A stretch of DNA of 64,000 nt from an uncultured Syntrophomonadaceae bacterium (lineage in GTDB: Bacteria; Bacillota; Dethiobacteria; DTU022), in assembly GCA_964464625.1 (NCBI GenBank), contig CAYXKD010000004.1:6966-70965 (forward strand), written 5' to 3'. Position 1 is the stretch's first letter. Every line of letters begins with the position of its first letter. The notes under the pieces were generated by a model, which was not told the origin of the DNA, did no database searches, and saw nothing but the letters and a program-made list of their open reading frames with translations. Both the position numbers and the translations under genes were made by a program. Shown one piece after another: positions 1 to 64,000 of this stretch.

Positions 1-954
1 TCTTAATATTTAAGGGCAGGAGGCAGGATTCGGTATAGTGACGAATGGCTGGAATAAAGCCTAGAGAATCCAGCAGCGTTGGGCGAAGATCGGAGATGAT
101 GCGGTTGACTTCGTTGTTGATCTGAACGGCGGTGGTGTGGACTTTTGACAGCATGGCTAAGAATCTCTGATCCTGCAGCCCCATCATCCTGGCCATTTCG
201 CTCAACGTTTTTAGATTCAGCGTTAAAGCGGCCAGCATCTGGCTCGTTTCATCGTGCAGCTCCTGAGAAATCCTTTTCTTCTCCTTCTCCTGAGCATTGA
301 TCACCTGGCGCGCCACATCGCGGTACCTCTCCCTTTTATCCTGCAGCCTCTCCTGAAGCCGGAAGTGGCCCACAGCAAGACCCAGTTGATCCCCGATGGA
401 GTGCAATATATGCATATCTTTTTCATCAAAATGCTTTACCTGGCAGCTGGCGCAGTTCAACACCCCCAAAACCTCTTCCCGAAAACGTAAGGGAACGCTG
501 ATAAAGGCGCGCAGCCCCTCTGTCTTGATGAGATCCCCATGGAGAGCTTCCCTCTCTTCAGAAATATCGTCCAGCAGGATCGCCTTTCCTGTGGAGGCCA
601 CCTTTCCATTAATCCCTTCGCCGGGCTTGACAGACATTATCCGGGCAAATTCATGGGACAAACCATGATACACATGGTAGGTCAGCTTCTGTCTCCGCTC
701 ATCCAGAAGCATTACACCGCCATAAGTGCCCCCGATAAATTCAAGCGTTTTCTGCACCCCTAGACTCAGGATTGTGTCAAGGTCGCTCAGCCCGCTCACT
801 GTGGAGGTGATCTGGCTCAAGAGCAACAGCGGATCAATAGCCTTTTTCTCGCCGCTATTTTCGTCTAAAGGAGGATCTATCGTGGGAATTCCTGTATGTT
901 CAACATGCCCCGGTGATAAGTTGGCCGGCGATGGATCCATCCCTGCAACCATTT
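1..954 (-). CDS. GAF-domain sensor histidine kinase, NarL-type (HisKA_3 H-box ...ISQELHDETSQML...), N-terminal part; gene runs off the left edge
   Basis: Minus-strand translation from ATG (complement 952-954) with RBS GGAGGTC upstream. GAF-like region, then H-box ELHDE typical of NarL/DegS-family kinases. No stop before the window edge. Confidence 0.8.
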
Positions 955-1243
955 TTTGGACCTCCCTTCGTAATATAGTCTTAGTATATGCCCTCTTTAG
1001 ACAATTGGGAATATTGCCAAACCTGATATCATTATACTTGACGGAGGCTTTGGCTGTCAATATCTCGCAGAATTTATCCTGGAATTTTTAACTTGGGCCA
1101 GTTGACAAAGTAAATGCAACCGGGACTTTAGAGAAGGGTTGCGGTAACTCCGACAAATAGACAGGGCCAGTTGAAAAAGTAGATGCAAGGGGTGCCCGGT
1201 GGGGGTCGGTGCGGTGCGCTGCTATTTGTGTCGTCACCATTTC

Positions 1244-2011
1244 TTAACTTGCAGGAGGCGGCGGCAGCCCCACAAGTCGGTAGAGGCGGCGCACCTCTGC
1301 GCCGCTGAGAGGGCGGTATTTTCCCCTTTCCAGCTTTGAGGCGGTAAGGAAAGCAAATCCTGTCCGGCGCAGCTCCAGGACAGGATGGCCCGCAGCGGCG
1401 CACATCCTTTTAACCTGTCTTTTCCGCCCCTCCATCAGGGTTATCTCCAGCAGAGCGCCGCCGCTGCCGGGAAGGCGGCGGAGCAGCTTCACTTTCGCCG
1501 GGGCGGTGAGCCCCTCTTCAAGAGCCATCCCCCGGGCCATCCGGGACAGAGTGCGGGCTGCGGGAATCCCTTTTACCCGGACGAGGTATCTCTTCTCCAC
1601 GCCGAAGCGCGGGTGAGTGAGGCGATAAGCCAGTTCGCCGTCATTGGTGAGCAGCAGCAGTCCCGTTGTATCGAGATCAAGGCGCCCCGCAGGGTAGAGG
1701 CGGGCGGAAATTTCACCGGGGAGGAGAAGATCCATGACCGTCGGCCGGCCCCGGGGGTCGGTAACAGTGGAGAGGTAGCCGGCGGGTTTGTCCAGGAGCA
1801 GGTACTGTTTCTCTGCGACGGGCTTCACTTTGCGGCCGTCAACGGCGACTTCATCTTCCGGTCCGACGCGGTGCTGCGGAAGGGTGACCCTCTTCCCGTT
1901 CACTTCCACCCTACCTGCAGCAATGATCTGCTCGGCCTTGCGCCGCGAAGCAACGCCGGACAGGGAAAGATACCTGGAGAGCCGCATATTTATAATTTGA
2001 TCCTTTTTCAT
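1244..2011 (-). CDS. rluB: 23S rRNA pseudouridine synthase (RsuA/RluB family) with N-terminal S4 domain
   Basis: ORF track 1244..2017. S4 motif MRLSRYLSLSGVASRRKAEQII and pseudouridine synthase core (PAGRLD). ATG at 2011 is preceded by RBS AAGGG. Confidence 0.85.
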   Translation of the reverse strand: MKKDQIINMRLSRYLSLSGVASRRKAEQIIAAGRVEVNGKRVTLPQHRVGPEDEVAVDGRKVKPVAEKQYLLLDKPAGYLSTVTDPRGRPTVMDLLLPGEISARLYPAGRLDLDTTGLLLLTNDGELAYRLTHPRFGVEKRYLVRVKGIPAARTLSRMARGMALEEGLTAPAKVKLLRRLPGSGGALLEITLMEGRKRQVKRMCAAAGHPVLELRRTGFAFLTASKLERGKYRPLSGAEVRRLYRLVGLPPPPAS

Positions 2012-2427
2012 AGACAATACCCTTACCTTCCATAGCTAAACGGCACTCTGAAGCCCGCCGCCCTGATATTGGATATTTTCTCCGTTACAGTCTCTGGCGC
2101 AGGCAGGCCGCTCTAAGGCGCCATCAGGTTAATCTCAGGCACGCTCGGGTCGAACTCAGACACGCTCAGGCCAATCTCAGAGTCCAGCAAGGTCACTTCA
2201 CTTGATGCGGCGCTGTGTCAGGCTGTGTCAGGCTGTGCCAGGCCGCTTCAGTTGAGGCGGCGCCGCACCAGGCGGCCATACTTCGCATCAGGTCACTTCG
2301 CGCCAGGTTACATCATCTTGATTATTGCAGCTTGATTATGCTTTTGCAAGGGAGGCTGGGCCGGCCGGCAGGAGCGGCCGGGTGTGCCGGTGAAGGGCGC
2401 TCAGAGAAAAAGGAAAGGGGTACCCCG

Positions 2428-3807
2428 CTATTTTGCAGCGAATATCCCCAGGAGGCCGAGCCTGTCAAGGCGCCGTTTTATAGCCGCGGTGTCGGTGCTG
2501 TAGAGGTTTTGCCGCCTGAGGTGCTCCCAGAGCGGGCCTCCGGAGAGGCTGTAGACCACCTCGTATTTTTCGCTGCCCCCCGCAGGCAGATCTGTCAGGG
2601 CGGTCAGCGCAATAAGTTCGCCGCAAACGCAGCCCCGGGGCAGCTGCAGCAGCTCTTCGCCGCGGCTCAGGCGCCAGGCATTGTGACCGGCCAGTGTGCC
2701 GGTAACCATCGCCTCGGTATGGCCCAGGCTCAGGCCGGCCCTCTCGCCGGCCGCAAATAGATTTTTCAGCGGGGGGACAAGCAGCCGCCTGTCACGCTCG
2801 ATGATGCCGCTGAAGCGGATGGAGTTGCCCCGGCCGCCTCCCAGGGGATCGCGGAATACAGCTTCTTCCAAACCGGGCAGGCTGCGCAGGATGGAGAGGG
2901 GCAGGTAGGGCACCATCATCTTGATGGCCCCGGTGTCGAGAAGGATGAGGTTGTGGGCATATGCCTCGGAGCTGTACTGGCGGCAGGCCTTTATCTGTAT
3001 GGAGAGGCTGCTTTGCGGGGTGAGAGCCCGGGCCGGCAGCGGTATGACCACCACCCCTTTTTCCCTTACCTCTTCCCGCAGCCACAGCGCCAGCGACGCC
3101 GGCTCCAGCTCGCAAGAGCCGCTGAAATAGCCGGGGGCACCGCCCCGCCGCAGGATTCTCCTCTCCGCAGCCCCCGCCTTCACAGCTATGCTTACCCTGG
3201 GCCCAAAGGTGGGACAGCGGTAGATGCACATGGCGCAGCCGTTGCCGAAACGGCTGCAGTTGCGCAGCGGGCCGGCGGTGCCGCCGGCATCAATAAACAC
3301 CGCCCCCCGGAGCAGCAATTCCTTCCTGCCCCCTCCATCCCCTCCATTCACCCCATTCACCCCATCCACCCCATCTTTTCCATCTTCCCCATCTTCCCCA
3401 TCCCCCTGCAGCACCCTGACTGCCTCAACGATTCCATCCCTGGTGAGAGCATCAACAGCCCGGCTTTGCCGCAGCAGCCTCACCCCGCTCTCAAGAAGGA
3501 GCCGCTCCACCGGCAGCTCAACCTTCTCCACATCGTAGAGGGAGGCATGGCGGTGCCCGGGAAAATCGATGCCGCTATGGCGGGCGGCGGCATCTGTTAT
3601 GTCGATGAGCTCGCCAGCCCCCATGAGCTTCAGCTCTTCTGCGGCGCTGTAGCGCCCGTTATTACGCATGATTCCCCCGACCAGCCCCGAGGCGAGCAGG
3701 CGATCCGTCCGCTCCACAAGGGTTACCGGCAGGCCCTTCTTCACCGCCGCCAGGGCCGCAGCACAGCCGGCCCAGCCGCCGCCGATTACGACAAGCTGTT
3801 CTCTCAA
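2428..3807 (-). CDS. FAD-dependent oxidoreductase (Rossmann GGGWAGCAAALAA, Cys-rich CxxxxxCxxCxxxC motif) carrying an in-frame (D-G-x)n low-complexity insertion
   Basis: ORF 2428..3918 trimmed to TTG start complement(3805-3807) with RBS AAGGGG, which avoids overlap with spmB. FAD-binding dinucleotide fold at the N-terminus. Lies downstream of spmB and is possibly co-transcribed with it. Confidence 0.6.
   Translation of the reverse strand: MREQLVVIGGGWAGCAAALAAVKKGLPVTLVERTDRLLASGLVGGIMRNNGRYSAAEELKLMGAGELIDITDAAARHSGIDFPGHRHASLYDVEKVELPVERLLLESGVRLLRQSRAVDALTRDGIVEAVRVLQGDGEDGEDGKDGVDGVNGVNGGDGGGRKELLLRGAVFIDAGGTAGPLRNCSRFGNGCAMCIYRCPTFGPRVSIAVKAGAAERRILRRGGAPGYFSGSCELEPASLALWLREEVREKGVVVIPLPARALTPQSSLSIQIKACRQYSSEAYAHNLILLDTGAIKMMVPYLPLSILRSLPGLEEAVFRDPLGGGRGNSIRFSGIIERDRRLLVPPLKNLFAAGERAGLSLGHTEAMVTGTLAGHNAWRLSRGEELLQLPRGCVCGELIALTALTDLPAGGSEKYEVVYSLSGGPLWEHLRRQNLYSTDTAAIKRRLDRLGLLGIFAAK
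3329..3410. repeat. About 8 tandem copies of a 9-bp unit (minus-strand GATGGGGWR) inside the FAD oxidoreductase CDS; encodes GDGEDGEDGKDGVDGVNGVNGGDGG
   Basis: Plus strand reads caccccattcaccccatccaccccatcttttccatcttccccatcttccccatcccc; periodicity 9 nt, in frame. Confidence 0.85.
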
Positions 3808-3838
3808 GTCGATAGCGCCCCTTAGGAACTTGCTTGCT

Positions 3839-4375
3839 TTAGCCGAATACAACCCGGCAGATAGCGATTGCCGCGATAAAACCGCCCAGATCGGCCAGCA
3901 GCCCCGCGGCCGGGGCATGCCGGCTCTTTTTAATTCCTGCGGCCCCGAAATAAACGGTAAGGATATAAAATGTTGTCTCTGTGCTCCCCATCATTGTGGA
4001 GGCGATCCTCCCCATCAGGGTGTCGGCCCCCTGGCGCTCCAGAATATCGGAGAGGATGGCCAGGGAGGCGCTCCCGGAAAGGGGGCGCATCACCGCCAGG
4101 GGCAGCACCTCTGCAGGCACATGGAGCCGCTCAAGCAGCGGCGCCAGGCAGTTTGCCAGAATCTCCATGGCCCCGGAATCCTGAAAAAGGGTGATGGCAA
4201 CAAGCATGGCCACCAGGTAAGGGATGAGGCGGACAGAGATGAGAAAACCCTCTTTGGCCCCCTCGACAAATTTCTCGAAAAGATCAACGCGGCGCCGGAT
4301 TGATCCCAGGATCGCGGCGGCAATGAGAAGAGGGATGAGCCATGCCGCCAGAATGTCTACCGCCCGGGCCGCCAT
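3839..4375 (-). CDS. spmB: Spore maturation protein B
   Basis: Homology to SpmB (MAARAVDILAAWLIPLLIAA...TMMGSTETTFYILTVYFG). ATG at complement(4373-4375) lies 3 nt after the spmA stop. Confidence 0.85.
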   Translation of the reverse strand: MAARAVDILAAWLIPLLIAAAILGSIRRRVDLFEKFVEGAKEGFLISVRLIPYLVAMLVAITLFQDSGAMEILANCLAPLLERLHVPAEVLPLAVMRPLSGSASLAILSDILERQGADTLMGRIASTMMGSTETTFYILTVYFGAAGIKKSRHAPAAGLLADLGGFIAAIAICRVVFG

Positions 4376-4377
4376 AG

Positions 4378-4989
4378 CTATGGTTTGACCCGCTTCCGGA
4401 GGAGTCGATCCGCCAGGAGCGCCACTGCAGTAGAGCAGAGGGTGGCTGCTATGGTGGTGCCCAGGATATCGGCCGGATTTGCCGCTCCCGCCGCCGCCCG
4501 CAGGGCCATCACCGTTGCAGGTATGATGGTGATGCTGGAGGTGTTGACGGCGAGAAAGGTGCACATTTCATCGGAGGCGCTATCGCCGGAAGCGTTGATT
4601 TTCTGCATCTCCTCCATAGCTTTGATTCCGAAAGGTGTGGCTGCATTGCCCAGGCCGAGAACATTGGCGCTCAGATTCATCAGGATGGCGCCCATCGCCG
4701 GATGCCCCGCAGGGAGGCGGGGAAAGAGAAGACGCGCCAGGGGGCGGAGCAACCTGTTGAGCAGATCCATTATTCCCGAGGATTCAATCAATTTCATCAT
4801 GCCCAGCCAGAAGGTCATCGTCCCGATAAGGCCGAAAGCCACCCTGACGCCCCGCTCCGCTGCAGAAAATATTCCCGGCGTTATCACCGCCATTTCACCC
4901 CGCAGGGCGGCAGTTAAAATAGAGATAAGGATAAGGGCCGCCCAAAGATAGCCGATCATCCTCTTACCCACCCGCCCCCCGGAGTGCAA
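4378..4989 (-). CDS. spmA: Spore maturation protein A
   Basis: Nucleoside-transporter-like SpmA family membrane protein. Lies between dacB and spmB as in the B. subtilis dacB-spmA-spmB operon. True start may be the internal Met near 4956. Confidence 0.8.
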   Translation of the reverse strand: MHSGGRVGKRMIGYLWAALILISILTAALRGEMAVITPGIFSAAERGVRVAFGLIGTMTFWLGMMKLIESSGIMDLLNRLLRPLARLLFPRLPAGHPAMGAILMNLSANVLGLGNAATPFGIKAMEEMQKINASGDSASDEMCTFLAVNTSSITIIPATVMALRAAAGAANPADILGTTIAATLCSTAVALLADRLLRKRVKP

Positions 4990-6095
4990 AATAGATCCAA
5001 GATATATCTGTAAAATTTCTTTTTTCCGACAGCATGGCCGGAATGAAGGGGAATGCTTTCGATGGGATCATCCCCCAGCCAGAGCTCCGCCTCTCCCAGG
5101 ACTGTCCCGGCCTCCAGGGGCGCCTTGATCGATTCCTCCAGGGTGATCTTGCAGTGCAGGGCCTTCTCCTCGCCAGGCAGGAGCGGCAGGTAAAGGTCCT
5201 CCTTTACCATTGCCTCCACGCGGCTGCTCCCCTTATATACCGGGGCGGTGCAGAGGACCTGGCCCCGGTGGAATATCCGGCGGTGCCGGTAATGCTCAAA
5301 GCCGTAGTCAAGCAGGGCGGCGGCATCCTCCCACATCTGCGGCGCATTCAGGACGATGCAGATAAGCTGCCAACCCTCCCGGGTGGCAGAGCCGACAAAA
5401 CAGCGCCCCGCCTCCCTGGTCCAGCCGGTTTTGACTCCGTCGCCGCCGGGATAAATCTCCAGCAGGCGGTTCTGGTTGCTCATCGCCCGGTCCCAGGGGT
5501 GGCCGGGCCAGGAGATGGTCCATTCGGGGGTGGCAATGATCTGGCGGAAACGTTCATTGTGTAGCGCCCGGCAGGTGATCAATCCCAGGTCACGGGCGGT
5601 GCTGTAGTGGATTCCACCGGGGAGGCCGTGGGGATTGGAGAATAAGGTATCCTTCGCCCCCAGTGCAGCGGCCTCTTCATTCATCATCAGAACAAAATCT
5701 TTCTCCGTTCCCCCGATATGCTCGGCAATGGCCACGGCGGCATCATTGCCCGAGCGCAACATCAAGCCGTAGAGAAGCTCTCCCAGCGTCTTCTGCTCAC
5801 CCCTCTCCAGCCAGATGGAGGAGCCCTCCGTTTCCGCCGCTTTCCGGCTTACCCTGACAGGGTCCTCCTCACAGCCCCGCTCCAGAGCCAGCAGTGCCGT
5901 CATGATCTTTGTCGTCGAGGCGATGGGCAGGCGGCGGCGGGCCTCTTTCTCCCAGAGAACCCTGCCGCTGTCCCGGTCTATGAGAATTGCCGCCACTGCG
6001 CTGACCTCAGGCTCTTCCGCCGCCAGGACCGGGAGAAAAATGAGAGAGACCACCGTCATGATTGCTATAGAGATCGCCCGCTGTAATAGCCGCAC
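4956..6095 (-). CDS. dacB: D-alanyl-D-alanine carboxypeptidase (peptidase S11, sporulation PBP5*-type)
   Basis: SxxK active-site motif (ASTTKIMTAL), S11 fold and signal peptide. Position upstream of spmAB. Confidence 0.85.
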   Translation of the reverse strand: MRLLQRAISIAIMTVVSLIFLPVLAAEEPEVSAVAAILIDRDSGRVLWEKEARRRLPIASTTKIMTALLALERGCEEDPVRVSRKAAETEGSSIWLERGEQKTLGELLYGLMLRSGNDAAVAIAEHIGGTEKDFVLMMNEEAAALGAKDTLFSNPHGLPGGIHYSTARDLGLITCRALHNERFRQIIATPEWTISWPGHPWDRAMSNQNRLLEIYPGGDGVKTGWTREAGRCFVGSATREGWQLICIVLNAPQMWEDAAALLDYGFEHYRHRRIFHRGQVLCTAPVYKGSSRVEAMVKEDLYLPLLPGEEKALHCKITLEESIKAPLEAGTVLGEAELWLGDDPIESIPLHSGHAVGKKKFYRYILDLFCTPGGGWVRG

Positions 6096-6348
6096 CGCTT
6101 TCGCTCCCGGGAGAAGATAAAGAAACTCTATGGTTCATAAATATTCCCGCGGCATTGATTTTATGTTTTTGGTGGCAGCCTGCAGGCAGACAGCAGACAG
6201 CAGCATGCGACACACAACAGACAGCATGCGGCAGACTGCAGAGGGCAGGCGGCGATGAGCAGCAGGCGGCAAGGAGGATTGCAGAGAGGCCCGTTGCAGG
6301 CGGCAGGGCAGCGCAGCGGCCGGGCGGCTCTCTGTAAAATGACGGGGC

Positions 6349-6807
6349 TTACCTGTAGCGTCCCGAAGTGGTTGTTCCCTCTTCCCGGGTGCTTCGCCCT
6401 TCACCGCGGCGATTGAAGATCTCCTGAAACTGCTCCATTATCTGGGGGGCCATATCGATAAGCCGGTCGAGCATGGCGTGGCGGTCCACAGGCAAAAGCC
6501 GCACCTGCCCCTGACCCGCTATGAGAAAGGCAACAGGCTGCACCGAAACACCGCCGCCGCTGCCTCCGCCAAAGGGTAGTTCATCCTTGTTGTTGCTCTT
6601 GTTTTGGTTGTTGCCGCCGCCATTTTGCGCGAACTCCGTCCCTCCTGCGGCAAAGCCGAAGGAAACCCTGGAGATGGGAATAATTACGCTGCCGTCGGGC
6701 GTCTCCACGGCATCACCGACGATCTTGTTTACATCGACCATCTCTTTTAAATTCTCCATGGCTGTTTTCATGAGTCCCTCAATGGGATGATGTTCCACTA
6801 GCCGCAC
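6349..6807 (-). CDS. ytfJ: Sporulation protein YtfJ (GerW family)
   Basis: About 150 aa, conserved ...PISRVSFGFAAGGTEF... core. Paired with ytfI as in Bacillus. Confidence 0.8.
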   Translation of the reverse strand: MRLVEHHPIEGLMKTAMENLKEMVDVNKIVGDAVETPDGSVIIPISRVSFGFAAGGTEFAQNGGGNNQNKSNNKDELPFGGGSGGGVSVQPVAFLIAGQGQVRLLPVDRHAMLDRLIDMAPQIMEQFQEIFNRRGEGRSTREEGTTTSGRYR

Positions 6808-7411
6808 CTCCTGTTGTTTTTACAATGTGCCAGAGCCATAACCACCGGTAAAGAGCCAGGGCCGCCTCACCCTCCCAGCGCAGCCGGAGCTCCGCCGGCG
6901 CAAAAAGGGGTTTGATCTGCAACCGCGGCCTCGCCGTCATCGAAAAGTATTCCTGAAGCAGGCCGGCAAGAGCGCCTCCAAGGGCCCAGCAACCGCCGGC
7001 GGCCAGGCCTGTCAAGGCGGGATCATCCCAGCCAAAGGATAGCTCCAGGTCAAAATGAGACCAGATGACCTTTTTCAGCAGCGGTCCGGCCTGCCGGCGC
7101 AGCGACAGCAGCCCCTCTATATTTTGGGGATCAAGGAGATCGCTCCGCCACCTCATTGAGCGGGCCATTTTCTGCAAGACCGCTGCCGGCATTCTCATCC
7201 TGCCCAGGACCAGGTTCCAGGCGGGCTCCCCGCTCCTTTCCCAAAGCTCAAGGCGCCCTGTGAGCGGGCCCAGCCCTATGCGCAGGCTGAAATGATCTTT
7301 TCTATTTTCTCTAAGGTAGCGCACAAATATGCGCAGCGGCAGCAGGAGGAGCAATCCCAGCAGCAAAATCAAAACAAACCCAGCAAGGATCAGCCAGCCC
7401 CACCAGGCCAT
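6779..7411 (-). CDS. ytfI: DUF2953 / YtfI-family sporulation membrane protein
   Basis: N-terminal TM helix and YtfI-like architecture. Overlaps the ytfJ start (operon). Confidence 0.65.
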   Translation of the reverse strand: MAWWGWLILAGFVLILLLGLLLLLPLRIFVRYLRENRKDHFSLRIGLGPLTGRLELWERSGEPAWNLVLGRMRMPAAVLQKMARSMRWRSDLLDPQNIEGLLSLRRQAGPLLKKVIWSHFDLELSFGWDDPALTGLAAGGCWALGGALAGLLQEYFSMTARPRLQIKPLFAPAELRLRWEGEAALALYRWLWLWHIVKTTGGAASGTSSH

Positions 7412-7510
7412 AAATGCCCGCCCCCGATCAATTTTCCCTGATAAACAATATTTTGCCCTTTATTGTGAAAAAATAGCGCCGCAGCACCGGAGAGCTCGCC
7501 CCATTCAGTA

Positions 7511-7552
7511 AACTTAGTAAACTTGGTGCCTGGCACCGGTTTACTAACTTAC
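7511..7552. repeat. Palindromic repeat unit (ttagtaaacttggtgcc-t-ggcaccggtttactaa), copy A, just downstream of scpB
   Basis: Near-perfect inverted repeat seen directly in sequence. Member of a family with 7 loci in the window. Confidence 0.9.
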
Positions 7553-7564
7553 TAATTAAGTTGG

Positions 7565-8074
7565 CTAGATGTCGAGGGGTGGGAGTTCTTCCAGGCCTTT
7601 TAGGCCGAAGTACATTAAAAATTCGGGGGTTGTTTTGTAGATGAGGGGGCGGCCGGGCCCTTCTTTGCGGCCGCTGATGCGGATAAGTTTACGTTTTAAA
7701 AGGTTGTCGAGGATATGTTCGCAGCGGACGCCGCGCACCGCTTCGATCTCCATGCGCGTGAGCGGCTGCTTGTAGGCAATGATGGCCAGGGTCTCCAGGG
7801 CAGCCTGCGAAAGGTTCCCCGATTCTCCTTCGCCCAGCGCCTTCTCCAGGTAGGGCGCCAGCTCCGGTGCGGTGCCCATCTGGTAGCCTCCGGCAATGGC
7901 GAAGATGCGCAAGCCGCGCCCCTGTGAAGAGAGCTCCTGCTGCATCTGCTCCAGCAGCGCGCGCACCTCTTCGGTGCTGATTTCCAGGGCGGCAGCCAGC
8001 CTTTCCGCTTTCACCGGCTCTTCCTTCAAAAAAAGGAGCGCTTCAATTACAGCCTTGTACTGCTCATGCTCCAC
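7565..8074 (-). CDS. scpB: Segregation and condensation protein B
   Basis: ScpB winged-helix homology. Overlaps scpA. Confidence 0.9.
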   Translation of the reverse strand: MEHEQYKAVIEALLFLKEEPVKAERLAAALEISTEEVRALLEQMQQELSSQGRGLRIFAIAGGYQMGTAPELAPYLEKALGEGESGNLSQAALETLAIIAYKQPLTRMEIEAVRGVRCEHILDNLLKRKLIRISGRKEGPGRPLIYKTTPEFLMYFGLKGLEELPPLDI

Positions 8075-8873
8075 GGCTCTCCTCCTTTTTCAGCCTCACC
8101 AGAATGGGAGCGAAAGGTTTCTCCTGCAGCAAGACCACTTTGCGGAGCCGGGCCAGCTCCAGCAGGGAGATGAAAGTCACAAGCAGTTCCCAGAGCCCCT
8201 TCTCCCTGAGAAAGGAACGTAAGGGGAGCGTGCGGCCGCTGTGCTCCAGCAGAGCACAGATATAGGCGCTCTGATCGCTCACCGGCAGATCGTCAAGCAA
8301 TTCGATAACCGGCGCGATGGAGCGGGCTGCGGCGGCGGTTTCGAAGCGGTTCATGATTTCGCCCAGCAGATAGGCCCCCTCCCAATAGGTGTAATAGGAC
8401 TGCTGCTGCTCCTGATGATGTTGCTGCTGCTTATCCGAAAATATCAAAACCTTCTCGCCTGCCGTGGAGCGGAGAAATATTTTTTGCTGCTCTTCGGCAA
8501 GCCCGGCGAGGCGGCTGCCCGCCTCCTTAAAGAGGCGGTATTCCTCCAGCCTCAGGAAGAGTTCCTCAGGGCTGTTTATCCGGAAGAGCTCCTCGTCATC
8601 ATCATCCTCCTCTTCCCCGGCGGCCAGGGGCGGCCGGGGCAGGAGCATCTTCGATTTCAACCGCAGCAGCGTCGCCGCCATGACCAGAAATTCGCTGGCA
8701 ATATCGAGATTGAGCTCCCGCATGGAATTCAGGTAAGCGAGATACTGCTCCGTGATGGAGGCTATGGAAACAGACCAGATATCAAGTTCCGCCTTCTTCA
8801 CCAGGTGAAAAAGGAGATCAAAGGGCCCTTCGAAAACGGGCAGTTTGATGGTGTAAGCGTCTTGCTGCGGCAT
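8064..8873 (-). CDS. scpA: Segregation and condensation protein A
   Basis: ScpA homology (FEGPFDLLFHLV...). Confidence 0.9.
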   Translation of the reverse strand: MPQQDAYTIKLPVFEGPFDLLFHLVKKAELDIWSVSIASITEQYLAYLNSMRELNLDIASEFLVMAATLLRLKSKMLLPRPPLAAGEEEDDDDEELFRINSPEELFLRLEEYRLFKEAGSRLAGLAEEQQKIFLRSTAGEKVLIFSDKQQQHHQEQQQSYYTYWEGAYLLGEIMNRFETAAAARSIAPVIELLDDLPVSDQSAYICALLEHSGRTLPLRSFLREKGLWELLVTFISLLELARLRKVVLLQEKPFAPILVRLKKEESRGA

Positions 8874-9874
8874 TATATGCCCATGGCACCGCGGACCGCC
8901 TCAAGGGTGGCGGCGGCGGCTTGCCGCGCTTTTTCTTCGCCGCTGAAAAGGATCTCCTCAAGATAGCGGGGGTTGCCCTCCAGTTCACGGCGTTTTTCAT
9001 GAATGGGACCCATGAATTCGATGAGCCTGCGCGCCAGCAGCTCCTTACACTGAACGCAGCCAATCTCCGCAGTGCGGCAGCCCGATTCGATCTGCGGTAT
9101 TTCCGCCGCATTGAAGATCTGCTGAAAACGGAAAACGGTGCAGACTTCGGGGCGCCCGGGATCGCGCCGCCGTTCCCGCTGCGGATCGGTAATCATGAGA
9201 CTCACTTTTTTCTTGATCACATCGGGGGGATCGGAGAGCGCAATGTAGTTGTCATAGCTTTTGCTCATCTTGCGGCTGTCAGTTCCCGGCAGCAGGGTGT
9301 GCTCCCCCAGCAGCGGCGCCGGCTCGGGGAGGACCTTCCCGTAAAGGTAGTTGAAGCGGCGGGCCACCTCGCGGGTGATCTCCAGATGGGGCAGCTGGTC
9401 CTCGCCAACGGGGACGGCGTCGGCCCGGTAGGCCAGGATATCGGCGGCCTGCAGCAGGGGATAGCCCAGAAAACCGTAGTTGTTAATTTCCTTGCCCTCA
9501 AGCTCGCGGAGCTGTTCTTTGAAGGTGGGGCAGCGCTCCAGCCAGGCAATGGGTGTGATCATGGCCAGCAGCAGAAAGAGCTCGGCATGCTCCTTTATCT
9601 CGGACTGGCGAAACAGAACAGACTTTTCAGGATCAAGGCCCACACTGAGCCAGTCGAGGAGCATTTCGCGGCTGTTCTCTTTTAGATCCTGCGATTCGGC
9701 GTAGCCCGTTGTGAGGGCGTGCCAGTCTGCAATGAAATAGTAGCAGCTATATTCATCCTGCAGCTCTATCCACTTTTTCAGGGCGCCCGTATAGTTGCCC
9801 AGATGAAGCCGGCCGCTGGGCCGCGCTCCGCTGACAATGATTCTTTTTCTTTCTTTTGGATCCGCTTTACTCAT
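8873..9874 (-). CDS. trpS: Tryptophan--tRNA ligase
   Basis: Class I aaRS with HIGH-like (RPSGRLHLGNY) and KMSKS motifs. Confidence 0.95.
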   Translation of the reverse strand: MSKADPKERKRIIVSGARPSGRLHLGNYTGALKKWIELQDEYSCYYFIADWHALTTGYAESQDLKENSREMLLDWLSVGLDPEKSVLFRQSEIKEHAELFLLLAMITPIAWLERCPTFKEQLRELEGKEINNYGFLGYPLLQAADILAYRADAVPVGEDQLPHLEITREVARRFNYLYGKVLPEPAPLLGEHTLLPGTDSRKMSKSYDNYIALSDPPDVIKKKVSLMITDPQRERRRDPGRPEVCTVFRFQQIFNAAEIPQIESGCRTAEIGCVQCKELLARRLIEFMGPIHEKRRELEGNPRYLEEILFSGEEKARQAAAATLEAVRGAMGI

Positions 9875-9885
9875 TTTTTCACTCC

Positions 9886-10503
9886 TTAAGGTAAACCGAG
9901 GACCAGAAGGACAAGTGTTTCCATAGCATTATACATGTATTGAAAAAGAGGCACAATAATCCGCCCTATGGCTCCGCTGAAGATGAGCACCATGAGAATT
10001 ATGGGTGCGTAGGGCTCTATCTGACGGAAAAGGGAGGCGATGTTGTCCGGCGCCAGGGAGGCGAGGATCTTTGAACCGTCCAGCGGGGGTACGGGAATGA
10101 GGTTAAAGACCCCCAGAAGGACATTGAAAACAGCCAGGGTCTCCATGAACTTGATGTAGGGCATCGAGATAAAGCCGGCCTTGACGGGAATATAGAGCAG
10201 GAAAAGTGAGACCAAAGCGAGGATAAAGTTGGCCAGCGGGCCGGCAAAGGAGACCCAGATCATGCCCGAGCGGTAATCGCGAAAATTGTAGGGATTGATG
10301 GGCACCGGCTTTGCCCAGCCGAATCCGAAAAGCAGCAGGGCAATAGTGCCAATGGGGTCAAGGTGGTGAATGGGGTTCAGGCTGAGCCGCCCCATCCGCT
10401 TTGCGGTGGCATCCCCAAAATAGTAGGCCATCCGGCCGTGAGCATATTCATGGATGGTGATGGCCATCAGGAGGGCCGGAATTCTATAGACCAGCTCAAG
10501 CAA
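9886..10503 (-). CDS. Site-2 protease family (peptidase M50) membrane metalloprotease
   Basis: HEYAHG (HExxH) in a TM segment; polytopic membrane protein. Confidence 0.8.
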   Translation of the reverse strand: MLELVYRIPALLMAITIHEYAHGRMAYYFGDATAKRMGRLSLNPIHHLDPIGTIALLLFGFGWAKPVPINPYNFRDYRSGMIWVSFAGPLANFILALVSLFLLYIPVKAGFISMPYIKFMETLAVFNVLLGVFNLIPVPPLDGSKILASLAPDNIASLFRQIEPYAPIILMVLIFSGAIGRIIVPLFQYMYNAMETLVLLVLGLP

Positions 10504-10521
10504 ACTGTTGGGAAAAATGAT

Positions 10522-13203
10522 CTACTCCTCCTTTCTCTGCTGCAGGTAGGAATGCACAAAATCCAGCTCTTCATCATAGCTGCGCAGCTCTCCATCGAGA
10601 ACCGCCCGGCGCAGGGCGCTCAGGATCTCCCCGAAGAGAGGGCCCGGCTGCAGGCCCAGTTCTTTCAGGGCGCCCCCCCTGAGCCGCGGCCGCACATGCT
10701 GCAGGCTTTCAAGGTAAAGCCTGACATTGTCCTGCACCGCCCTGTTTTTCGCCAGGGCATGGAGCAGGAGCAGCGACTCGGGGGCCAGGGGATCAAGCCT
10801 GTTCACCAGGATGCTGGGGCGAAGGCTGGCGCCGCCCGAAGAGGAAAGCTCTTCAAGCAGCAGCGGGACATCGCGGCATCCCTGCAGAACCACTCCGGCA
10901 CGGCGGCGCGACAAGCCCAGCCGCCGCAGGATGGCCTGTTGATCCTGTTTTCTCAGGTCCAGGATCAGGCCGCCCAGGTAGACGAGCTCTTTTTCAGGGG
11001 GGCTGGGCCATTCCCGCATCTCCGCCCAGGCCAGCGTTTCGGCGATGCGGTTAAGGCGCTGCCAGGTTTTGTGATTTGGCGAAAGACGGGGATAGATGAA
11101 TTTCAGAATGTTCAGCTCCTGGAGCCGCATGAGCACTGCCGCCGGATCATGTTCTTCGTAGATAAGGCTTATCTCCTGGGCCAGGCGGCGCCGGCTGATC
11201 CTGTCGAGGACCCTGCTGCGCAATGCCTTCACAATAAGGGCCAGGGTGCCTTCATCAATGCGGAAGCCGAAGCGCTGCTCAAACCTGACGGCGCGGAGCA
11301 CCCGCAGGGGGTCATCGACAAAGCTGAGATTATAGAGGGTCCGGATTACACCGCGGCTCAGGTCCTCGCGCCCGTTGAAAAAATCGTAGAGCTGCCCAAA
11401 GGAACCCGGGAGTATGGAGCAGGCCAGGGTGTTGATGGTAAAATCGCGCCGGTATAGATCGTTTTTCAGGCTTTCCGTTCCCTCCACCTGCGGCAGCGCC
11501 GCCGGGGAGGCGTAAATCTCCTGCCGCGCCGTGGCAAAATCAAGGCGGAGTCCCTCTTCCAAATAAATTGAAGCGGTGCCAAATTGTTCGAAGACCTTGA
11601 GCTTGCCTCCCAAAAATCTGACCATTTCCCCGGCAAAAGAGATGGCATCGGGGATGACTGCAAAATCGAGGTCTTTGGCAAGGGAGGCTCCCAGGAGGAG
11701 GTCGCGTATTGCTCCGCCCACAAGGTAAACCGATGAGCCCGCCAGCGCCGCCCGCTGCCCCATTAAAAGAAGGCGGCTCAGCCAGAGCGATGGGAATCTG
11801 GCCCGGATCAGCGCTTCCACATTATCTAGGGCGGAGGGCTCCGGCCTACTCTCTGTTTTCACAAGGCTGCCCCTGGGAAGAGGGGATTGAGAGCGGCGGT
11901 CGAGCCGGTAAAGATAGCGCAAAATATCGACGGGGGTGACCATGCCCAGGGGTTCTCCCGCATCACCGGTAATGACAATCTGCCTGGTTTTATGCTCCAC
12001 AAAAGCGCGGCGCAGCGCAGTAACAGATTCCCGCGGGCTTGCCGTAACAGGGTGCCGTCTCATAAAATCTTGCACCGGAGCATGGCCAAATTCGCTGCGC
12101 AGAGCTTTCTGCAGATCTCTGCCGCTGATCATGCCGGCGACTTTTCCTTCCTCCACTACAGGAGAGGCATCATATCCCTCAGCCTCCAGATATTCCTGTG
12201 CCCGGGTTACGCTCCAGGCGGCTTCAACGGCTGCAACAGGCGTGGAGGCAATCTCCAGGGCGGAAGCTGGAGGGGGGAGGTATCTTTCAAGCAGATCAAG
12301 GAGCCGCTCCCTGAGAGCGGCAGCTTCTTCTGTTTTAATTTCCGTGGTGACTGCCCGGCGGTGCCCTTTTGCGCCCAGGGGAGCCAGCAGCAGAAGCAGA
12401 TCAAGGTCATCGGCCGTGGACCTTGCATCCAGGTAGACAGCGCCCCGGGGCAGGGTAACAATAGTCAGGGCCAGGTCCACCTCTTCTATCTGTTGGAAGC
12501 GGCGGATGAGCATCCCCATGCCCCCCCTTTGCTCCTCAGCGGGCACTGTGGTCAGCAGGATCCGGCGCTCGCAGAGCTCAAAGAGCTCGCTTGCTTCCAA
12601 AAGTTTCGTAAACAGGCTTTCCCGGTATGCTGCGGGGACTGCATGCATATATTCCTGGAACAGCGCCACGTTGATCCCCTGATCCCACAGATAAGCGGCG
12701 GCGGCGGCATCCCGCGGCGTTGTATTGGCGCCCGTCAGCGAAGCGGTGTCCCGGTAGATCCCCAGCAGCATGAACGTATTCTCCAGTTCGCTCATGAGGA
12801 TCCGGCGCTGGCGGATCTCTTCCAGCAGCAGCGTTGTGACCGCCCCCACAGGCTCCACCCGGATTTCGCTTCCCTCGAGATCATCGGGCGAGGGCGGGTG
12901 ATGATCGTAGATATGCACTTCGCGGGCTCTATTCACAATGGGCTCGAATATGCCCATTCTTTTTCGCTGACGGCAGTCAACAATAACGGCTATCTCCGCG
13001 GGGGGATACTCTTCCCCCCCGGTGAATGTTTTTAGCGGGAGCTGCGCGCCGTGGTTTTCTAAAAAAAGAGCTGCATCGGGCTGGATACCCTGGGGAATCA
13101 GGGCATAACTCCCGGGATATATTTTTGTTGCCGCAACCAGCGCCGCCAGAGCGTCAAAGTCCGCATCATTGTGAGTCAATATGATTGTCAAGCCGCCAAC
13201 CAC
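10522..13203 (-). CDS. Multidomain DHH/DHHA1 phosphoesterase, CBS pair and CCA-adding tRNA nucleotidyltransferase/poly(A) polymerase
   Basis: N-terminal DHH (ILTHNDADFDALAA), central CBS pair, C-terminal PolyA_pol head (GGAIRDLLLGASLAKDLDFAV). GTG start with RBS AGAGGG; the ORF track gives 13209. Confidence 0.85.
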   Translation of the reverse strand: MVGGLTIILTHNDADFDALAALVAATKIYPGSYALIPQGIQPDAALFLENHGAQLPLKTFTGGEEYPPAEIAVIVDCRQRKRMGIFEPIVNRAREVHIYDHHPPSPDDLEGSEIRVEPVGAVTTLLLEEIRQRRILMSELENTFMLLGIYRDTASLTGANTTPRDAAAAAYLWDQGINVALFQEYMHAVPAAYRESLFTKLLEASELFELCERRILLTTVPAEEQRGGMGMLIRRFQQIEEVDLALTIVTLPRGAVYLDARSTADDLDLLLLLAPLGAKGHRRAVTTEIKTEEAAALRERLLDLLERYLPPPASALEIASTPVAAVEAAWSVTRAQEYLEAEGYDASPVVEEGKVAGMISGRDLQKALRSEFGHAPVQDFMRRHPVTASPRESVTALRRAFVEHKTRQIVITGDAGEPLGMVTPVDILRYLYRLDRRSQSPLPRGSLVKTESRPEPSALDNVEALIRARFPSLWLSRLLLMGQRAALAGSSVYLVGGAIRDLLLGASLAKDLDFAVIPDAISFAGEMVRFLGGKLKVFEQFGTASIYLEEGLRLDFATARQEIYASPAALPQVEGTESLKNDLYRRDFTINTLACSILPGSFGQLYDFFNGREDLSRGVIRTLYNLSFVDDPLRVLRAVRFEQRFGFRIDEGTLALIVKALRSRVLDRISRRRLAQEISLIYEEHDPAAVLMRLQELNILKFIYPRLSPNHKTWQRLNRIAETLAWAEMREWPSPPEKELVYLGGLILDLRKQDQQAILRRLGLSRRRAGVVLQGCRDVPLLLEELSSSGGASLRPSILVNRLDPLAPESLLLLHALAKNRAVQDNVRLYLESLQHVRPRLRGGALKELGLQPGPLFGEILSALRRAVLDGELRSYDEELDFVHSYLQQRKEE

Positions 13204-13244
13204 CGTCACCCTCTATTGCCTGAATAGATCCGTACTTTATAGAT

Positions 13245-13254
13245 TATACCATAA
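13245..13254 (-). promoter_or_regulatory. Extended -10 promoter (TGgTATAAT) for the CCA/DHH gene
   Basis: Minus strand reads tggtataatc about 40 nt upstream of the start. No clear -35. Confidence 0.4.
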
Positions 13255-13417
13255 AGCAGGGATGAGAGGTGAGAGCCCGACGACTCGAAGCAATCATCCC
13301 CCGGAGGTGGTCCCCCAGAGGTCCCCCGGAGCCACCCGATCCCACCCGGACTGGCCCCTCCGCCCACCTGGCAACACCCCTTTGCTTCCCATATAGTGTG
13401 CAGCTCGCCGGCTTTCA

Positions 13418-13518
13418 GAAATAAAACCAGCTTTAAAAACTAGCTTTTCAAGACCTGACCCCCTCGTTTGGAATAAAACCAGCTTTAAAAACTAGCTTTT
13501 CAAGACCTGACCCCCTCG
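13418..13518. repeat. Tandem direct repeat, 2 x 48-49 bp (gaaataaaaccagctttaaaaactagcttttcaagacctgaccccctcg), downstream of spoVAF
   Basis: Two identical units 53 bp apart. A 29-bp core recurs in reverse orientation at 56269-56297. Confidence 0.9.
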
Positions 13519-13527
13519 GTTCGTGGT

Positions 13528-14988
13528 TTATTTTTCGGTGCGGTCGCTGTCTTTTGTTTGCAGCCAGCGGGGGCGGTAGAGCTGCATGGGGATGGGGCGC
13601 CGGTAAAATATTAGCAGCAGCGCCTTGAGGTTGAAGGGGATAAGCGGCCAGAGATAGGGGAAGCCGAAGGATTTTGTGGTCAGGAGGCGGATAAATATGA
13701 GGAGAAGTCCCAGGATCAATCCGGGCAGGCTGAAAAGGCCTGTAAGCAGGATCAACATCAGGAGAACGACGCGGTTGGCCAGGCTTAGTTCCCAGCTGGG
13801 CTGGGCAAAGACGCCGAGAGCAACAAGGCCGGTGTAGAGGAGCACCTCCGGTGTGAAGAAACCCACCGAAACGGCAATCTGGCCGATGAGCAGTGCGCCG
13901 ACGAGACCCAGGGCGGTGGCAAAAGGTGATGGGGTGTGAATGCTGGCCAGGCGGACCAGATCCAGCCCAAAATGGGCAAAGATAAATTGCAAATAGATGG
14001 GGATGCTTGCTTTCTCTTTGGGGCCGATAAATTGTAACGATTTGGGCATGAAATCGGGGTGTGTCGCCAGCAGCAGCCACAGGGGAATAAGCAAAATAGA
14101 AAGAAAGGCGCCCAGGAGCCTGACCCAGCGGATGTAGGTGCCGATGACAGGGTTCTGGCGAAATTCCTCTGCATGCTGGAGCAGGTGGAAAAGCGTTACC
14201 GGCACGATCATCACCGATGGCGATGTGTCCACAATGATGATCACATGGCCCTCGATAAGATGATTGGCTGTTACATCGGGCCTTTCCGTATAGCGGATGA
14301 CGGGAAAGGGGTTCCAGAAGGAGCGGGTAATGAATTCTTCCACTGTCTTCTCCGCCATGGGCAGGGCATCTATATCGATCTTTTCAATCCTGGAGCGGAC
14401 ATGCTCCACGATCTGCGCATTGGCAACGTCCTTGATATACATGATGACGATATCGGTAACGGAGCGGCGCCCGGCGCCCATGATCTCGCATCTCAGCTGG
14501 GGATCGCGGATGCGCCGCCGGATGAGAGCCACATTGAAGACGAGCGTCTCCACAAAACCATCCCGTGATCCCCGTGTGATCTTCTCGATATCGGGCTCCT
14601 CGGGGTTGCGGGCGGGATATTCCCTGGTATCGATGAGCAGTCCCTGCCGCTCTCCGTCGATTAAAAGCAGCATGGGGCCGGCGAGAACCTGCCGGATGGC
14701 CTCCTCAAGTTCATCCACCGGGCTGGTCTCTCCAAAAGGTATGATTTCGTTAAGCAGTTTCTCCATGGGGTTGGTGGCAATCTGCTCCCTGGGCACCTGA
14801 AGCAAGGATTTGATAATAAATACTGAGACTTCATTGTTGGTCAGACCGTCAACAGAGAGCAGGAGAGCGTTTTTACCTCCCACCTTGAACTCCTTCAAGA
14901 TGAGGTCGAAGTTTTTATCGCCCAGCTCAAGGCGTTCCTGGAGATAGGCTTTATTCTGTTCCAGTTTCTTAAAGATCGCTGTGGACAT
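13528..14988 (-). CDS. spoVAF: Stage V sporulation protein AF (GerA-family spore germination protein paralogue)
   Basis: GerA-family N-terminal soluble domain and C-terminal multi-TM domain. Last gene of the spoVA operon. Confidence 0.75.
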   Translation of the reverse strand: MSTAIFKKLEQNKAYLQERLELGDKNFDLILKEFKVGGKNALLLSVDGLTNNEVSVFIIKSLLQVPREQIATNPMEKLLNEIIPFGETSPVDELEEAIRQVLAGPMLLLIDGERQGLLIDTREYPARNPEEPDIEKITRGSRDGFVETLVFNVALIRRRIRDPQLRCEIMGAGRRSVTDIVIMYIKDVANAQIVEHVRSRIEKIDIDALPMAEKTVEEFITRSFWNPFPVIRYTERPDVTANHLIEGHVIIIVDTSPSVMIVPVTLFHLLQHAEEFRQNPVIGTYIRWVRLLGAFLSILLIPLWLLLATHPDFMPKSLQFIGPKEKASIPIYLQFIFAHFGLDLVRLASIHTPSPFATALGLVGALLIGQIAVSVGFFTPEVLLYTGLVALGVFAQPSWELSLANRVVLLMLILLTGLFSLPGLILGLLLIFIRLLTTKSFGFPYLWPLIPFNLKALLLIFYRRPIPMQLYRPRWLQTKDSDRTEK

Positions 14989-15028
14989 GATTTTTGTATT
15001 GATCCCTCTCTTCCCCCCGGGGCGACTT

Positions 15029-15382
15029 TTAGCCCCTGGGATTGAAAATCAGCGCCACTAAAAAGGCGAAGACTATCGCCGCGGTGATCCCTGTGCTGGT
15101 GAGTTCAAACATCCCCGTCAGAATACCGATGACACCGCGTTGGGCAGCTTCCGACATGGCCCCCTTGACAAGGGCATTGCCAAAGCTGGATATGGGCAGG
15201 CTGGCCCCTGCTCCGGCAAATTGAATCAGCCTGTCGTAGAGGCCCAGCCCTCCCAGGATGCCGCCTGCAACGACGAAGCCGGAAAGAATATGTCCCGGCG
15301 TAAAGGGGGTCAGGTCAAAAAGAAGCTGGCCCACGAGGCAGAAAAGCCCGCCAATCAGAAAAGCGGTGAGGTAGCTGCCCAT
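15029..15382 (-). CDS. spoVAE: Stage V sporulation protein AE (SpoVAEb)
   Basis: 117-aa membrane protein with SpoVAEb homology. Confidence 0.85.
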   Translation of the reverse strand: MGSYLTAFLIGGLFCLVGQLLFDLTPFTPGHILSGFVVAGGILGGLGLYDRLIQFAGAGASLPISSFGNALVKGAMSEAAQRGVIGILTGMFELTSTGITAAIVFAFLVALIFNPRG

Positions 15383-15389
15383 ATACTGT

Positions 15390-15540
15390 ACTCCTTTCCC
15401 TTATACCCGTTATGCCCGTCGTGTGTCTGTGTATCCATGCGCCCTTGTATCCTTATATCCGTATGCCTCTGTGTCTGTATATCCCTGTATCCCTATACCC
15501 CTGCACCCGCGCGCCCAGCGCAGGCAAACCCGCAACCCCG
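15390..15540. repeat. Pyrimidine-rich low-complexity tract (tgtatcc / tatatcc / ctgtatccc motifs) in the spoVAD-spoVAEb intergenic region
   Basis: Seen directly: ...tgtgtctgtgtatccatgcgcccttgtatccttatatccgtatgcctctgtgtctgtatatccctgtatccctataccc... Confidence 0.8.
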
Positions 15541-15541
15541 C

Positions 15542-16549
15542 TTACATCTCCAGGGCTACAGCATGGGCCACACCGGGGATGGAGTCGCCCTGAGAGAGGG
15601 TGGTGGGACTGTGCAGCGCACCTGTGGAGATGGCGAGGACCCGCTTCAGCTCTCCCGCCCTCATCCGCTTGTAGATGTGGCCCAGAACCACCACCCCCGA
15701 ACAGGCGCAGCCGCTGCCCCCGGCATCCACTTTCTGGACCTCGGGATTGTAGATCATAAGGCCGCAGTCGCTGTAATTCTGCCCGGGGAAATAACCGCTG
15801 CGGGCGAGAAGTTTTTTCAGCAGTTCCGAGCCCACCAGGCCCAGATCGCCGGTGACGATAAGATCATAATAGCCGGGATTGCGCTGCAGCTCCCGGAAAT
15901 GCATGATCATCGTTGAAGCCGCCGCCGGAGCCATGGCGGCACCCAGACTGAAAGCATCTTTTTCGCCCAGATCAACGGCTTTGCCCGTTGTGATCGCGGT
16001 AATGCGCGGCCCCTCCCCCGCTGCACTGATCACTGCCGCAGCGCCCCCGGTCACGGTCCACTGGGCATGGCTGGGGCGCTGAAAGCCGTATTCCGTGGGG
16101 TAGCGGTACTGGCGCTCGGCGCTGGAGTGGTGGCTCGAAGTCGCCGCCAGTACATTGGCGGCAAAGCCGCCCGCCACCAGCAAGGCCCCCAGTGAAAGCG
16201 ACAGGGTAAGAGTTGAGCAGGCACCGTAGAGCCCAAAATAGGGTACGGCCAGCGCGGCGGCGCTGTAGCCTGATACGGTGATCTGGTTCAGAAGATCGCC
16301 GGCCAGAAAATAGTCTATATCGGTGAGCTGGAAATTCCCTTTCTCCAGCGCACGGGAGCAGGCCTCCTGGAGCAATTTCCGCTCGGCAGCCTCGAAACTC
16401 TTCTGGCCGATACGTGCATCCTGGTACACCAGGTCAAAATCATCGCCCAGGGGGCCTTTTCCCTCCATGGGCCCCACCACAGCTGCTGTTGATGTGAGAG
16501 ATGGCGGGGGATTGAGCAGAATACTCTGCCGGCCTATTTTTTGGCTCAT
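15542..16549 (-). CDS. spoVAD: Stage V sporulation protein AD (thiolase-fold)
   Basis: SpoVAD homology across the full length. Confidence 0.9.
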   Translation of the reverse strand: MSQKIGRQSILLNPPPSLTSTAAVVGPMEGKGPLGDDFDLVYQDARIGQKSFEAAERKLLQEACSRALEKGNFQLTDIDYFLAGDLLNQITVSGYSAAALAVPYFGLYGACSTLTLSLSLGALLVAGGFAANVLAATSSHHSSAERQYRYPTEYGFQRPSHAQWTVTGGAAAVISAAGEGPRITAITTGKAVDLGEKDAFSLGAAMAPAAASTMIMHFRELQRNPGYYDLIVTGDLGLVGSELLKKLLARSGYFPGQNYSDCGLMIYNPEVQKVDAGGSGCACSGVVVLGHIYKRMRAGELKRVLAISTGALHSPTTLSQGDSIPGVAHAVALEM

Positions 16550-16582
16550 CTGCTTTCCTCAACTTTTCCGGTTGAACTCAGC

Positions 16583-17038
16583 TCAAAAAAAGGCGGAAAT
16601 CAAGCCTACGATGAAGGCGGTTATCACACCGAAAAGGAGCACCGATCCCGCCAGGGAGAACATGTGGGAGCCGATGCCCCGCACAAGGCCCTCCTTTTTG
16701 AACTCAAGTGCCGCCGAGGTGACGGAATTGGCGAAACCTGTAACCGGGATGGCGGTGCCGGCGCCGGTAATGTGAGCCAGATGATCGAAAACCCCCAGGC
16801 CTGTGAGAAGCGAGGCCAGAAAGATGACCGTGGCTACAGTGGGGTTGGCCGCCTCTTCAGCTTTAAACCCCAGGATAATATAGATGTTTTGAATGGCCTG
16901 CCCCAGGACACAAACAGCCCCGCCGCTGATAAAAGCGGTGACAGTGTTGCGCAGCAGCGGCGGAGCGGTTTTCTCTTTTTTGGCAAGTTCCCGGTATTCT
17001 TCGGCACTGATGTTCAGCTCATCGGGAACAGCAGACAT
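16583..17038 (-). CDS. spoVAC: Stage V sporulation protein AC
   Basis: SpoVAC membrane protein homology. ORF track gives 17077; internal Met start chosen to avoid overlap with the dodecin gene. Confidence 0.85.
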   Translation of the reverse strand: MSAVPDELNISAEEYRELAKKEKTAPPLLRNTVTAFISGGAVCVLGQAIQNIYIILGFKAEEAANPTVATVIFLASLLTGLGVFDHLAHITGAGTAIPVTGFANSVTSAALEFKKEGLVRGIGSHMFSLAGSVLLFGVITAFIVGLISAFF

Positions 17039-17054
17039 GGAATCCCCTCCGCGA

Positions 17055-17276
17055 TTAGCGATCTCCGCGCACGCCAAAAGCGAGTTTCATGTTTACCTTG
17101 TACTCCCTGATCTCCCCGTTATCCAGGCTTGCCGTCCAGTTTACAACCTCCACACCGGTGATCCCGTCAAGTGTTTTCGAGGCCTCCCTGATAGCGCTCT
17201 GCATGGCATCATCCCAGCTGATTCCTGATTCGCCGACAAGCTCAATAACTTTGGCCACTGTAGTCAATGCAGTCAT
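17055..17276 (-). CDS. Dodecin-family flavin-binding protein; first gene of the spoVA-type operon (no spoVAA/AB)
   Basis: 73 aa, VKVIELVGESGISWDDAMQSAIREASKTL...YKV matches the dodecin fold. Confidence 0.7.
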   Translation of the reverse strand: MTALTTVAKVIELVGESGISWDDAMQSAIREASKTLDGITGVEVVNWTASLDNGEIREYKVNMKLAFGVRGDR

Positions 17277-17499
17277 CCCCTTTGTTTATATGAATTATCA
17301 GGCTGCCGGAAGAAGCCGCAGGCTTCGCCATCACAGGATAGGTGCGGCGGGGCTGTTCCGGCGGGGCTGAAAAAAGCAGGTAGAGCACCAGGCCGGAGAA
17401 GATAAAAAAAAGCGCTGCCCAGAGCAGTATAGCGACAAATTTTCTACCTCTCCGCGAAATGGTTTTTCCCTCCAGACAAATCTCTTTTCAGCACGATTT

Positions 17500-17528
17500 T
17501 AGTATGCAGGTAATTGTTTATTTTATTC
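17500..17528 (-). promoter_or_regulatory. Candidate forespore sigma-G/sigma-F promoter (-35 GAATA, 17-nt spacer, -10 CATACTA) for the dodecin-spoVA operon
   Basis: Minus strand reads gtGAATAaaataaacaattacctgCATACTAaaatcg, matching the GHATR-N17-CATXHTA consensus. Confidence 0.45.
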
Positions 17529-17817
17529 ACCCGGGCGGTGGGCGGCGGGACGGGGCGGGGCGGGGCGTTGCGAAGCGGGGCGGGGCTGATGGAGACTGGC
17601 GGGGCTGATATATGCAGGGGGGGCGGAGCGGTGCGGAACGGTGCGGGGCTGATGGAGACTGGCGGGGCAAGCTATGACGCGGCCTGACATATGTGGTTTG
17701 GTAAGCGGGGCGAACTGCGGCGAAGCGGAGCAGGGAGACTCCAGATGAGGTCAGGCGGCGCCGGCCCGGGGCAGGGCAGCCCCGGTGGGGCAGAACAATC
17801 GGGAGCGCCCGGTGACA

Positions 17818-18525
17818 TTACATTCCGCTTTCCATCTGCATATAGGTGCGCAACTGCCGGAGAATTCTCTTTTCAAAGCGTGAAACCTGGCGCTGGGTAA
17901 GGAGAAGGCGCCGGGCGATTTCAGCCTGCGTCAGCTCTTCAAAAAAACGGAGGATAATGAGGCGGCGCTCCAGCGGGGCCAGCTTCATCATCCCATCGGA
18001 GAGGGCCAGGCGTTCCAGCAGGCTCTCCTCTTCGCTAAGCCCTTCTCTTAATGGGGGCGCCTCCTCATCCAGCGAGGCGGGCGGCAGCGAAGACTCCATA
18101 ATGAGGGCGATATCTTCAGGGGCAACCCCCAGGGCGGCGGCAAGTTCGCCCGCGGTGGGCTCGCGCTGCAGGGTTTGCATCAACTGCGCACGGCAGCCCT
18201 CCAGCCGGCGCGATTGCTCCTGCAGGGAACGGCTGATTTTAAGGGGGGAACTGTGAGAGCGGCGGTAGAGGCGCATCTCCCCTTCGATCCAGGAGATGGC
18301 AAAAGTGACAAATTTCACTCCCCTGGCCGGATCAAAGCGCTGCGCCGCCTTGATCATACCGATCATCCCGGCCTGAAAATAATCCTCCAGCTCTGCATCG
18401 CGGCGGGCTATCCGCCGGGCATAGGCCCTGACAAGCGGCTCCAGGTGCAGGAAAAGCAGCTCCCCGGCCTCTTCTTCACCCTCCTGGAAGCGCTGCAGCA
18501 ATTCCTGCAGCTGCTCCTCGGACAT
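17818..18525 (-). CDS. sigF: RNA polymerase sporulation sigma factor sigma-F
   Basis: Sigma-70 regions 2-4; positioned after spoIIAA-spoIIAB. Confidence 0.9.
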   Translation of the reverse strand: MSEEQLQELLQRFQEGEEEAGELLFLHLEPLVRAYARRIARRDAELEDYFQAGMIGMIKAAQRFDPARGVKFVTFAISWIEGEMRLYRRSHSSPLKISRSLQEQSRRLEGCRAQLMQTLQREPTAGELAAALGVAPEDIALIMESSLPPASLDEEAPPLREGLSEEESLLERLALSDGMMKLAPLERRLIILRFFEELTQAEIARRLLLTQRQVSRFEKRILRQLRTYMQMESGM

Positions 18526-18530
18526 GATAT

Positions 18531-18974
18531 TTAACCCTCCCCGCGGCGGGAGCGAATCACCTTGGCCATGATCACCACAGTCCCCTCTCCCGGTGCGGAG
18601 CGAAGGTGGAGCTCGTCCATAAAATTTTCCATGATGGTAAAGCCCATCCCCGAGCGCTCCAGTTCCGGCTTGCTCGTATAGAGCGGCTCGCGGGCTTGCT
18701 CCAGGTCCTCAATACCCACTCCCCTGTCGGCAACCTCCACTGTAAGCCTCTTCCCTTCAATGACGGCGTCGATCGTGACAGGGCCGATCTTATCCTCATA
18801 GGCATGGATGACGGCATTGGTCACCGCCTCGGAAACAGCAGTTTTGATATCGCTGATCTCTTCCAGGGTGGGATCAAGGCGCGCCGCAAAAGCGGCGACA
18901 ACGACGCGGGCAAAAGCCTCATTTTCAGAGCGGCTTTCTATCTCGAGCTTCATGAATGTGCGCTTTGAAACCAT
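18531..18974 (-). CDS. spoIIAB: Anti-sigma F factor (serine kinase)
   Basis: GHKL ATPase motifs and SpoIIAB homology. Confidence 0.9.
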
Positions 18975-18975
18975 G

Positions 18976-19341
18976 TTAAGACCTCCTTGCAGGCGGCGCC
19001 CCCAGGAGCAGGTGCTGCAGGGCTTCCGCTTCGCGCTCGTACAAAGGGATCATCCGGGCCAGGCCCGAGATCTCCGTGATCCTGGAAATGTTGGCAGGGA
19101 CTTCACAGAGGGCCATGCGGCCGCCTTTTGCGGTGATCTTGCGATAGCGCCCCAGCAGGGCCCCCACCCCGGAGCTGTCCATAAAGGTAAGGCCGCCTAA
19201 ATTGAAAAGCAGAGAGCGAACATGATACCGGGCCGCCTCCCCGTCGACCTTCTCCCGCATTATCCCGGCCTGGTGATGGTCCAGCTCCCCTTTCAGGCGG
19301 ATCAGCAAAACTGATTGGCGCAGAACACATTCTACCTCCAT
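18976..19341 (-). CDS. spoIIAA: Anti-sigma F factor antagonist (STAS domain)
   Basis: STAS domain with conserved phosphorylatable Ser in DSSGVG. ATG at complement(19339-19341); ORF track extends to 19395. Confidence 0.85.
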
Positions 19342-19386
19342 AACTATCCCCCAGTACAGAGATGATCTCTTTTCCTTTGGAAATAA

Positions 19387-19414
19387 GTTCTGCACTTCTC
19401 AATTTTTTCCTGCA
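19387..19414 (-). promoter_or_regulatory. Possible sigma-H-type promoter for spoIIAA-AB-sigF (-35 gcAGGAaaa ... -10 gcaGAAc)
   Basis: Weak match to RnAGGAwWW-N11-RnnGAAT. A ttcgaa 0A-box-like element lies near 19488-19494. Confidence 0.25.
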
Positions 19415-19528
19415 AGCTCCTTAAATTTTTTGGCAGAAAAGTCCCCCTGCAATGTCACGGCAGCGGCTTTACCGGAGGCGGGCAGCTATTTTTCGAACTT
19501 CTCTTTCTCTCCTTTTTTTCTTTGCCAT

Positions 19529-19557
19529 CAAAAAAACCGTTCCTTGAAAGGAACGGC
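19529..19557 (-). terminator. Rho-independent terminator downstream of dacF
   Basis: Perfect hairpin ccgttcctt-gaa-aggaacgg followed on the minus strand by a run of seven T. Confidence 0.8.
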
Positions 19558-19703
19558 TCATCTCCGCCCGCCGGTGCCCGGCACATCTCCAGTTTCCTGA
19601 TCCCGGATCCCGGTGACCGGCACCTGCCAGTTTTTAAAGGAAGCGCCGATGAAAGGCAGCCAGGCCAGGCAAAGGGAAGGAGGCGCTGTCTTTTAAAGTA
19701 ACG

Positions 19704-20885
19704 TTAACGTCCAAACCTGACAATACAGTTAAGGAGCCGCATATACAGCATCCCCACAGGAGCCCGGCGAACCTCTTCGCCCGCCACCAGATCCACCACA
19801 CGCTCCTCCTTACCGTCATGATAAAGGAGCACCTCCCCCACCTTCTCCCCCTTCTGCAGGGGAAGTTCCAGCGGTATAAGCTGCACCTCTTTTTCATACT
19901 CTTCTTCGGCACCGACGGGTAAAAGAAGGCTCAGGTTTTCTGCCGCGATCACAGAAACCTCAGATGGGGAGCCCTTTTTGACGGGTAAAACTTTCACCAC
20001 CGACCCTTTTTTAATCACCGGGAGGCACTTGAAATTGCTGAAACCATAATCGAGAAGTATGCGGGCGGCATCATAGCGATCCTTTTCCGTCTCCGATCCC
20101 ATGACCACGGCCAGGAAGCGTGTCTTCCCCCTCTGTGCCGTGGCGGAGATGCTGTTCCCCGCATCGCGGGTAAAGCCGGTTTTAAGGCCGTCGCACCCCG
20201 GATAATCCATAATCATGCGGTTTGTATTGCTGAGAAAGACCTCTCCGGAGCGGATCTCATCTTTAAGAAAATGCTCATCCATCCAGAGGGTGGCCCATTG
20301 ATGTATCCGCGGATATTCCAGCAAAGCCAGGCTCATGAGCATAACATCGCGGGCGCTGCTGTAATGCTCGGGGTCGTGAAGGCCGTGAGGATTACAAAAA
20401 TGGCTCTGCTCCATCCCCAGGCTGCGCGCCTTCTCATTCATCTGCCCGACAAATCCCTCTACAGAGCCGGCCACATGCTCCGCCACAGCTACTGCGGCAT
20501 CATTGGCCGAGCCCACAGCCATTCCAATGAGCAGCTTCTCCAGGGAGACCACATCCCCGGCGCTCAAGAATATCTCAGAGCCTCCCATGGAAGAAGCCCT
20601 TGCACTGACGGTTACGGGGTCGTCAAGGGATACTTTTCCTTCAGCCAGCCGATCCATCACCAGGAGCAGGCTCATGATCTTTGTCAGGCTTGCCGGGTAA
20701 AGCCTCTCGCTGCTCTGCTTTTCCCAGATGATAGTTCCGCTGTTTGTCTCCATAAGCAGGGCGGCCTCGGCCTTGATCTCGGATTCCGGAAGGGCGGGCT
20801 CCACAATTTCAACAGTTTCGGCAAAGGAAAGCGTCGGAACAGCAAAAAAAATAAGCAGCGGGATGATGAGGCGTATCAGTTTCAC
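19704..20885 (-). CDS. dacF: D-alanyl-D-alanine carboxypeptidase DacF-type (peptidase S11), upstream of the spoIIA operon
   Basis: Signal peptide, SxxK motif (ASLTKIMSL), S11 family. Synteny dacF-spoIIAA. Confidence 0.85.
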   Translation of the reverse strand: MKLIRLIIPLLIFFAVPTLSFAETVEIVEPALPESEIKAEAALLMETNSGTIIWEKQSSERLYPASLTKIMSLLLVMDRLAEGKVSLDDPVTVSARASSMGGSEIFLSAGDVVSLEKLLIGMAVGSANDAAVAVAEHVAGSVEGFVGQMNEKARSLGMEQSHFCNPHGLHDPEHYSSARDVMLMSLALLEYPRIHQWATLWMDEHFLKDEIRSGEVFLSNTNRMIMDYPGCDGLKTGFTRDAGNSISATAQRGKTRFLAVVMGSETEKDRYDAARILLDYGFSNFKCLPVIKKGSVVKVLPVKKGSPSEVSVIAAENLSLLLPVGAEEEYEKEVQLIPLELPLQKGEKVGEVLLYHDGKEERVVDLVAGEEVRRAPVGMLYMRLLNCIVRFGR

Positions 20886-20943
20886 CGCTCTTATCCCCTT
20901 TCATTTTTTACTATTTTCCCCAAAGCCTCATCAATAATACCCA

Positions 20944-21021
20944 AACTTAGTAAACCGGTGCCAGGCACCGGTTTACCTATACCAGTTAGTTAGTGAACTT
21001 GGTGCCTGGCACCGGTTTACC
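20944..21021. repeat. Two adjacent palindromic repeat units (copy B1 gtaaaccggtgccaggcaccggtttac; B2 gtgaacttggtgcctggcaccggtttac), between deoB stop and dacF start
   Basis: Seen directly in sequence. Confidence 0.9.
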
Positions 21022-22231
21022 AGAAGGGGGTGCCGTGGTTCAGGGGGGGGAGGTGCAGCCAGGCGGAGGCGGAGGCGCCGAGGTCGGCAAAGGAGGATCG
21101 GGTGCCCAGGTTGCAGCTCTGCTCAAGCGAGGGGCTCCAGGCAATGATGGGTACATGTTCGCGGGTGTGGTCCGTGCCCGGGAAGGTGGGGTCGCAGCCG
21201 TGGTCGGCGCTGATAAAAAGATAGTCCCCGCTGCGGAGCAGGGTGAGAATTTCTCCCAGGTGGGAGTCAAAACGCTCCAGGGAGCGGGCAAAACCGGAGC
21301 TGTCATTGCGGTGGCCGTACAGTGTGTCAAAGTCTCCGAAAGTGGCCCAGATAATGCCGCCGGGGCTCTCCCGGAGCAGCCCCTTCAGCGCGGCGGCGGT
21401 GGCTTCATTGTCTCCGCCGGGCCGGTGCAGGGTAATCCCCCGGTGGTTGAAGACATCGGCTACCTTGCCGATAACCGCCACAGGATAGCCTGCTGCGGCG
21501 GCAAGATCAAGAAGGGTTGTCCCCGGCGGGGAGAGGGAGAAATCTTTTCTCCGGATTGTCCGCTGAAAAGCGCCGGGTTCGCCTGTAAAGGGGCGTGCAA
21601 TAACCCTGCCCACGCCGTGCTCCCCCTGGAGGATGGCGCGCGCTTCGGCGCACCAGCGGTAGAGCTCTTCCGGAGGGATTATCTCTTCATGGGCTGCAAT
21701 CTGGAAGACGCTGTCCGCCGAGGTGTAAACTATGGGGCGGCCCGTCTGCAGGTGGTTCTCTCCCAGTTCCTTGATGATCTCCGTGCCTGAAGCGGGAATA
21801 TTGCCTAGAATAGGACGCCCGATAGCCTTTTCAAAGGCATCGATGACCTCCCGGGGAAAACCGCGCGGATAGAGGGGAAAGGGCTTTTCCAGAACAAGGC
21901 CGGCCAGTTCCCAGTGACCGCTGGTGGTGTCCTTCCCCGCAGCACGGGAGGCCATCCGTCCGTAGTAACCCGCATTAAGCAGCGGCGGGGCCCCCGGGGG
22001 GGCGGCAGTGCCCGCTGAGAGGGAAAGGATTTCCTCCAGGCCCAGGCGCTGCAGGTTGGGCAGCTCCAGGGGGCCTTCCTTGGAAATAACATGGAGCAGG
22101 GTGTTGGCGCCGGCATCCCCGTAAGAGGCGGCATCAGGGAGCTCACCCACGCCGCCGCCGTCGATGATAACAATAACCGCCCGCCGCCCTGTGATGACGG
22201 GGCTATCAGGCTCGCGGGTGTGTTTTGTCAT
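21017..22231 (-). CDS. deoB: Phosphopentomutase
   Basis: Alkaline-phosphatase-superfamily phosphopentomutase motifs (VIVIIDGGGVGELPDA...GDAGANTL). Internal Met start at 22231 with 26-bp overlap of xerD; ORF track extends to 22411. Confidence 0.85.
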   Translation of the reverse strand: MTKHTREPDSPVITGRRAVIVIIDGGGVGELPDAASYGDAGANTLLHVISKEGPLELPNLQRLGLEEILSLSAGTAAPPGAPPLLNAGYYGRMASRAAGKDTTSGHWELAGLVLEKPFPLYPRGFPREVIDAFEKAIGRPILGNIPASGTEIIKELGENHLQTGRPIVYTSADSVFQIAAHEEIIPPEELYRWCAEARAILQGEHGVGRVIARPFTGEPGAFQRTIRRKDFSLSPPGTTLLDLAAAAGYPVAVIGKVADVFNHRGITLHRPGGDNEATAAALKGLLRESPGGIIWATFGDFDTLYGHRNDSSGFARSLERFDSHLGEILTLLRSGDYLFISADHGCDPTFPGTDHTREHVPIIAWSPSLEQSCNLGTRSSFADLGASASAWLHLPPLNHGTPFW

Positions 22232-23093
22232 AGACCTCGCGGATTTTGCGGCGGGTAATCTGAGTATAGATTTGAGTGGTGGAGATATCCGAATGGCCCA
22301 GCAATTCCTGGACTGAAAGGAGATCGGCACCGTTTTCCAGCAGGTGGGTGGCAAAGGAATGGCGGATCGTATGCGGCGTGATATCGCCGCCAATTTTGGA
22401 TTGCCGGGCATATTTCTTCAGGATCTTCCAGAAGCCCTGCCTGGTTAAACGGCGTCCGTGATGGTTCAAAAATAGCGCCTTCTCATCGTTCATCTTAATC
22501 ATTTTCGGGCGGCAGTTGCGCAGGTATTCCCCCACATAATTCACTGCCACAGAGCCGATGGGTACAATCCGCTCTTTCATGGCCTTGCCCCGGCAGCGCA
22601 AATATCCCACCTCGGGACTGAAATCGACAACATTCAGGGAGACAAGCTCTGAAACGCGGATCCCCGAGGCATACAGCAGTTCGAGCATGGCTTTGTCACG
22701 CAAGCCTGCCTGGCTGTCGTCACGGGGCTGCCGCAGCAACCTGTCCACCTCTTTTGTGGTCAGAACACGGGGCAGTTTCTTCTCAATCCGCGGCGCTTTT
22801 ACCAGTTGCGCAGGGTTCTCTTCCATGAGATCTTCATGCACCAGAAAGTTGAAAAATGAACGAATGGAGGCCACATTGCGGGAAATAGTTGAAGGCGCCC
22901 TCCCATCCTCTTTCAGGCGGAGAAGATAGCGGGTGATGAGCGAGCGATCAACTTTTGACGGCGAGGATACCTTCTCTTTCTCCAGGAACTGAATAAATTT
23001 TTTCAAATCCCGCCTGTAAGAGTCGAGAGTATTCCGGGCCAGTCCTTTTTCTACAGAAAGATAATGGGAAAAATGCTCGAGCCACGAATGCAT
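22206..23093 (-). CDS. xerD: Site-specific tyrosine recombinase XerD
   Basis: XerD homology including HxxR...Y C-terminal catalytic motifs (HTIRHSFATHLLENGADL...LGHSDISTTQIYT). Confidence 0.9.
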   Translation of the reverse strand: MHSWLEHFSHYLSVEKGLARNTLDSYRRDLKKFIQFLEKEKVSSPSKVDRSLITRYLLRLKEDGRAPSTISRNVASIRSFFNFLVHEDLMEENPAQLVKAPRIEKKLPRVLTTKEVDRLLRQPRDDSQAGLRDKAMLELLYASGIRVSELVSLNVVDFSPEVGYLRCRGKAMKERIVPIGSVAVNYVGEYLRNCRPKMIKMNDEKALFLNHHGRRLTRQGFWKILKKYARQSKIGGDITPHTIRHSFATHLLENGADLLSVQELLGHSDISTTQIYTQITRRKIREVYDKTHPRA

Positions 23094-23183
23094 TGATGAG
23101 TTGCCCCCAAAAATGAAAATTCTTCAATCTATTCCACAGCCGTGAGAGAAAACCCTTTTTTAAACAAGCGATAAACCGGCATT

Positions 23184-23816
23184 TTAGAGAATTACCGGGA
23201 TCGCCATTTTTAAGAAAACAGGCGATATGAAAGTTTCCACCAGCACAGCTGCCGCCATCAACAGCCCCAACAGGAAAAACATGAATGAATAAGGCCCCAG
23301 GTGTTCAAAGAGGGAGCAGTCTCGTTTCTCCAGGTAGCAGCGCAGGCGGAGCCAGGAAAAAGAAAAAGCTGTAACACCGCAGGCGACGAGCGCCGGAATT
23401 AAGATAAGATTGTGCGGCAGCAGGGAAGCGGCGGCAAAAAGAACACCCCGCAGCGAAGAGCGCTGCACTAAAAAACCGACGGTAAAACCAAGCGAAAAAC
23501 CCCGCAGCCCCACCAGGGCGGCGATAAAAGGAAAGCCACACAAAAATATGCCCAGAAACCAGGTAAGCAGCAGGTAGTAGCAGTTCAGGAGCAGCGCCTG
23601 CCGGAAAAGAGCCCCCTGATCGATGGCCCCGGTGCCCTTTACATGCTCAACAAAGCAACCAAAATAGCGGTTCAGCAGGAGCAGTTTCTCCATCTCCAGC
23701 CCCCGCAGGGCAAAAGCACCGGCCAGCACACCGCCGGTAAAGAGGACGATGATAAGGATATATGTGCCCATGTTTTCCTGCAAATATTCCCTGAGTTGGC
23801 GCCTGATCTCCTCCAA
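23184..23816 (-). CDS. spoIIM: Stage II sporulation protein M
   Basis: SpoIIM family membrane protein (211 aa from TTG complement 23814-23816, RBS GGAGGGGG). ORF track over-extends to 24215 across nudF. Confidence 0.75.
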   Translation of the reverse strand: MEEIRRQLREYLQENMGTYILIIVLFTGGVLAGAFALRGLEMEKLLLLNRYFGCFVEHVKGTGAIDQGALFRQALLLNCYYLLLTWFLGIFLCGFPFIAALVGLRGFSLGFTVGFLVQRSSLRGVLFAAASLLPHNLILIPALVACGVTAFSFSWLRLRCYLEKRDCSLFEHLGPYSFMFFLLGLLMAAAVLVETFISPVFLKMAIPVIL

Positions 23817-23824
23817 GTCTCCCC

Positions 23825-23870
23825 CTCCTGCCAGGAAGAATTCGCTTATCTCTATGCAGCGGAAGGGTTG
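23825..23870 (-). promoter_or_regulatory. Possible sigma-E-type promoter for spoIIM
   Basis: Minus strand reads gcATAAAcaacccttccgctgCATAGAGAt, a weak match to the -35 ATATT / -10 CATACAnT consensus. Confidence 0.25.
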
Positions 23871-23871
23871 T

Positions 23872-24423
23872 TTATGCTGTGAGCAGAGCGGCAAAGTGCA
23901 GGGCGATGATCGTTTTGGCGTCATTGATCTCGCCCCGGATAAGGGCCTGCTGCGCTTCGGCCAGGTCAATCCAAAGATGCTCCAGGGTTTCGTCACCGTC
24001 GGGATCGGGCGTTCCTTCAGTAACTCCTTCAGCAAAAAAGAGATGGATTTTTTCATCGCAAAAGCCCGGTGAGGTGTAAAACCAGGTGAGCTGCCGCCAC
24101 TTTCCACCGCGGCAGCCTGTTTCCTCCGCCAGCTCCCTTTGAGCGCAGGTGAGCGGCTTTTCGCCGGCCTCCAGTTTCCCCGCAGGCACCTCCAGCAGGA
24201 TCCCCGAGGCGGCATGGCGGTACTGCCTTACCAGGAGCAGGCGCTTTTTTTCATCGAGCACCAGGATGGCCACGGCGCCGGGATGTTCCACGATTTCCCG
24301 CAAAGCGGGCTCTTTGCCGCCCGGGTAGAGGATCTGGTCCTGTCGGAGATTTACAATCCTTCCCCGGTAAAGATAGGTTGATGAAAGTGTCTCCTCCCAA
24401 AGCTCTTTTCCCTGCTTCTCCAT
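23872..24423 (-). CDS. nudF: ADP-ribose pyrophosphatase (NUDIX hydrolase)
   Basis: Nudix box GKLEAGEKPLTCAQRELAEETG. ATG at 24423 with RBS GGAGGAAG. Confidence 0.85.
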   Translation of the reverse strand: MEKQGKELWEETLSSTYLYRGRIVNLRQDQILYPGGKEPALREIVEHPGAVAILVLDEKKRLLLVRQYRHAASGILLEVPAGKLEAGEKPLTCAQRELAEETGCRGGKWRQLTWFYTSPGFCDEKIHLFFAEGVTEGTPDPDGDETLEHLWIDLAEAQQALIRGEINDAKTIIALHFAALLTA

Positions 24424-25528
24424 ATTCTTCCTCCCCTTCCTCTTCACTGGCCAGCCCGGCCAGCCGCAGCGCCGCAACGGCGGCAGCGGCGGCGGCATCA
24501 AAAAAATAAGGATCTTCCCGGTAGCTGCGTCCCATACTCTCCGGGGGATCCAGGCCCAACTGCTTCATGATCCTCTCCAGGGGCGGCGGCTGCAGCACCT
24601 GCAGGTTGTGGCGCCCCATCAGACCCCGCCCGGCAAGCTGCCCCAGGCAAAGGCGCAGCTGCGCCGGCGGCATCAGCGGAAGCGCCAGCAGCGCCGGAGT
24701 AAGGGCGGCCAGAGCCAGGGCGGTAAGGCTGTGGTGGCTGATCCCATAATGGCGCCTGCGGCGCTCGGCAAAGGAGATCCGGGGGATAAAAAGCGGAACC
24801 CCGCCCAGGGCATTGACGCGGTTCACATGATCGCCCGTCTCCATTCCGCTAAAGCCCAGGCTGCTCGCAGTGCCGATGCTGCCGGGTCCGGGGCCGAGAA
24901 TGATAAAATCTGCTTCCACCAGTGTGCGGCAGGCGGCCAGTGCGGAGTAGACATTTACCGCCTCCAGCTGGCCGCCAAAAGCATGGCCGCAGGTTACCGT
25001 GCCGCTGAGCAGCCCCCTTTCCTGCAGCCCGGCGATATTCCGGCTGTAGGCAAGGGGCAGTGCAGTCCCATCGGTCATGATGTAGGCAATCCGGCAGGAG
25101 GGCCGATAATATTTCAACACCGCAACGGCAGGGGTGACCATGCTGTGCAGCTCTCCAATGAGCACAGCAGTTTTTTCCAGACTCTTGAAGCGGGCCAGCC
25201 CCGCCCCGAAACCTGCTTCATCCTCTTCGCAGCTGAGCACGCGCATTTGCCAGGGAGTGTAGCAGAGTTTCATAATATGGCCGCTGCCCCCAAAGCGGGG
25301 CGGAGGGCAGCTGTAATTATGCTCCACAAAATGATATCCGCCGCTGCCGAGCGCCAGATGGAGCGCCGTTGTATTCAGCAGAAGCAGATCGCCCCTTTTC
25401 ACCGGGCCGGTAAGAAAATTATAATTCAGCGCTGCGCTCTCTTCACCGTCAACAATCACCTTTAGTTGGCTGACCCCGCCGCGCCTTTCCTTAACGGCGC
25501 CGGCCAGGCCTATGCGGTGGCGGATCAT
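24251..25528 (-). CDS. Conserved hypothetical protein, probably DUF3866 family; C-terminal 60-70 aa are low complexity and overlap nudF by 173 bp
   Basis: N-terminal region (...GDLLLLNTTALHLALGSGGYHFV...) resembles DUF3866 proteins as I recall them. The overlap suggests a frameshift or a late stop. Confidence 0.45.
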   Translation of the reverse strand: MIRHRIGLAGAVKERRGGVSQLKVIVDGEESAALNYNFLTGPVKRGDLLLLNTTALHLALGSGGYHFVEHNYSCPPPRFGGSGHIMKLCYTPWQMRVLSCEEDEAGFGAGLARFKSLEKTAVLIGELHSMVTPAVAVLKYYRPSCRIAYIMTDGTALPLAYSRNIAGLQERGLLSGTVTCGHAFGGQLEAVNVYSALAACRTLVEADFIILGPGPGSIGTASSLGFSGMETGDHVNRVNALGGVPLFIPRISFAERRRRHYGISHHSLTALALAALTPALLALPLMPPAQLRLCLGQLAGRGLMGRHNLQVLQPPPLERIMKQLGLDPPESMGRSYREDPYFFDAAAAAAVAALRLAGLASEEEGEEEYGEAGKRALGGDTFINLSLPGKDCKSPTGPDPLPGRQRARFAGNRGTSRRRGHPGAR

Positions 25529-26519
25529 CTTGTCGGCTCAAACCACCTTTGCTAACATTCTCCACCTCTTCCGGGTTTTCCTCTAAAAAAACCGGCTGCT
25601 CTCCCCCCGTGGGGAGGGGGCCGGTGGGGATGGGGATGCTCCAAAGAGGGGGGCGGAGGGCCTTTCTTGCACGGCGACAGCCCAGGTAATCGAGACGCCG
25701 CAACAGAGTATTGCCCTCTATTACCCTGCTCAGGGAGTAATACTCACAGAACAGATGGAGAGCGGCCCAAAAGAGGAGCAGCGCCCCCTGCGCGGGGAGG
25801 GGCAGGTAAAGCACGGCGCAGGCCCCCAGAGCAGCCCCCAGCAGATTGGCGCCGCAGTCGCCGAGCATGCCCGAGGCCTCCAGGTCCATGGGGGCGAGGG
25901 CCAGGGCCGGCACCACCAGGGGCAGCAGCAGCTCTGCCGCTGCGCCGGCGCACCTTCCCGCCAGGAATATGATGAGCAGGGCGCCGGTGAAGAAGAGCTT
26001 GAGCGCCCGTCCGGGGCGGCGGTCAAAAAGGTTAATCCCATTGGCGCTCAGCAAGATGAGCGGCAGCGCCGCCAGCCTGCGCCAGGGGGTAAAAGGGAGG
26101 GCTCCGGCGAAAAGGAAACTGACCTGCAGCGCCACAACCACCTTTAGCAGTCCGCCGGTGAGCCTCCCCCGCTTTCCGGCCCCGAAATGGCCTTTGAAAC
26201 CGCTCGTTGTATCGTTCATCAGATCATCCCAGAGGCCGAGAAAAGCGAAGCCCGTCAGGAGAAAGGGCAGCGCCGCCGCCGGGGGCGGGCTCCCGCCCCC
26301 CTCTCCCCCTCCTCCCCACCCTCCCCACCAGAGCACGGCGGCGGCTGCGGTGAGGTAGCCCAGGAGCAGGGCCGGCCCCAGGGCCGGGGAGACGGCCTCC
26401 CCGCGGTAGTTAACCTTTACCAGCCTTCTGCGCTCATAGAATTCGATGAGCCGCCGCCCCAGAAAGGCGGTCCAAAGCGGAGCTGCCAGCAGAACAGCCA
26501 TTCCCAAATAGTCCGGCAC
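25491..26519 (-). CDS. Glycosyltransferase family 4 (MraY/WecA-like polyprenyl-phosphate sugar-phosphate transferase)
   Basis: Multi-TM protein with GLWDDL and NGINLFD motifs. Its C-terminal tail overlaps the next ORF by 38 bp. Confidence 0.7.
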   Translation of the reverse strand: MPDYLGMAVLLAAPLWTAFLGRRLIEFYERRRLVKVNYRGEAVSPALGPALLLGYLTAAAAVLWWGGWGGGGEGGGSPPPAAALPFLLTGFAFLGLWDDLMNDTTSGFKGHFGAGKRGRLTGGLLKVVVALQVSFLFAGALPFTPWRRLAALPLILLSANGINLFDRRPGRALKLFFTGALLIIFLAGRCAGAAAELLLPLVVPALALAPMDLEASGMLGDCGANLLGAALGACAVLYLPLPAQGALLLFWAALHLFCEYYSLSRVIEGNTLLRRLDYLGCRRARKALRPPLWSIPIPTGPLPTGGEQPVFLEENPEEVENVSKGGLSRQDDPPPHRPGRRR

Positions 26520-26521
26520 GG

Positions 26522-27208
26522 CTAAGGGGCCGCTCCCCTGAGCAGTCGATCACGGCGCCGCCAGAGTTCGCGCAGAAGGGCAATACACTGGCGGCCCCGG
26601 TGCAGGAAGGCCGATGGCCCCCTTCCCCTTTCGCGGTGTGACATCAGGGTGGGCACCTCCAGAATGCGGCAGCCCTGCTGCAGCAGATCCAGTGTCAGCG
26701 CCACTTCCAGCCCGAAGCCGCGGGGCGGGAACGAGAGCAGCCCCAGCAGCTCGCGCCGGAGAATCCTCTGGCCCGAGAGGGGTTCGCGGGGCAGCCAGCC
26801 GGAAATGCGGTAGATGGACCAGGCAGCCAGTTTTTTTACAAGGCCGAAACCGCCCCGCCGGCGGCGGGGGGGAAAGGCGGCCACCGTCATGGAGGCCCCG
26901 CCGGCGGCAAGGGGGGCCATGAGTTTTTTAAGCTCCACCGCCGATTCGCCCAGATCGGCATCGACAAGGGCGAGGTAGGGCGCCAGGGCAAAGCGGGCGC
27001 CAAAAAGGACCGCCTCTCCCTTGCCGAGATTGCGCGGCAACCGGATAACACGCGCCCCGGCAGCGGTGGCTTCCGCGGCGGTCCCATCGGCAGAGCCGTC
27101 ATCCACCACCAGGATCTCTTTGACCTGGGGCAATTCCAGCAGCGCCGCCACTGTTCCCCCGATATATCCCGCCTCATTGCAGGCGGGTATGAGTACATCC
27201 AGTTCCAT
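26522..27208 (-). CDS. Glycosyltransferase family 2 (dolichyl-phosphate mannose synthase-like)
   Basis: DVLIPACNEAG ... VVDDGSADGT ... DADL motifs. Start at the internal Met. Confidence 0.75.
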   Translation of the reverse strand: MELDVLIPACNEAGYIGGTVAALLELPQVKEILVVDDGSADGTAAEATAAGARVIRLPRNLGKGEAVLFGARFALAPYLALVDADLGESAVELKKLMAPLAAGGASMTVAAFPPRRRRGGFGLVKKLAAWSIYRISGWLPREPLSGQRILRRELLGLLSFPPRGFGLEVALTLDLLQQGCRILEVPTLMSHRERGRGPSAFLHRGRQCIALLRELWRRRDRLLRGAAP

Positions 27209-27221
27209 CTTCCTATCCATA

Positions 27222-27938
27222 TCAGCGGCTCTCCAATGCAGGCGGTAGCAGCCCTCTGGCGGCGCTGTCAAAACCGTAGTGACCGCAGCCATCTTCAGCA
27301 AGCATGAGGAGCAGGGCTATCTCCCCCCAGAATGTATCGATATTGTCCACAAGGCTGGGCTCCCCTTTCATTCCCGGCGGTCCCATCTTCCCCCTGTTTT
27401 CCTGCCAGGGTAAAAGCGCGATCACCCTCATCCCCTTTTCATGCAGCAACCGCCAGAGTTCGTTAAAAAAGCTGCAGGGCTCCCGCCCCTCCCCTGTGAA
27501 AAGAAGGAGGATGCAGCACTCAGGGGGCCCCTGGAGCTCCCACCCCTCCCGCTGCCGCAGCTCCAATCCCAGCGGCTCCAGCTCTGCGGCGCTCATTCCC
27601 CCGGGGAGCGAGAGCAAATGGGAGAGCTCTGCGGCATCGGGCAGGGGACAACGGAGCTCACCGGTCTCCCCGGCCCCCTCTTCACCGGTGGAAGCGAGGA
27701 AAATGTGAGTTACCGCGGCGCCGCTTTCTTCGAGAAGTCCCCTTATCTGCTCCGCCTCTGACTCGCAGCGGCTGAATAGAACGATCCCCTTCCCGGTGAG
27801 CGCCCGGCAAAAGGTGCGTCGCAGCAGCGGCTTCGTCTCATCCCAGCGCTGCAGCTCCTTCTCCTGCCGCCGGCCAAGTTCCCTGAGGCCGCCCAGCTGC
27901 TCCTCCATGAGCTCGATGATGCCGCGCTGATTGGCCAC
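27222..27938 (-). CDS. SteB / MctB-like (copper transporter family) protein, C-terminal body; the N-terminal TM segment lies out of frame at about 27962-28049 (possible frameshift or pseudogene)
   Basis: Sits next to the steA homologue as in Actinobacteria. The main ORF begins at GTG directly after an in-frame TAG. A hydrophobic MctB-like segment EYLVAIGAVFLALALGILIGV is encoded upstream in another frame. Confidence 0.5.
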   Translation of the reverse strand: MANQRGIIELMEEQLGGLRELGRRQEKELQRWDETKPLLRRTFCRALTGKGIVLFSRCESEAEQIRGLLEESGAAVTHIFLASTGEEGAGETGELRCPLPDAAELSHLLSLPGGMSAAELEPLGLELRQREGWELQGPPECCILLLFTGEGREPCSFFNELWRLLHEKGMRVIALLPWQENRGKMGPPGMKGEPSLVDNIDTFWGEIALLLMLAEDGCGHYGFDSAARGLLPPALESR

Positions 27939-28092
27939 AAGGAGGCTGTCGCCAAAAGAGACCCCTATGAGGATCCCCAGGGCCAGGGCGAGAAAAACTG
28001 CGCCTATGGCAACTAAGTATTCCCGGTAGTCAAAGATAAAATCACCGCCTCAAAGCCAGTGCAGCCGGCCGGCGCAGGCGTGCTCTTAGCTG

Positions 28093-29262
28093 CTAAAGAA
28101 ACAATTGCAAACGAAAGATCAAGAGACGGAACAGGTGGCGGACCGGCGGAGAGTAAAAGGCCATCGTCAGCAGGGGACAGAGACCGGCGCAGAGAGCCAG
28201 GGGGAGCAGAAATCCTGCAGCCCGCCGCTGGTAGAGGAGGCTCACACCCTTGGCGTCAACAAGGCTGTGACCCACTTTCAGCCGCACCAGGAATGTGCTG
28301 GCCATCCCCATCCGCCCCTTTTCCAGAAATTCTGTCGCTGAAAAATGAGTCCCCACAGCAACGATCAGCGCCGCCCCCAGCTCGTGAGCCAGCAGCAGGG
28401 CAATATCTTCACTGGTTCCCGGTGCACTGAAAAGATGGTGTTTCAGGCCGAGACGGCCCAGCCTCTCGCGCCCGGGAACACCGCTGCCGTCGGCATAAGC
28501 ATGCACCACCAGCTCGCGGGCCTGCCGCAGCGCCTCATCGCTCACACTGTCCATATCGCCTATGATCAGGTCCGGCCTGAGACCGAATTCCAGTATTGCA
28601 TCTCCGCCTCCATCCACACCGATGAGGAGGGGCTTTTTTTCCCTGAGATAGTATTTCATCGCCCGGAGATCTTCGCGGAAACCCTTTCCCCGGATTACCA
28701 CCACCACATGGCGGTTCTTAAAGTCGCTTTTCAAAGGCGGGGGGTGGATCTTTCCGGTTACAAGAGCACGTTCCCTGTAGGCATAATCCAGGGTGTTTAC
28801 CAGGAAATTTTCAACAACCTCATCCCTCCGCTGCAGCGAATCCCTGTAAAATTCACTGTAAAGGCCTTCAGTCAGCAGGTTGCCGCGCCCTATTTCCATT
28901 CCCCGGCAATAGACCGCTGCCCCCACAACCCGGACCATCTCCCCCTGGCGCACCGCTTCAAAAAATTCTTCACCCAGATTTTCCACAAGGTGCACCTTCC
29001 GGCGGAGCAGTTGCTGCAGCGCCGCAGGCGGAAAAAGATCGCTGCAGAAGGGCTCTGTATTTAAAACTGTCCTGACACCGCAGCGCAGCAACCCCTCTGC
29101 TGCAGTCCAGTCCAGGCCGCAGTGGGAAATGAGGGCAATCTCTTTGGAGCGGAGCCGCTGGACAAGCTTTTTCGTAGAGCGATCTTTGCGGATCCGTCCC
29201 GCCCGGGAAAGAGCCTCTTTTCCTTTTCCTTTTCCTTTTCCTTTGTAGATGGAAGGAAACAT
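28093..29262 (-). CDS. steA: SteA-family putative cytokinetic-ring protein (thiamin pyrophosphokinase catalytic-domain-like) with C-terminal TM helices and an N-terminal (GK)n repeat
   Basis: SteA-like N-terminus (LVQRLRSKEIALISH...) and TPK-like core. The KGKGKGKGK repeat comes from tccttttccttttcc. Confidence 0.6.
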   Translation of the reverse strand: MFPSIYKGKGKGKGKEALSRAGRIRKDRSTKKLVQRLRSKEIALISHCGLDWTAAEGLLRCGVRTVLNTEPFCSDLFPPAALQQLLRRKVHLVENLGEEFFEAVRQGEMVRVVGAAVYCRGMEIGRGNLLTEGLYSEFYRDSLQRRDEVVENFLVNTLDYAYRERALVTGKIHPPPLKSDFKNRHVVVVIRGKGFREDLRAMKYYLREKKPLLIGVDGGGDAILEFGLRPDLIIGDMDSVSDEALRQARELVVHAYADGSGVPGRERLGRLGLKHHLFSAPGTSEDIALLLAHELGAALIVAVGTHFSATEFLEKGRMGMASTFLVRLKVGHSLVDAKGVSLLYQRRAAGFLLPLALCAGLCPLLTMAFYSPPVRHLFRLLIFRLQLFL

Positions 29263-29474
29263 TTTTACTCACACCCTTATTTAGCTTTCCCCCATCTCCC
29301 TTTCACATATTAAACAAATCAAGCCAATCCTTCCGTAAAGGTGCTGAGCTGTCAAATATAAGATTGCATGTTATGTCAACAAGGGGGGATAAATTGATCT
29401 CCTTGCGGACAATTTAAAAAAGCCTTACCAGCAACGCAAATACCATAATCAAACCGGAAGGAACGGCAAAGTTC

Positions 29475-30761
29475 ATGAAACCATTAAGGCTTAAATACCT
29501 TTTCATCCTTTTTCTCCTTGCCGCTCTCCTCTGGATGGCGCTGACCACGTTGCAGCTGCAGGCAAACACCTTTGATAATATCAGGATTTATCAGGGTGGG
29601 TCGTATTATGTTAACTTGCGGCTTCCCTTTCTCTATGTGCGCGGCGATCGCGATGATGTTGTCCTCTTCAATGGCAGTCCTCTGTTAAAAGATCTGAGCA
29701 GGGTAAATGCCCCTATCAGTCTTGAGGGAAACAACCTGGGAGAGGTGAAACTGGAATTCTCACTTTTCGGCTGGATCCCGCTGCGCCGGGTCACGGTAAA
29801 TGTGCTGCCCGAGGTAAAACTGATCCCCGGCGGACACTCCATCGGGATCAAGCTGCGATCGCAGGGGGTCAATGTGGTAGGTTTTTACTATTTTACCGTC
29901 TCCGGGAAGAGCCTCTCGCCGGCCCGGGAGGCGGGGGTTAAAATTGGCGATATCATATTGAAGATCAATGGGAAAAGTGTGGAGGATGCTCCCGGAGCGG
30001 CCCGCCTGCTGGCGGAAAATGAGGGCAGGCGGCTCCGCCTATCCATCCGCCGCGGCGAAGAGTTGTTCAACCTGTCGCTGGTCCCCCGTTTTTCACCTTC
30101 CGACGGCCTCTACCGGATCGGCCTCTACCTTCGCGATTCCGCCGCCGGCGTGGGCACGCTCACCTTTTACGATCCTGTGTCAAAGCGGTACGGCGCCCTG
30201 GGCCATGTTATTCTCGATTCCGATACCAATCAGCCTATAAACTTAAGCGAGGGCTCCATTGTCAAAGCAAAAATTATCAACATTAAAGCGGCCCAGAGAG
30301 GCCGCCCCGGGGAAAAAACAGGGATTTTCATCGATAACAGCCTGGGCAATATCACGAAAAACAGCCCTTTTGGTATTTTCGGGGGGATTACAAATTTTCA
30401 GGAAACCCCCTCTCCCTACAGCGAGCCGCTGCCCATGGCCCTTGCCACGGAGGTGGAGACAGGGCCTGCAGAGATCCTCACGGTGATTGAAGATGAGACC
30501 ATCGGCTGCTTTGATGTGGAAATAGAGAAGATTACCTGCCAGTCCGGTCCTTCAGATAAGGGAATGATCCTGCGTGTCGTTGACGGGGAGCTGCTGAGTA
30601 AAACCGGAGGTATTGTCCAGGGGATGAGCGGCAGCCCCATCATTCAGAATGGGAAAATTGTCGGCGCGGTGACGCATGTTTTTATAAATGATCCCGAGCG
30701 GGGTTATGCCATCTTCGCGGAGTGGATGTACCAGGAGGCTGAAATATTTACCATTAATTAA
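29475..30761 (+). CDS. spoIVB: SpoIVB peptidase (S55) with PDZ domain
   Basis: PDZ domain plus S55 catalytic domain (GTLTFYDPVSKRYGALGH...). RBS GGAAGGAA. Confidence 0.9.
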   Translation: MKPLRLKYLFILFLLAALLWMALTTLQLQANTFDNIRIYQGGSYYVNLRLPFLYVRGDRDDVVLFNGSPLLKDLSRVNAPISLEGNNLGEVKLEFSLFGWIPLRRVTVNVLPEVKLIPGGHSIGIKLRSQGVNVVGFYYFTVSGKSLSPAREAGVKIGDIILKINGKSVEDAPGAARLLAENEGRRLRLSIRRGEELFNLSLVPRFSPSDGLYRIGLYLRDSAAGVGTLTFYDPVSKRYGALGHVILDSDTNQPINLSEGSIVKAKIINIKAAQRGRPGEKTGIFIDNSLGNITKNSPFGIFGGITNFQETPSPYSEPLPMALATEVETGPAEILTVIEDETIGCFDVEIEKITCQSGPSDKGMILRVVDGELLSKTGGIVQGMSGSPIIQNGKIVGAVTHVFINDPERGYAIFAEWMYQEAEIFTIN

Positions 30762-30779
30762 TATTATTTATAATTGAAA

Positions 30780-30806
30780 GAAGGATTTTACAAGTGAATG
30801 TCGAAT
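30780..30806 (+). promoter_or_regulatory. Sigma-H-type promoter (-35 gaAGGAttt, 11-nt spacer, -10 gtcGAAT) overlapping a perfect Spo0A box TGTCGAA (30799-30805) upstream of spo0A
   Basis: Direct match to the sigma-H and 0A-box consensus sequences. Confidence 0.5.
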
Positions 30807-30849
30807 TTTTTATAGCAGATTCACTAAAATAAAGCAAGGGGGCTAAAAA

Positions 30850-31641
30850 GTGTTAAAAATAGTAGTGGCGGATGACAATCGTGATTTCAACGCCTTACTA
30901 ACTTCATACCTTTCTATGCAGCCCGATTTCGAAATTGTCGCCAGCGTATTTAACGGAAAGGAAGTCCTGGATGTTTTCGAGGATAACCAGATCGATGTAC
31001 TCATTCTAGATATTATCATGCCGCATCTTGACGGTATCGGAGTAATGGAGGCAATCGCAGAGATGGAGCTGGATCGCCGGCCCAGTGTGATCATGCTAAC
31101 AGCCTTTGGACATGAAAACATCACCAGGAGGGCAGTGGAACTGGGGGCTTCCTACTATATTTTAAAGCCCTTTGACATGGAGATGCTTCCTGAAAGAATC
31201 CGCCAGCTGGGCGGCGGCGATCTGGTCCGCGAAACCGGCCTTGCCGCTGTTGCAGCGAAGAAAATGGTTTCGAGGATTCCGCTGGAGGAGGAGGTTACCG
31301 AGATTATGCACCAGATCGGTATCCCCGCCCATATCAAGGGCTATCTGTACCTGCGCGACGCCATTATCATGGTTATTGAAGATATCGACCTCTTGGGCTC
31401 CATTACCAAGGTCTTGTATCCTGAAATTGCCGAGCGTTTCGACACCACACCCAGCCGGGTGGAGAGGGCAATCCGCCATGCTATTGAAGTTGCCTGGGCG
31501 CGCAACAGCATCGATGTGATCAAGAAATTTTTCGGCTACACCATCAAGACGGAGAAGGGCAAGCCCACCAATTCCGAATTTATCGCCATGGTGGCCGACC
31601 GCCTGCGCCTGCGCAATAAAAGCTTCACCGCCTATAACTAA
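30850..31641 (+). CDS. spo0A: Sporulation master response regulator Spo0A
   Basis: Receiver domain (VVADDNRDF...[10 protein letters not shown]) and Spo0A-specific C-terminal DNA-binding domain. GTG start with RBS AAGGGGG. Confidence 0.95.
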
Positions 31642-31709
31642 AGCTGCCGGCCATTGAAGAGGCGGCGGAGACAATAGCTTAAAAAGGTCCTTAAAAAATC
31701 ATAAAGTTA

Positions 31710-31738
31710 CCTGCGCCGGTGCCAGGCACCGGCGCAGG
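31710..31738. repeat. Palindromic repeat variant (cctgcgccggtgccaggcaccggcgcagg), copy C, between the convergent spo0A and sigma-54 activator genes
   Basis: 29-bp perfect palindrome sharing the ccggtgccaggcaccgg core with the other copies. Confidence 0.85.
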
Positions 31739-31748
31739 CAACTCGGGG

Positions 31749-31789
31749 AAACTCCGGGAAATTTCATTATAACCGGAGTTTTGCTTTTT
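31749..31789 (+). terminator. Rho-independent terminator of spo0A
   Basis: Hairpin aaactccgg...ccggagttt followed by ttgcttttt. Confidence 0.7.
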
Positions 31790-31839
31790 ACCGGGTCAAA
31801 GGGCAACAGGAAATGAGCAGGGGAAATCAAATAACCTGT

Positions 31840-33975
31840 TCAGTTGATGTTGTGGCGGCTGAGTTTCTCGTAGAACCAGGAGCGGCTCATGCCCAGAATG
31901 CGTGCGGCTTTGCTTCTGTTGCCACCGGCTTTTCGCAGGGCCCGGAGGATAGTCTCTTTTTCCAGCGCCTCCTGTTGCGACCGATACTCTGCCAGGGCTT
32001 CTTCTGGCCCCTCCGCAGCACCGGCGGCAGCGCTCTCCCCGCTTAGGGCAGCAGAGCCCTCGCCCCTTCTCCGCCGCAGGTGGTGCGGCAAATCCTCAGC
32101 CTCGATCACCCTGGCGCCTGTAAAATTCATCGCTCTCTCCACGGCATTCTCCAGCTCGCGCACATTTCCCGGCCAGCTGTAATCCTGCAGGGTCATCAGC
32201 GCCTCTTCCGAGATATCCTGCACCTCCAGGCTGAAAAGGCTGTTGTATTTCCTTAAAAAAGCATGGACCAGGGGCAGTATATCTTCAGGGCGCTCCCGCA
32301 GCGGCGGCACCGGCAGGGAGATGACATTGAGGCGGAAATATAGGTCTTTGCGGAAGCCCCCTTCGGAGACTTTCTGCTCCAGGTCCTGGTTCGTCGCCGC
32401 GATGACGCGGAGGTCTACGCGCCTTGTCTCTGTGGAGCCCACGCGGTCAAAGGTGCGATCCTGCAAAAAGCGGAGCAGCTTTGCCTGCAGCGGCAGGGGC
32501 AGATCGCCAATCTCGTCGAGAAAAAGGGTCCCCCCATCGGCCAGCTCGATGCGGCCGGGCTTGCCCGACTTCTGCGCCCCTGTAAAGGCGCCGGGAGCAT
32601 AGCCAAAAAGCTCCGATTCAATCAGGTTCTCCGGAATGGCGGCGCAGTTTATCTTTACAAAGGGCCCGTCGCGGCGCGGCCCGTCATAATGGATGGACTG
32701 GGCAAAGAGCTCCTTGCCCACGCCGCTCTCCCCATGTACCAGAACTGTGGAGAGGCCCTGTGCTGCCAGGCGGGCCTCGCGCTTCAGCCGCTCCATGGCC
32801 GGATTAAGGGTGATGATATCGTCAAAACGGTAGGGCCGTTCCCTGTAGCGCTCCTTTTTCAGCTCGGCCTGGAAGTGGGCCAGCCGGTGATCCATCGCCT
32901 CCAGGCGGCGGGCCAGGTCGCGCAGCTCGTCAACGCGGCGAAAACTGATTTTCCCCACCGCCCCGATGATCTGCCCGTCACGGACAATGGGGAGCCTGGA
33001 GACAACATAAGGTTTGCCTTCAACAAACTGAATGTCATTCAGCTCGGGAATTCCCGTCTTTACAATCACAGGAAGCCTGCTGTTTTCAAGAATTTCATCC
33101 ACCGGGCGGTGCAGCACCTCTCTCTCTTCCAGGCGCACAAAATCGAGAAAAGAGCGGTTCGTCAGTATGACCGCCCCATGTTCATCCACAACCACAATGG
33201 CGTCGTATCCAATGTCAAGGACTGTCTGGAGCGTGCGGTTAAGGCTTTTAACACTGCCCAGTTCCTCGGCAACCTGCTCCAGCTCGGTGATATCCTGGAA
33301 GATGGCGATGCCCCCGGCTACGCGGCCGCCGTCAAGAAGGGGGGTTTTGTTGACTACGGTGGCGGCGCCGCCGTAGGAGTATTTCGCCCCGATCTCCACT
33401 GTCCCCTCCTGCAGCAGCGGGGCCATGTTCAGGCCGGGCAGCAGCTCATCCAGGCTGCGGCCGGCGGCGCTCTCCCCGTCAAGCCCGAAAAGCTGGGCGG
33501 CGGCGCGGTTGATAAGGTTAATGCGGCAGGATTGATCCACCGAGATAAGACCGTTGTGCATCGCCTGGTAGACCGCTCTCAGGCGGGCGTTGAGCATGCG
33601 CTCCTCCTTGAAGAGGGAGGTGATAAGCTCCACCTTGGTGAAAAGCCCGGCTACAGAGCCGTCTTTCCCCACGACCACGCCTGTGCCTACGGGAATGCGG
33701 TGCACTGAGTCGATGACCTCGCTGTAGGTGAGGTCCACGGGGATCTTCACCACATTGCGGTTGTAAAACCTGTACACAGGTTCATCCAGGGTGCTCTCTT
33801 TCAGGAGAGCGTCGTAGAGATTTGTCTTCGTAAATATTCCGGCCAGGGTGCCGTCGTCATTCAATACAGGCAGTCCGTCACGCTGGCTGCTGCGCAGCAT
33901 CCGCACCGCCTTCTTCAGGGTGTCGCCGGGATGCAAGGTGGCATAATCCCGGGTCATCATATCAACAAGGTGCAT
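31840..33975 (-). CDS. Sigma-54-dependent transcriptional activator (CBS pair, PAS, AAA+ sigma-54 interaction domain, Fis-type HTH)
   Basis: GESGVGKELFAQSIH Walker A, GAFTGA motif, C-terminal HTH. Confidence 0.85.
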   Translation of the reverse strand: MHLVDMMTRDYATLHPGDTLKKAVRMLRSSQRDGLPVLNDDGTLAGIFTKTNLYDALLKESTLDEPVYRFYNRNVVKIPVDLTYSEVIDSVHRIPVGTGVVVGKDGSVAGLFTKVELITSLFKEERMLNARLRAVYQAMHNGLISVDQSCRINLINRAAAQLFGLDGESAAGRSLDELLPGLNMAPLLQEGTVEIGAKYSYGGAATVVNKTPLLDGGRVAGGIAIFQDITELEQVAEELGSVKSLNRTLQTVLDIGYDAIVVVDEHGAVILTNRSFLDFVRLEEREVLHRPVDEILENSRLPVIVKTGIPELNDIQFVEGKPYVVSRLPIVRDGQIIGAVGKISFRRVDELRDLARRLEAMDHRLAHFQAELKKERYRERPYRFDDIITLNPAMERLKREARLAAQGLSTVLVHGESGVGKELFAQSIHYDGPRRDGPFVKINCAAIPENLIESELFGYAPGAFTGAQKSGKPGRIELADGGTLFLDEIGDLPLPLQAKLLRFLQDRTFDRVGSTETRRVDLRVIAATNQDLEQKVSEGGFRKDLYFRLNVISLPVPPLRERPEDILPLVHAFLRKYNSLFSLEVQDISEEALMTLQDYSWPGNVRELENAVERAMNFTGARVIEAEDLPHHLRRRRGEGSAALSGESAAAGAAEGPEEALAEYRSQQEALEKETILRALRKAGGNRSKAARILGMSRSWFYEKLSRHNIN

Positions 33976-33977
33976 AT

Positions 33978-35714
33978 CTATTTCCCCCCGGGGCTGGATC
34001 GTGCTTCTTTTTTGAACCTATCCGCCCGCTCCAGCAGGCTGTCCACATGCTCCAGGCCGGCCTGGTCGATGGCTGCTCCGTCAAGCATGCGGGCGATCTC
34101 CCTGCGCCTCTCTTCGGGATTAAGCTGCGCCGCCCTGGTCAGGGTGCGCTCTCCGGCGTGCTCCTTGTAGAGGCGCATATGGCTTCCGGCCATGGCGGCT
34201 ATCTGGGGGCTGTGGGTGACGCAGATGATCTGGTGATGAGCCGCCAGCAGGGCCAGCTTCTCGGCCACAGACTGGATCGCTGCGCCGCCGATGCCGGCGT
34301 CAACCTCGTCAAAGATGATCGTGGGGATGCGCTCCTCTCCGGCAAAGATGGTCTTTATGGCAAGCATCACCCGCGACATCTCTCCGCCTGAAATGATCCT
34401 GGACAGCGGTTTGAGCTCTTCACCGGGGTTTGCCGAGAAAAGGAACTCCACCCGGTCCATCCCCTGGGGCGTAAAGCTCTCGAGGGGGGCCAGCGCAACG
34501 CTAAAGCGCGCTTTGGGCATGGCCAGCTCCTGAAGGAGGCTGCCCAGGAGCGGCTCCAGCTGCTCCGCCGCATCGCGGCGCAGCCCGGTGAGCCGGCGGG
34601 AGGCGCCGGCAAGCTTCTCTGCCGCGGCCTCAATCTCCCCCTCCAGTTGGCGGGCCAGCGACTCGCTGTTCTGCAGCCTGGAGAGCTCCTCCTTTGCCCG
34701 CCCTGCAAACTCAATTACCCCGGCGAGTGTGCCCCCATACTTTCTTTTCAAAACCTGCAGCTGCTCCAGACGCCGCTGTACCGCTGCCAGCTCAGCGGGA
34801 TTGTATTCAAAAGCGGCCTGGTAATCGCGCAGCTCAAAGGAGACCTCCTCCATCTGCGCAGCGGCGCTTTCAAGCAGCACCACAAGGGGAGCCAGTTTTT
34901 CATCGATCTGCGCCGCCTCCTGCAGCTGATTCCTGGAGAGAGCAAGGAGATCAACCATGGGGGGGATTCCGCTGCGCTCATCGCCGCTGTAAATCCCGGC
35001 GTGGGCGGAGGCGATGAGCCCGCCCAGCTTCTCCGCATGGGCCAGGATCTTCTCTTCCCTGAGCAGCCTCTCCTCTTCATCGGGTTGGAGCTTCGCCTCT
35101 TCGATCTCCTTTGTCTGAAAAGAGAGAATATCCATGCGCCGCTCCCGCTCAGCGCTGTCATGCCCCAGGGAGGCAAGCTGCTCCAGGAGCCCCTGGCGCA
35201 GCCGGTAAAGCCCCTGCACCTCGCTGCGGGCCCGGGCACACCTTTCACCGCCAAAGGAGTCGAGGAGATCGCGGTGGTAATTAAGCCGTAAAAGCGACTG
35301 GTGCTGGTGCTGCCCGTGCAGATCGACAAGGAGCTGTCCCAGCTCCTTCAGGAAAGAGATGGGCACCGCCCTTCCGTTTACCCGCCCGATGCTGCGGCCG
35401 CTGTGCGAAATTTCCCGGGCAACAATGAGGGCATCACCATCACCGGCTTCAATGCCCGCCTCTTCCAGAAGGGCTTTCATCTCCGCCTCCGGGGAGGCGG
35501 CAGGGTAATGAAAGATCCCCTCAACAAAGGCGCTCTTTTCGCCCTGGCGGATCTGCTCCGTAGAGGCGCGCTCACCCAGAAGCAGATTGATCGCCCCGAT
35601 GACAATCGACTTTCCCGCCCCTGTCTCACCGCTGAGCACATTCAGCCCCTCTCCGAAATTCAGGGTGAGATCTTCAATAAGGGCTAACTGCGAAACCCGG
35701 ATCTCAGTGAGCAT
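33978..35714 (-). CDS. recN: DNA repair protein RecN
   Basis: SMC-like ATPase with N-terminal Walker A GETGAGKS and C-terminal signature. Confidence 0.95.
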   Translation of the reverse strand: MLTEIRVSQLALIEDLTLNFGEGLNVLSGETGAGKSIVIGAINLLLGERASTEQIRQGEKSAFVEGIFHYPAASPEAEMKALLEEAGIEAGDGDALIVAREISHSGRSIGRVNGRAVPISFLKELGQLLVDLHGQHQHQSLLRLNYHRDLLDSFGGERCARARSEVQGLYRLRQGLLEQLASLGHDSAERERRMDILSFQTKEIEEAKLQPDEEERLLREEKILAHAEKLGGLIASAHAGIYSGDERSGIPPMVDLLALSRNQLQEAAQIDEKLAPLVVLLESAAAQMEEVSFELRDYQAAFEYNPAELAAVQRRLEQLQVLKRKYGGTLAGVIEFAGRAKEELSRLQNSESLARQLEGEIEAAAEKLAGASRRLTGLRRDAAEQLEPLLGSLLQELAMPKARFSVALAPLESFTPQGMDRVEFLFSANPGEELKPLSRIISGGEMSRVMLAIKTIFAGEERIPTIIFDEVDAGIGGAAIQSVAEKLALLAAHHQIICVTHSPQIAAMAGSHMRLYKEHAGERTLTRAAQLNPEERRREIARMLDGAAIDQAGLEHVDSLLERADRFKKEARSSPGGK

Positions 35715-35802
35715 CTGGAGCCTCCCCCTCCTTATTTGGCTTACTCTTTCGTCTCTTCTTTTGTTTTTTCCCTACCTGATCCTTATTTTCTCCCCGCCGC
35801 CC

Positions 35803-36654
35803 CTACCCTTTTAATTTCTGATGGAGCAGCCGGTAAAAAGAGTTGTCCCTAAAATGAATGAGCTTCACTTTCTGCGCCGCCTTCCTGACAAGGACCTCAT
35901 CTTTCTCCTGCAGGTCAAAGCCCACCTGCCCGTCTGCAGTGAGCACTATCTCTGCCTGCCGCGATTCAATGCGCATCAGGATCTGCTCCTCTGCGGTAAC
36001 GATAACGGAACGGTTATTCAGGCTGTGCGGGCAGATGGGGGTAATCACGATGAGCTCCAGGGAAGGGTTCACAATGGGCCCGCCGGCGGATAGGGAATAG
36101 CCGGTGGAGCCTGTGGGCGAGGCCACGATAACCCCGTCGCCTGAATAGCTCTCCAGAAAATCATCATTGATAAAGGTGTTCAGCCTGAGGATCCTGGAAA
36201 AGGGGCCCCGCGAAACAACGATATCATTGAGGGCGATAAACTGCTCCAGCACCTGCCCCTGCCGCTGCACCCTGGCTTCGAGCATCATCCGCTCCAGGTA
36301 ATGGTACTGTCCTGCGATGACATATTGCAGGTAGCGGTCGATCTGCTCCACCTCGATCTCCGCCAGAAAGCCTTTGTGCCCCATGTTGATCCCCAGTATG
36401 GGAACATCCCAGTGCACCAGATCGCGGGCCGCCCTGAGAATGGTCCCATCGCCCCCCACAACAATGAGTATATCCACCTGGCCGCGCCAGCTTTCCAGGT
36501 TCTTCGCCAGGGCGCCGGGGTCCTGGCAATCAGCCTCATCTGAACCTGCCGTAAGCAGCAGGACCCGGCGCTGTTCAAAAAAATCGCATACCTTTTCCAC
36601 AACAAGTGCTGTATTCTCTTTTTGCCAATTTGGGATTAATCCAATGCCGCGCAT
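35803..36654 (-). CDS. nadK: NAD kinase
   Basis: GGDGT motif and NAD kinase fold. Confidence 0.9.
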   Translation of the reverse strand: MRGIGLIPNWQKENTALVVEKVCDFFEQRRVLLLTAGSDEADCQDPGALAKNLESWRGQVDILIVVGGDGTILRAARDLVHWDVPILGINMGHKGFLAEIEVEQIDRYLQYVIAGQYHYLERMMLEARVQRQGQVLEQFIALNDIVVSRGPFSRILRLNTFINDDFLESYSGDGVIVASPTGSTGYSLSAGGPIVNPSLELIVITPICPHSLNNRSVIVTAEEQILMRIESRQAEIVLTADGQVGFDLQEKDEVLVRKAAQKVKLIHFRDNSFYRLLHQKLKG

Positions 36655-36663
36655 GGCCCCTCC

Positions 36664-37212
36664 TTAATAAATGGAACCCCTCATAAGGTGCCCCAGAAAT
36701 ACAATCCCCATGATAATGAGCAGGATGAGCGCCCCTTTCCAGAGCAGCCCTTTTCCGCCCCTCTCTGCGCTCCCGTAAGCGAAACGAACCTCTTCAAGCT
36801 TCCCTTTCTCCTCATGGTAGAAGAAGATGCCGCTCGTCTGAAAGAAGAGGGAGTCCAGAAGCAGTTCCCGCCGCAGCTGTGACCGGACCGGAGCGCTGTC
36901 GCCTTTAATCACCTTCACCAGGAAGCTCTCGCCGCCCCTGGAGACGATGAAATCGCCTTCATAATTGAAGCTGTTCTCTTTTCCGCCTACAATCATGGTC
37001 ACCGGCACCGATGGATGGATCTCCTCCAGCCGGTAGCCGCCTTCCTGCAGCAGATGCCAGGCCTTCTGCTCCCGGCGGGTTAGCGGCCTTACAGCCCGCC
37101 GCACCGTATTAGAGCGGCGCCGGCCCTTCCGGTTGGCAATATAGAGGGCGAGAAATGCACCGGAGAGGAGGAGCAGCCAGATATAATCCTGCCATCGCAA
37201 AGGGATCACCAC
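36664..37212 (-). CDS. Hypothetical membrane protein with a possible PD-(D/E)xK / NERD-like nuclease fold, occupying the position usually held by argR
   Basis: N- and C-terminal TM helices. Central motif GDFIVSRGGESFLVKVIKGD. No confident family assignment. Confidence 0.35.
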   Translation of the reverse strand: MVIPLRWQDYIWLLLLSGAFLALYIANRKGRRRSNTVRRAVRPLTRREQKAWHLLQEGGYRLEEIHPSVPVTMIVGGKENSFNYEGDFIVSRGGESFLVKVIKGDSAPVRSQLRRELLLDSLFFQTSGIFFYHEEKGKLEEVRFAYGSAERGGKGLLWKGALILLIIMGIVFLGHLMRGSIY

Positions 37213-37273
37213 CAGGCGTACAACTATACTCTATTATTCGCCGGGCTACTTTCAATTCCTTTTTGATCTAGGA

Positions 37274-38070
37274 TTATTTTACCAGTTCGCTGTGGGCCCT
37301 CTTCACTGCTGCAGAGATCTTTTCTTCGAGATCGGCGGGGCAGGAGCAGGCGCCGCCGCTCAACTTCAGGTGGATGAAAAATTCCAGATTGCCCCTGGGC
37401 CCGGGAAGGTGCGAGAATGTAATAGCGGCGGTGCAGTAACCTGTGCTGCAGGCGAAAGCGGTAAGGTCGTGCAGCACCGCCTTGTGCAGCCGGGGATCGC
37501 GGATTACACCCTTTCCCCTGCCGGCATCGCGGCGCCCCACCTCAAACTGGGGCTTCACCAGGGCGAGCAGCCCGGGAATGGAGCTCTCCTTCAAAACGGG
37601 CAGGACCAGCCGCAGCGAGATAAAGGAGAGGTCGATAACCGCCAGACTGGGGATTGTGGGAAGATCCTGCGGCTTTAAGTGTCGGATGTTAAAGCGCTCC
37701 ATCACCGTCACCTGCGGGTGGCGCCGCAGCGCCCAGTCAAGCTGGCCGTAACCCACGTCCAGGGCGATAATCCGGTCGGCACCGCGCTGCAGCAGGCAGT
37801 CTGTGAAGCCTCCCGTGGAGGCTCCCACATCGAGGATGGTGAGCCCCTCCACATTTATCTCCAGGTCGTCGAGCGCCCCGGCCAGTTTTATCCCGCCCCT
37901 GCTGACATAGCGCCGCTGCGGTTCCAGAAGCGTAATCCGGGCGTCGCGGGGATAGAGCATGCCCGGCTTGGAGCAAGGCCGCCCCTCAACGTGCACGCGG
38001 CCTGACATGATTTCACTGCGGGCGCGGTTGCGGCTGATCCCGGGATAGCGCTCTGTAAGCAAAATGTCGA
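37274..38070 (-). CDS. tlyA: TlyA-family rRNA 2'-O-methyltransferase (S4 domain plus FtsJ-like MTase); start uncertain
   Basis: RLDILLTERYPGISRNRARSEIMSGRVHV (S4) and LDVGASTGGFTDCLLQRGA (SAM). ORF track extends to 38437 through low-complexity sequence and into dxs, which is implausible. Confidence 0.75.
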
Positions 38071-38079
38071 GGCGCCGGC

Positions 38080-38175
38080 GGCCCCCCTCCCGCCGTTTTC
38101 CCTCCCGCTCCCGCTCACCTTCACGCTCTTGTTCCAGCTCCTGCTCCCTCTCTTCCCGCCCCCGCCCCTGCTCCC
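38080..38175. repeat. CT-rich low-complexity tract (ctcccgctcccgctcacc ... ctcctgctccctctcttcccgcccccgcccctgctccctc) between dxs and tlyA
   Basis: Seen directly in sequence. Confidence 0.8.
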
Positions 38176-38178
38176 TCT

Positions 38179-40077
38179 TCAACGCGCTCTTTCCCGCGCT
38201 CTGGCTCCGGCGCCGGTAAAAGATAGGGCCTTTCGGAAGATCCCACCGGCATCGAGACCGTAAAGTTTGAGGATAAAATCGCGCGGCCCCTGTTCGACAA
38301 AGCAGTCGTCTATGCCCAGGCGGCACACAGGCAGGGTAAGCCCATGGCGGGAAAGGAGTTCCAGCACTGCGCTCCCAAAACCGCCGGCAAGGGTATTCTC
38401 CTCCACGGTGAGCAGGCAGCCGCAGCGCTTCCCCCATTCCAGAAAAAGCTCATCGTCAAGGGGTTTGATAAAGCGGGCATTGATCACCGCAGCCTCAACC
38501 CCCTCGAGGGAAAGCCTCTCAGCAGCCTCAAGGGCTGCGCCGGCCATGGTGCCGGCGGCGGCTATGAGGATATCTTCACCCTCCCGCAGCAGTTCGCCCC
38601 TGCCCCAGGGCAGCGGCCGCGGCTCCTCAAGCACCACCCCTTCGCCTTTGCCCCGCGGGTAGCGCAGCGCCGCCGGGCCCGGGGCGCTGTAGAGCGCGGT
38701 GTAAAGCATATGCTGCAGTTCATTTTCATCGCGGGGGGCCATGACCGCCATCTTTGGAATGGTGCGCAGGTAAGAGAGGTCAAAGGTCCCCTGGTGCGTT
38801 TCACCATCCTCGCCCACAATGCCGGCGCGGTCCACGGCAAAGACAACAGGCAGATCCTGCAGGCAGACATCGTGTATGAGCTGGTCATAGGCCCGCTGGA
38901 GAAAGGTGGAGTAAATGGCAACAACGGGCTTCAATCCGCCGGCAGCCATGGCGGCGGCCAAACCGGCGGCATGCTGCTCGGCAATACCGACGTCGTAAAA
39001 GCGGCGGGGGTACTTTTCTGCAAAGCTGCTCAGCCCGGTGCCGCCCGCCATCGCCGCCGTCAGCGCCACGATCTTTGAATCCCCTGCAGCCAGTTTTAAC
39101 AGTGTCTTGCCGAAAACCTCGGTATAGGTGGGGCTTGACTTTTTACCGTGGGGTAAACCGTTCTCCCTGTCAAAGGGGCCGATGCCGTGAAAACGCTCCG
39201 GCGCCGCCTCGGCGTAGCGGTAGCCCTTTCCTTTCTCGGTGAGAACATGCACCAGCACCGGGCCTTTCATCCGCGATGCCTGCAATAGGGTGTTTTTCAG
39301 AACGGCGATATTGTGGCCGTCAACGGGTCCAAAATATGTAAGCCCCAGCTCTTCGAAGATCATCCCCGGAGCGATGATATATTTAACTCCCCCCCGGAGC
39401 CTCTCGGCAGAATGGACCATCCTTTTGCCGATAACAGGAAGCCACCCCACCACCTGTTCAAATTCAGCTTTCAGGCGGGAGTATTTCGGGTCGGAGCGGA
39501 TTTTTCCCAGATATGCCGACATGGCCCCCACATTGGAGCTGATGGACATCTTATTGTCATTCAGGACAACGATAAGATCGGTCTTCACATGGCCGGCATG
39601 GTCCAGGGCTTCATAAGCCATGCCCCCGGTAAAAGCACCGTCTCCGATGACGGCGATGACCTTATTTTTAGCGCCGAAGAAATCGCGGGCCAGGGCCAGG
39701 CCCAGGGCGGCGGAGATGGAGGTGGAGCTGTGTCCTGTTCCATAGGGATCGTGCTCGCTCTCCGAGGGCTTGGGAAAACCGCTGAGCCCCTGGTAGCGGC
39801 GCAAAGTGGGGAAGCGATCCCAGCGCCCGGTAAGAAGTTTATGCGGGTAGCTCTGGTGCCCCACATCCCAGATGATCTGGTCGCCCGGGCTCTGGAAAGT
39901 GCTGTGCAGAGCCAGGGCAAGCTCCACCACACCCAGGCTTGGAGCAAGGTGCCCTCCATTGTCAGAGACAATCCGGATCATATAGTTTCTTATTTCCGAG
40001 GCCAGCTCTTTCAGCTCAGCATTCCCCAGTTTTTTTAGATCTTCGGGAAGCTTGAACCTGCCGGACCATTCTTTCAT
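38179..40077 (-). CDS. dxs: 1-deoxy-D-xylulose-5-phosphate synthase
   Basis: Full-length DXS homology with TPP-binding motifs. Confidence 0.95.
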   Translation of the reverse strand: MKEWSGRFKLPEDLKKLGNAELKELASEIRNYMIRIVSDNGGHLAPSLGVVELALALHSTFQSPGDQIIWDVGHQSYPHKLLTGRWDRFPTLRRYQGLSGFPKPSESEHDPYGTGHSSTSISAALGLALARDFFGAKNKVIAVIGDGAFTGGMAYEALDHAGHVKTDLIVVLNDNKMSISSNVGAMSAYLGKIRSDPKYSRLKAEFEQVVGWLPVIGKRMVHSAERLRGGVKYIIAPGMIFEELGLTYFGPVDGHNIAVLKNTLLQASRMKGPVLVHVLTEKGKGYRYAEAAPERFHGIGPFDRENGLPHGKKSSPTYTEVFGKTLLKLAAGDSKIVALTAAMAGGTGLSSFAEKYPRRFYDVGIAEQHAAGLAAAMAAGGLKPVVAIYSTFLQRAYDQLIHDVCLQDLPVVFAVDRAGIVGEDGETHQGTFDLSYLRTIPKMAVMAPRDENELQHMLYTALYSAPGPAALRYPRGKGEGVVLEEPRPLPWGRGELLREGEDILIAAAGTMAGAALEAAERLSLEGVEAAVINARFIKPLDDELFLEWGKRCGCLLTVEENTLAGGFGSAVLELLSRHGLTLPVCRLGIDDCFVEQGPRDFILKLYGLDAGGIFRKALSFTGAGARARERAR

Positions 40078-40088
40078 CCACTGTCACC

Positions 40089-40685
40089 TCATCTGGTTTT
40101 TCGTAAAAGGAGCCTGTCCCGCATGCTTTCCAGCCTCGTTAAGGTTTCCCCGACAAAAGTAATAATTTCGGTTGAGCGGTTGATAGCCACATTCTTGCCC
40201 CAGGCTTTCCCCCCCACAGTCAGCGCCGCCACCAGCGCAGTCAATAATATCCCGCCGTAGATCTCCGCCGGTTCATAAAGATCCGTAATGGTTAGCTGCG
40301 AGATAATCACCGCCGCCAGCGTTCCGCTGACAATACCGCTGATATCACCGATAACATCATTGCAGAAACTGGCCACCTGATCAGCATGCTGGACCAGCTC
40401 CACGGCCCGCCGGGCGCCGTATACCTTACGGGAGGCCCTGGCATTGAAATGAGCCTGGTCCGCGGCGGCGGCGGCAGTGCCGATTATGTCAAAGACTACC
40501 CCGAGGGCAATAACGGCACAGAGCACCAGAAAAGAAAGTATCAGCGAATAGACTGCATCAAGCAGCAACCGCGTTACGATACCGATAAGCACCGCCAGGA
40601 TAAAAGACCAGATGGTGATTCCTGCTATCCAGCGCCCGGAGGGGCTGCTGCGTTTGCCTTTAGCCAACTCATCACCAGTTCGCAC
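40089..40685 (-). CDS. oapA: OapA-like OLE-associated integral membrane protein (4 TM)
   Basis: About 200-aa polytopic membrane protein immediately downstream of the OLE-like RNA locus and upstream of dxs, the canonical OLE/oapA arrangement. Confidence 0.55.
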   Translation of the reverse strand: MRTGDELAKGKRSSPSGRWIAGITIWSFILAVLIGIVTRLLLDAVYSLILSFLVLCAVIALGVVFDIIGTAAAAADQAHFNARASRKVYGARRAVELVQHADQVASFCNDVIGDISGIVSGTLAAVIISQLTITDLYEPAEIYGGILLTALVAALTVGGKAWGKNVAINRSTEIITFVGETLTRLESMRDRLLLRKTR

Positions 40686-40776
40686 CGGCTCTGCCGTGAG
40701 CCCGCTGCGTTATTTCAGGTTAATCATCTTGCCGCCCGGATATACTCCGGCTGCCGGGCGCTCCCCGGATAAACTG

Positions 40777-41349
40777 TAAAAAAAACATAAGTGGTAGCAG
40801 GCCAGATAAACGTTGCGGCTTAGGTCCAGCAGGTTTTCCCGAACAATCGCCCTCCGTCACCGGCAAGGCAGTTCCCTTTTCAGATTATTCCCGCCATGTC
40901 ACCAATGGCAGAGCTGGATTGCCACTTAGCTCACACTGTAATCCCTGACTTGCCTCTCTTGCGAGAACAGTCTAGAAGATTTCCTCCCTGGCTCCTGACC
41001 TCTCCTAGCCTCTTTTGCAGTGTGGGTTTCAGGAAATTTCTCCTCCCCCCGCCCACACCACTCAAGGCAGGCTACACTGCACCCAGCTTTCACCGCATGC
41101 AGGTTCATTCCCAAGCAGTAACCGTAGCCGTCAGGCATCCGGCCACCATCATTGGGTCTCCGCGAAGGCAGGGTCAACGCCTACATGCCTTTGTAGATCG
41201 CCCCGTCCTTCTTAACTCCCAGCACCGACCCCCAACTGGGCGTCGGCAGCCGGCACCAGGAACTTCATCGATGTGCCCTCAACGGATTTTTAGGCCCGTT
41301 TTCGAAGAGGGGGAGCCAACTAGAATACTGCACCACTTATGCCTCTTGT
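40777..41349 (-). ncRNA. ole: Candidate OLE (ornate large extremophilic) RNA, about 575 nt
   Basis: About 760-bp region with no credible ORF. Strong promoter TTGAGA-17-TGcTATAAT (complement 41356-41384). The 5' end (gcataagtggtg) pairs with the 3' end (ctaccacttatg), which is followed by a run of eight U. Sits between ispA/folD and oapA-dxs. Confidence 0.6.
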
Positions 41350-41355
41350 TGAAAA

Positions 41356-41384
41356 ATTATAGCACAACCCTTTTCCTTTCTCAA
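41356..41384 (-). promoter_or_regulatory. Sigma-A-type promoter (TTGAGA, 17-nt spacer, extended -10 TGCTATAAT) driving the OLE-like RNA
   Basis: Minus strand reads cTTGAGAaaggaaaagggttgTGCTATAATt. Confidence 0.65.
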
Positions 41385-41444
41385 GACGGCTGGAGCACCG
41401 CTGTACTCCCTGTTCCCATCCTGAAAGCCCTGGAAGCGGAGAAA

Positions 41445-42821
41445 TTAAATCACCAGGCCCTCATTGAGATGATTGCAGTTTGTAGCTATGGCATTCATGG
41501 CCGCCGCATTTATGGGATAGGCGATGGGCGACGGCGAGACCAGGGGATGCGTTGCCGTCTGGAATGTATTGAGCTCCGTTGCGGTGATATCTTTTAGTAT
41601 GGCCAGGCTTAAAATGTTGATGATCTCGGCAACGGTATTCCCGCCGGAAATCTGCGCGCCCAGGATGATCCCGGAGCATCTTGAAAAGATCATCTTGATC
41701 TTGACTTCCTGGGCATCGGGCAGGGAGCCGGGGTGGCGGTCCATGGTCTTGAACTCGCCGACCATAAGGCAGTACCCCTCCTGCTTCGCCCTGGCCTCCG
41801 TCAGGCCGGCCGCCGCAAAGGTTTTACCGAATATCTTCGTGGAAAAGGTGCTGATGGTACCTTTGTTGGCGCGGATTAGCCTTAGCTGGAAGGCATTGCT
41901 GCCCGCTATCTTCGCCTCCATCGCCGCCGTTGAAGCCAGGAGCAGCGGCACATCTTTCCCTGTAAAGAAACATTTCTTCTCGGCGCAGTCGCCCACGGCG
42001 AATATATCGGGATCGCTTGTTCTCATATACTGATCAACCACGATGGCGCCCTTGGCATTCATCTCCAGGCCGCAATCCCTCCCCAGCGCTCCATGGGGCT
42101 TCATGCCCAACCCCAGGATGACCATGTCGGCGGGAATGATCCGGCCGTCCTCCAGTTCGAGGGCCTCTACAGATTTTTCGCCCACTATTCTTTTGACCTT
42201 TGTTTTTGTCATCACCTCAATGCCGCGCCCGCTCATCTGCGCCTCAATGTCATCGGTGAAACTCTTGTCAAAAGCCTGCCATAGAAGGGAGTCCGCCATT
42301 TCGACCAGCATAACATTCTTCTCCAGCAACCTGATCTGCTCTGCAAATTCAACGCCGATAAAGCCGCCCCCGATAACGGCAACATTCCGGGCAGATTCCA
42401 GATTATCGAAAATCTTCTGCAGGTAAACTTCATCTTTCGTTATGGGATAGACATTCTCCAGATCGTAACCGGGAATAAATGTGGGGATAATGGGCAGAGA
42501 ACCGGTAGCCAGAACCAGCTTTTTATAGCTAAAAACTCCATTGTCCCTGGTGGTTACGGTCTTCTGCTCCCTCTCTATTTCAAGTGCGCTGTCGATAACA
42601 ATATTCACATCGGCATTGGTGAGCATGGCATCGGGAATAACATTTTTCTTCAGATCGCGCAGTGTCCCGAAGATATAGGGTATTCCACAGGGCACCATTA
42701 CTGTTTCGGTTTCACGGATCAGGGTGATATCGATGAGATCACCGTACGCCTTCCGCGCCATCGTAGCGGTCAGGATCCCGCCCGCGCTTCCTCCAATCAC
42801 CAGCAGATCTGTTTTTTTCAT
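41445..42821 (-). CDS. FAD-dependent pyridine nucleotide-disulfide oxidoreductase (NADH oxidase / CoA-disulfide reductase family)
   Basis: GGSAGG FAD site, redox Cys in VPCGIPY, second Rossmann VIGGGFIG. Start MKKTDLLVIGG with RBS AGGAGGAGG. Noticeably lower GC than the flanks. Confidence 0.8.
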   Translation of the reverse strand: MKKTDLLVIGGSAGGILTATMARKAYGDLIDITLIRETETVMVPCGIPYIFGTLRDLKKNVIPDAMLTNADVNIVIDSALEIEREQKTVTTRDNGVFSYKKLVLATGSLPIIPTFIPGYDLENVYPITKDEVYLQKIFDNLESARNVAVIGGGFIGVEFAEQIRLLEKNVMLVEMADSLLWQAFDKSFTDDIEAQMSGRGIEVMTKTKVKRIVGEKSVEALELEDGRIIPADMVILGLGMKPHGALGRDCGLEMNAKGAIVVDQYMRTSDPDIFAVGDCAEKKCFFTGKDVPLLLASTAAMEAKIAGSNAFQLRLIRANKGTISTFSTKIFGKTFAAAGLTEARAKQEGYCLMVGEFKTMDRHPGSLPDAQEVKIKMIFSRCSGIILGAQISGGNTVAEIINILSLAILKDITATELNTFQTATHPLVSPSPIAYPINAAAMNAIATNCNHLNEGLVI

Positions 42822-42863
42822 TTTCCTCCTCCTTGGATAATGTTCCAGGTTGAATATACTCAA

Positions 42864-42990
42864 TTATACTTCAACACCTTTAACCGGGCAACCGCCACCA
42901 AACTTGGTAAACCGGTGCCAGGCACCGGTTTACTAAAATAGCTAAGTGAACTGGTGCCTGGCACCGGTTCACCTGGGCTCAGGCTCAAGA
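42864..42990. repeat. Left copy of an approximately 130-bp direct repeat (ttatacttcaacacYtttaacMgggcaaccgcc plus two palindromic units plus ggctcaag) flanking the AT-rich exporter gene
   Basis: Aligns with 44136-44275. Contains palindrome units D1 (42907-42933) and D2 (42946-42972). Confidence 0.85.
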
Positions 42991-44034
42991 AGCCAGATCA
43001 AATTCAATGATTAGCTGTTCCAGTTTCTCATTTATGCGTAGCGCTTCAGAATATACATTGTAGAATTCAAAAATACATTCACGATTATCTGCCTTGATGA
43101 GTTCCATGATCTTTTCTCGCATCTTTTCTCTATCGATACATCCCTTAACTTTTTGATACTCCTCGTTTAGAGCGATGTTGTTGTAGATATGCTTATGTAC
43201 AGTTAACAGGTATCTTAGATATCCATGTAAATCCTGACGTATCTCATGATATTGGGGACCTTCAGGCATAAAAATGATACTTCTGTGTAAAGCTGTCAGC
43301 CGTTCAAGGTTTGATTGAATGGCATTAATGGAGCGCCGGTATTTTTTTAAAAACAGCTTCTTTTTGGACCGGTTGTCCCTGGTCAGGAAGACATCGTCCA
43401 TCAAAAGGGAAAATATATCTCGGACATCATCCAATTCATCCCTGATCATTTGTCTTTTGTTTTTAATGATATCTTTTTCTACGTTTTTATCCCTCAAAAT
43501 ATCACTGATCACGCTGCTGTACAGGCACTCAAACTTTATGCGCAGTTCATTGATTTTGCTCTTCAGGTCTTCTGTATAATCAGGGGGCAAAAATACAATA
43601 TTTAGACCCGTGGAAACAGTCAGACCGATTAAAATTCCTGAAACGCGATAAACGATCTGCATAACATCAAAACTGCTAATGGTTCCAAGGGCTACCAGGG
43701 TTACCAGGGCAAACCTGATGCTCTCATTCAATTTTAGTTGTAAGCATATCAGGATAATGGCTATACTGCCCAGCCCAAGATAAAAAGCATTCAGTCCCAG
43801 AGTCAAGGCCAGTACAAATGCTATGATAGCGCCAATAAAGGTGGCGATTATTCTATTTCTGAAAGTCTGCAGGCTTCCCTTAATGGAGGGTTGCATCGAT
43901 ATTATCGCTGTTATAGCCGCTATCCCGGCAATATTGTAGCTTTCCGCACCAATCTTCGCTTCCAAAAGATTAACCAATAAAACTGTTAAAGTAACCACCA
44001 AACCTGTTTTAACTGTCCGGGCTCCAATTTTCAT
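42985..44034 (-). CDS. Aromatic acid exporter (ArAE/FUSC, YgaE/YqjA-like) family membrane protein, AT-rich, probably horizontally acquired
   Basis: MKIGARTVKTGLVV... N-terminus typical of Bacillus YgaE-like proteins. GC about 38-40% against about 63% surroundings. Confidence 0.75.
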   Translation of the reverse strand: MKIGARTVKTGLVVTLTVLLVNLLEAKIGAESYNIAGIAAITAIISMQPSIKGSLQTFRNRIIATFIGAIIAFVLALTLGLNAFYLGLGSIAIILICLQLKLNESIRFALVTLVALGTISSFDVMQIVYRVSGILIGLTVSTGLNIVFLPPDYTEDLKSKINELRIKFECLYSSVISDILRDKNVEKDIIKNKRQMIRDELDDVRDIFSLLMDDVFLTRDNRSKKKLFLKKYRRSINAIQSNLERLTALHRSIIFMPEGPQYHEIRQDLHGYLRYLLTVHKHIYNNIALNEEYQKVKGCIDREKMREKIMELIKADNRECIFEFYNVYSEALRINEKLEQLIIEFDLAS

Positions 44035-44135
44035 TAAAGATCAATCACCGTTCCTTCTTATATTTACGTCAAGCTATTTTTACATATTATCATACATGCC
44101 ACGATCATGACATTAGCTTACGCGGCCATTCTCCC

Positions 44136-44275
44136 TTATACTTCAACACTTTTAACAGGGCAACCGCCGTAAAACTTAGTAAACTGGTGCCTGGCACCGG
44201 TTTACTAAAACAGCTACGCCCCCCGGCTCAAGTTAAACTTAGTGAACTGGTGCCTGGCACCGAGTTCACTAAGTT
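44136..44275. repeat. Right copy of the approximately 130-bp direct repeat, containing palindromic units E1 (44178-44204) and E2 (44243-44269)
   Basis: Seen directly in sequence. Confidence 0.85.
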
Positions 44276-44302
44276 CAGTAATAGCTGCAGGGGGGTGACG
44301 TA

Positions 44303-44340
44303 AATAAAAAGCACAGCGCCCGGTATCAATCGCCGGGCGC
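44303..44340 (-). terminator. Rho-independent terminator downstream of folD
   Basis: Minus strand reads gcgcccggc-gattgata-ccgggcgc followed by tgtgctttttattta. Confidence 0.7.
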
Positions 44341-44348
44341 CCGTAAAA

Positions 44349-44392
44349 ATTAGTAAACTTGGTGCCTGGCACCGAGTTTACCGGGTTTACTA
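44349..44392. repeat. Palindromic repeat copy F (agtaaacttggtgcctggcaccgagtttac plus an extra gtttac), overlapping the folD stop codon
   Basis: Seen directly in sequence. Confidence 0.85.
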
Positions 44393-45247
44393 ATTTTGTT
44401 GCATTTCGCAGGCCATGACGGTGTGCTTGCAGAGTACGATGGTGGTAACGGAGCCCACTCCGCCGGGAACGGGGGTGATTTTTTCGACCAGCGGCTCCAC
44501 CGCGGCAAAGTCCACATCGCCGCAGTATTTGCCGGGATTGTCGGGATCGGCGTTGATGCCCACATCAACGACGATCTGCCCCGCTTTGACGTAGCTGCTG
44601 CCGATCATCTTGGCCCGCCCGATGGCGGCTACAAGGATATCGGCCTCGGCGCAGACCTTGTCCAGGTTCTCAGTGCGCGAATGGCAGATGGTGATGGTGG
44701 CATGCTCACGCATGAGCAGCATGGCCACAGGTTTGCCCACAACAAGGGAGCGGCCCACCACGGTGACCTTTTTCCCCTTCAGCGGGATATCGTAGAATTT
44801 CAGCATCTCCATGCAGGCGGTGGGGGTGCAGGGGGGGAAGCCTGTCACATCATCGGCAAAAACCTTCCCCGCGCTGCCCAGGGTCATGCAGTCCACATCC
44901 TTCTCCACAGGAATGAGCTGGCGGATCTTCTTCTCGTCCAGATGCTTCGGCAGCGGGGCAAACATGAGGATGCCGTGGATGGAGCTGTCGGCGCCCACAT
45001 CAGTAACCGCTTTTTCCAGCTGCTCCTGGCCAATATCCTCGGGGTGCTCAAAGATCTCAAAAGCAAGCCCGACCCCTTCACTGGTCTTCTTGATGCCGCC
45101 CTCGTAGAAAAGATCATCGGGGTTGGCACCCACACGGATAATCCCGATCTTGGGAGTAACCCCTTTTGCTTTCAGGGCCTCCACCCTTTTTACAAGATCT
45201 TCCTTCATGGCATCGACTACCGGTTTTCCTCTCAATCTTTCAGCCAT
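44390..45247 (-). CDS. folD: Bifunctional methylenetetrahydrofolate dehydrogenase/cyclohydrolase
   Basis: Full-length FolD homology. Confidence 0.95.
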
Positions 45248-45274
45248 TATCCCAACCTCCCATTTGTATAATAT

Positions 45275-45940
45275 TTATTTTTTGATCTTGCCGACAACGA
45301 GTTCCATTGTTTTATCGGCAACTTTGCTTCCGTCATTGAGCAGGTGATCCATCTCCTTGTTTACCCCGTCCACGAATTCCACATCCTTGATTGCGCCCAG
45401 GTTGATGATCACATTAAGGTAGGCGCTCTGCAGGGCCGCCTTCAGAAAGACCACACCGCAGCCCACATCGGAGATGGCCAGCATGGAGCCGATCTCGCCC
45501 ATGCGCTCATGGATTTTGATTCCCCGGTAAGCCTGGCGCATAATCTCCAGCGGGACTGCCAGGGCCACCTTGGAGCATTCCTCCAGGGTCTTTTCTTTGT
45601 GGGCCGCCTCTTCAGGGGTATTCTTCGGCAATCCATAGGCCGCGGCCAGCGGCTTGAAACCTTCGGCATCCTCATCCACCAGCGCCTTCAGGCGGTCGAT
45701 GATCCCGTAGCCCTCCTCGAGAAGAGCCTTAACTTCATCCTCCACGTCGGCATATCTTTTCTTGCCCACCGTGAGGTTGGCCACCATGTTGGAGAGAGCC
45801 ATCCCGATGGCTCCGCCCATGGCGGCCGCTCCCCCCCCTCCCGGAGTGGGAGCCTTTGATGCAAGCACATCCAAAAAATGATCGCAGCTGTTTGATGACA
45901 TGGCCATAACTAACATCCTCCTTAATTTTTTATTTTCCAT
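45275..45940 (-). CDS. fchA: Formiminotetrahydrofolate cyclodeaminase / methenyl-THF cyclohydrolase (FtcD C-terminal domain family)
   Basis: Cyclodeaminase-family all-helical domain (...PTPGGGGAAAMGGAIGMALSNMV...). Confidence 0.75.
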   Translation of the reverse strand: MENKKLRRMLVMAMSSNSCDHFLDVLASKAPTPGGGGAAAMGGAIGMALSNMVANLTVGKKRYADVEDEVKALLEEGYGIIDRLKALVDEDAEGFKPLAAAYGLPKNTPEEAAHKEKTLEECSKVALAVPLEIMRQAYRGIKIHERMGEIGSMLAISDVGCGVVFLKAALQSAYLNVIINLGAIKDVEFVDGVNKEMDHLLNDGSKVADKTMELVVGKIKK

Positions 45941-46027
45941 ACTTCGCGCTGTAAATTATATCCTGGTGTAAACTTTATTTTACCTTACCCCGCACAGTGT
46001 GAATAAGTGTGCTCCTTTTTGCCGGCG

Positions 46028-46951
46028 CTATTTGTATCTAAAGACGAGGCGGTGGGCCAGTTCACGCAGCAGATCCGCCCGCTGCTCCAGGGCATCCAGA
46101 GAGGCCAGCGCTTCGCGGTAAAGCTCTTCAGCACGCCGCCGCGCCGCTTCAGCGCCCAGCAGAGCCGGAAAGGTGGCCTTTTCACGGGCCCGGTCCGCAC
46201 CTGTCTCCTTGCCCATGAGGGCGGCGTCACCTTCCATATCGAGCAGGTCATCGGTGATCTGGAAAGCCCGCCCCAGGCAGGAGCTGTAACGGCCAAGAGC
46301 CTTCATCTGCACAGGCGAGGCTCCCGCAGCGATGGCACCGCAGCGCACCGCCGCCTGCAGCAGGGCGCCTGTCTTCAGGCTGTCTATCCGTTCAAGCTCT
46401 GCCGGCTCCATCTTTTTCCCCTCAGACTCAAGATCCAAAACCTGTCCCGCAACCATCCCCTCCGCCCCGGCGGCCCCGGCCAGCTCCAGCCCGATCTTCA
46501 GTGCAGGCTCAGAGCGGCCCTTCTCCAGACCGTACGAGGCAATAAGTTCAAAAGCAAGGGTCAACAGCGCATCTCCGGCCAAAATGGCCATAGCTTCACC
46601 GAAAACCCGGTGGCAGGTGGGCCTGCCTCTGCGCAGATCGCTGTCATCCATGGCCGGAAGGTCGTCATGGATGAGTGAATAAGTATGAATGAGTTCCAGG
46701 GCCAAAGCCACGGGCAGCACCTTCTCACCGGGAAAGCCCAGCGTCTCCGCTGCAGCCATGGCCAGCAGCGGGCGCAGCCTCTTGCCTCCTGCGGTGACGC
46801 TGTGAAACATTGCCTCCCGCAGGCGGGCAGGCTTTCCCGGCTGCTCTAAAAGTTCGACCAGGGCTTTCTCCACCGCTTTGCGCTGCCGCTCCAGGTAAGA
46901 CCCCGGATCAGAAATCTCCACCGGCACCGCCAGCGGTTTCGCCGGGTTCAC
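46028..46951 (-). CDS. ispA: Farnesyl diphosphate synthase (polyprenyl synthetase)
   Basis: FARM (LIHDDLPAMDDSDLRRG) and SARM (FQITDDLLD) motifs. GTG start overlapping the xseB end; ORF track over-extends to 47107. Confidence 0.85.
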   Translation of the reverse strand: MNPAKPLAVPVEISDPGSYLERQRKAVEKALVELLEQPGKPARLREAMFHSVTAGGKRLRPLLAMAAAETLGFPGEKVLPVALALELIHTYSLIHDDLPAMDDSDLRRGRPTCHRVFGEAMAILAGDALLTLAFELIASYGLEKGRSEPALKIGLELAGAAGAEGMVAGQVLDLESEGKKMEPAELERIDSLKTGALLQAAVRCGAIAAGASPVQMKALGRYSSCLGRAFQITDDLLDMEGDAALMGKETGADRAREKATFPALLGAEAARRRAEELYREALASLDALEQRADLLRELAHRLVFRYK

Positions 46952-47189
46952 CGGGCTCTCCGCCGCCCTCCCCCTCCGCCTCCTGCTCCTCCTTGAGAAG
47001 GTATTCCACCTGAAATTCGATTTCAGCCAGTTTTTCACGACAGTAGCGGGAAAGGCGCACTCCCTCCTTGAAACCTGCCAGCGCCTCCTCCAGGGGTATA
47101 TCCTCATTTTCCAGACGCGCCACGATCTCCTCGAGGCGCTTCATGGCCTCTTCATAAGAGAGATTTTCTTCTTTTTCTTCAGGGGACAA
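46908..47189 (-). CDS. xseB: Exodeoxyribonuclease VII small subunit
   Basis: XseB coiled-coil homology (LSYEEAMKRLEEIVARLE). Confidence 0.9.
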   Translation of the reverse strand: MSPEEKEENLSYEEAMKRLEEIVARLENEDIPLEEALAGFKEGVRLSRYCREKLAEIEFQVEYLLKEEQEAEGEGGGEPGEPGETAGGAGGDF

Positions 47190-48411
47190 GTTCAGGACCC
47201 TCCTCCAACTCTTCAGTGCGGCAGCGGGCGCTGCCGTTGCGGAAACGCAGCTGCAGGCGCTGTCCCACCTGCAACTCTTTTATGGATCGAATTACATTGC
47301 CCTTATCATCCTGGCAGTAGCTGTAGCCCCGGGCCATCAATTTCAAGGGACTGGACCCTTCAAGCTTATCCCCCAGCACCGCCAGTTGCAACCCTTTCAA
47401 CTCCAGGTAGCGCAGTATGGAGCGGCGCATCCTTTCATCAAGGGAGGCGCGGCGCTCCCCCGCTCTTTGCACCCTTTCCAGGGGGCGGCGGTAAAAACGG
47501 GCCGTCATCGTATAATCGAGCAGCTGCTTTTCCTGCAGCAGCCGCTGCTGCAGCGCCAGCGCACTTCTCTCCTCCAACCCCCTGATCTGCCTGAGCAGCT
47601 CATCGTAACGCGGCAGCGCAGCCGCCGCAGCGGCTGTAGGGGTGGCAGCCCGCAAATCGGAGACAAAGTCGGCAATGGTAAAGTCAGTTTCATGGCCCAC
47701 GGCGGAGATAACGGGCAGGCGGGAGCTGAAAATCGCCCGGGCCACCTTCTCGGTATTGAAAGGAAGCAGATCCTCCAGGGAACCGCCGCCGCGGGCGATA
47801 ATGATGAGCTCCACGCCCGCCATGCTGTTCAGCCGCTCAATGGCGCGGGCAATATCATCGGGGGCGCCGCTACCCTGCATCAGGCTTTCCGCAACGATGA
47901 TCCGGACATAGGGAAAACGCTGCCTCACCGTTGTGAGGATATCCTGCAGCGCCGCCCCGGTGGGCGAGGTGATGAGTGCAATACAGCGCGGCAGTTTGGG
48001 CAGCGGCTGCTTGTGCCCGTCGCGAAAAAGCCCTTCCTCTTCAAGTTTCTTCTTAAGCTGTTCAAAAGCCAGGTAGAGTGAGCCCATTCCCGCCGGCTCC
48101 ATCTCTGTCACATATAACTGGTAGGCGCCGCCGGGCTCGTACACGGAGACGCTGCCGGATATGAGAAGTTCCATCCCATCAGCAGGCTGAAAGAGGCAGC
48201 GCTGATTTTCACGTCGGAAAAAGACGCAGCGCAGCGAGGCGGAGCTGTCCTTGACGGTAAAGTACATGTGCCCTGAGCGATGGTGAGTGAAATTGGAAAG
48301 CTCCCCCGCCACCCAGATGTCGCGGAGGCGGGGGTCGCCCTGGATCAGCCCTTTGATGATCCGGTTAATTTCCGATACCGTATATACGGGAGTGCCATTC
48401 TGCATTTTCAA
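47179..48411 (-). CDS. xseA: Exodeoxyribonuclease VII large subunit
   Basis: OB-fold N-terminus and catalytic domain homology. Confidence 0.9.
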   Translation of the reverse strand: MKMQNGTPVYTVSEINRIIKGLIQGDPRLRDIWVAGELSNFTHHRSGHMYFTVKDSSASLRCVFFRRENQRCLFQPADGMELLISGSVSVYEPGGAYQLYVTEMEPAGMGSLYLAFEQLKKKLEEEGLFRDGHKQPLPKLPRCIALITSPTGAALQDILTTVRQRFPYVRIIVAESLMQGSGAPDDIARAIERLNSMAGVELIIIARGGGSLEDLLPFNTEKVARAIFSSRLPVISAVGHETDFTIADFVSDLRAATPTAAAAAALPRYDELLRQIRGLEERSALALQQRLLQEKQLLDYTMTARFYRRPLERVQRAGERRASLDERMRRSILRYLELKGLQLAVLGDKLEGSSPLKLMARGYSYCQDDKGNVIRSIKELQVGQRLQLRFRNGSARCRTEELEEGPELVP

Positions 48412-48453
48412 AGATAGCCCCCCCGGCCCGAAGCCAGGACAGCGCTCACTTTC

Positions 48454-50466
48454 TCACCGCCCCTCTGTCAGCCGGAGGATCTCCTCCTGAAGATCCTGAA
48501 AGGTTTTATGCTCTACCGAACCGCCCATGACCCCGGAGAGGGCGGCGATAACGTGCCAATCGGGCCAGATATCGCCTGCGGCGCCCGGTGCGGCGAGATT
48601 CTGCCGCAGCTCTCCGGCGCTGTTTGTAAAAGATCCCTCTTTCAGGTGGAGCGGTGTTGCCGGGAAGACCACGTTCGCCTCCGGCGGGACAGCATCCTTT
48701 GAATTGCAGAGCACCACCAGAAATTCCAGGCCCGGGGGCGGCGGCGCGGCCATTCCATCCAGCACCGCTAAAAGAGCTCTGATCTCACCCTTTTCCACCG
48801 CGGCCACAATCTGCTCCTTATTGAATCCCGCCTTGCCGTTCAAAGGTAGGGATCCGGGCAACAGGTCCGGCGCTCCCCCGGCTTCGAGGATGCCGCGGGC
48901 ATTGCCCTCTTCAGCGAGGAAGAGGATGCCGCTCCGTCCCCGTTCAAGCTGCCCGGCAGCCTGTGCCGCCTCCAAAAACGGATTGATCCAGATGCTGCCT
49001 GCCATCTTGAAAAAGGAGGGGCAGACAATAATAACATTATGACCACGCCCCAGGAGCTGTGCGGCTTTAAGCAGGTCCTCCTCCCTGAGGCCTGTCAATC
49101 TGATAAGATCTGCTGCCTTTTCACCCTGCGTCAGGGCGGTCAGAGCCCGGAAAAGGTCCCCTTCCGTCCCCTCCCGGGGCTGCAGCACCAGCCTGTCCCA
49201 TGCATCCAGCTCTCTCCCCGCCGGGTTCACCTGTATCAGCACAGTGCCGCCCAGGCGGCAGGCCTGCTCCACAGCCATCGCTGCAACAGGGTTGGTGGCG
49301 GCAAGATCTTTGCCCAGGACAAGGATGGCGCCGGCCTTTTTCAGATCCTCAAAGGAAGGGCCGGAAATACCCGGGCCGGTAATGTCCCGGAGAGCGCAGA
49401 GCGCCTCAGCCAGATGGGGATCCACTCCCAGGTCCACATGAGCCGTTTCCATGCTCTCGCGAGCCAGTTTCTGCAGAAGATAGCTCTCTTCATTGCTGCA
49501 GCGCCCGCCGGCGATGACCGCCAGGGCGTCGGGGTTTCTTCTCTTCTTTATATCCAGAAAGGTCTGGCCCGCCACCTGCAAAGCCTCTTCGTAACGGGCT
49601 TCCCTTAATCCGCCTTCATCGCGGATCAGCGGCGTCATGAGGCGCTCATTATCCGCACCGGCGGCCTTGTTGAATTTCCCTTTCTGGCAGAGCCAGCCGC
49701 TCTCCTCCGTTCCCGTCACCCGGGCCAGTTTTTCTCCGGCAAAGTGGCGGTTAACAGGACAGCCCAGCGAGCATTCAAGGCAGACCCCGCTAAAAGGATG
49801 AAGCTCCCACTCCCGTCCGGCGGCGGTGCGATCCCTTTCCGTAAGGGCGCCCACGGGGCAGACATCAACACACTGCCCGCAGAATATGCAGCCCGCCTCC
49901 TCGAGAGTGACAGCTTCACCCGCGCTATAGGGGGTGATCCGGCTCTCAATACCGCCGCTGAGCAGCCCGAAGACATTGCGGCCGGCATAGTCACGGCAGA
50001 CCCTGAGGCAGCGCCCGCAGAGGATGCATTTGGACTCGTCACGAACAATATAAGGATTATCGTCACTGGTCACAGGGAGCGCCCGGAGCAGCTCCGGCAG
50101 CTCCACCTGCCAGTTATAGGTTCTCTCCTGCAGGTCGCAGGCTCCGCTCTTTTCGCAGGTGAGGCAATCAACATAGGGATGGTCTGAAAGCATGAGGGAG
50201 ATGATCTCTTTGCGCATCTCCTCAAGCCTGGGAGTGCTCGTCGTTACAACCATGCCCTCCTGGACCTCATTGTCGCAGGAGGTCACCGGCGCCGCCACAC
50301 CCTCCACATCCACGATACAGAGCCGGCAGTGGCCCAGCGGCCTTAACCGGGGGTGGTAGCAGAGCGCAGGTATTTCAATGCCACTTTTGCGGGCCGCCTC
50401 CAGTATGGTTGTCCCGGCGGCGGCATGAATGCGCTTACCATCAATGGTTAATGAAACAACTTTCAT
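48454..50466 (-). CDS. SfrA/NuoG-like Fe-S subunit: 2Fe-2S ferredoxin, 4Fe-4S clusters and molybdopterin-oxidoreductase-like domain lacking an obvious Mo-ligand Cys
   Basis: N-terminal CxxC...C 2Fe-2S, two ferredoxin CxxCxxCxxxCP motifs, then an Fdh-alpha-like domain. Confidence 0.65.
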   Translation of the reverse strand: MKVVSLTIDGKRIHAAAGTTILEAARKSGIEIPALCYHPRLRPLGHCRLCIVDVEGVAAPVTSCDNEVQEGMVVTTSTPRLEEMRKEIISLMLSDHPYVDCLTCEKSGACDLQERTYNWQVELPELLRALPVTSDDNPYIVRDESKCILCGRCLRVCRDYAGRNVFGLLSGGIESRITPYSAGEAVTLEEAGCIFCGQCVDVCPVGALTERDRTAAGREWELHPFSGVCLECSLGCPVNRHFAGEKLARVTGTEESGWLCQKGKFNKAAGADNERLMTPLIRDEGGLREARYEEALQVAGQTFLDIKKRRNPDALAVIAGGRCSNEESYLLQKLARESMETAHVDLGVDPHLAEALCALRDITGPGISGPSFEDLKKAGAILVLGKDLAATNPVAAMAVEQACRLGGTVLIQVNPAGRELDAWDRLVLQPREGTEGDLFRALTALTQGEKAADLIRLTGLREEDLLKAAQLLGRGHNVIIVCPSFFKMAGSIWINPFLEAAQAAGQLERGRSGILFLAEEGNARGILEAGGAPDLLPGSLPLNGKAGFNKEQIVAAVEKGEIRALLAVLDGMAAPPPPGLEFLVVLCNSKDAVPPEANVVFPATPLHLKEGSFTNSAGELRQNLAAPGAAGDIWPDWHVIAALSGVMGGSVEHKTFQDLQEEILRLTEGR

Positions 50467-50486
50467 TTCTTATCCCCTCCTCCCGG

Positions 50487-52448
50487 TTATATTACAGCCA
50501 GACCCAGGCGCAGGCAGCTGGCGCAGCGCCCCGCTTCACGCAGCGCTACAGGCGGCCCGTCAAAACCCAGTTCCGCTTCGGAAAATCCTTTTATTCTTTC
50601 AGCAACAGGTGCGCAGGCTTCATGCTCCCGAGGCAGGTTGCCGATAAGCGGCGGCTTCTCGGCAGGATTGTACACACCTGTCTTTTCCACAAAATTCTCC
50701 ATGGCCAGCTGCTGCGAGACAGCCACTTCCCCTCTGCTCAGGTAGCTGTCAAGGGCCTCCACAGCCTTGTTGGCCGAGGCTATGGCCTCGATAACGGTGC
50801 GGGCGCCGAGCACTGTGTCGCCTGCGGCAAAGACGCCGGGCGCCGTTGTGGCCATGGTCAGCGGATCGGCGGCGATAACGCCGCGCTCCGTAAGCTCCAC
50901 GCCGCTGTCAGCGGTCAGGAAACTGAGGTCGGCCACCTGGCCGATGGCCGGCACGATCATATCCACATCGAGAATGAATTCCGATCCTTTCACCGGCACG
51001 GGACGGCGCCGGCCGCTGCTGTCCGGTTCGCCCAGCTCCATGCGGATGCATTCCATGCCCACAACGCGGCCCTCTTCGGCGAGAATCCGCGTGGGGTTGG
51101 CCAGCAGGTGAAATCTCACTCCCTCTTCCTCGGCGGCGACGATCTCCGCCACATTGGCGGGCATCTCGGCGCGGGAGCGGCGGTAGACCAGGTAGACCTC
51201 TTCAATGCCCAGGCGCAGCGAGGAGCGGGCGCAGTCCATGGCCACGTTGCCCCCGCCGATGACGGCGACGCGCCTCCCCAGCTCCATCTCCTGGTGCAAG
51301 TTCACGCGGCGCAAATATTCAACCCCCGGGAAGAAGCCCCTGTACCCGGCATCTTCGCCTTCCACCCGCATGGAGGAGCTCTCGTGCAGACCTGTGGCAA
51401 TAAGTACGGCCGCATATCCGTCGCGGCGCAGCTCCTCAAAAGTGATATCCTGACCGATCCGCGTGTTCAGCCTGATCTCCACGCCCAGGGATTTGACCAG
51501 GTCGATTTCACCGTTCAGGATGTCCCGCGGCAGCCGGTAACTGGGAATGCCCACCGCCAGCATCCCGCCGGCCACGGGCAGGGCCTCAAAAATCGTGACG
51601 CGGTAACCCTTGCGGGCCAGCTGGTAAGCGGCGTTCAGTCCCGCCGGGCCCGCTCCGATCACGGCCACTTTTTTGGCGTCAGGAGCGACTATTACCGCCG
51701 GATCAAGGGGGATACCGCTATTTTTCACCTCAAAATCGGCCACAAATCTTTTCAATACCCGGATGGATACAGCATCGTCAAGAGGCCGGCGGCGGCAGTT
51801 GTCCTCGCAGGGATGCACGCAGACCCTGCCCAGCACCCCCACCAGGGGTGTTTTTTCGCGAATAACAGCGAGAGATTCTTCGTAAAACCCGCCGCTGATC
51901 ATCCCCACGTACAGGGGAATATCCACATGAGCAGGACAGCCGTTCCGGCAGGGGGCCGTTAAGAGGGAGCGGTAGATAAGACCATTGTCTGCCGCCCTTT
52001 CCGGTGAGCCCAGGAGGGCTTCAAAGTCGCTGCGAAAATGTTCAAGAGCATGGAGCAGGGGTACCGGTGCAGACTGGCCCAGTTCGCAAAGCGAGCTCTC
52101 CTTGACCATCCGCCCCAGGCGCTCCAGCACAATGAGATCAACCTCAGTCCCCTTCCCCCCGGCCAGTTTCTCCAGATGATTGTAGATCACGCGTGTGCCG
52201 ACCCGGCAAGGTACGCAGCGGCCGCATGATTCCTGCTGCACCACTTTGAAATACTGCCGCAAGGCCTCCACAATATTAACCTGCGGATCAATGAGCACCA
52301 GTCCCGCCCAACCCAGAAAGGCTTTCAGCGGCGCACCCTCCAATTCCGCAGGCAGTTTCAGTTCAGCCAGATCCAGCCGCTCAGCGGGATCTTTTTCTCG
52401 TTCGTCAATTATCTCATTTTTCCAGCTGCTGAATAAAATTTTAGCCAT
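50487..52448 (-). CDS. SfrB/GltD-like NAD(P)H-binding subunit (NuoF-like 4Fe-4S N-terminus fused to a glutamate-synthase-small-subunit-like FAD/NAD(P) oxidoreductase)
   Basis: CGRCVPCRVG NuoF-type motif, two ferredoxin Cys clusters, two Rossmann GxGxxG motifs. Confidence 0.65.
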   Translation of the reverse strand: MAKILFSSWKNEIIDEREKDPAERLDLAELKLPAELEGAPLKAFLGWAGLVLIDPQVNIVEALRQYFKVVQQESCGRCVPCRVGTRVIYNHLEKLAGGKGTEVDLIVLERLGRMVKESSLCELGQSAPVPLLHALEHFRSDFEALLGSPERAADNGLIYRSLLTAPCRNGCPAHVDIPLYVGMISGGFYEESLAVIREKTPLVGVLGRVCVHPCEDNCRRRPLDDAVSIRVLKRFVADFEVKNSGIPLDPAVIVAPDAKKVAVIGAGPAGLNAAYQLARKGYRVTIFEALPVAGGMLAVGIPSYRLPRDILNGEIDLVKSLGVEIRLNTRIGQDITFEELRRDGYAAVLIATGLHESSSMRVEGEDAGYRGFFPGVEYLRRVNLHQEMELGRRVAVIGGGNVAMDCARSSLRLGIEEVYLVYRRSRAEMPANVAEIVAAEEEGVRFHLLANPTRILAEEGRVVGMECIRMELGEPDSSGRRRPVPVKGSEFILDVDMIVPAIGQVADLSFLTADSGVELTERGVIAADPLTMATTAPGVFAAGDTVLGARTVIEAIASANKAVEALDSYLSRGEVAVSQQLAMENFVEKTGVYNPAEKPPLIGNLPREHEACAPVAERIKGFSEAELGFDGPPVALREAGRCASCLRLGLAVI

Positions 52449-52679
52449 ATTCCCCTCACTCCCTCAGGAAATAGCGGAGAGAAAGCTCTCCTCTTCCTTT
52501 TTTATATAAAACCGGCCAACCTCCTTTGCTCACATTCCCACTTTTTTGCAGCCCGGCGCCTCGCTGATATATGTTCCAGCACCAGACATCAGAGCAGATA
52601 ATATGATAATGGCTCCGGCACATACCTTAATTATGATTCGCCACATTTTGATTATTTTCCTCTTCACTGATGGATATTT

Positions 52680-53648
52680 CTATATTTTAATTACACCGGC
52701 CGCCCCGCAGCGCCGCGCCGCTATTACCGCCAGGCCGGCTCCATTATCCCCGGCGAATTCCGGCGAGGCAAAGTGAAATGGCGCGGCAGGCCCTTTTTCC
52801 ATGAGCCGTTGGCGGATAAAGGCATTTGCCGCCACACCGCCCACAACTAAAACAGCTTCGTATGTGTCATGATGGTATGATGCCTGAAGCGCCGCCGCCA
52901 GGGAATCGGCGATGCAGATCTCCACGGCGCGGGCCAGATCAGGGCCATGGCAGCCCTGCTGCAGCAACCTCCCGGCATGGCTGGCCGGTCCGGAGAAGCT
53001 CATCTCCGTTCCCTTTACGGCCAGGGGAAGGAGGATCGCCCCTGTTGTGCCCTGGCGGGCACACTTTTCCAGGGCGGGGCCTGCAGGAAAGGGAAATCCC
53101 AGGGAGAGGCCGATGCGATCGACAAACTGCCCTGCATTGAGATCTGTTGTGCCGCCCACAGGGGTGATCTCCAGGGCGCCCCCCTGCAGCTCGCTGACAG
53201 AGAGCAGCTCGGTAGTGCCGCCGGAAAGATGGATGGCCAGATAGCGCGCCGGGGGGAGGCCCGCCGACCAGAGGCCGGCGGCCAGATGGCCCTCCTGGTG
53301 GGAAAGGGCATAGAAGGGGATCCCCAGCGAAGAGGCGATGAGCGCGCCGGCAGTCTCGCTCACTTTGAATACCGGCATGTATGAGCCCGCCACAGGGCGC
53401 GGCCGGACCGCCGCGGCGGCCGCAGCCAGCGGTGTTTTCTTCAGGCAGGCGGCGCCCTCTTCCCAGAGCAGGGGCAGGTTCCTTACATGGGCAAACACCG
53501 CCTCAGACTGGCGCAGACCCAGCCCGCCCCGGTGCACCGGCAGCTGCCTGCGCCCATCCCAGATGAGCTTCTCCTCCCCATCGATAAGGGCCAGCGAGGT
53601 GGTGTAGGCCGAGCAGTCCACCCCTAAAAAAAGACCTTTATTTTTCAT
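52680..53648 (-). CDS. Kae1/TsaD-family (ASKHA) protein, divergent
   Basis: GVDCSAYTTSLALI N-terminus, HxxxH (SHQEGH), GGVAANAFIRQRL. Internal Met start at 53648 overlaps the nusB stop; ORF track over-extends to 53909. Confidence 0.6.
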   Translation of the reverse strand: MKNKGLFLGVDCSAYTTSLALIDGEEKLIWDGRRQLPVHRGGLGLRQSEAVFAHVRNLPLLWEEGAACLKKTPLAAAAAAVRPRPVAGSYMPVFKVSETAGALIASSLGIPFYALSHQEGHLAAGLWSAGLPPARYLAIHLSGGTTELLSVSELQGGALEITPVGGTTDLNAGQFVDRIGLSLGFPFPAGPALEKCARQGTTGAILLPLAVKGTEMSFSGPASHAGRLLQQGCHGPDLARAVEICIADSLAAALQASYHHDTYEAVLVVGGVAANAFIRQRLMEKGPAAPFHFASPEFAGDNGAGLAVIAARRCGAAGVIKI

Positions 53649-54054
53649 GGTCTGTACATTCAGCGGCAGCCCGATCAAGAACACCGTTGATGAAAGCAAC
53701 AGCTTCTTCACTGCTGCCGTATTTCTTCGCCAACTCCAGCGATTCGTTAATCGCCACCGCATTGGGAATATCGGGGCGGTGTAGAATCTCGAAAAGAGCG
53801 AGGCGCATGAGATTGCGGTCAACTGCGCAGAGGCGCTGCAGCTCCCAGTGGATGAGGTATTTCTGAATAAGGCGATCCACCTCGAGACGGTGAAAAACAG
53901 TCCCCTCAACCATTTCCCGGGAAAACTGCATCTCGCTCTCGCTCAGGCTTAACCCTTTCAGACTGTAGCGCAGGGCATGTTCAGTGGTGCATTTACCGAG
54001 GTCAATTTGAAAAAGAGCCTTGAAGGCCGCTTCACGGGCCAGGCGACGAGACAA
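53638..54054 (-). CDS. nusB: Transcription antitermination factor NusB
   Basis: NusB homology, 139 aa from TTG with RBS AGGAGG. ORF track gives 175 aa from an upstream ATG. Confidence 0.85.
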   Translation of the reverse strand: MSRRLAREAAFKALFQIDLGKCTTEHALRYSLKGLSLSESEMQFSREMVEGTVFHRLEVDRLIQKYLIHWELQRLCAVDRNLMRLALFEILHRPDIPNAVAINESLELAKKYGSSEEAVAFINGVLDRAAAECTDHEK

Positions 54055-54100
54055 TATGTTAGCCTCCTGAGTGGTGCATGTTCGGTATGTTCGTGTTCGG

Positions 54101-54298
54101 TCAAAAATCGCCCCGGGATGAAAAGAGACGTTCAAAAAACTTGCGAATGCTTTCATCGAATTCAAGCCGCCAACCGATGAAAACCCCCAGCGCGATAAAA
54201 GCGAAAATCAGCAGGGTTCCCCATCCATAGCTCAGCACCAGCAGGGCTGTAATAAGGCCTAAAATACCGCCTGTTATTTTTCCCCAGTGTTTCCCCAA
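54101..54298 (-). CDS. DUF2273 small membrane protein (alkaline-shock operon member)
   Basis: 65 aa with two TM helices; conserved partner of Asp23/AmaP. Confidence 0.7.
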   Translation of the reverse strand: MGKHWGKITGGILGLITALLVLSYGWGTLLIFAFIALGVFIGWRLEFDESIRKFFERLFSSRGDF

Positions 54299-54349
54299 GA
54301 AAACCCAGAAGTTAATTTTCGCTCCCCCCCATTCAACTTATTTGACCTT

Positions 54350-54886
54350 TTATTTGACCTTGACGGGAACCTGATCCAGGATAATATTCTCAACTTTAAC
54401 TTTCACTTCGCTGACAATGATGCCCGTGATCTCTTCGAGGTATTCTTTAACCTGCCGCTGCAGCTCACCGGCCAGTTCGGGCAAATTCTGATCAGGCAAA
54501 ACTCTCACTACCAGGTAGACAACCAGGCCCTGGGGAGTTCGGGCCACGCTCCGGCTGCTGTCCCGGATCCCCCTTACCTGCTGCAATACCCTTAATACCA
54601 TATTTTCCAGAGCGCTCAGTGTAATGCTCACTTCACCGAATTCCCCCACATGCAAAAGCGTATCCGGCTTTGGCCGGGGGGGTGAGCTAAATCCTATTAA
54701 AATGGGAATCAGGCCGGCCACGGTCAATGCACCGCCGGCATAAAGAAGGGCATTCCGCCCGTAAAGGCCGAGCAGGCCCGATCCATAGCCGCCAAGGGGC
54801 ATGTATATGGCCCCCAGCAGAAATATGCCTGTCCCCAACACCAACAAGCCAAGAAGAACGAGAAGAACCCGCCTGATTGCTTCCAT
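54350..54886 (-). CDS. amaP: Alkaline shock response membrane anchor protein AmaP
   Basis: N-terminal TM helices plus Asp23-binding C-terminal domain. Confidence 0.75.
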   Translation of the reverse strand: MEAIRRVLLVLLGLLVLGTGIFLLGAIYMPLGGYGSGLLGLYGRNALLYAGGALTVAGLIPILIGFSSPPRPKPDTLLHVGEFGEVSITLSALENMVLRVLQQVRGIRDSSRSVARTPQGLVVYLVVRVLPDQNLPELAGELQRQVKEYLEEITGIIVSEVKVKVENIILDQVPVKVK

Positions 54887-55071
54887 CGCTTTATATCAAC
54901 CCCTTGAGGTTTTTATTTAACAAGCGGGCCGGATCCCTGCTGTGCCGCGGCAGGAGCCCTCCATCAGGGCCGGGGAAGGAAGCCCCTTGCCCGGCGGCCC
55001 CACCGTGCCATGCCGTGCCCGGGCCGGCGGGCCCGGGGCAGGTGCGGCAACAGGGATCGGCCGGCCCCACC

Positions 55072-55476
55072 CTACTTCAGGTTCGATTCGTCTCCTTCGC
55101 CGCCCTTCTCCTTTGTGGGGAAACTCACGCCCTGAACATGCACATTTACCTGTAAAACCCTCAGTCCCGTCATCTCTTCTATCGCCTTTTTAACATTTTC
55201 CTGGATTCCCCAGGCAACATCGGGAATGCGCACGCCATAGGTAACGACGATATGCAGATCCACCTTCGCCTCTTCTGTGCCCACTTCCACCTTGACACCC
55301 TTGGAAAGGCTGCGGCGGCCCAGGACCTCGGCAATGCCGCCGGCAAAACCGCCGCTCATGGCCGAAACGCCCTCCACTTCCGTCGCCGCCAGCCCGGCAA
55401 TCACAGCTACAACATCATCGGCTATCCGAATCGTCCCGATATCGGTGCCTGCCGCCCCTTGTTCTTCCGTTGTCAT
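55072..55476 (-). CDS. Asp23/Gls24 family envelope stress protein
   Basis: Asp23 domain (IRIADDVVAVIAGLAATEVEGV...). Confidence 0.85.
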   Translation of the reverse strand: MTTEEQGAAGTDIGTIRIADDVVAVIAGLAATEVEGVSAMSGGFAGGIAEVLGRRSLSKGVKVEVGTEEAKVDLHIVVTYGVRIPDVAWGIQENVKKAIEEMTGLRVLQVNVHVQGVSFPTKEKGGEGDESNLK

Positions 55477-55587
55477 GCAATTTCCTCCTCCAGATAGAGA
55501 TTAAAAACACAGGAACTGCAATCATATTTCCGTCTAAAGGCAGCCCCCGCCGGCGGCGGCTGAAGGGTCCCTGCTTGCCGCCGGTTT

Positions 55588-55624
55588 TCAGCCCTATTAT
55601 ACCAAACAGTGGCAACCAGTTCAA
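55588..55624 (-). promoter_or_regulatory. Strong sigma-A-type promoter (TTGAAC, 17-nt spacer, TGgTATAAT) for the Asp23-amaP-DUF2273-nusB operon
   Basis: Minus strand reads aaaTTGAACtggttgccactgttTGGTATAATagg. A GC hairpin follows in the leader. Confidence 0.65.
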
Positions 55625-55695
55625 TTTTCGCGAAGGGATTTTCCAGGCCCGGCCGCTCCCCCGGCCGGTTCTCAAGCCGGTTTTCAGGGCTGTTC

Positions 55696-56229
55696 TCAGG
55701 GCCGGGCCATTACCTGTACATCTTCGCGATCAACACCTGCTGCAGCAGCCACCGCTTCGGCGATCTGAATGAAGCTATTTTCATCAAGGCCCTCATGCCT
55801 CACCATCACCGTAGCCAGCTGATCCTGGTAGAAAAAAACGGCGTCATCATAGCCCTGGGCCTTGACCATGTTTTCAACGATGAGCTCCTGCTCGCGTATC
55901 CGGACGATTTCCAGGAGCATCCCCTCCGCTTCATCCTTGGCGGACTCTCCGGCATTGGGATTGTCCAGGAGAGCCTGGAGCATTTCGATGGAGCGGTCCC
56001 TGGTCCTTTCGCGCTGCAGGCGGTAATTAACGAAGAAAGCGCTCCCCTCGCCCTCGACTTCATCAAGCGATGAAAAGAGGGCAGGCTCCAGCAGAGCGTC
56101 ATCTGTGAGCACATCCACGCTCGCGAGCCTGCTTTCCAGCCCCTGAATAACCCACAGCGTTGCACCTGCGAGCAGGGCCAGGCAGCAGAGCCAGATAAGC
56201 AGCCTGCGGTTTCTCTTCAGAAAACCCAT
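55696..56229 (-). CDS. spoIIIAH: Stage III sporulation protein AH
   Basis: TM anchor plus YscJ/FliF-like domain. Last gene of the spoIIIA operon. Confidence 0.8.
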   Translation of the reverse strand: MGFLKRNRRLLIWLCCLALLAGATLWVIQGLESRLASVDVLTDDALLEPALFSSLDEVEGEGSAFFVNYRLQRERTRDRSIEMLQALLDNPNAGESAKDEAEGMLLEIVRIREQELIVENMVKAQGYDDAVFFYQDQLATVMVRHEGLDENSFIQIAEAVAAAAGVDREDVQVMARP

Positions 56230-56268
56230 TCACTTTCACCTCCAAAATCCAAAATGGGGTCACCCAAA

Positions 56269-56297
56269 AGGGGGTCAGGTCTTGAAAAGCTAGTTTT
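56269..56297. repeat. Third copy (reverse orientation) of the 29-bp core aaaactagcttttcaagacctgaccccct, in the spoIIIAG-spoIIIAH intergenic spacer
   Basis: Exact reverse complement of the core of the 13418-13518 tandem repeat. Confidence 0.9.
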
Positions 56298-56327
56298 TTA
56301 GCAACAGCCCGCGGACAGCCCGCCCCC

Positions 56328-56912
56328 TCAGCGGGGCAGGACCGTAATCCTGTGCGCCGGCAGCCCCAGCAAAACCTGCAGGGCTTCAATCACCCGGGCC
56401 TTAACAGCCGGATCATCCACCCCGGCGGCCACAACAAGGACCCCGCGGTAGCGGGGCTTCCCCTCTTCGATGACCAGGGGGATCTCATTGCCCTGCTGAT
56501 CCCTCAGAATGACATATGTGGTCCGCAGCGTCTCCTCAACGACCTCCCTGTTTCCTCCTCCGCTGTCGCCCTCATCTGTCCGGCGCTGCGTCTGCTCCCT
56601 GTCGGCAACAAGCTCCAGTTTCCCCGATGTTTCCGGGGTCAGAAAAAGCTCCACCTCTCCCACTCCCCTGATCTGCGACAGTATTTCAGAAAGGCGGCAG
56701 ATAAACTGCTCTTCCGACCAGGTCGAGCCGGCTTCAGGCAGGCTCGCCGCCGCCGGCGGCTCTTTCTTTTTACCGTAACTAAAAAAGGAGTTAAAGAGCA
56801 GCAATCCTATCCCCAGCACGAGCAGCAGAAGAAGCAGCGGTCCGCTTTTCCGGCGCGCACCATCTTTTTCGGCGGGGCTAAAAATCTGGCTCCACCGCTC
56901 CCAAAATCCCAA
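56328..56912 (-). CDS. spoIIIAG: Stage III sporulation protein AG
   Basis: SpoIIIAG homology (N-terminal TM plus ring-building motif). Confidence 0.85.
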   Translation of the reverse strand: MGFWERWSQIFSPAEKDGARRKSGPLLLLLLVLGIGLLLFNSFFSYGKKKEPPAAASLPEAGSTWSEEQFICRLSEILSQIRGVGEVELFLTPETSGKLELVADREQTQRRTDEGDSGGGNREVVEETLRTTYVILRDQQGNEIPLVIEEGKPRYRGVLVVAAGVDDPAVKARVIEALQVLLGLPAHRITVLPR

Positions 56913-57077
56913 TCGCCTCTGCCTCCTTCTCCCTCTGTTGTCATCCCGGCGGCTCCCCTCCGCCCCGGCAGGAACCGGGTTTCAGGCGCATCTCCCCTGC
57001 AATCCCCCCCGCAAAGGCTGTACGCCTCTTGCAGGAGCGGGGCGGGCTGCGGTCCCCCGGGGTCCCGGGGTGGCTCC

Positions 57078-57761
57078 TCATTCGCAGAGGGTCACCCTGA
57101 CCTGCTCCGGAGGAAGCCTTAGCAGTTCCGCCAGAGAGCGCTCCAGCCCCGGCAGGGTGGAGGCGGGGCCCTCCCCCTCGCCCTCGACTTCACCCCGGCC
57201 TTCAGCCTGGCCTTCACCCTCGCCCCGGCCCTCCCCCTCGCCCCGGCCTTCGCCGGCTTCACCCCTGTTCGCTCCCACAATTACAGGCTCTATGCTCACC
57301 GGAGCAATCATCCCCTCTTCGCCGGCTGCAGCTTTGACCTGCAGATGGACCTTCAAAGGAGCACCAAAAGAGCTGCTCTCCTCATCCTCATCCAGAACCA
57401 GCCGGGCTTCTTCAAGCTGCCATTTGCCTGAAGCGGCGACCTCTTCGCGGAGCGCAGCAACAAGGGCTCTGCGGCACTGATCCAGAACCTGCCGGCTGTA
57501 AGCCCTGCCGATGCCCTCCTTCTCCCTCTCCGCAAAGGCGGTGCTATCCGCCGCCGGCTCTGCGGCAAAGATTGGATCAATGGCGGGAAGCCTGCCGATG
57601 AGGGCAGCAATGGCGCCCACAACCATCAGGATAACGATGAGCCCTGTGACCAGACGGATGTAGCGGTGAAATTCCCCCCGGGGCAGCAGCATCTCCAGCA
57701 GGACATTGAGAAATATAATCACAATAAGGTTGCGCACAAGGTCGCCCATTACCGGTATCAT
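57078..57761 (-). CDS. spoIIIAF: Stage III sporulation protein AF (with a G/E-rich low-complexity insertion)
   Basis: SpoIIIAF N-terminal TM region. Contains GEAGEGRGEGEGRGEGEGQAEGRGEVEGEGEG. Confidence 0.8.
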   Translation of the reverse strand: MIPVMGDLVRNLIVIIFLNVLLEMLLPRGEFHRYIRLVTGLIVILMVVGAIAALIGRLPAIDPIFAAEPAADSTAFAEREKEGIGRAYSRQVLDQCRRALVAALREEVAASGKWQLEEARLVLDEDEESSSFGAPLKVHLQVKAAAGEEGMIAPVSIEPVIVGANRGEAGEGRGEGEGRGEGEGQAEGRGEVEGEGEGPASTLPGLERSLAELLRLPPEQVRVTLCE

Positions 57762-57771
57762 CGGCTCACCC

Positions 57772-58956
57772 CTAACGAAACATGATCGCCGTATTGCCGG
57801 CGCCCACTATTGAGGTAACGGCAAAGAAAAACAGCAGGGCTGTGCAGGCCAGCGCCGCCAGGAGAAGGACCAGGGAATTGCCCATCACATTGATGCAGCT
57901 GCCCAGCTCCGATTCCCCGATTGGTTCCACCAGGGCTGCGCTGAGCTTGTAGATAAGGGTCACTGCCGTCAGCTTTAACAGCGGAAAGAGCGTCAGCAGA
58001 AACAGCAGCACCACCCCGGTGAGGTAGATGCTGTTTTTCAGAACGATGGATGCGCCGGCCACCGTTTCCACTGCATCGGAGAGGATCTTCCCCACAACAG
58101 GGACAAAGGCCCCGGTCATATACTTTGCTGTTCTCAGGCTAACAGCATCGGCCACGGTCCCGGCAGCCCCCTGCACCGCCAGGATGCCTGTAAATATTGT
58201 CATGCAGATCCCCATTCCCCACATGCTCAGCTCCTTGAAGAGATCGGAAAGTTTTTTCACCTTGAAATGAGGTGAAAAATGATGGACCAGGCCCAGCAAA
58301 GCACTGAAGTAGATCAGGGGAAAGATGACGTTCCGGATAAGGCTGCCGAAGAAATTGATTCCAAAGATAACCAGGGGGTGGAGGACTGTTGAAGAGACAA
58401 CATTCCCCTGCGCCGCCAGAAGAGCCAGCAGGGCCGGCAGGGAGGCCAGGGAAAAATCAACCATGTCATCTACAGTCCTTCCGGCCATGGCCAGGTTGGC
58501 GGAAAAACTGTAGAGGCAGACACCTGCCAGGACGATAAAGACGATGCTGCGGGTCAGCGCAGCCACCTGCTGCCGCTCAAAGGCGCTCTCCAGATTTTTT
58601 AGAAAGGCCGCCGCCACGGCGAGCAGTAAAAGCTGCCCCAGCAGCTTGAGGTTAAGAAGCACCTCGCCGAAGAAAAAGCGTCCCAGGCCGCCCAAAAGGG
58701 CGCCGGGCTCAATGATCTTTTCCCCGGCCTGGAGCCGCTCCATCAGAGTCTTCCAACTCAGATCGGGAAGGTATTCACCGGCCTCCCTCTCCAGCTCGCT
58801 CCAGAAGTGCTCAAAGAACGCCAGATCCAGTTCGCTTTGCAACTCCTTGACCAGCGGATCCGCCGCCGCCGCTGCGGCGGGAGAGGCGGCGGGAAGAAAA
58901 AGCATCAAAAGAGCAGCAGCTAACAGCGCAACCGGGGCGTACTGATGCTTTTTCAT
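57772..58956 (-). CDS. spoIIIAE: Stage III sporulation protein AE
   Basis: Polytopic SpoIIIAE homology. Confidence 0.9.
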   Translation of the reverse strand: MKKHQYAPVALLAAALLMLFLPAASPAAAAAADPLVKELQSELDLAFFEHFWSELEREAGEYLPDLSWKTLMERLQAGEKIIEPGALLGGLGRFFFGEVLLNLKLLGQLLLLAVAAAFLKNLESAFERQQVAALTRSIVFIVLAGVCLYSFSANLAMAGRTVDDMVDFSLASLPALLALLAAQGNVVSSTVLHPLVIFGINFFGSLIRNVIFPLIYFSALLGLVHHFSPHFKVKKLSDLFKELSMWGMGICMTIFTGILAVQGAAGTVADAVSLRTAKYMTGAFVPVVGKILSDAVETVAGASIVLKNSIYLTGVVLLFLLTLFPLLKLTAVTLIYKLSAALVEPIGESELGSCINVMGNSLVLLLAALACTALLFFFAVTSIVGAGNTAIMFR

Positions 58957-59342
58957 CGGGGGATCATCCTGAGAACAGATTCCATAATTTCCACAATTAC
59001 AGGCACCGCCATTACGAGAATAATTACCTTTGCCGCCAGCTCAACCCGTGAGGCGATGCTCCCCTCCCCGGCGTCACGGCAAACCTGCGCACCGAATTCA
59101 GCAAGGTAGGCGATGCCGATGACGCGCAGCAGTGTTTGCAGGTAAACAAGATTTATCCCCGCCGCCACCGCTGTTTCGGTAATCGCATTGACTGCTCCGA
59201 CAATGCGATTTATCACCAGGAGCATGATCAGGATCCCCGTCACAAGTGAAACCTGCATCGCCATTTCGGGGCGGTATTCCTTCAGAATAATTACGAGCAG
59301 GGTGGCAATGAGCGCCAGCCCCACTACCTGCACGATCTCCAT
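58953..59342 (-). CDS. spoIIIAD: Stage III sporulation protein AD
   Basis: SpoIIIAD homology. Confidence 0.9.
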   Translation of the reverse strand: MEIVQVVGLALIATLLVIILKEYRPEMAMQVSLVTGILIMLLVINRIVGAVNAITETAVAAGINLVYLQTLLRVIGIAYLAEFGAQVCRDAGEGSIASRVELAAKVIILVMAVPVIVEIMESVLRMIPR

Positions 59343-59445
59343 GACAGAAACACTCCGTCTCTCTCACCAGGCCCGGGATCCCCCCATCAGGTTAAGCCTG
59401 CCGCCCCGCCGCTGCATGCGGGAGGCCCCGGAAGCAGTTCGGCTG

Positions 59446-59652
59446 TTAAAAAAGATTGAATATGGTCTTGATGCTTGAAAAAAGTTCGCTAATGAGCTGC
59501 AGGACCATCAACAGGACGATGACGACGCCGACGAGGGTCAACATCTGCGCCTGCTCTTCCTTCTCCGCCTGTTTCAGGACAATGTTGAGCACGGAGATGA
59601 AGATGCCGATGCCGGCTATCTTGAAAAGAAGATCGATATTGACAGCGTTCAA
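59446..59652 (-). CDS. spoIIIAC: Stage III sporulation protein AC
   Basis: 68-aa two-TM SpoIIIAC. Confidence 0.9.
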   Translation of the reverse strand: MNAVNIDLLFKIAGIGIFISVLNIVLKQAEKEEQAQMLTLVGVVIVLLMVLQLISELFSSIKTIFNLF

Positions 59653-59667
59653 TGCTCTCCCTCCGTT

Positions 59668-60204
59668 TTAAAGCAGCAGGATGACCAGGGCAGCGCCTCC
59701 GGCTAAGCTCAAGTATCGCCACATCTTCTTGTTGCGCCGCCGCTGTTCCCGCGCCGCTTCCAGGGCGATTTCGAGGTGCTGCAGCGTTAATCCGATCTGC
59801 TTCAGCTGCCCCTCCTGTTCGCTCACCCCCAGGGAAACAGAGAGGCTTGAGAGGATCTCCCTGTCTGCAGGGGTGAAAGCGCTCCGGGGAAATATATGGG
59901 CCACGGCGCTTTCCCAAATTTCCCCGGCGCTGCGCTCATCCCCGGCAAGGAGGGCGGCGGCGGCATGGCGGTACAGCTCCCCCAGGGGCGGCTCAGCCTC
60001 CACCTGAAGGGCAATGGCCTGAAAGGCATAGGGCAGCAGCGCACGGCTGAAGGTTATCTCGGCGCTCAGCAGTTTAAGGCTGCGCTGAAATTGCTGCAGC
60101 TGCCTTACCCTGAGCTCAAGGGAGAGGGCTTTTGATTCGCCAAAAGCCCCGGCGGCAGCCAGCACGCAGAGGGAGCCGGCCACCTTGCAGATCAGTCCAA
60201 CCAT
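59668..60204 (-). CDS. spoIIIAB: Stage III sporulation protein AB
   Basis: SpoIIIAB (GspF-like) homology. Confidence 0.85.
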   Translation of the reverse strand: MVGLICKVAGSLCVLAAAGAFGESKALSLELRVRQLQQFQRSLKLLSAEITFSRALLPYAFQAIALQVEAEPPLGELYRHAAAALLAGDERSAGEIWESAVAHIFPRSAFTPADREILSSLSVSLGVSEQEGQLKQIGLTLQHLEIALEAAREQRRRNKKMWRYLSLAGGAALVILLL

Positions 60205-60234
60205 TTTATTTTCCGGCCCCCTTCCCTGAATATG

Positions 60235-61203
60235 TTAAGCCCGGCGGGCCAGTTTATCTTTGCGCAGGTCGCAGAGCTGCTCCACTGTGCCCGGCCCCCT
60301 GCTGCAGCCCAAAAGCAGCGCTTTTTCAAAAACAGCTTCATCGAGCAGCCGGCGCAGAGCGGGCCTGGCCCGCAGTTCCTCCAGGCTGCTCCCGTGAGCT
60401 GTGGCCACCACCGAAACGCCGGCATGGATCACCTCTTCAATGGCGGCGGCATCCTCGGGACGGCCGATTTCATCGGTAACGATAATTTCGGGCCCCATGG
60501 AGCGCAGCAGCAGCATCATCCCCTCCGCCTTGGGACAGGCGTCAAGCACATCGGTGCGCTCGCCCACATCGAGCTGGGGCATCCCCTGGAATGAGCCGGC
60601 TATTTCGGAGCGCTCGTCAACAACAGCCACATTGAAACCGGCAAGGCCGCTCTCCCTGGCCCCGCTGCTGAGACAGCGGGCCAGATCGCGCAGGAAGGTG
60701 GTCTTGCCACCGCGGGGCGGGGCCACCAGGAGACTGTGGCAGACGCGGCGACGGCGCTCATCAAGGAAAAAGCGGATGTAGGGCCGGGCCACCCCCCGGA
60801 TCTGGCGGGCCACCCTGTAGTTCAACCCGGTAATGTGTTTCAGCCGCACCACCCGGCCCCCCTCCACAACGGCCTGCCCGCAGAGCCCCACACGGTGCCC
60901 CCCGGGAATGGTGATGTAGCCGCTGCGCAGCTCTTCGGCAAATGCATAGAGGGAGGAGCTGCTAATCAGCTGCAGCGCCCTCTCCAGATCGCTGCGCTGA
61001 GGACGGTAAGCCTCCGCCGCAGAGGCGGCCTCTCCCGATTCGCCCAGGAAGCAATCGCCCCTCCGCCCCCGCAAGGCCAGCGGGCGGCCCAGGCGCAGCC
61101 GGATCTCCTCGAGATCGCTCCAGAGGGGCATGGCGGAGCGCTCCAGGATCGTGCGAATCCTCTGCGGCAAAAAAGAGCCCACCTCTTCGCTAAGCTCATT
61201 CAA
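60235..61203 (-). CDS. spoIIIAA: Stage III sporulation protein AA (secretion-type ATPase)
   Basis: Walker A GPPRGGKTT and AAA+ homology to SpoIIIAA. Confidence 0.9.
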   Translation of the reverse strand: MNELSEEVGSFLPQRIRTILERSAMPLWSDLEEIRLRLGRPLALRGRRGDCFLGESGEAASAAEAYRPQRSDLERALQLISSSSLYAFAEELRSGYITIPGGHRVGLCGQAVVEGGRVVRLKHITGLNYRVARQIRGVARPYIRFFLDERRRRVCHSLLVAPPRGGKTTFLRDLARCLSSGARESGLAGFNVAVVDERSEIAGSFQGMPQLDVGERTDVLDACPKAEGMMLLLRSMGPEIIVTDEIGRPEDAAAIEEVIHAGVSVVATAHGSSLEELRARPALRRLLDEAVFEKALLLGCSRGPGTVEQLCDLRKDKLARRA

Positions 61204-61339
61204 TTGCCGGGCCCCCCCTTTTTTGTAAAAATCACCGGGCTTGACCGTCCTCCCGGCCAGTAATTATGTATATGATGGAGCTGCCGCGAACTTGCTCATT
61301 TTATCCGCCCCGGCAGAGCCCCCCGGAGGTGCAGCACCG

Positions 61340-61415
61340 TTTCCCTCCCCCATTTCCGCTCCCCCATCCCCGCTCCCCACTCACCACCGCTCACACCCGC
61401 TCACCGCCCCCCCCG
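61340..61415. repeat. C-rich low-complexity tract with a 15-bp tandem (ctcccccatYYccg x2) and cgctcac x3, between the efp-operon terminator and spoIIIAA
   Basis: Seen directly in sequence; G-rich on the minus strand. Confidence 0.8.
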
Positions 61416-61418
61416 CAG

Positions 61419-61450
61419 CAAAATGAAAAGGCCGCCTTTGAAAGGCGGCC
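61419..61450 (-). terminator. Rho-independent terminator after the efp / CD1247-like gene pair, upstream of spoIIIAA
   Basis: Hairpin ggccgccttt-gaa-aggcggcc followed on the minus strand by ttttcatttt. Confidence 0.75.
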
Positions 61451-61579
61451 CGGATATAGCCATAAATTAATCACACCATATGGGATAAAAGCGCTGCCCG
61501 GGGATTTTCACAACAGGGGCGACAGTGCCGTAGATTCAGTTACAGCGGCGCCCCGGCGCCGGTGCAGCTTGCGATAATG

Positions 61580-62035
61580 CTACTCCTTCTCTTCCTCCTT
61601 CTCGTCGCTCAGCAGTTCATCAAAATCCTCATCTTCCCACTCTTCGTCGTCGATGAGCACAACCTCGTTGCACACAGGGCAGGTCACCTTGACGGGAATG
61701 TCGGTATGCAGCAGGTCTTCGCTGATCTCGACCATCTCCCCGCAGTTGGGGCATTCCACAGTAAAACATTCGTACTCGCCATAATCGTCGTCATCGTCTT
61801 CGACATCATCTTCGTAGAAATCGTCTTCCAGCTCGGCCAGATCTTCATCAAGGGCCTCGCTGTACTCAAAAAGCTCTTCATAGTCGGTTTGCAACTGAAC
61901 GACCGCCCCGGCCATCTCATCAAGGAGATCAACAATTCGCAACAAAAGCTTACCTTCCTTGCTCTCCTCATCCAGCGACAGCCCTTCAGCCAGCCCTTTC
62001 AAATAAGATACCCGCGCTATCAGATCTTCTGTCAT
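61580..62035 (-). CDS. CD1247 N-terminal domain-containing protein (acidic zinc-ribbon protein between efp and spoIIIAA)
   Basis: Two CxxC pairs (CPNCGEMV ... CPVCNEVV) and a highly acidic C-terminus. ATG at 62035 with RBS AGGAGG; ORF track extends to 62059. Confidence 0.65.
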   Translation of the reverse strand: MTEDLIARVSYLKGLAEGLSLDEESKEGKLLLRIVDLLDEMAGAVVQLQTDYEELFEYSEALDEDLAELEDDFYEDDVEDDDDDYGEYECFTVECPNCGEMVEISEDLLHTDIPVKVTCPVCNEVVLIDDEEWEDEDFDELLSDEKEEEKE

Positions 62036-62071
62036 GCTCGCGCCTCCTTTTGCTGACAACCTTATATTTTT

Positions 62072-62629
62072 CTAGACACGCTCAATATATGCACCGCTGC
62101 GGGTGTCAATCCGTAAAACATCACCAATGCCGACAAAAAGCGGCACCTGAACGGTAAGCCCCGTCTCCAGTGTGGCCGGTTTGCTCCCCCCGGCGGCGGT
62201 GTCACCCTTGATCCCCGGTTCAGTTTGAGTTACCTCAAGCTCCACAGTAAAGGGCAGTTCCACGCCAATTATCTTCTCACCGTGCACCACTAAAGTCAAG
62301 CTGTCGTTTTCTTTCAGGTATTTCACCGCCTCCTTCATCTGTGCTGCTGAAAGGGCAAGCTGCTCGTAGCTGGCCAGATCCATAAGATAGAATTCTTCAC
62401 CGCTCCGGTAAAGATAGGACATCTCTTTTCGCTCCAGATGAGCGCGCTTGACCTTTTCACCGGCTCTGAAGGTCTTCTCTGTTACAGCGCTGCTGCGCAG
62501 ATTTTTGATCTTTGACCGGACAAAAGCAGCCCCCTTGCCCGGCTTGACATGTTGGAATTCAACCACCTCATAGATGTCGCCTTCCATTTCAAAGGTCAGG
62601 CCGGTATGAAAATCATTTGTTGAAATCAT
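62072..62629 (-). CDS. efp: Elongation factor P
   Basis: Full-length EF-P homology including the conserved KPGKG loop. Confidence 0.95.
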
Positions 62630-62654
62630 CTTGTATCATTACCTCCATCAGTGC

Positions 62655-63722
62655 TTAGATTACAATAAGCTCCCGCGGGCATTGCGTCAGCGTCTCAGAG
62701 CCGCCGGGTGTGATGAGAACCATATCTTCTATGCGGACACCGCCCCAGCCGGGTATGTAGATTCCCGGTTCAATGGTCACCACCATACCGGGCTGCAGAG
62801 TGCCTTCGCCCCGGGGCGACAAACGCGGCTGTTCATGGACCTCCAGCCCCAGTCCATGGCCCAGCCCGTGCCCGAAGTAGCTGTCAAAGCCCGCCTCCCT
62901 GATGGGGTCGCGGGCCAGAGCGTCGGCCTCCACGGAGGTCATCCCGGGCCTGATCTTTTCCCGGGCGAGCTGCTGGGCCAGGCGCACCGTCTCGTAGATT
63001 TCACGCGCCCGGAAGCCGGGCTCACCCAGGGCAATGGTCCTGGTCATATCTGTGGCATAGCTGTCAAATGTGCCGGTAAAATCGACGGTGATAAGTTCAC
63101 CCGGCTCGATAATCTTATCCGAGGCGACGCCGTGCGGCAGAGAACCCCGTACGCCCGAAGCGACAATATAGCGAAAAAGGGTTTCTGTGGAGCCCAGGCG
63201 GCGCAGGAAAAACTCAAGTTCCAGGGCCACCTCCTGCTCCGTTATGCCCGGTTTGACCAGATGGAGCAGAAAATCAAAGGCCTGGTCCATTATTGCGGCG
63301 CCGCGACGCAGCTTCTCCACCTCTGATTCGCTTTTTACAGCGCGCAGCTCCTCTACAATCCCCTTTGTGGGAAGAAGATGCAGCGGCAGCCCCTCCTGGA
63401 GCTCCCTGTAAAGGGAACAGGTTACCTGCTCCTCTTCAAAGGCAAGTTCACTCCAGCCCCCCTCTTTAATATGGGGGGCCAGGGCCTCACTGAGCCTTGC
63501 GTTCCAGGGGCAGATCCTAAAAAGGGGCGCCTCTTTTTCCGCCTGCTCAGAGTAGCGGAAATCGGTAAAGAGAAGCGCCTCCTCCGGACTGATGAGAAGG
63601 ACGCCCTGTGATCCGCTAAAACCGCTCAGGTAGAAGCGGTTGGCCTGTTGGGTAATCAGGAGGGCCTCCAGCGACCGTATGTTCAACTGTTCCTGCAAGC
63701 GCTGCAACCGCAATTGCATCAT
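62655..63722 (-). CDS. pepP: Xaa-Pro aminopeptidase (peptidase M24B)
   Basis: M24 creatinase/prolidase N-terminal plus catalytic domains with His/Asp/Glu metal ligands. Internal Met start with RBS AGGAGGAACA; ORF track extends to 63770. Confidence 0.85.
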   Translation of the reverse strand: MMQLRLQRLQEQLNIRSLEALLITQQANRFYLSGFSGSQGVLLISPEEALLFTDFRYSEQAEKEAPLFRICPWNARLSEALAPHIKEGGWSELAFEEEQVTCSLYRELQEGLPLHLLPTKGIVEELRAVKSESEVEKLRRGAAIMDQAFDFLLHLVKPGITEQEVALELEFFLRRLGSTETLFRYIVASGVRGSLPHGVASDKIIEPGELITVDFTGTFDSYATDMTRTIALGEPGFRAREIYETVRLAQQLAREKIRPGMTSVEADALARDPIREAGFDSYFGHGLGHGLGLEVHEQPRLSPRGEGTLQPGMVVTIEPGIYIPGWGGVRIEDMVLITPGGSETLTQCPRELIVI

Positions 63723-63922
63723 TGTTCCTCCTGTTCTTCGTGCATCCATTATCACCGGGTATATGCCCATCTCCGCCGGCCGCCCGCTCCGTCATATTTA
63801 CATTGATGCCGCGCCCGCTCCCTATCCCTGTCATCTTATCTACTTTTACCATTCCCTACTTTGGTTAATATTCCTTCCCTTCAAAGCAAAAAAAGCGCAA
63901 GACCACACCTTCCCGTCCCACT

Positions 63923-63957
63923 TTAGTAAACTTGGTGCCAGGCACCAAGTTTACTAA
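63923..63957. repeat. Palindromic repeat copy G (ttagtaaacttggtgccaggcaccaagtttactaa), perfect 35-bp palindrome with a compensatory cttgg/ccaag arm variant
   Basis: Seen directly in sequence. Confidence 0.9.
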
Positions 63958-64000
63958 CTTAGCCTCTTGAAATGGGACAAAATAGGACAATGGGAAGTAA

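Follow-up and report, generated by a model that had tools for sequence, protein, structure and literature searches.

Small genomic islets are horizontally acquired insertions of a single gene or a few genes into the spacers of a conserved backbone, formed by illegitimate or homology-facilitated recombination. The ALMT/FUSC/ArAE superfamily comprises the aluminium-activated malate transporters of plants, which are anion channels, together with bacterial YgaE/DUF939 and AaeB proteins. Among bacterial repeats, REP doublets form hairpins (Bertels and Rainey 2011, PMC3116915, PMC3337134), and doublets of the REPIN type are known replicative units (PMC3116915).

The locus described here lies within 64 kb of DNA from an uncultured Bacillota species of anaerobic digesters, related to Syntrophomonadaceae; this whole stretch is referred to as the window. 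Its GC content is 57.6%, and not the approximately 63% given for the genome in the initial annotation. We consider the locus likely to be a small islet, passive and horizontally acquired, within the spacer that separates folD from the OLE RNA gene. The gene at first called OLE-like is genuine, matching Rfam family RF01071 with 470 bits (40775–41352, minus strand, as are all features below unless stated otherwise). The OLE promoter predicted from the consensus (TTGAGA-17-TATAAT, 41356–41384) is kept in relatives and marks the downstream edge of the insertion. Its upstream boundary gene is folD (44390–45247; Pfam THF_DHG_CYH and THF_DHG_CYH_C). The inserted block spans approximately 41385 to 44390, about 3 kb, and contains a nox-like gene and an ArAE gene.

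In the three closest relatives (L008, L009, and L010; GC 58–61%), the gene order is xseA-xseB-ispA-FTCD_C-folD-OLE-oapA-dxs. The distance from the folD stop to the OLE start is only ~55–205 nt, and this spacer holds the OLE promoter only. Conservation of the OLE neighborhood was judged from 80 comparative loci anchored on oapA, outgroups included, and neither ArAE nor nox was matched at any of them (0/80). Given the adjacency of folD and OLE in the relatives and the lack of either gene at these loci, ArAE and nox are, on the sequence evidence, an insertion specific to this species, placed between folD and OLE as first proposed. The further claim that the two genes are normally contiguous applies to the nearest relatives; in most genomes with OLE, it is ispA that adjoins it. 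An empty site with a single copy of the flanking repeat had also been anticipated, and this expectation failed: the 33-nt motif common to both repeats (see below) is absent from the folD-OLE sites of the three relatives, and L010 has a single palindrome after folD, at the same position as palindrome copy F here (see below). Proteins common to these relatives and this species are 71–92% identical (~80% amino-acid identity overall), which is too distant for the pre-insertion sequence to be recovered from them.

The nox-like gene (41445–42821, 458 aa; ribosome-binding site at 42825–34) matches Pfam Pyr_redox_2, Pyr_redox, and Pyr_redox_dim, as expected of a single-Cys flavoprotein disulfide reductase. 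Its NCBIfam scores are 245 for CoADR (equivalog cut-off 578.8) and 207 for NOXase (cut-off 600), both too low for an equivalog to be assigned. The translation shows a VPCGIPY motif. A sigma-70-type promoter, TTGCCC-17-TATAAT, is predicted at 42863–42891. Homologues of 83–85% identity stand in other contexts. The gene had been described as below local GC, which is marginally so at 52.7%; its GC3 (0.654) departs from the mean of the window by less than 1 sd, so its composition is not foreign. Being host-like in composition, it may have come from a donor whose GC was similar or have been relocated within the genome.

The ArAE gene (ArAE_1/FUSC_2; 42985–44034, 349 aa; Pfam E=5e-25) has the coordinates and the low GC (38–40%) first reported for it, with 39.4% measured against 57.6% for the window. 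With a GC3 of 0.429, it ranks last among the 57 non-overlapping ORFs of the window (mean 0.672, sd 0.060; z≈-4). The neighborhood of its homologues differs in each of six other genomes, always without adjacent recombinase genes. The ArAE gene is compositionally foreign by GC and GC3 and, given also the differing contexts, probably horizontally acquired. Its closest relatives had been expected in low-GC Firmicutes, and this was half borne out. The nearest homologue (85%) resides in a genome of ~60% GC and is equally AT-rich there, and in four higher-GC hosts besides the present one the family is 13–22 GC points below its flanks; only in MAGs of Syntrophomonadaceae and Dethiobacteria with 37–47% GC does its composition look native. 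In low-GC hosts, GC3 of the gene versus its neighbors is 0.27 vs 0.305 and 0.536 vs 0.552.

The gene forms a self-contained cassette of 1.12 kb (42984–44101), comprising the coding sequence and, ahead of it, 67 nt of upstream sequence of its own. These limits are those of its homology to the L003 copy, which has 84.3% nucleotide identity over 1118 nt, runs from -67 to 1 nt past the stop codon, and lies in an unrelated context. The upstream region carries a predicted extended -10 element (TGATAATAT, 44084–44092) and a Shine-Dalgarno sequence (GGTGATTGAT, 44040–44049), both conserved among homologues. All promoter and terminator roles named in this work are predictions from consensus. A tblastn search for a plasmid or phage vector of the cassette returned only Bacillus and Listeria matches of 26–29% identity.

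The protein scored 88.7 bits against ArAE_1 (gathering cut-off 22) and 35.8 against FUSC_2 (cut-off 25.6), and matched none of the NCBIfam models. Since a PDB sequence search gave no match, a fold search was needed. The AF2 model (pLDDT 86) has 12 helices, and its top 8 PDB matches in Foldseek were ALMT1, ALMT9, and ALMT12, with a probability of 1.00 and TM of 0.53–0.62. The N-terminal 150 aa are hydrophobic and the C-terminal part is 36% charged, and the predicted architecture is of the ALMT type, with an N-terminal helical membrane domain and a helical cytosolic domain. Judging by this model, the protein is probably an organic-anion channel or exporter.

Long direct repeats flank the ArAE gene on both sides, as first noted. 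Positions 42856–42944 and 44128–44216 align over 89 nt without gaps at 87% identity; with a 24-nt indel, the repeat extends to ~42856–42986 and 44128–44282, ~130 bp. The left (downstream) copy (42856–42986) is the promoter region of nox. The right (upstream) copy (44128–44282) is separated from the start of the L003 homology by a 26-nt filler (44102–44127). Because the inserted block includes nox, the repeats bracket only the ArAE cassette; the initial annotation was correct about an island, but not about an island bounded by repeats. Read on the coding strand, each repeat consists of a REPIN-like palindrome doublet followed by a sigma-70-type promoter. In the left copy, the doublet (42945–42973 and 42900–42938) precedes the nox promoter. 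The right copy contains a doublet (44236–44275 and 44171–44210), the 24-nt extra segment (44217–44240), and then a promoter-like TTGCCC-17-TATAAG (44135–44163), whose degenerate -10 is found in 3/3 strains. The non-palindrome sequence between doublet and -10 is 94% identical between the copies, and identity ends ~8 nt past the -10. The common motif is equally well founded: its 33 nt occur exactly twice in the window, versus 0.00 expected. Both repeats contain the GGCTCAAG tail, though out of register: in the right copy it lies between the palindromes, and in the left copy it is located at the stop codon of ArAE. As it is not collinear and occurs 3 times in the window vs 4.6 expected, it was dismissed as a repeat feature or junction microhomology. 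The copies differ by 13% and the 24-nt indel, in comparison to 0.8% between strains, which points either to an old duplication or to a diverged donor as the source of one copy.

The core of the palindrome, GGTGCCWGGCACC, has 10 copies in the 64-kb window vs 0.1 expected, all of them between ORFs, and it occurs twice in each repeat, as claimed. The left doublet (42900–42973) is predicted to fold into a hairpin of -53.8 kcal/mol (z = -7.7), and the right doublet (44171–44275) into one long hairpin of -55.1 kcal/mol (z = -8.3); in each predicted fold, the two units of the doublet pair with each other. Since each unit is a near-perfect palindrome, orientation within a doublet is undefined. A third doublet with similar spacing is found at 20957/21001. 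Beyond the right repeat, where a further copy (F) had been placed, an inverted repeat (44346–44397, no strand assigned; core at 44361) forms a REP-like singlet that includes the last codons and stop of folD. Between the two, downstream of folD, is an intrinsic-terminator-like hairpin (44302–44342; GGGCGCCCGG...CCGGGCGC then UGUGCUUUUUAUUU), which is the second hairpin of the predicted fold. The family therefore resembles REP/REPIN in being a short, extragenic, over-represented palindrome with doublets that fold into hairpins. A Y1_Tnp (RAYT) domain was not found among the ORFs scanned in the window and one overlapping contig. An Rfam scan of the intergenic regions at gathering thresholds returned OLE alone, and a permissive scan for known RNA motifs gave only sub-threshold matches, on the palindromes, to miRNA hairpins. 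A sigma-54 -24/-12 reading of TGGCAC inside the palindrome was also discarded, as the -12 element is absent by eye.

Integrase or transposase Pfam domains were absent within ~10 kb on either side, as the initial annotation had it, and the window holds no tRNA or tmRNA, which removes a tRNA as the insertion target. An integron gene cassette was rejected: no integrase is near, the cassette in L003 lacks the palindromes, and homology to it extends just 1 nt beyond the stop codon. A composite transposon or MITE-bounded unit was rejected as well, as there is no IS, the repeats are direct, ~130 bp long, and host-derived, and no flanking repeats surround ArAE in L003, L004, or L005. The folD-ArAE-nox-OLE block is kept in all three assemblies of the species. 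Since these share the same layout and the SNP density of ArAE between assemblies (0.4–0.7%) matches that of folD (0.6%), the layout is not an assembly artifact. An exact look-up of folD for an allele lacking ArAE or with a solo repeat gave only two contigs, both with the full block. The locus thus displays deviant composition (in ArAE, not in nox), absence in close relatives, and flanking direct repeats (around ArAE), and lacks a mobility gene or a tRNA/tmRNA target.

A history that would account for this anatomy is as follows. The folD-OLE spacer would have gained two units: nox with its sigma-70-type promoter and, upstream of it, the AT-rich ArAE cassette with its own promoter and ribosome-binding site. 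Each repeat is a host REPIN-like doublet plus the nox promoter to just past its -10 and, in this history, not the terminus of an element. This segment may have been duplicated when the cassette inserted a short way past the nox promoter, via homology-assisted or illegitimate recombination, or via Campbell-type integration of a circle that carried one copy. With neither an ArAE-less allele nor a solo repeat found in the species, the duplication step is one that we infer. The upstream copy would later have decayed to TATAAG, leaving transcription of nox to the intact copy and that of ArAE to the promoter within its cassette. Between the units, the long hairpins may serve as insulators or terminators. 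The repeats are best read as a duplication of the target region at integration rather than as the ends of a mobile element. Because they consist of host palindromes and a promoter that was probably duplicated, the locus is probably an ordinary islet and not a new mobile element.

Alternatively, the repeats could make the ArAE segment mobilizable by recombination, such that a circle with ArAE and one repeat is excised and re-integrates at a similar doublet or promoter, or is helped in trans. The repeats do enclose exactly one foreign gene, the dispersed doublets are potential landing sites, and the homologues stand in many contexts without recombinase genes beside them. We nevertheless regard such mobilization as unlikely, since the repeats are host-specific, with no such repeats or palindromes at the L003 cassette (85%) or other homologues, and since 87% identity over ~90 nt is a poor RecA substrate. 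The mobilization through repeats suggested in the initial annotation found no support: the block is retained in 3/3 assemblies, and a scan of a metagenome collection found the motif at this locus only and no solo-repeat locus. The same scan bears on the proposal that a dispersed, MITE-like element made of a doublet plus an outward-facing promoter inserted twice independently, by chance upstream of two adjacent genes, and that no duplication accompanied the integration of ArAE. The similarly spaced doublet elsewhere in the window, the replicative nature of REPIN-type doublets (PMC3116915), and the palindrome-sized difference (24 nt plus an arm), suggestive of separate histories of the copies, are in line with it. 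However, the five further palindrome sites of the window all lack the 33-nt motif (0/5), and the exact-pattern scan, which diverged copies would escape, detected it only twice, both times on the contig of this locus (MTBK01, itself part of the collection). It was also not upstream of nox homologues nor at other fetched loci with up to 7 mismatches allowed. A dispersed promoter motif was rejected on the metagenome-wide scan, and the 94% identity of the unique sequence up to the -10 further speaks against independent insertions, which we hold to be quite improbable.

The shared promoter could instead be functional, placing ArAE and nox under one regulator in a selected stress regulon of anion efflux and redox defense. 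Both copies have the same -35 and spacer, an operator-like GTTGAA...TTCAAC dyad (42870–42875 and 42849–42854) straddles the nox -10, and the two genes are adjacent in this species only. Yet in every strain the upstream -10 reads TATAAG and has lost its critical last T, the right arm of the dyad lies outside the repeat and is missing from the upstream copy, and ArAE has a conserved predicted promoter of its own; a common regulon is therefore very doubtful. Hardly any credence is due to an ancestral block that was lost from the relatives, with the AT-richness of ArAE being intrinsic (membrane-protein amino-acid or codon bias, or low expression). The low GC1 (0.45) and GC2 (0.30) of the gene do reflect an abundance of Ile, Leu, Lys, and Asn in the protein, and even in a 37% GC host the homologue is slightly below its flanks (0.32 vs 0.37). 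However, GC3 is at neighbor level in low-GC hosts and 24 points lower here (z = -4), neither gene is near OLE at any of the 80 loci, and the contexts of the homologues all differ. Going beyond the passive islet, the REPIN-like doublets of this lineage might be sites at which foreign single-gene cassettes that bear a promoter are captured without an integrase. In two unrelated contexts, in hosts of ~58–61% GC, ArAE has the same sharp limits (-67 to the stop codon), and the gene stands in seven different contexts with no recombinase gene near. Such capture, a long shot in our estimation, would imply that a hitch-hiking cassette of a new kind duplicates ~130 bp of its target on insertion.

The islet is real but of an already known kind, and its main use is for annotation: the OLE-adjacent genes in this MAG are a lineage-specific insertion outside the conserved OLE neighborhood, and therefore nox and ArAE should not be used for inferring OLE function. 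The locus also points to a bacterial gene family with an ALMT fold that moves among Firmicutes of anaerobic digesters, and draws attention to a family of REPIN-like palindromes that is dense in an uncultured Bacillota and may merit a census of its own. Were the repeats to mediate cassette capture, the locus would be moderately interesting to the study of mobile DNA.

Compared with known systems, the ArAE protein carries the ArAE_1 and FUSC_2 domains of its superfamily and its predicted fold superposes full-length on ALMT1, ALMT9, and ALMT12, whereas it is only 14–18% identical to ALMTs and 25–29% to Bacillus YgaE-like proteins. The cassette resembles integron cassettes and composite-transposon cargo in being a compact single-ORF unit with sharp limits and palindrome-containing repeats on either side. 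Unlike the former, it has its own promoter and no intI or attC; unlike the latter, it has no IS, terminal inverted repeats, or short target-site duplication. As in REP/REPIN, the palindromes are strictly intergenic, at 10 per 64 kb, with doublets 39–63 nt apart that form one long hairpin; in contrast, each unit is a near-perfect palindrome of ~30–40 nt in an uncultured Bacillota host, and the palindromes are part of the repeats, yet leave the shared promoter segment unexplained. From small genomic islets, the locus differs in its ~130 bp diverged direct repeat of host repeats and duplicated promoter, and in that only ArAE, and not nox, deviates in composition among its two inserted genes. It shares with them the break in composition, the empty orthologous site, the absence of mobility genes, the varied contexts, and the self-contained transcription unit.

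In the direction of transcription, the genes of the region, all on the minus strand, are xseA (47179-48411), xseB, ispA, an FTCD_C gene (45275-45940), folD (44390-45247), an ArAE_1/FUSC_2 membrane-protein gene (ArAE, 42985-44034), a Pyr_redox_2 nox-like gene (nox, 41445-42821), the OLE RNA gene (40775-41352; Rfam RF01071, 470 bits), oapA, dxs and tlyA. The genome had been put at about 63% GC by the initial annotation, while the window measures 57.6%. ArAE is AT-rich as described (39.4% GC), and its GC3 of 0.429 is the lowest among 57 non-overlapping window ORFs (mean 0.672, sd 0.060, z ~ -4). The claim that nox is also below local GC held only marginally: its 52.7% GC and GC3 of 0.654 are ordinary for the host genome.

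With OapA as anchor, 80 OLE loci were fetched from species-representative genomes, and the window proteins were placed in them by tblastn. The nearest loci, L008, L009 and L010, belong to uncultured Syntrophomonadaceae or Bacillota MAGs of 58-61% GC, whose shared proteins are 71-92% identical to those of the window. Their order is xseA-xseB-ispA-FTCD_C-folD-OLE-oapA-dxs-tlyA, with ~55-205 nt from the folD stop to the OLE start (467-498 bits). Since folD adjoins OLE in these three relatives, where the block is absent, and none of the 80 loci (0/80) has an ArAE or nox match, the ~3 kb holding ArAE and nox (~41385-44390) are an insertion peculiar to the species of the window, in agreement with the placement first proposed. 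The OLE promoter, TTGAGA-17-TATAAT, is conserved among the four related species, although the rest of their spacers cannot be aligned (window 41356-41384; L008 ~9301-9329; L009 ~9316-9344; L010 ~2006-2034); in the window a TG precedes its -10. In the window's clade folD and the FTCD_C cyclodeaminase gene (44390-45940) separate ispA from OLE; the Bacillaceae, like most of the remaining OLE genomes (L019-L087), have folD upstream of xseA and ispA next to OLE.

The layout recurs unchanged, at 98-99% identity, in each of three assemblies from the species (the window, GCA_002900765.1, GCA_012510425.1), with matching SNP densities in ArAE (0.4-0.7%) and folD (0.6%). The islet is not an assembly artefact. 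Elsewhere, a 47-nt indel (35743-35789) in the spacer upstream of recN separates the window from another strain, L001.

The homologues of ArAE group tightly, at 52-85% identity, within MAGs from anaerobic digesters (Syntrophaceticus, Syntrophomonadaceae, Dethiobacteria); outside this clade identity falls sharply to 25-38%, Bacillus YgaE-like proteins included. Six other genomes hold them in six different neighbourhoods. Gene and flank GC are 0.38 and 0.61 in L003, 0.37 and ~0.53 in L098, 0.42 and 0.54 in L004, and 0.30 and 0.44 in L005; in hosts of 37% and 47% GC, gene GC3 matches that of the neighbours (0.27 vs 0.305; 0.536 vs 0.552). Judged by this gap in higher-GC hosts and its closure in the other two, the family is at home in low-GC Firmicutes and foreign in hosts of high GC. 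Between the window and L003, nucleotide identity is 84.3% over 1118 nt (window 42984-44101), a span that begins 67 nt before the ATG, ends one base after the stop and has unrelated sequence on either side. Their common leader holds a predicted extended -10, TGATAATAT, and a predicted ribosome-binding region, GGTGATTGAT, and both recur in homologues elsewhere: GGTGATTGAT-N5/6-ATG is kept in the unrelated contexts of the window (44035-44054), L003, L004, L005, L096 and L097 (homologues 59-85% identical), and in the window, L003, L005 and L096 the extended -10 precedes the start codon by ~30-60 nt. As far as sequence context can tell, ArAE is a travelling, self-contained cassette. No close homologue was found among known plasmids and phages. 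The AlphaFold2 model of the protein (pLDDT 86) has plant ALMT anion channels as all of its eight best PDB matches (TM 0.53-0.62, probability 1.00); the N-terminal 150 residues are hydrophobic, and the C-terminal half is helical and highly charged.

The direct repeats reported around ArAE were recovered as 42856-42944 and 44128-44216 (89 nt, 87% identity, ungapped); with gaps they grow to ~42856-42986 and ~44128-44282, with one 24-nt indel. Their 33-nt motif occurs exactly twice in the window, vs 0.00 expected. As island borders they fit in part: they flank ArAE but leave out the nox half of the insertion. The GGCTCAAG tail ascribed to both copies is out of register between them, and its count is not above chance. 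Along the direction of transcription, each copy consists of two palindromes (core GGTGCCWGGCACC, arms AAACTTAGTRAAC...GTTYACTAAGTT) followed by a predicted sigma-70-type promoter on the minus strand, TTGCCC-17-TATAAT on the nox side (42863-42891; also found by a consensus scan) and TTGCCC-17-TATAAG on the ArAE side (44135-44163). Identity between the copies ends ~8 nt beyond the -10. A single repeat copy had been expected at an empty site; the relatives' sites carry no 33-nt motif, and L010 has only a lone palindrome directly after folD, the counterpart of copy F, the singlet at the window's folD stop, so that this expectation was not borne out, the three relatives being too distant for such a test.

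We consider it likely that the block is an acquired, passive islet. A foreign ArAE cassette would have been inserted directly downstream of the nox promoter, duplicating ~100-130 bp of target (a REPIN-like doublet plus the promoter), and the upstream promoter copy would then have degenerated to TATAAG. This duplication mechanism is put forward tentatively, with Campbell-type integration, homology-facilitated illegitimate recombination or template switching as candidates. Repeat copies have diverged by 13% vs 0.8% between strains, so the duplication goes back further than the divergence of the strains, yet is recent on the scale of amelioration. Functional co-regulation of ArAE and nox, an unlikely rival, would fit the paired promoters. 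A GTTGAA...TTCAAC dyad straddles the nox -10, however, and since the ArAE-side copy is without its right half and reads TATAAG in all strains (three assemblies), ArAE is probably transcribed from the promoter within its own cassette.

The bracketing of ArAE also invites the less likely reading of a repeat-mediated mobile unit. The reported lack of an integrase or transposase stands, no such domain lying within ~10 kb on either side; there is no tRNA in the 64-kb window, an exact look-up of folD returned only block-bearing contigs, and neither palindromes nor flanking repeats are present in L003 and the other ArAE loci. The islet is not obviously mobile. Independent MITE insertions could likewise have placed palindromes on both sides, but when the metagenome collection was scanned for exact matches to the 33-nt promoter motif, this locus with its two copies was the sole result, which argues for local duplication and not for a dispersed promoter-bearing element; the scan showed no solo-repeat allele, and in the window, the motif is at none of the remaining palindrome sites. 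A further unlikely rival, an ancestral block lost in relatives, would have to be missing from every OLE locus sampled. The insertion is real, cleanly delimited and an ordinary kind of event, and its association with OLE is coincidental. In Lederbergia citrisecunda (NZ_JAGYPJ010000001.1, L075:6459-8888), a blaI-like repressor, a BlaR1 peptidase-M56 sensor and a 180-aa ORF lie between ispA and OLE. This independent event at the corresponding position suggests that insertions are simply tolerated in the spacer that precedes the OLE promoter.

nox encodes a single-Cys flavoprotein disulfide reductase whose scores fall short of the CoADR and Nox equivalog cut-offs. Homologues of 83-85% identity occur in different surroundings; their GC resembles that of the host, and the promoter motif is missing. 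At L092 (1755-8323) and L093, an 83%-identical homologue and an ArsP_2 permease lie between duplicated HD-domain and cold-shock (CSD) genes, another instance of nox within a local duplication. Substitutions relative to L001 cluster at the nox 3' end (41499-41745; 20 in 500 nt vs ~0.8% overall), suggesting either a short tract of recombination or weaker constraint on the C-terminal part of nox.

The palindrome belongs to the host's own dispersed repeats. Its core has 10 copies in 64 kb vs 0.1 expected, all between ORFs (7525, 20957, 21001, 42914, 42953, 44186, 44249, 44361, 63934 and a variant at 31718). The variant, between spo0A and a sigma-54 activator gene, has GC-rich arms, and in the L010 palindrome the arms differ and co-vary. 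folD runs into copy F, whose outer arm (44380-44397) contains the last codons and the stop of the gene, and FolD ends in …MQQN vs …MQNS, …AQNS and …MQHNL in relatives, as if remodelled by insertion of the element. Units are ~30-40 nt, near-perfect and often in doublets, one of them (20957/21001) outside the ArAE repeats. When doublet units are paired with each other, one long hairpin forms (-53.8 and -55.1 kcal/mol; z = -7.7 and -8.3). In this unit-to-unit pairing as a single long hairpin, the window's doublets resemble the hairpin-forming REPIN arrangement of Bertels & Rainey (PMC3116915).
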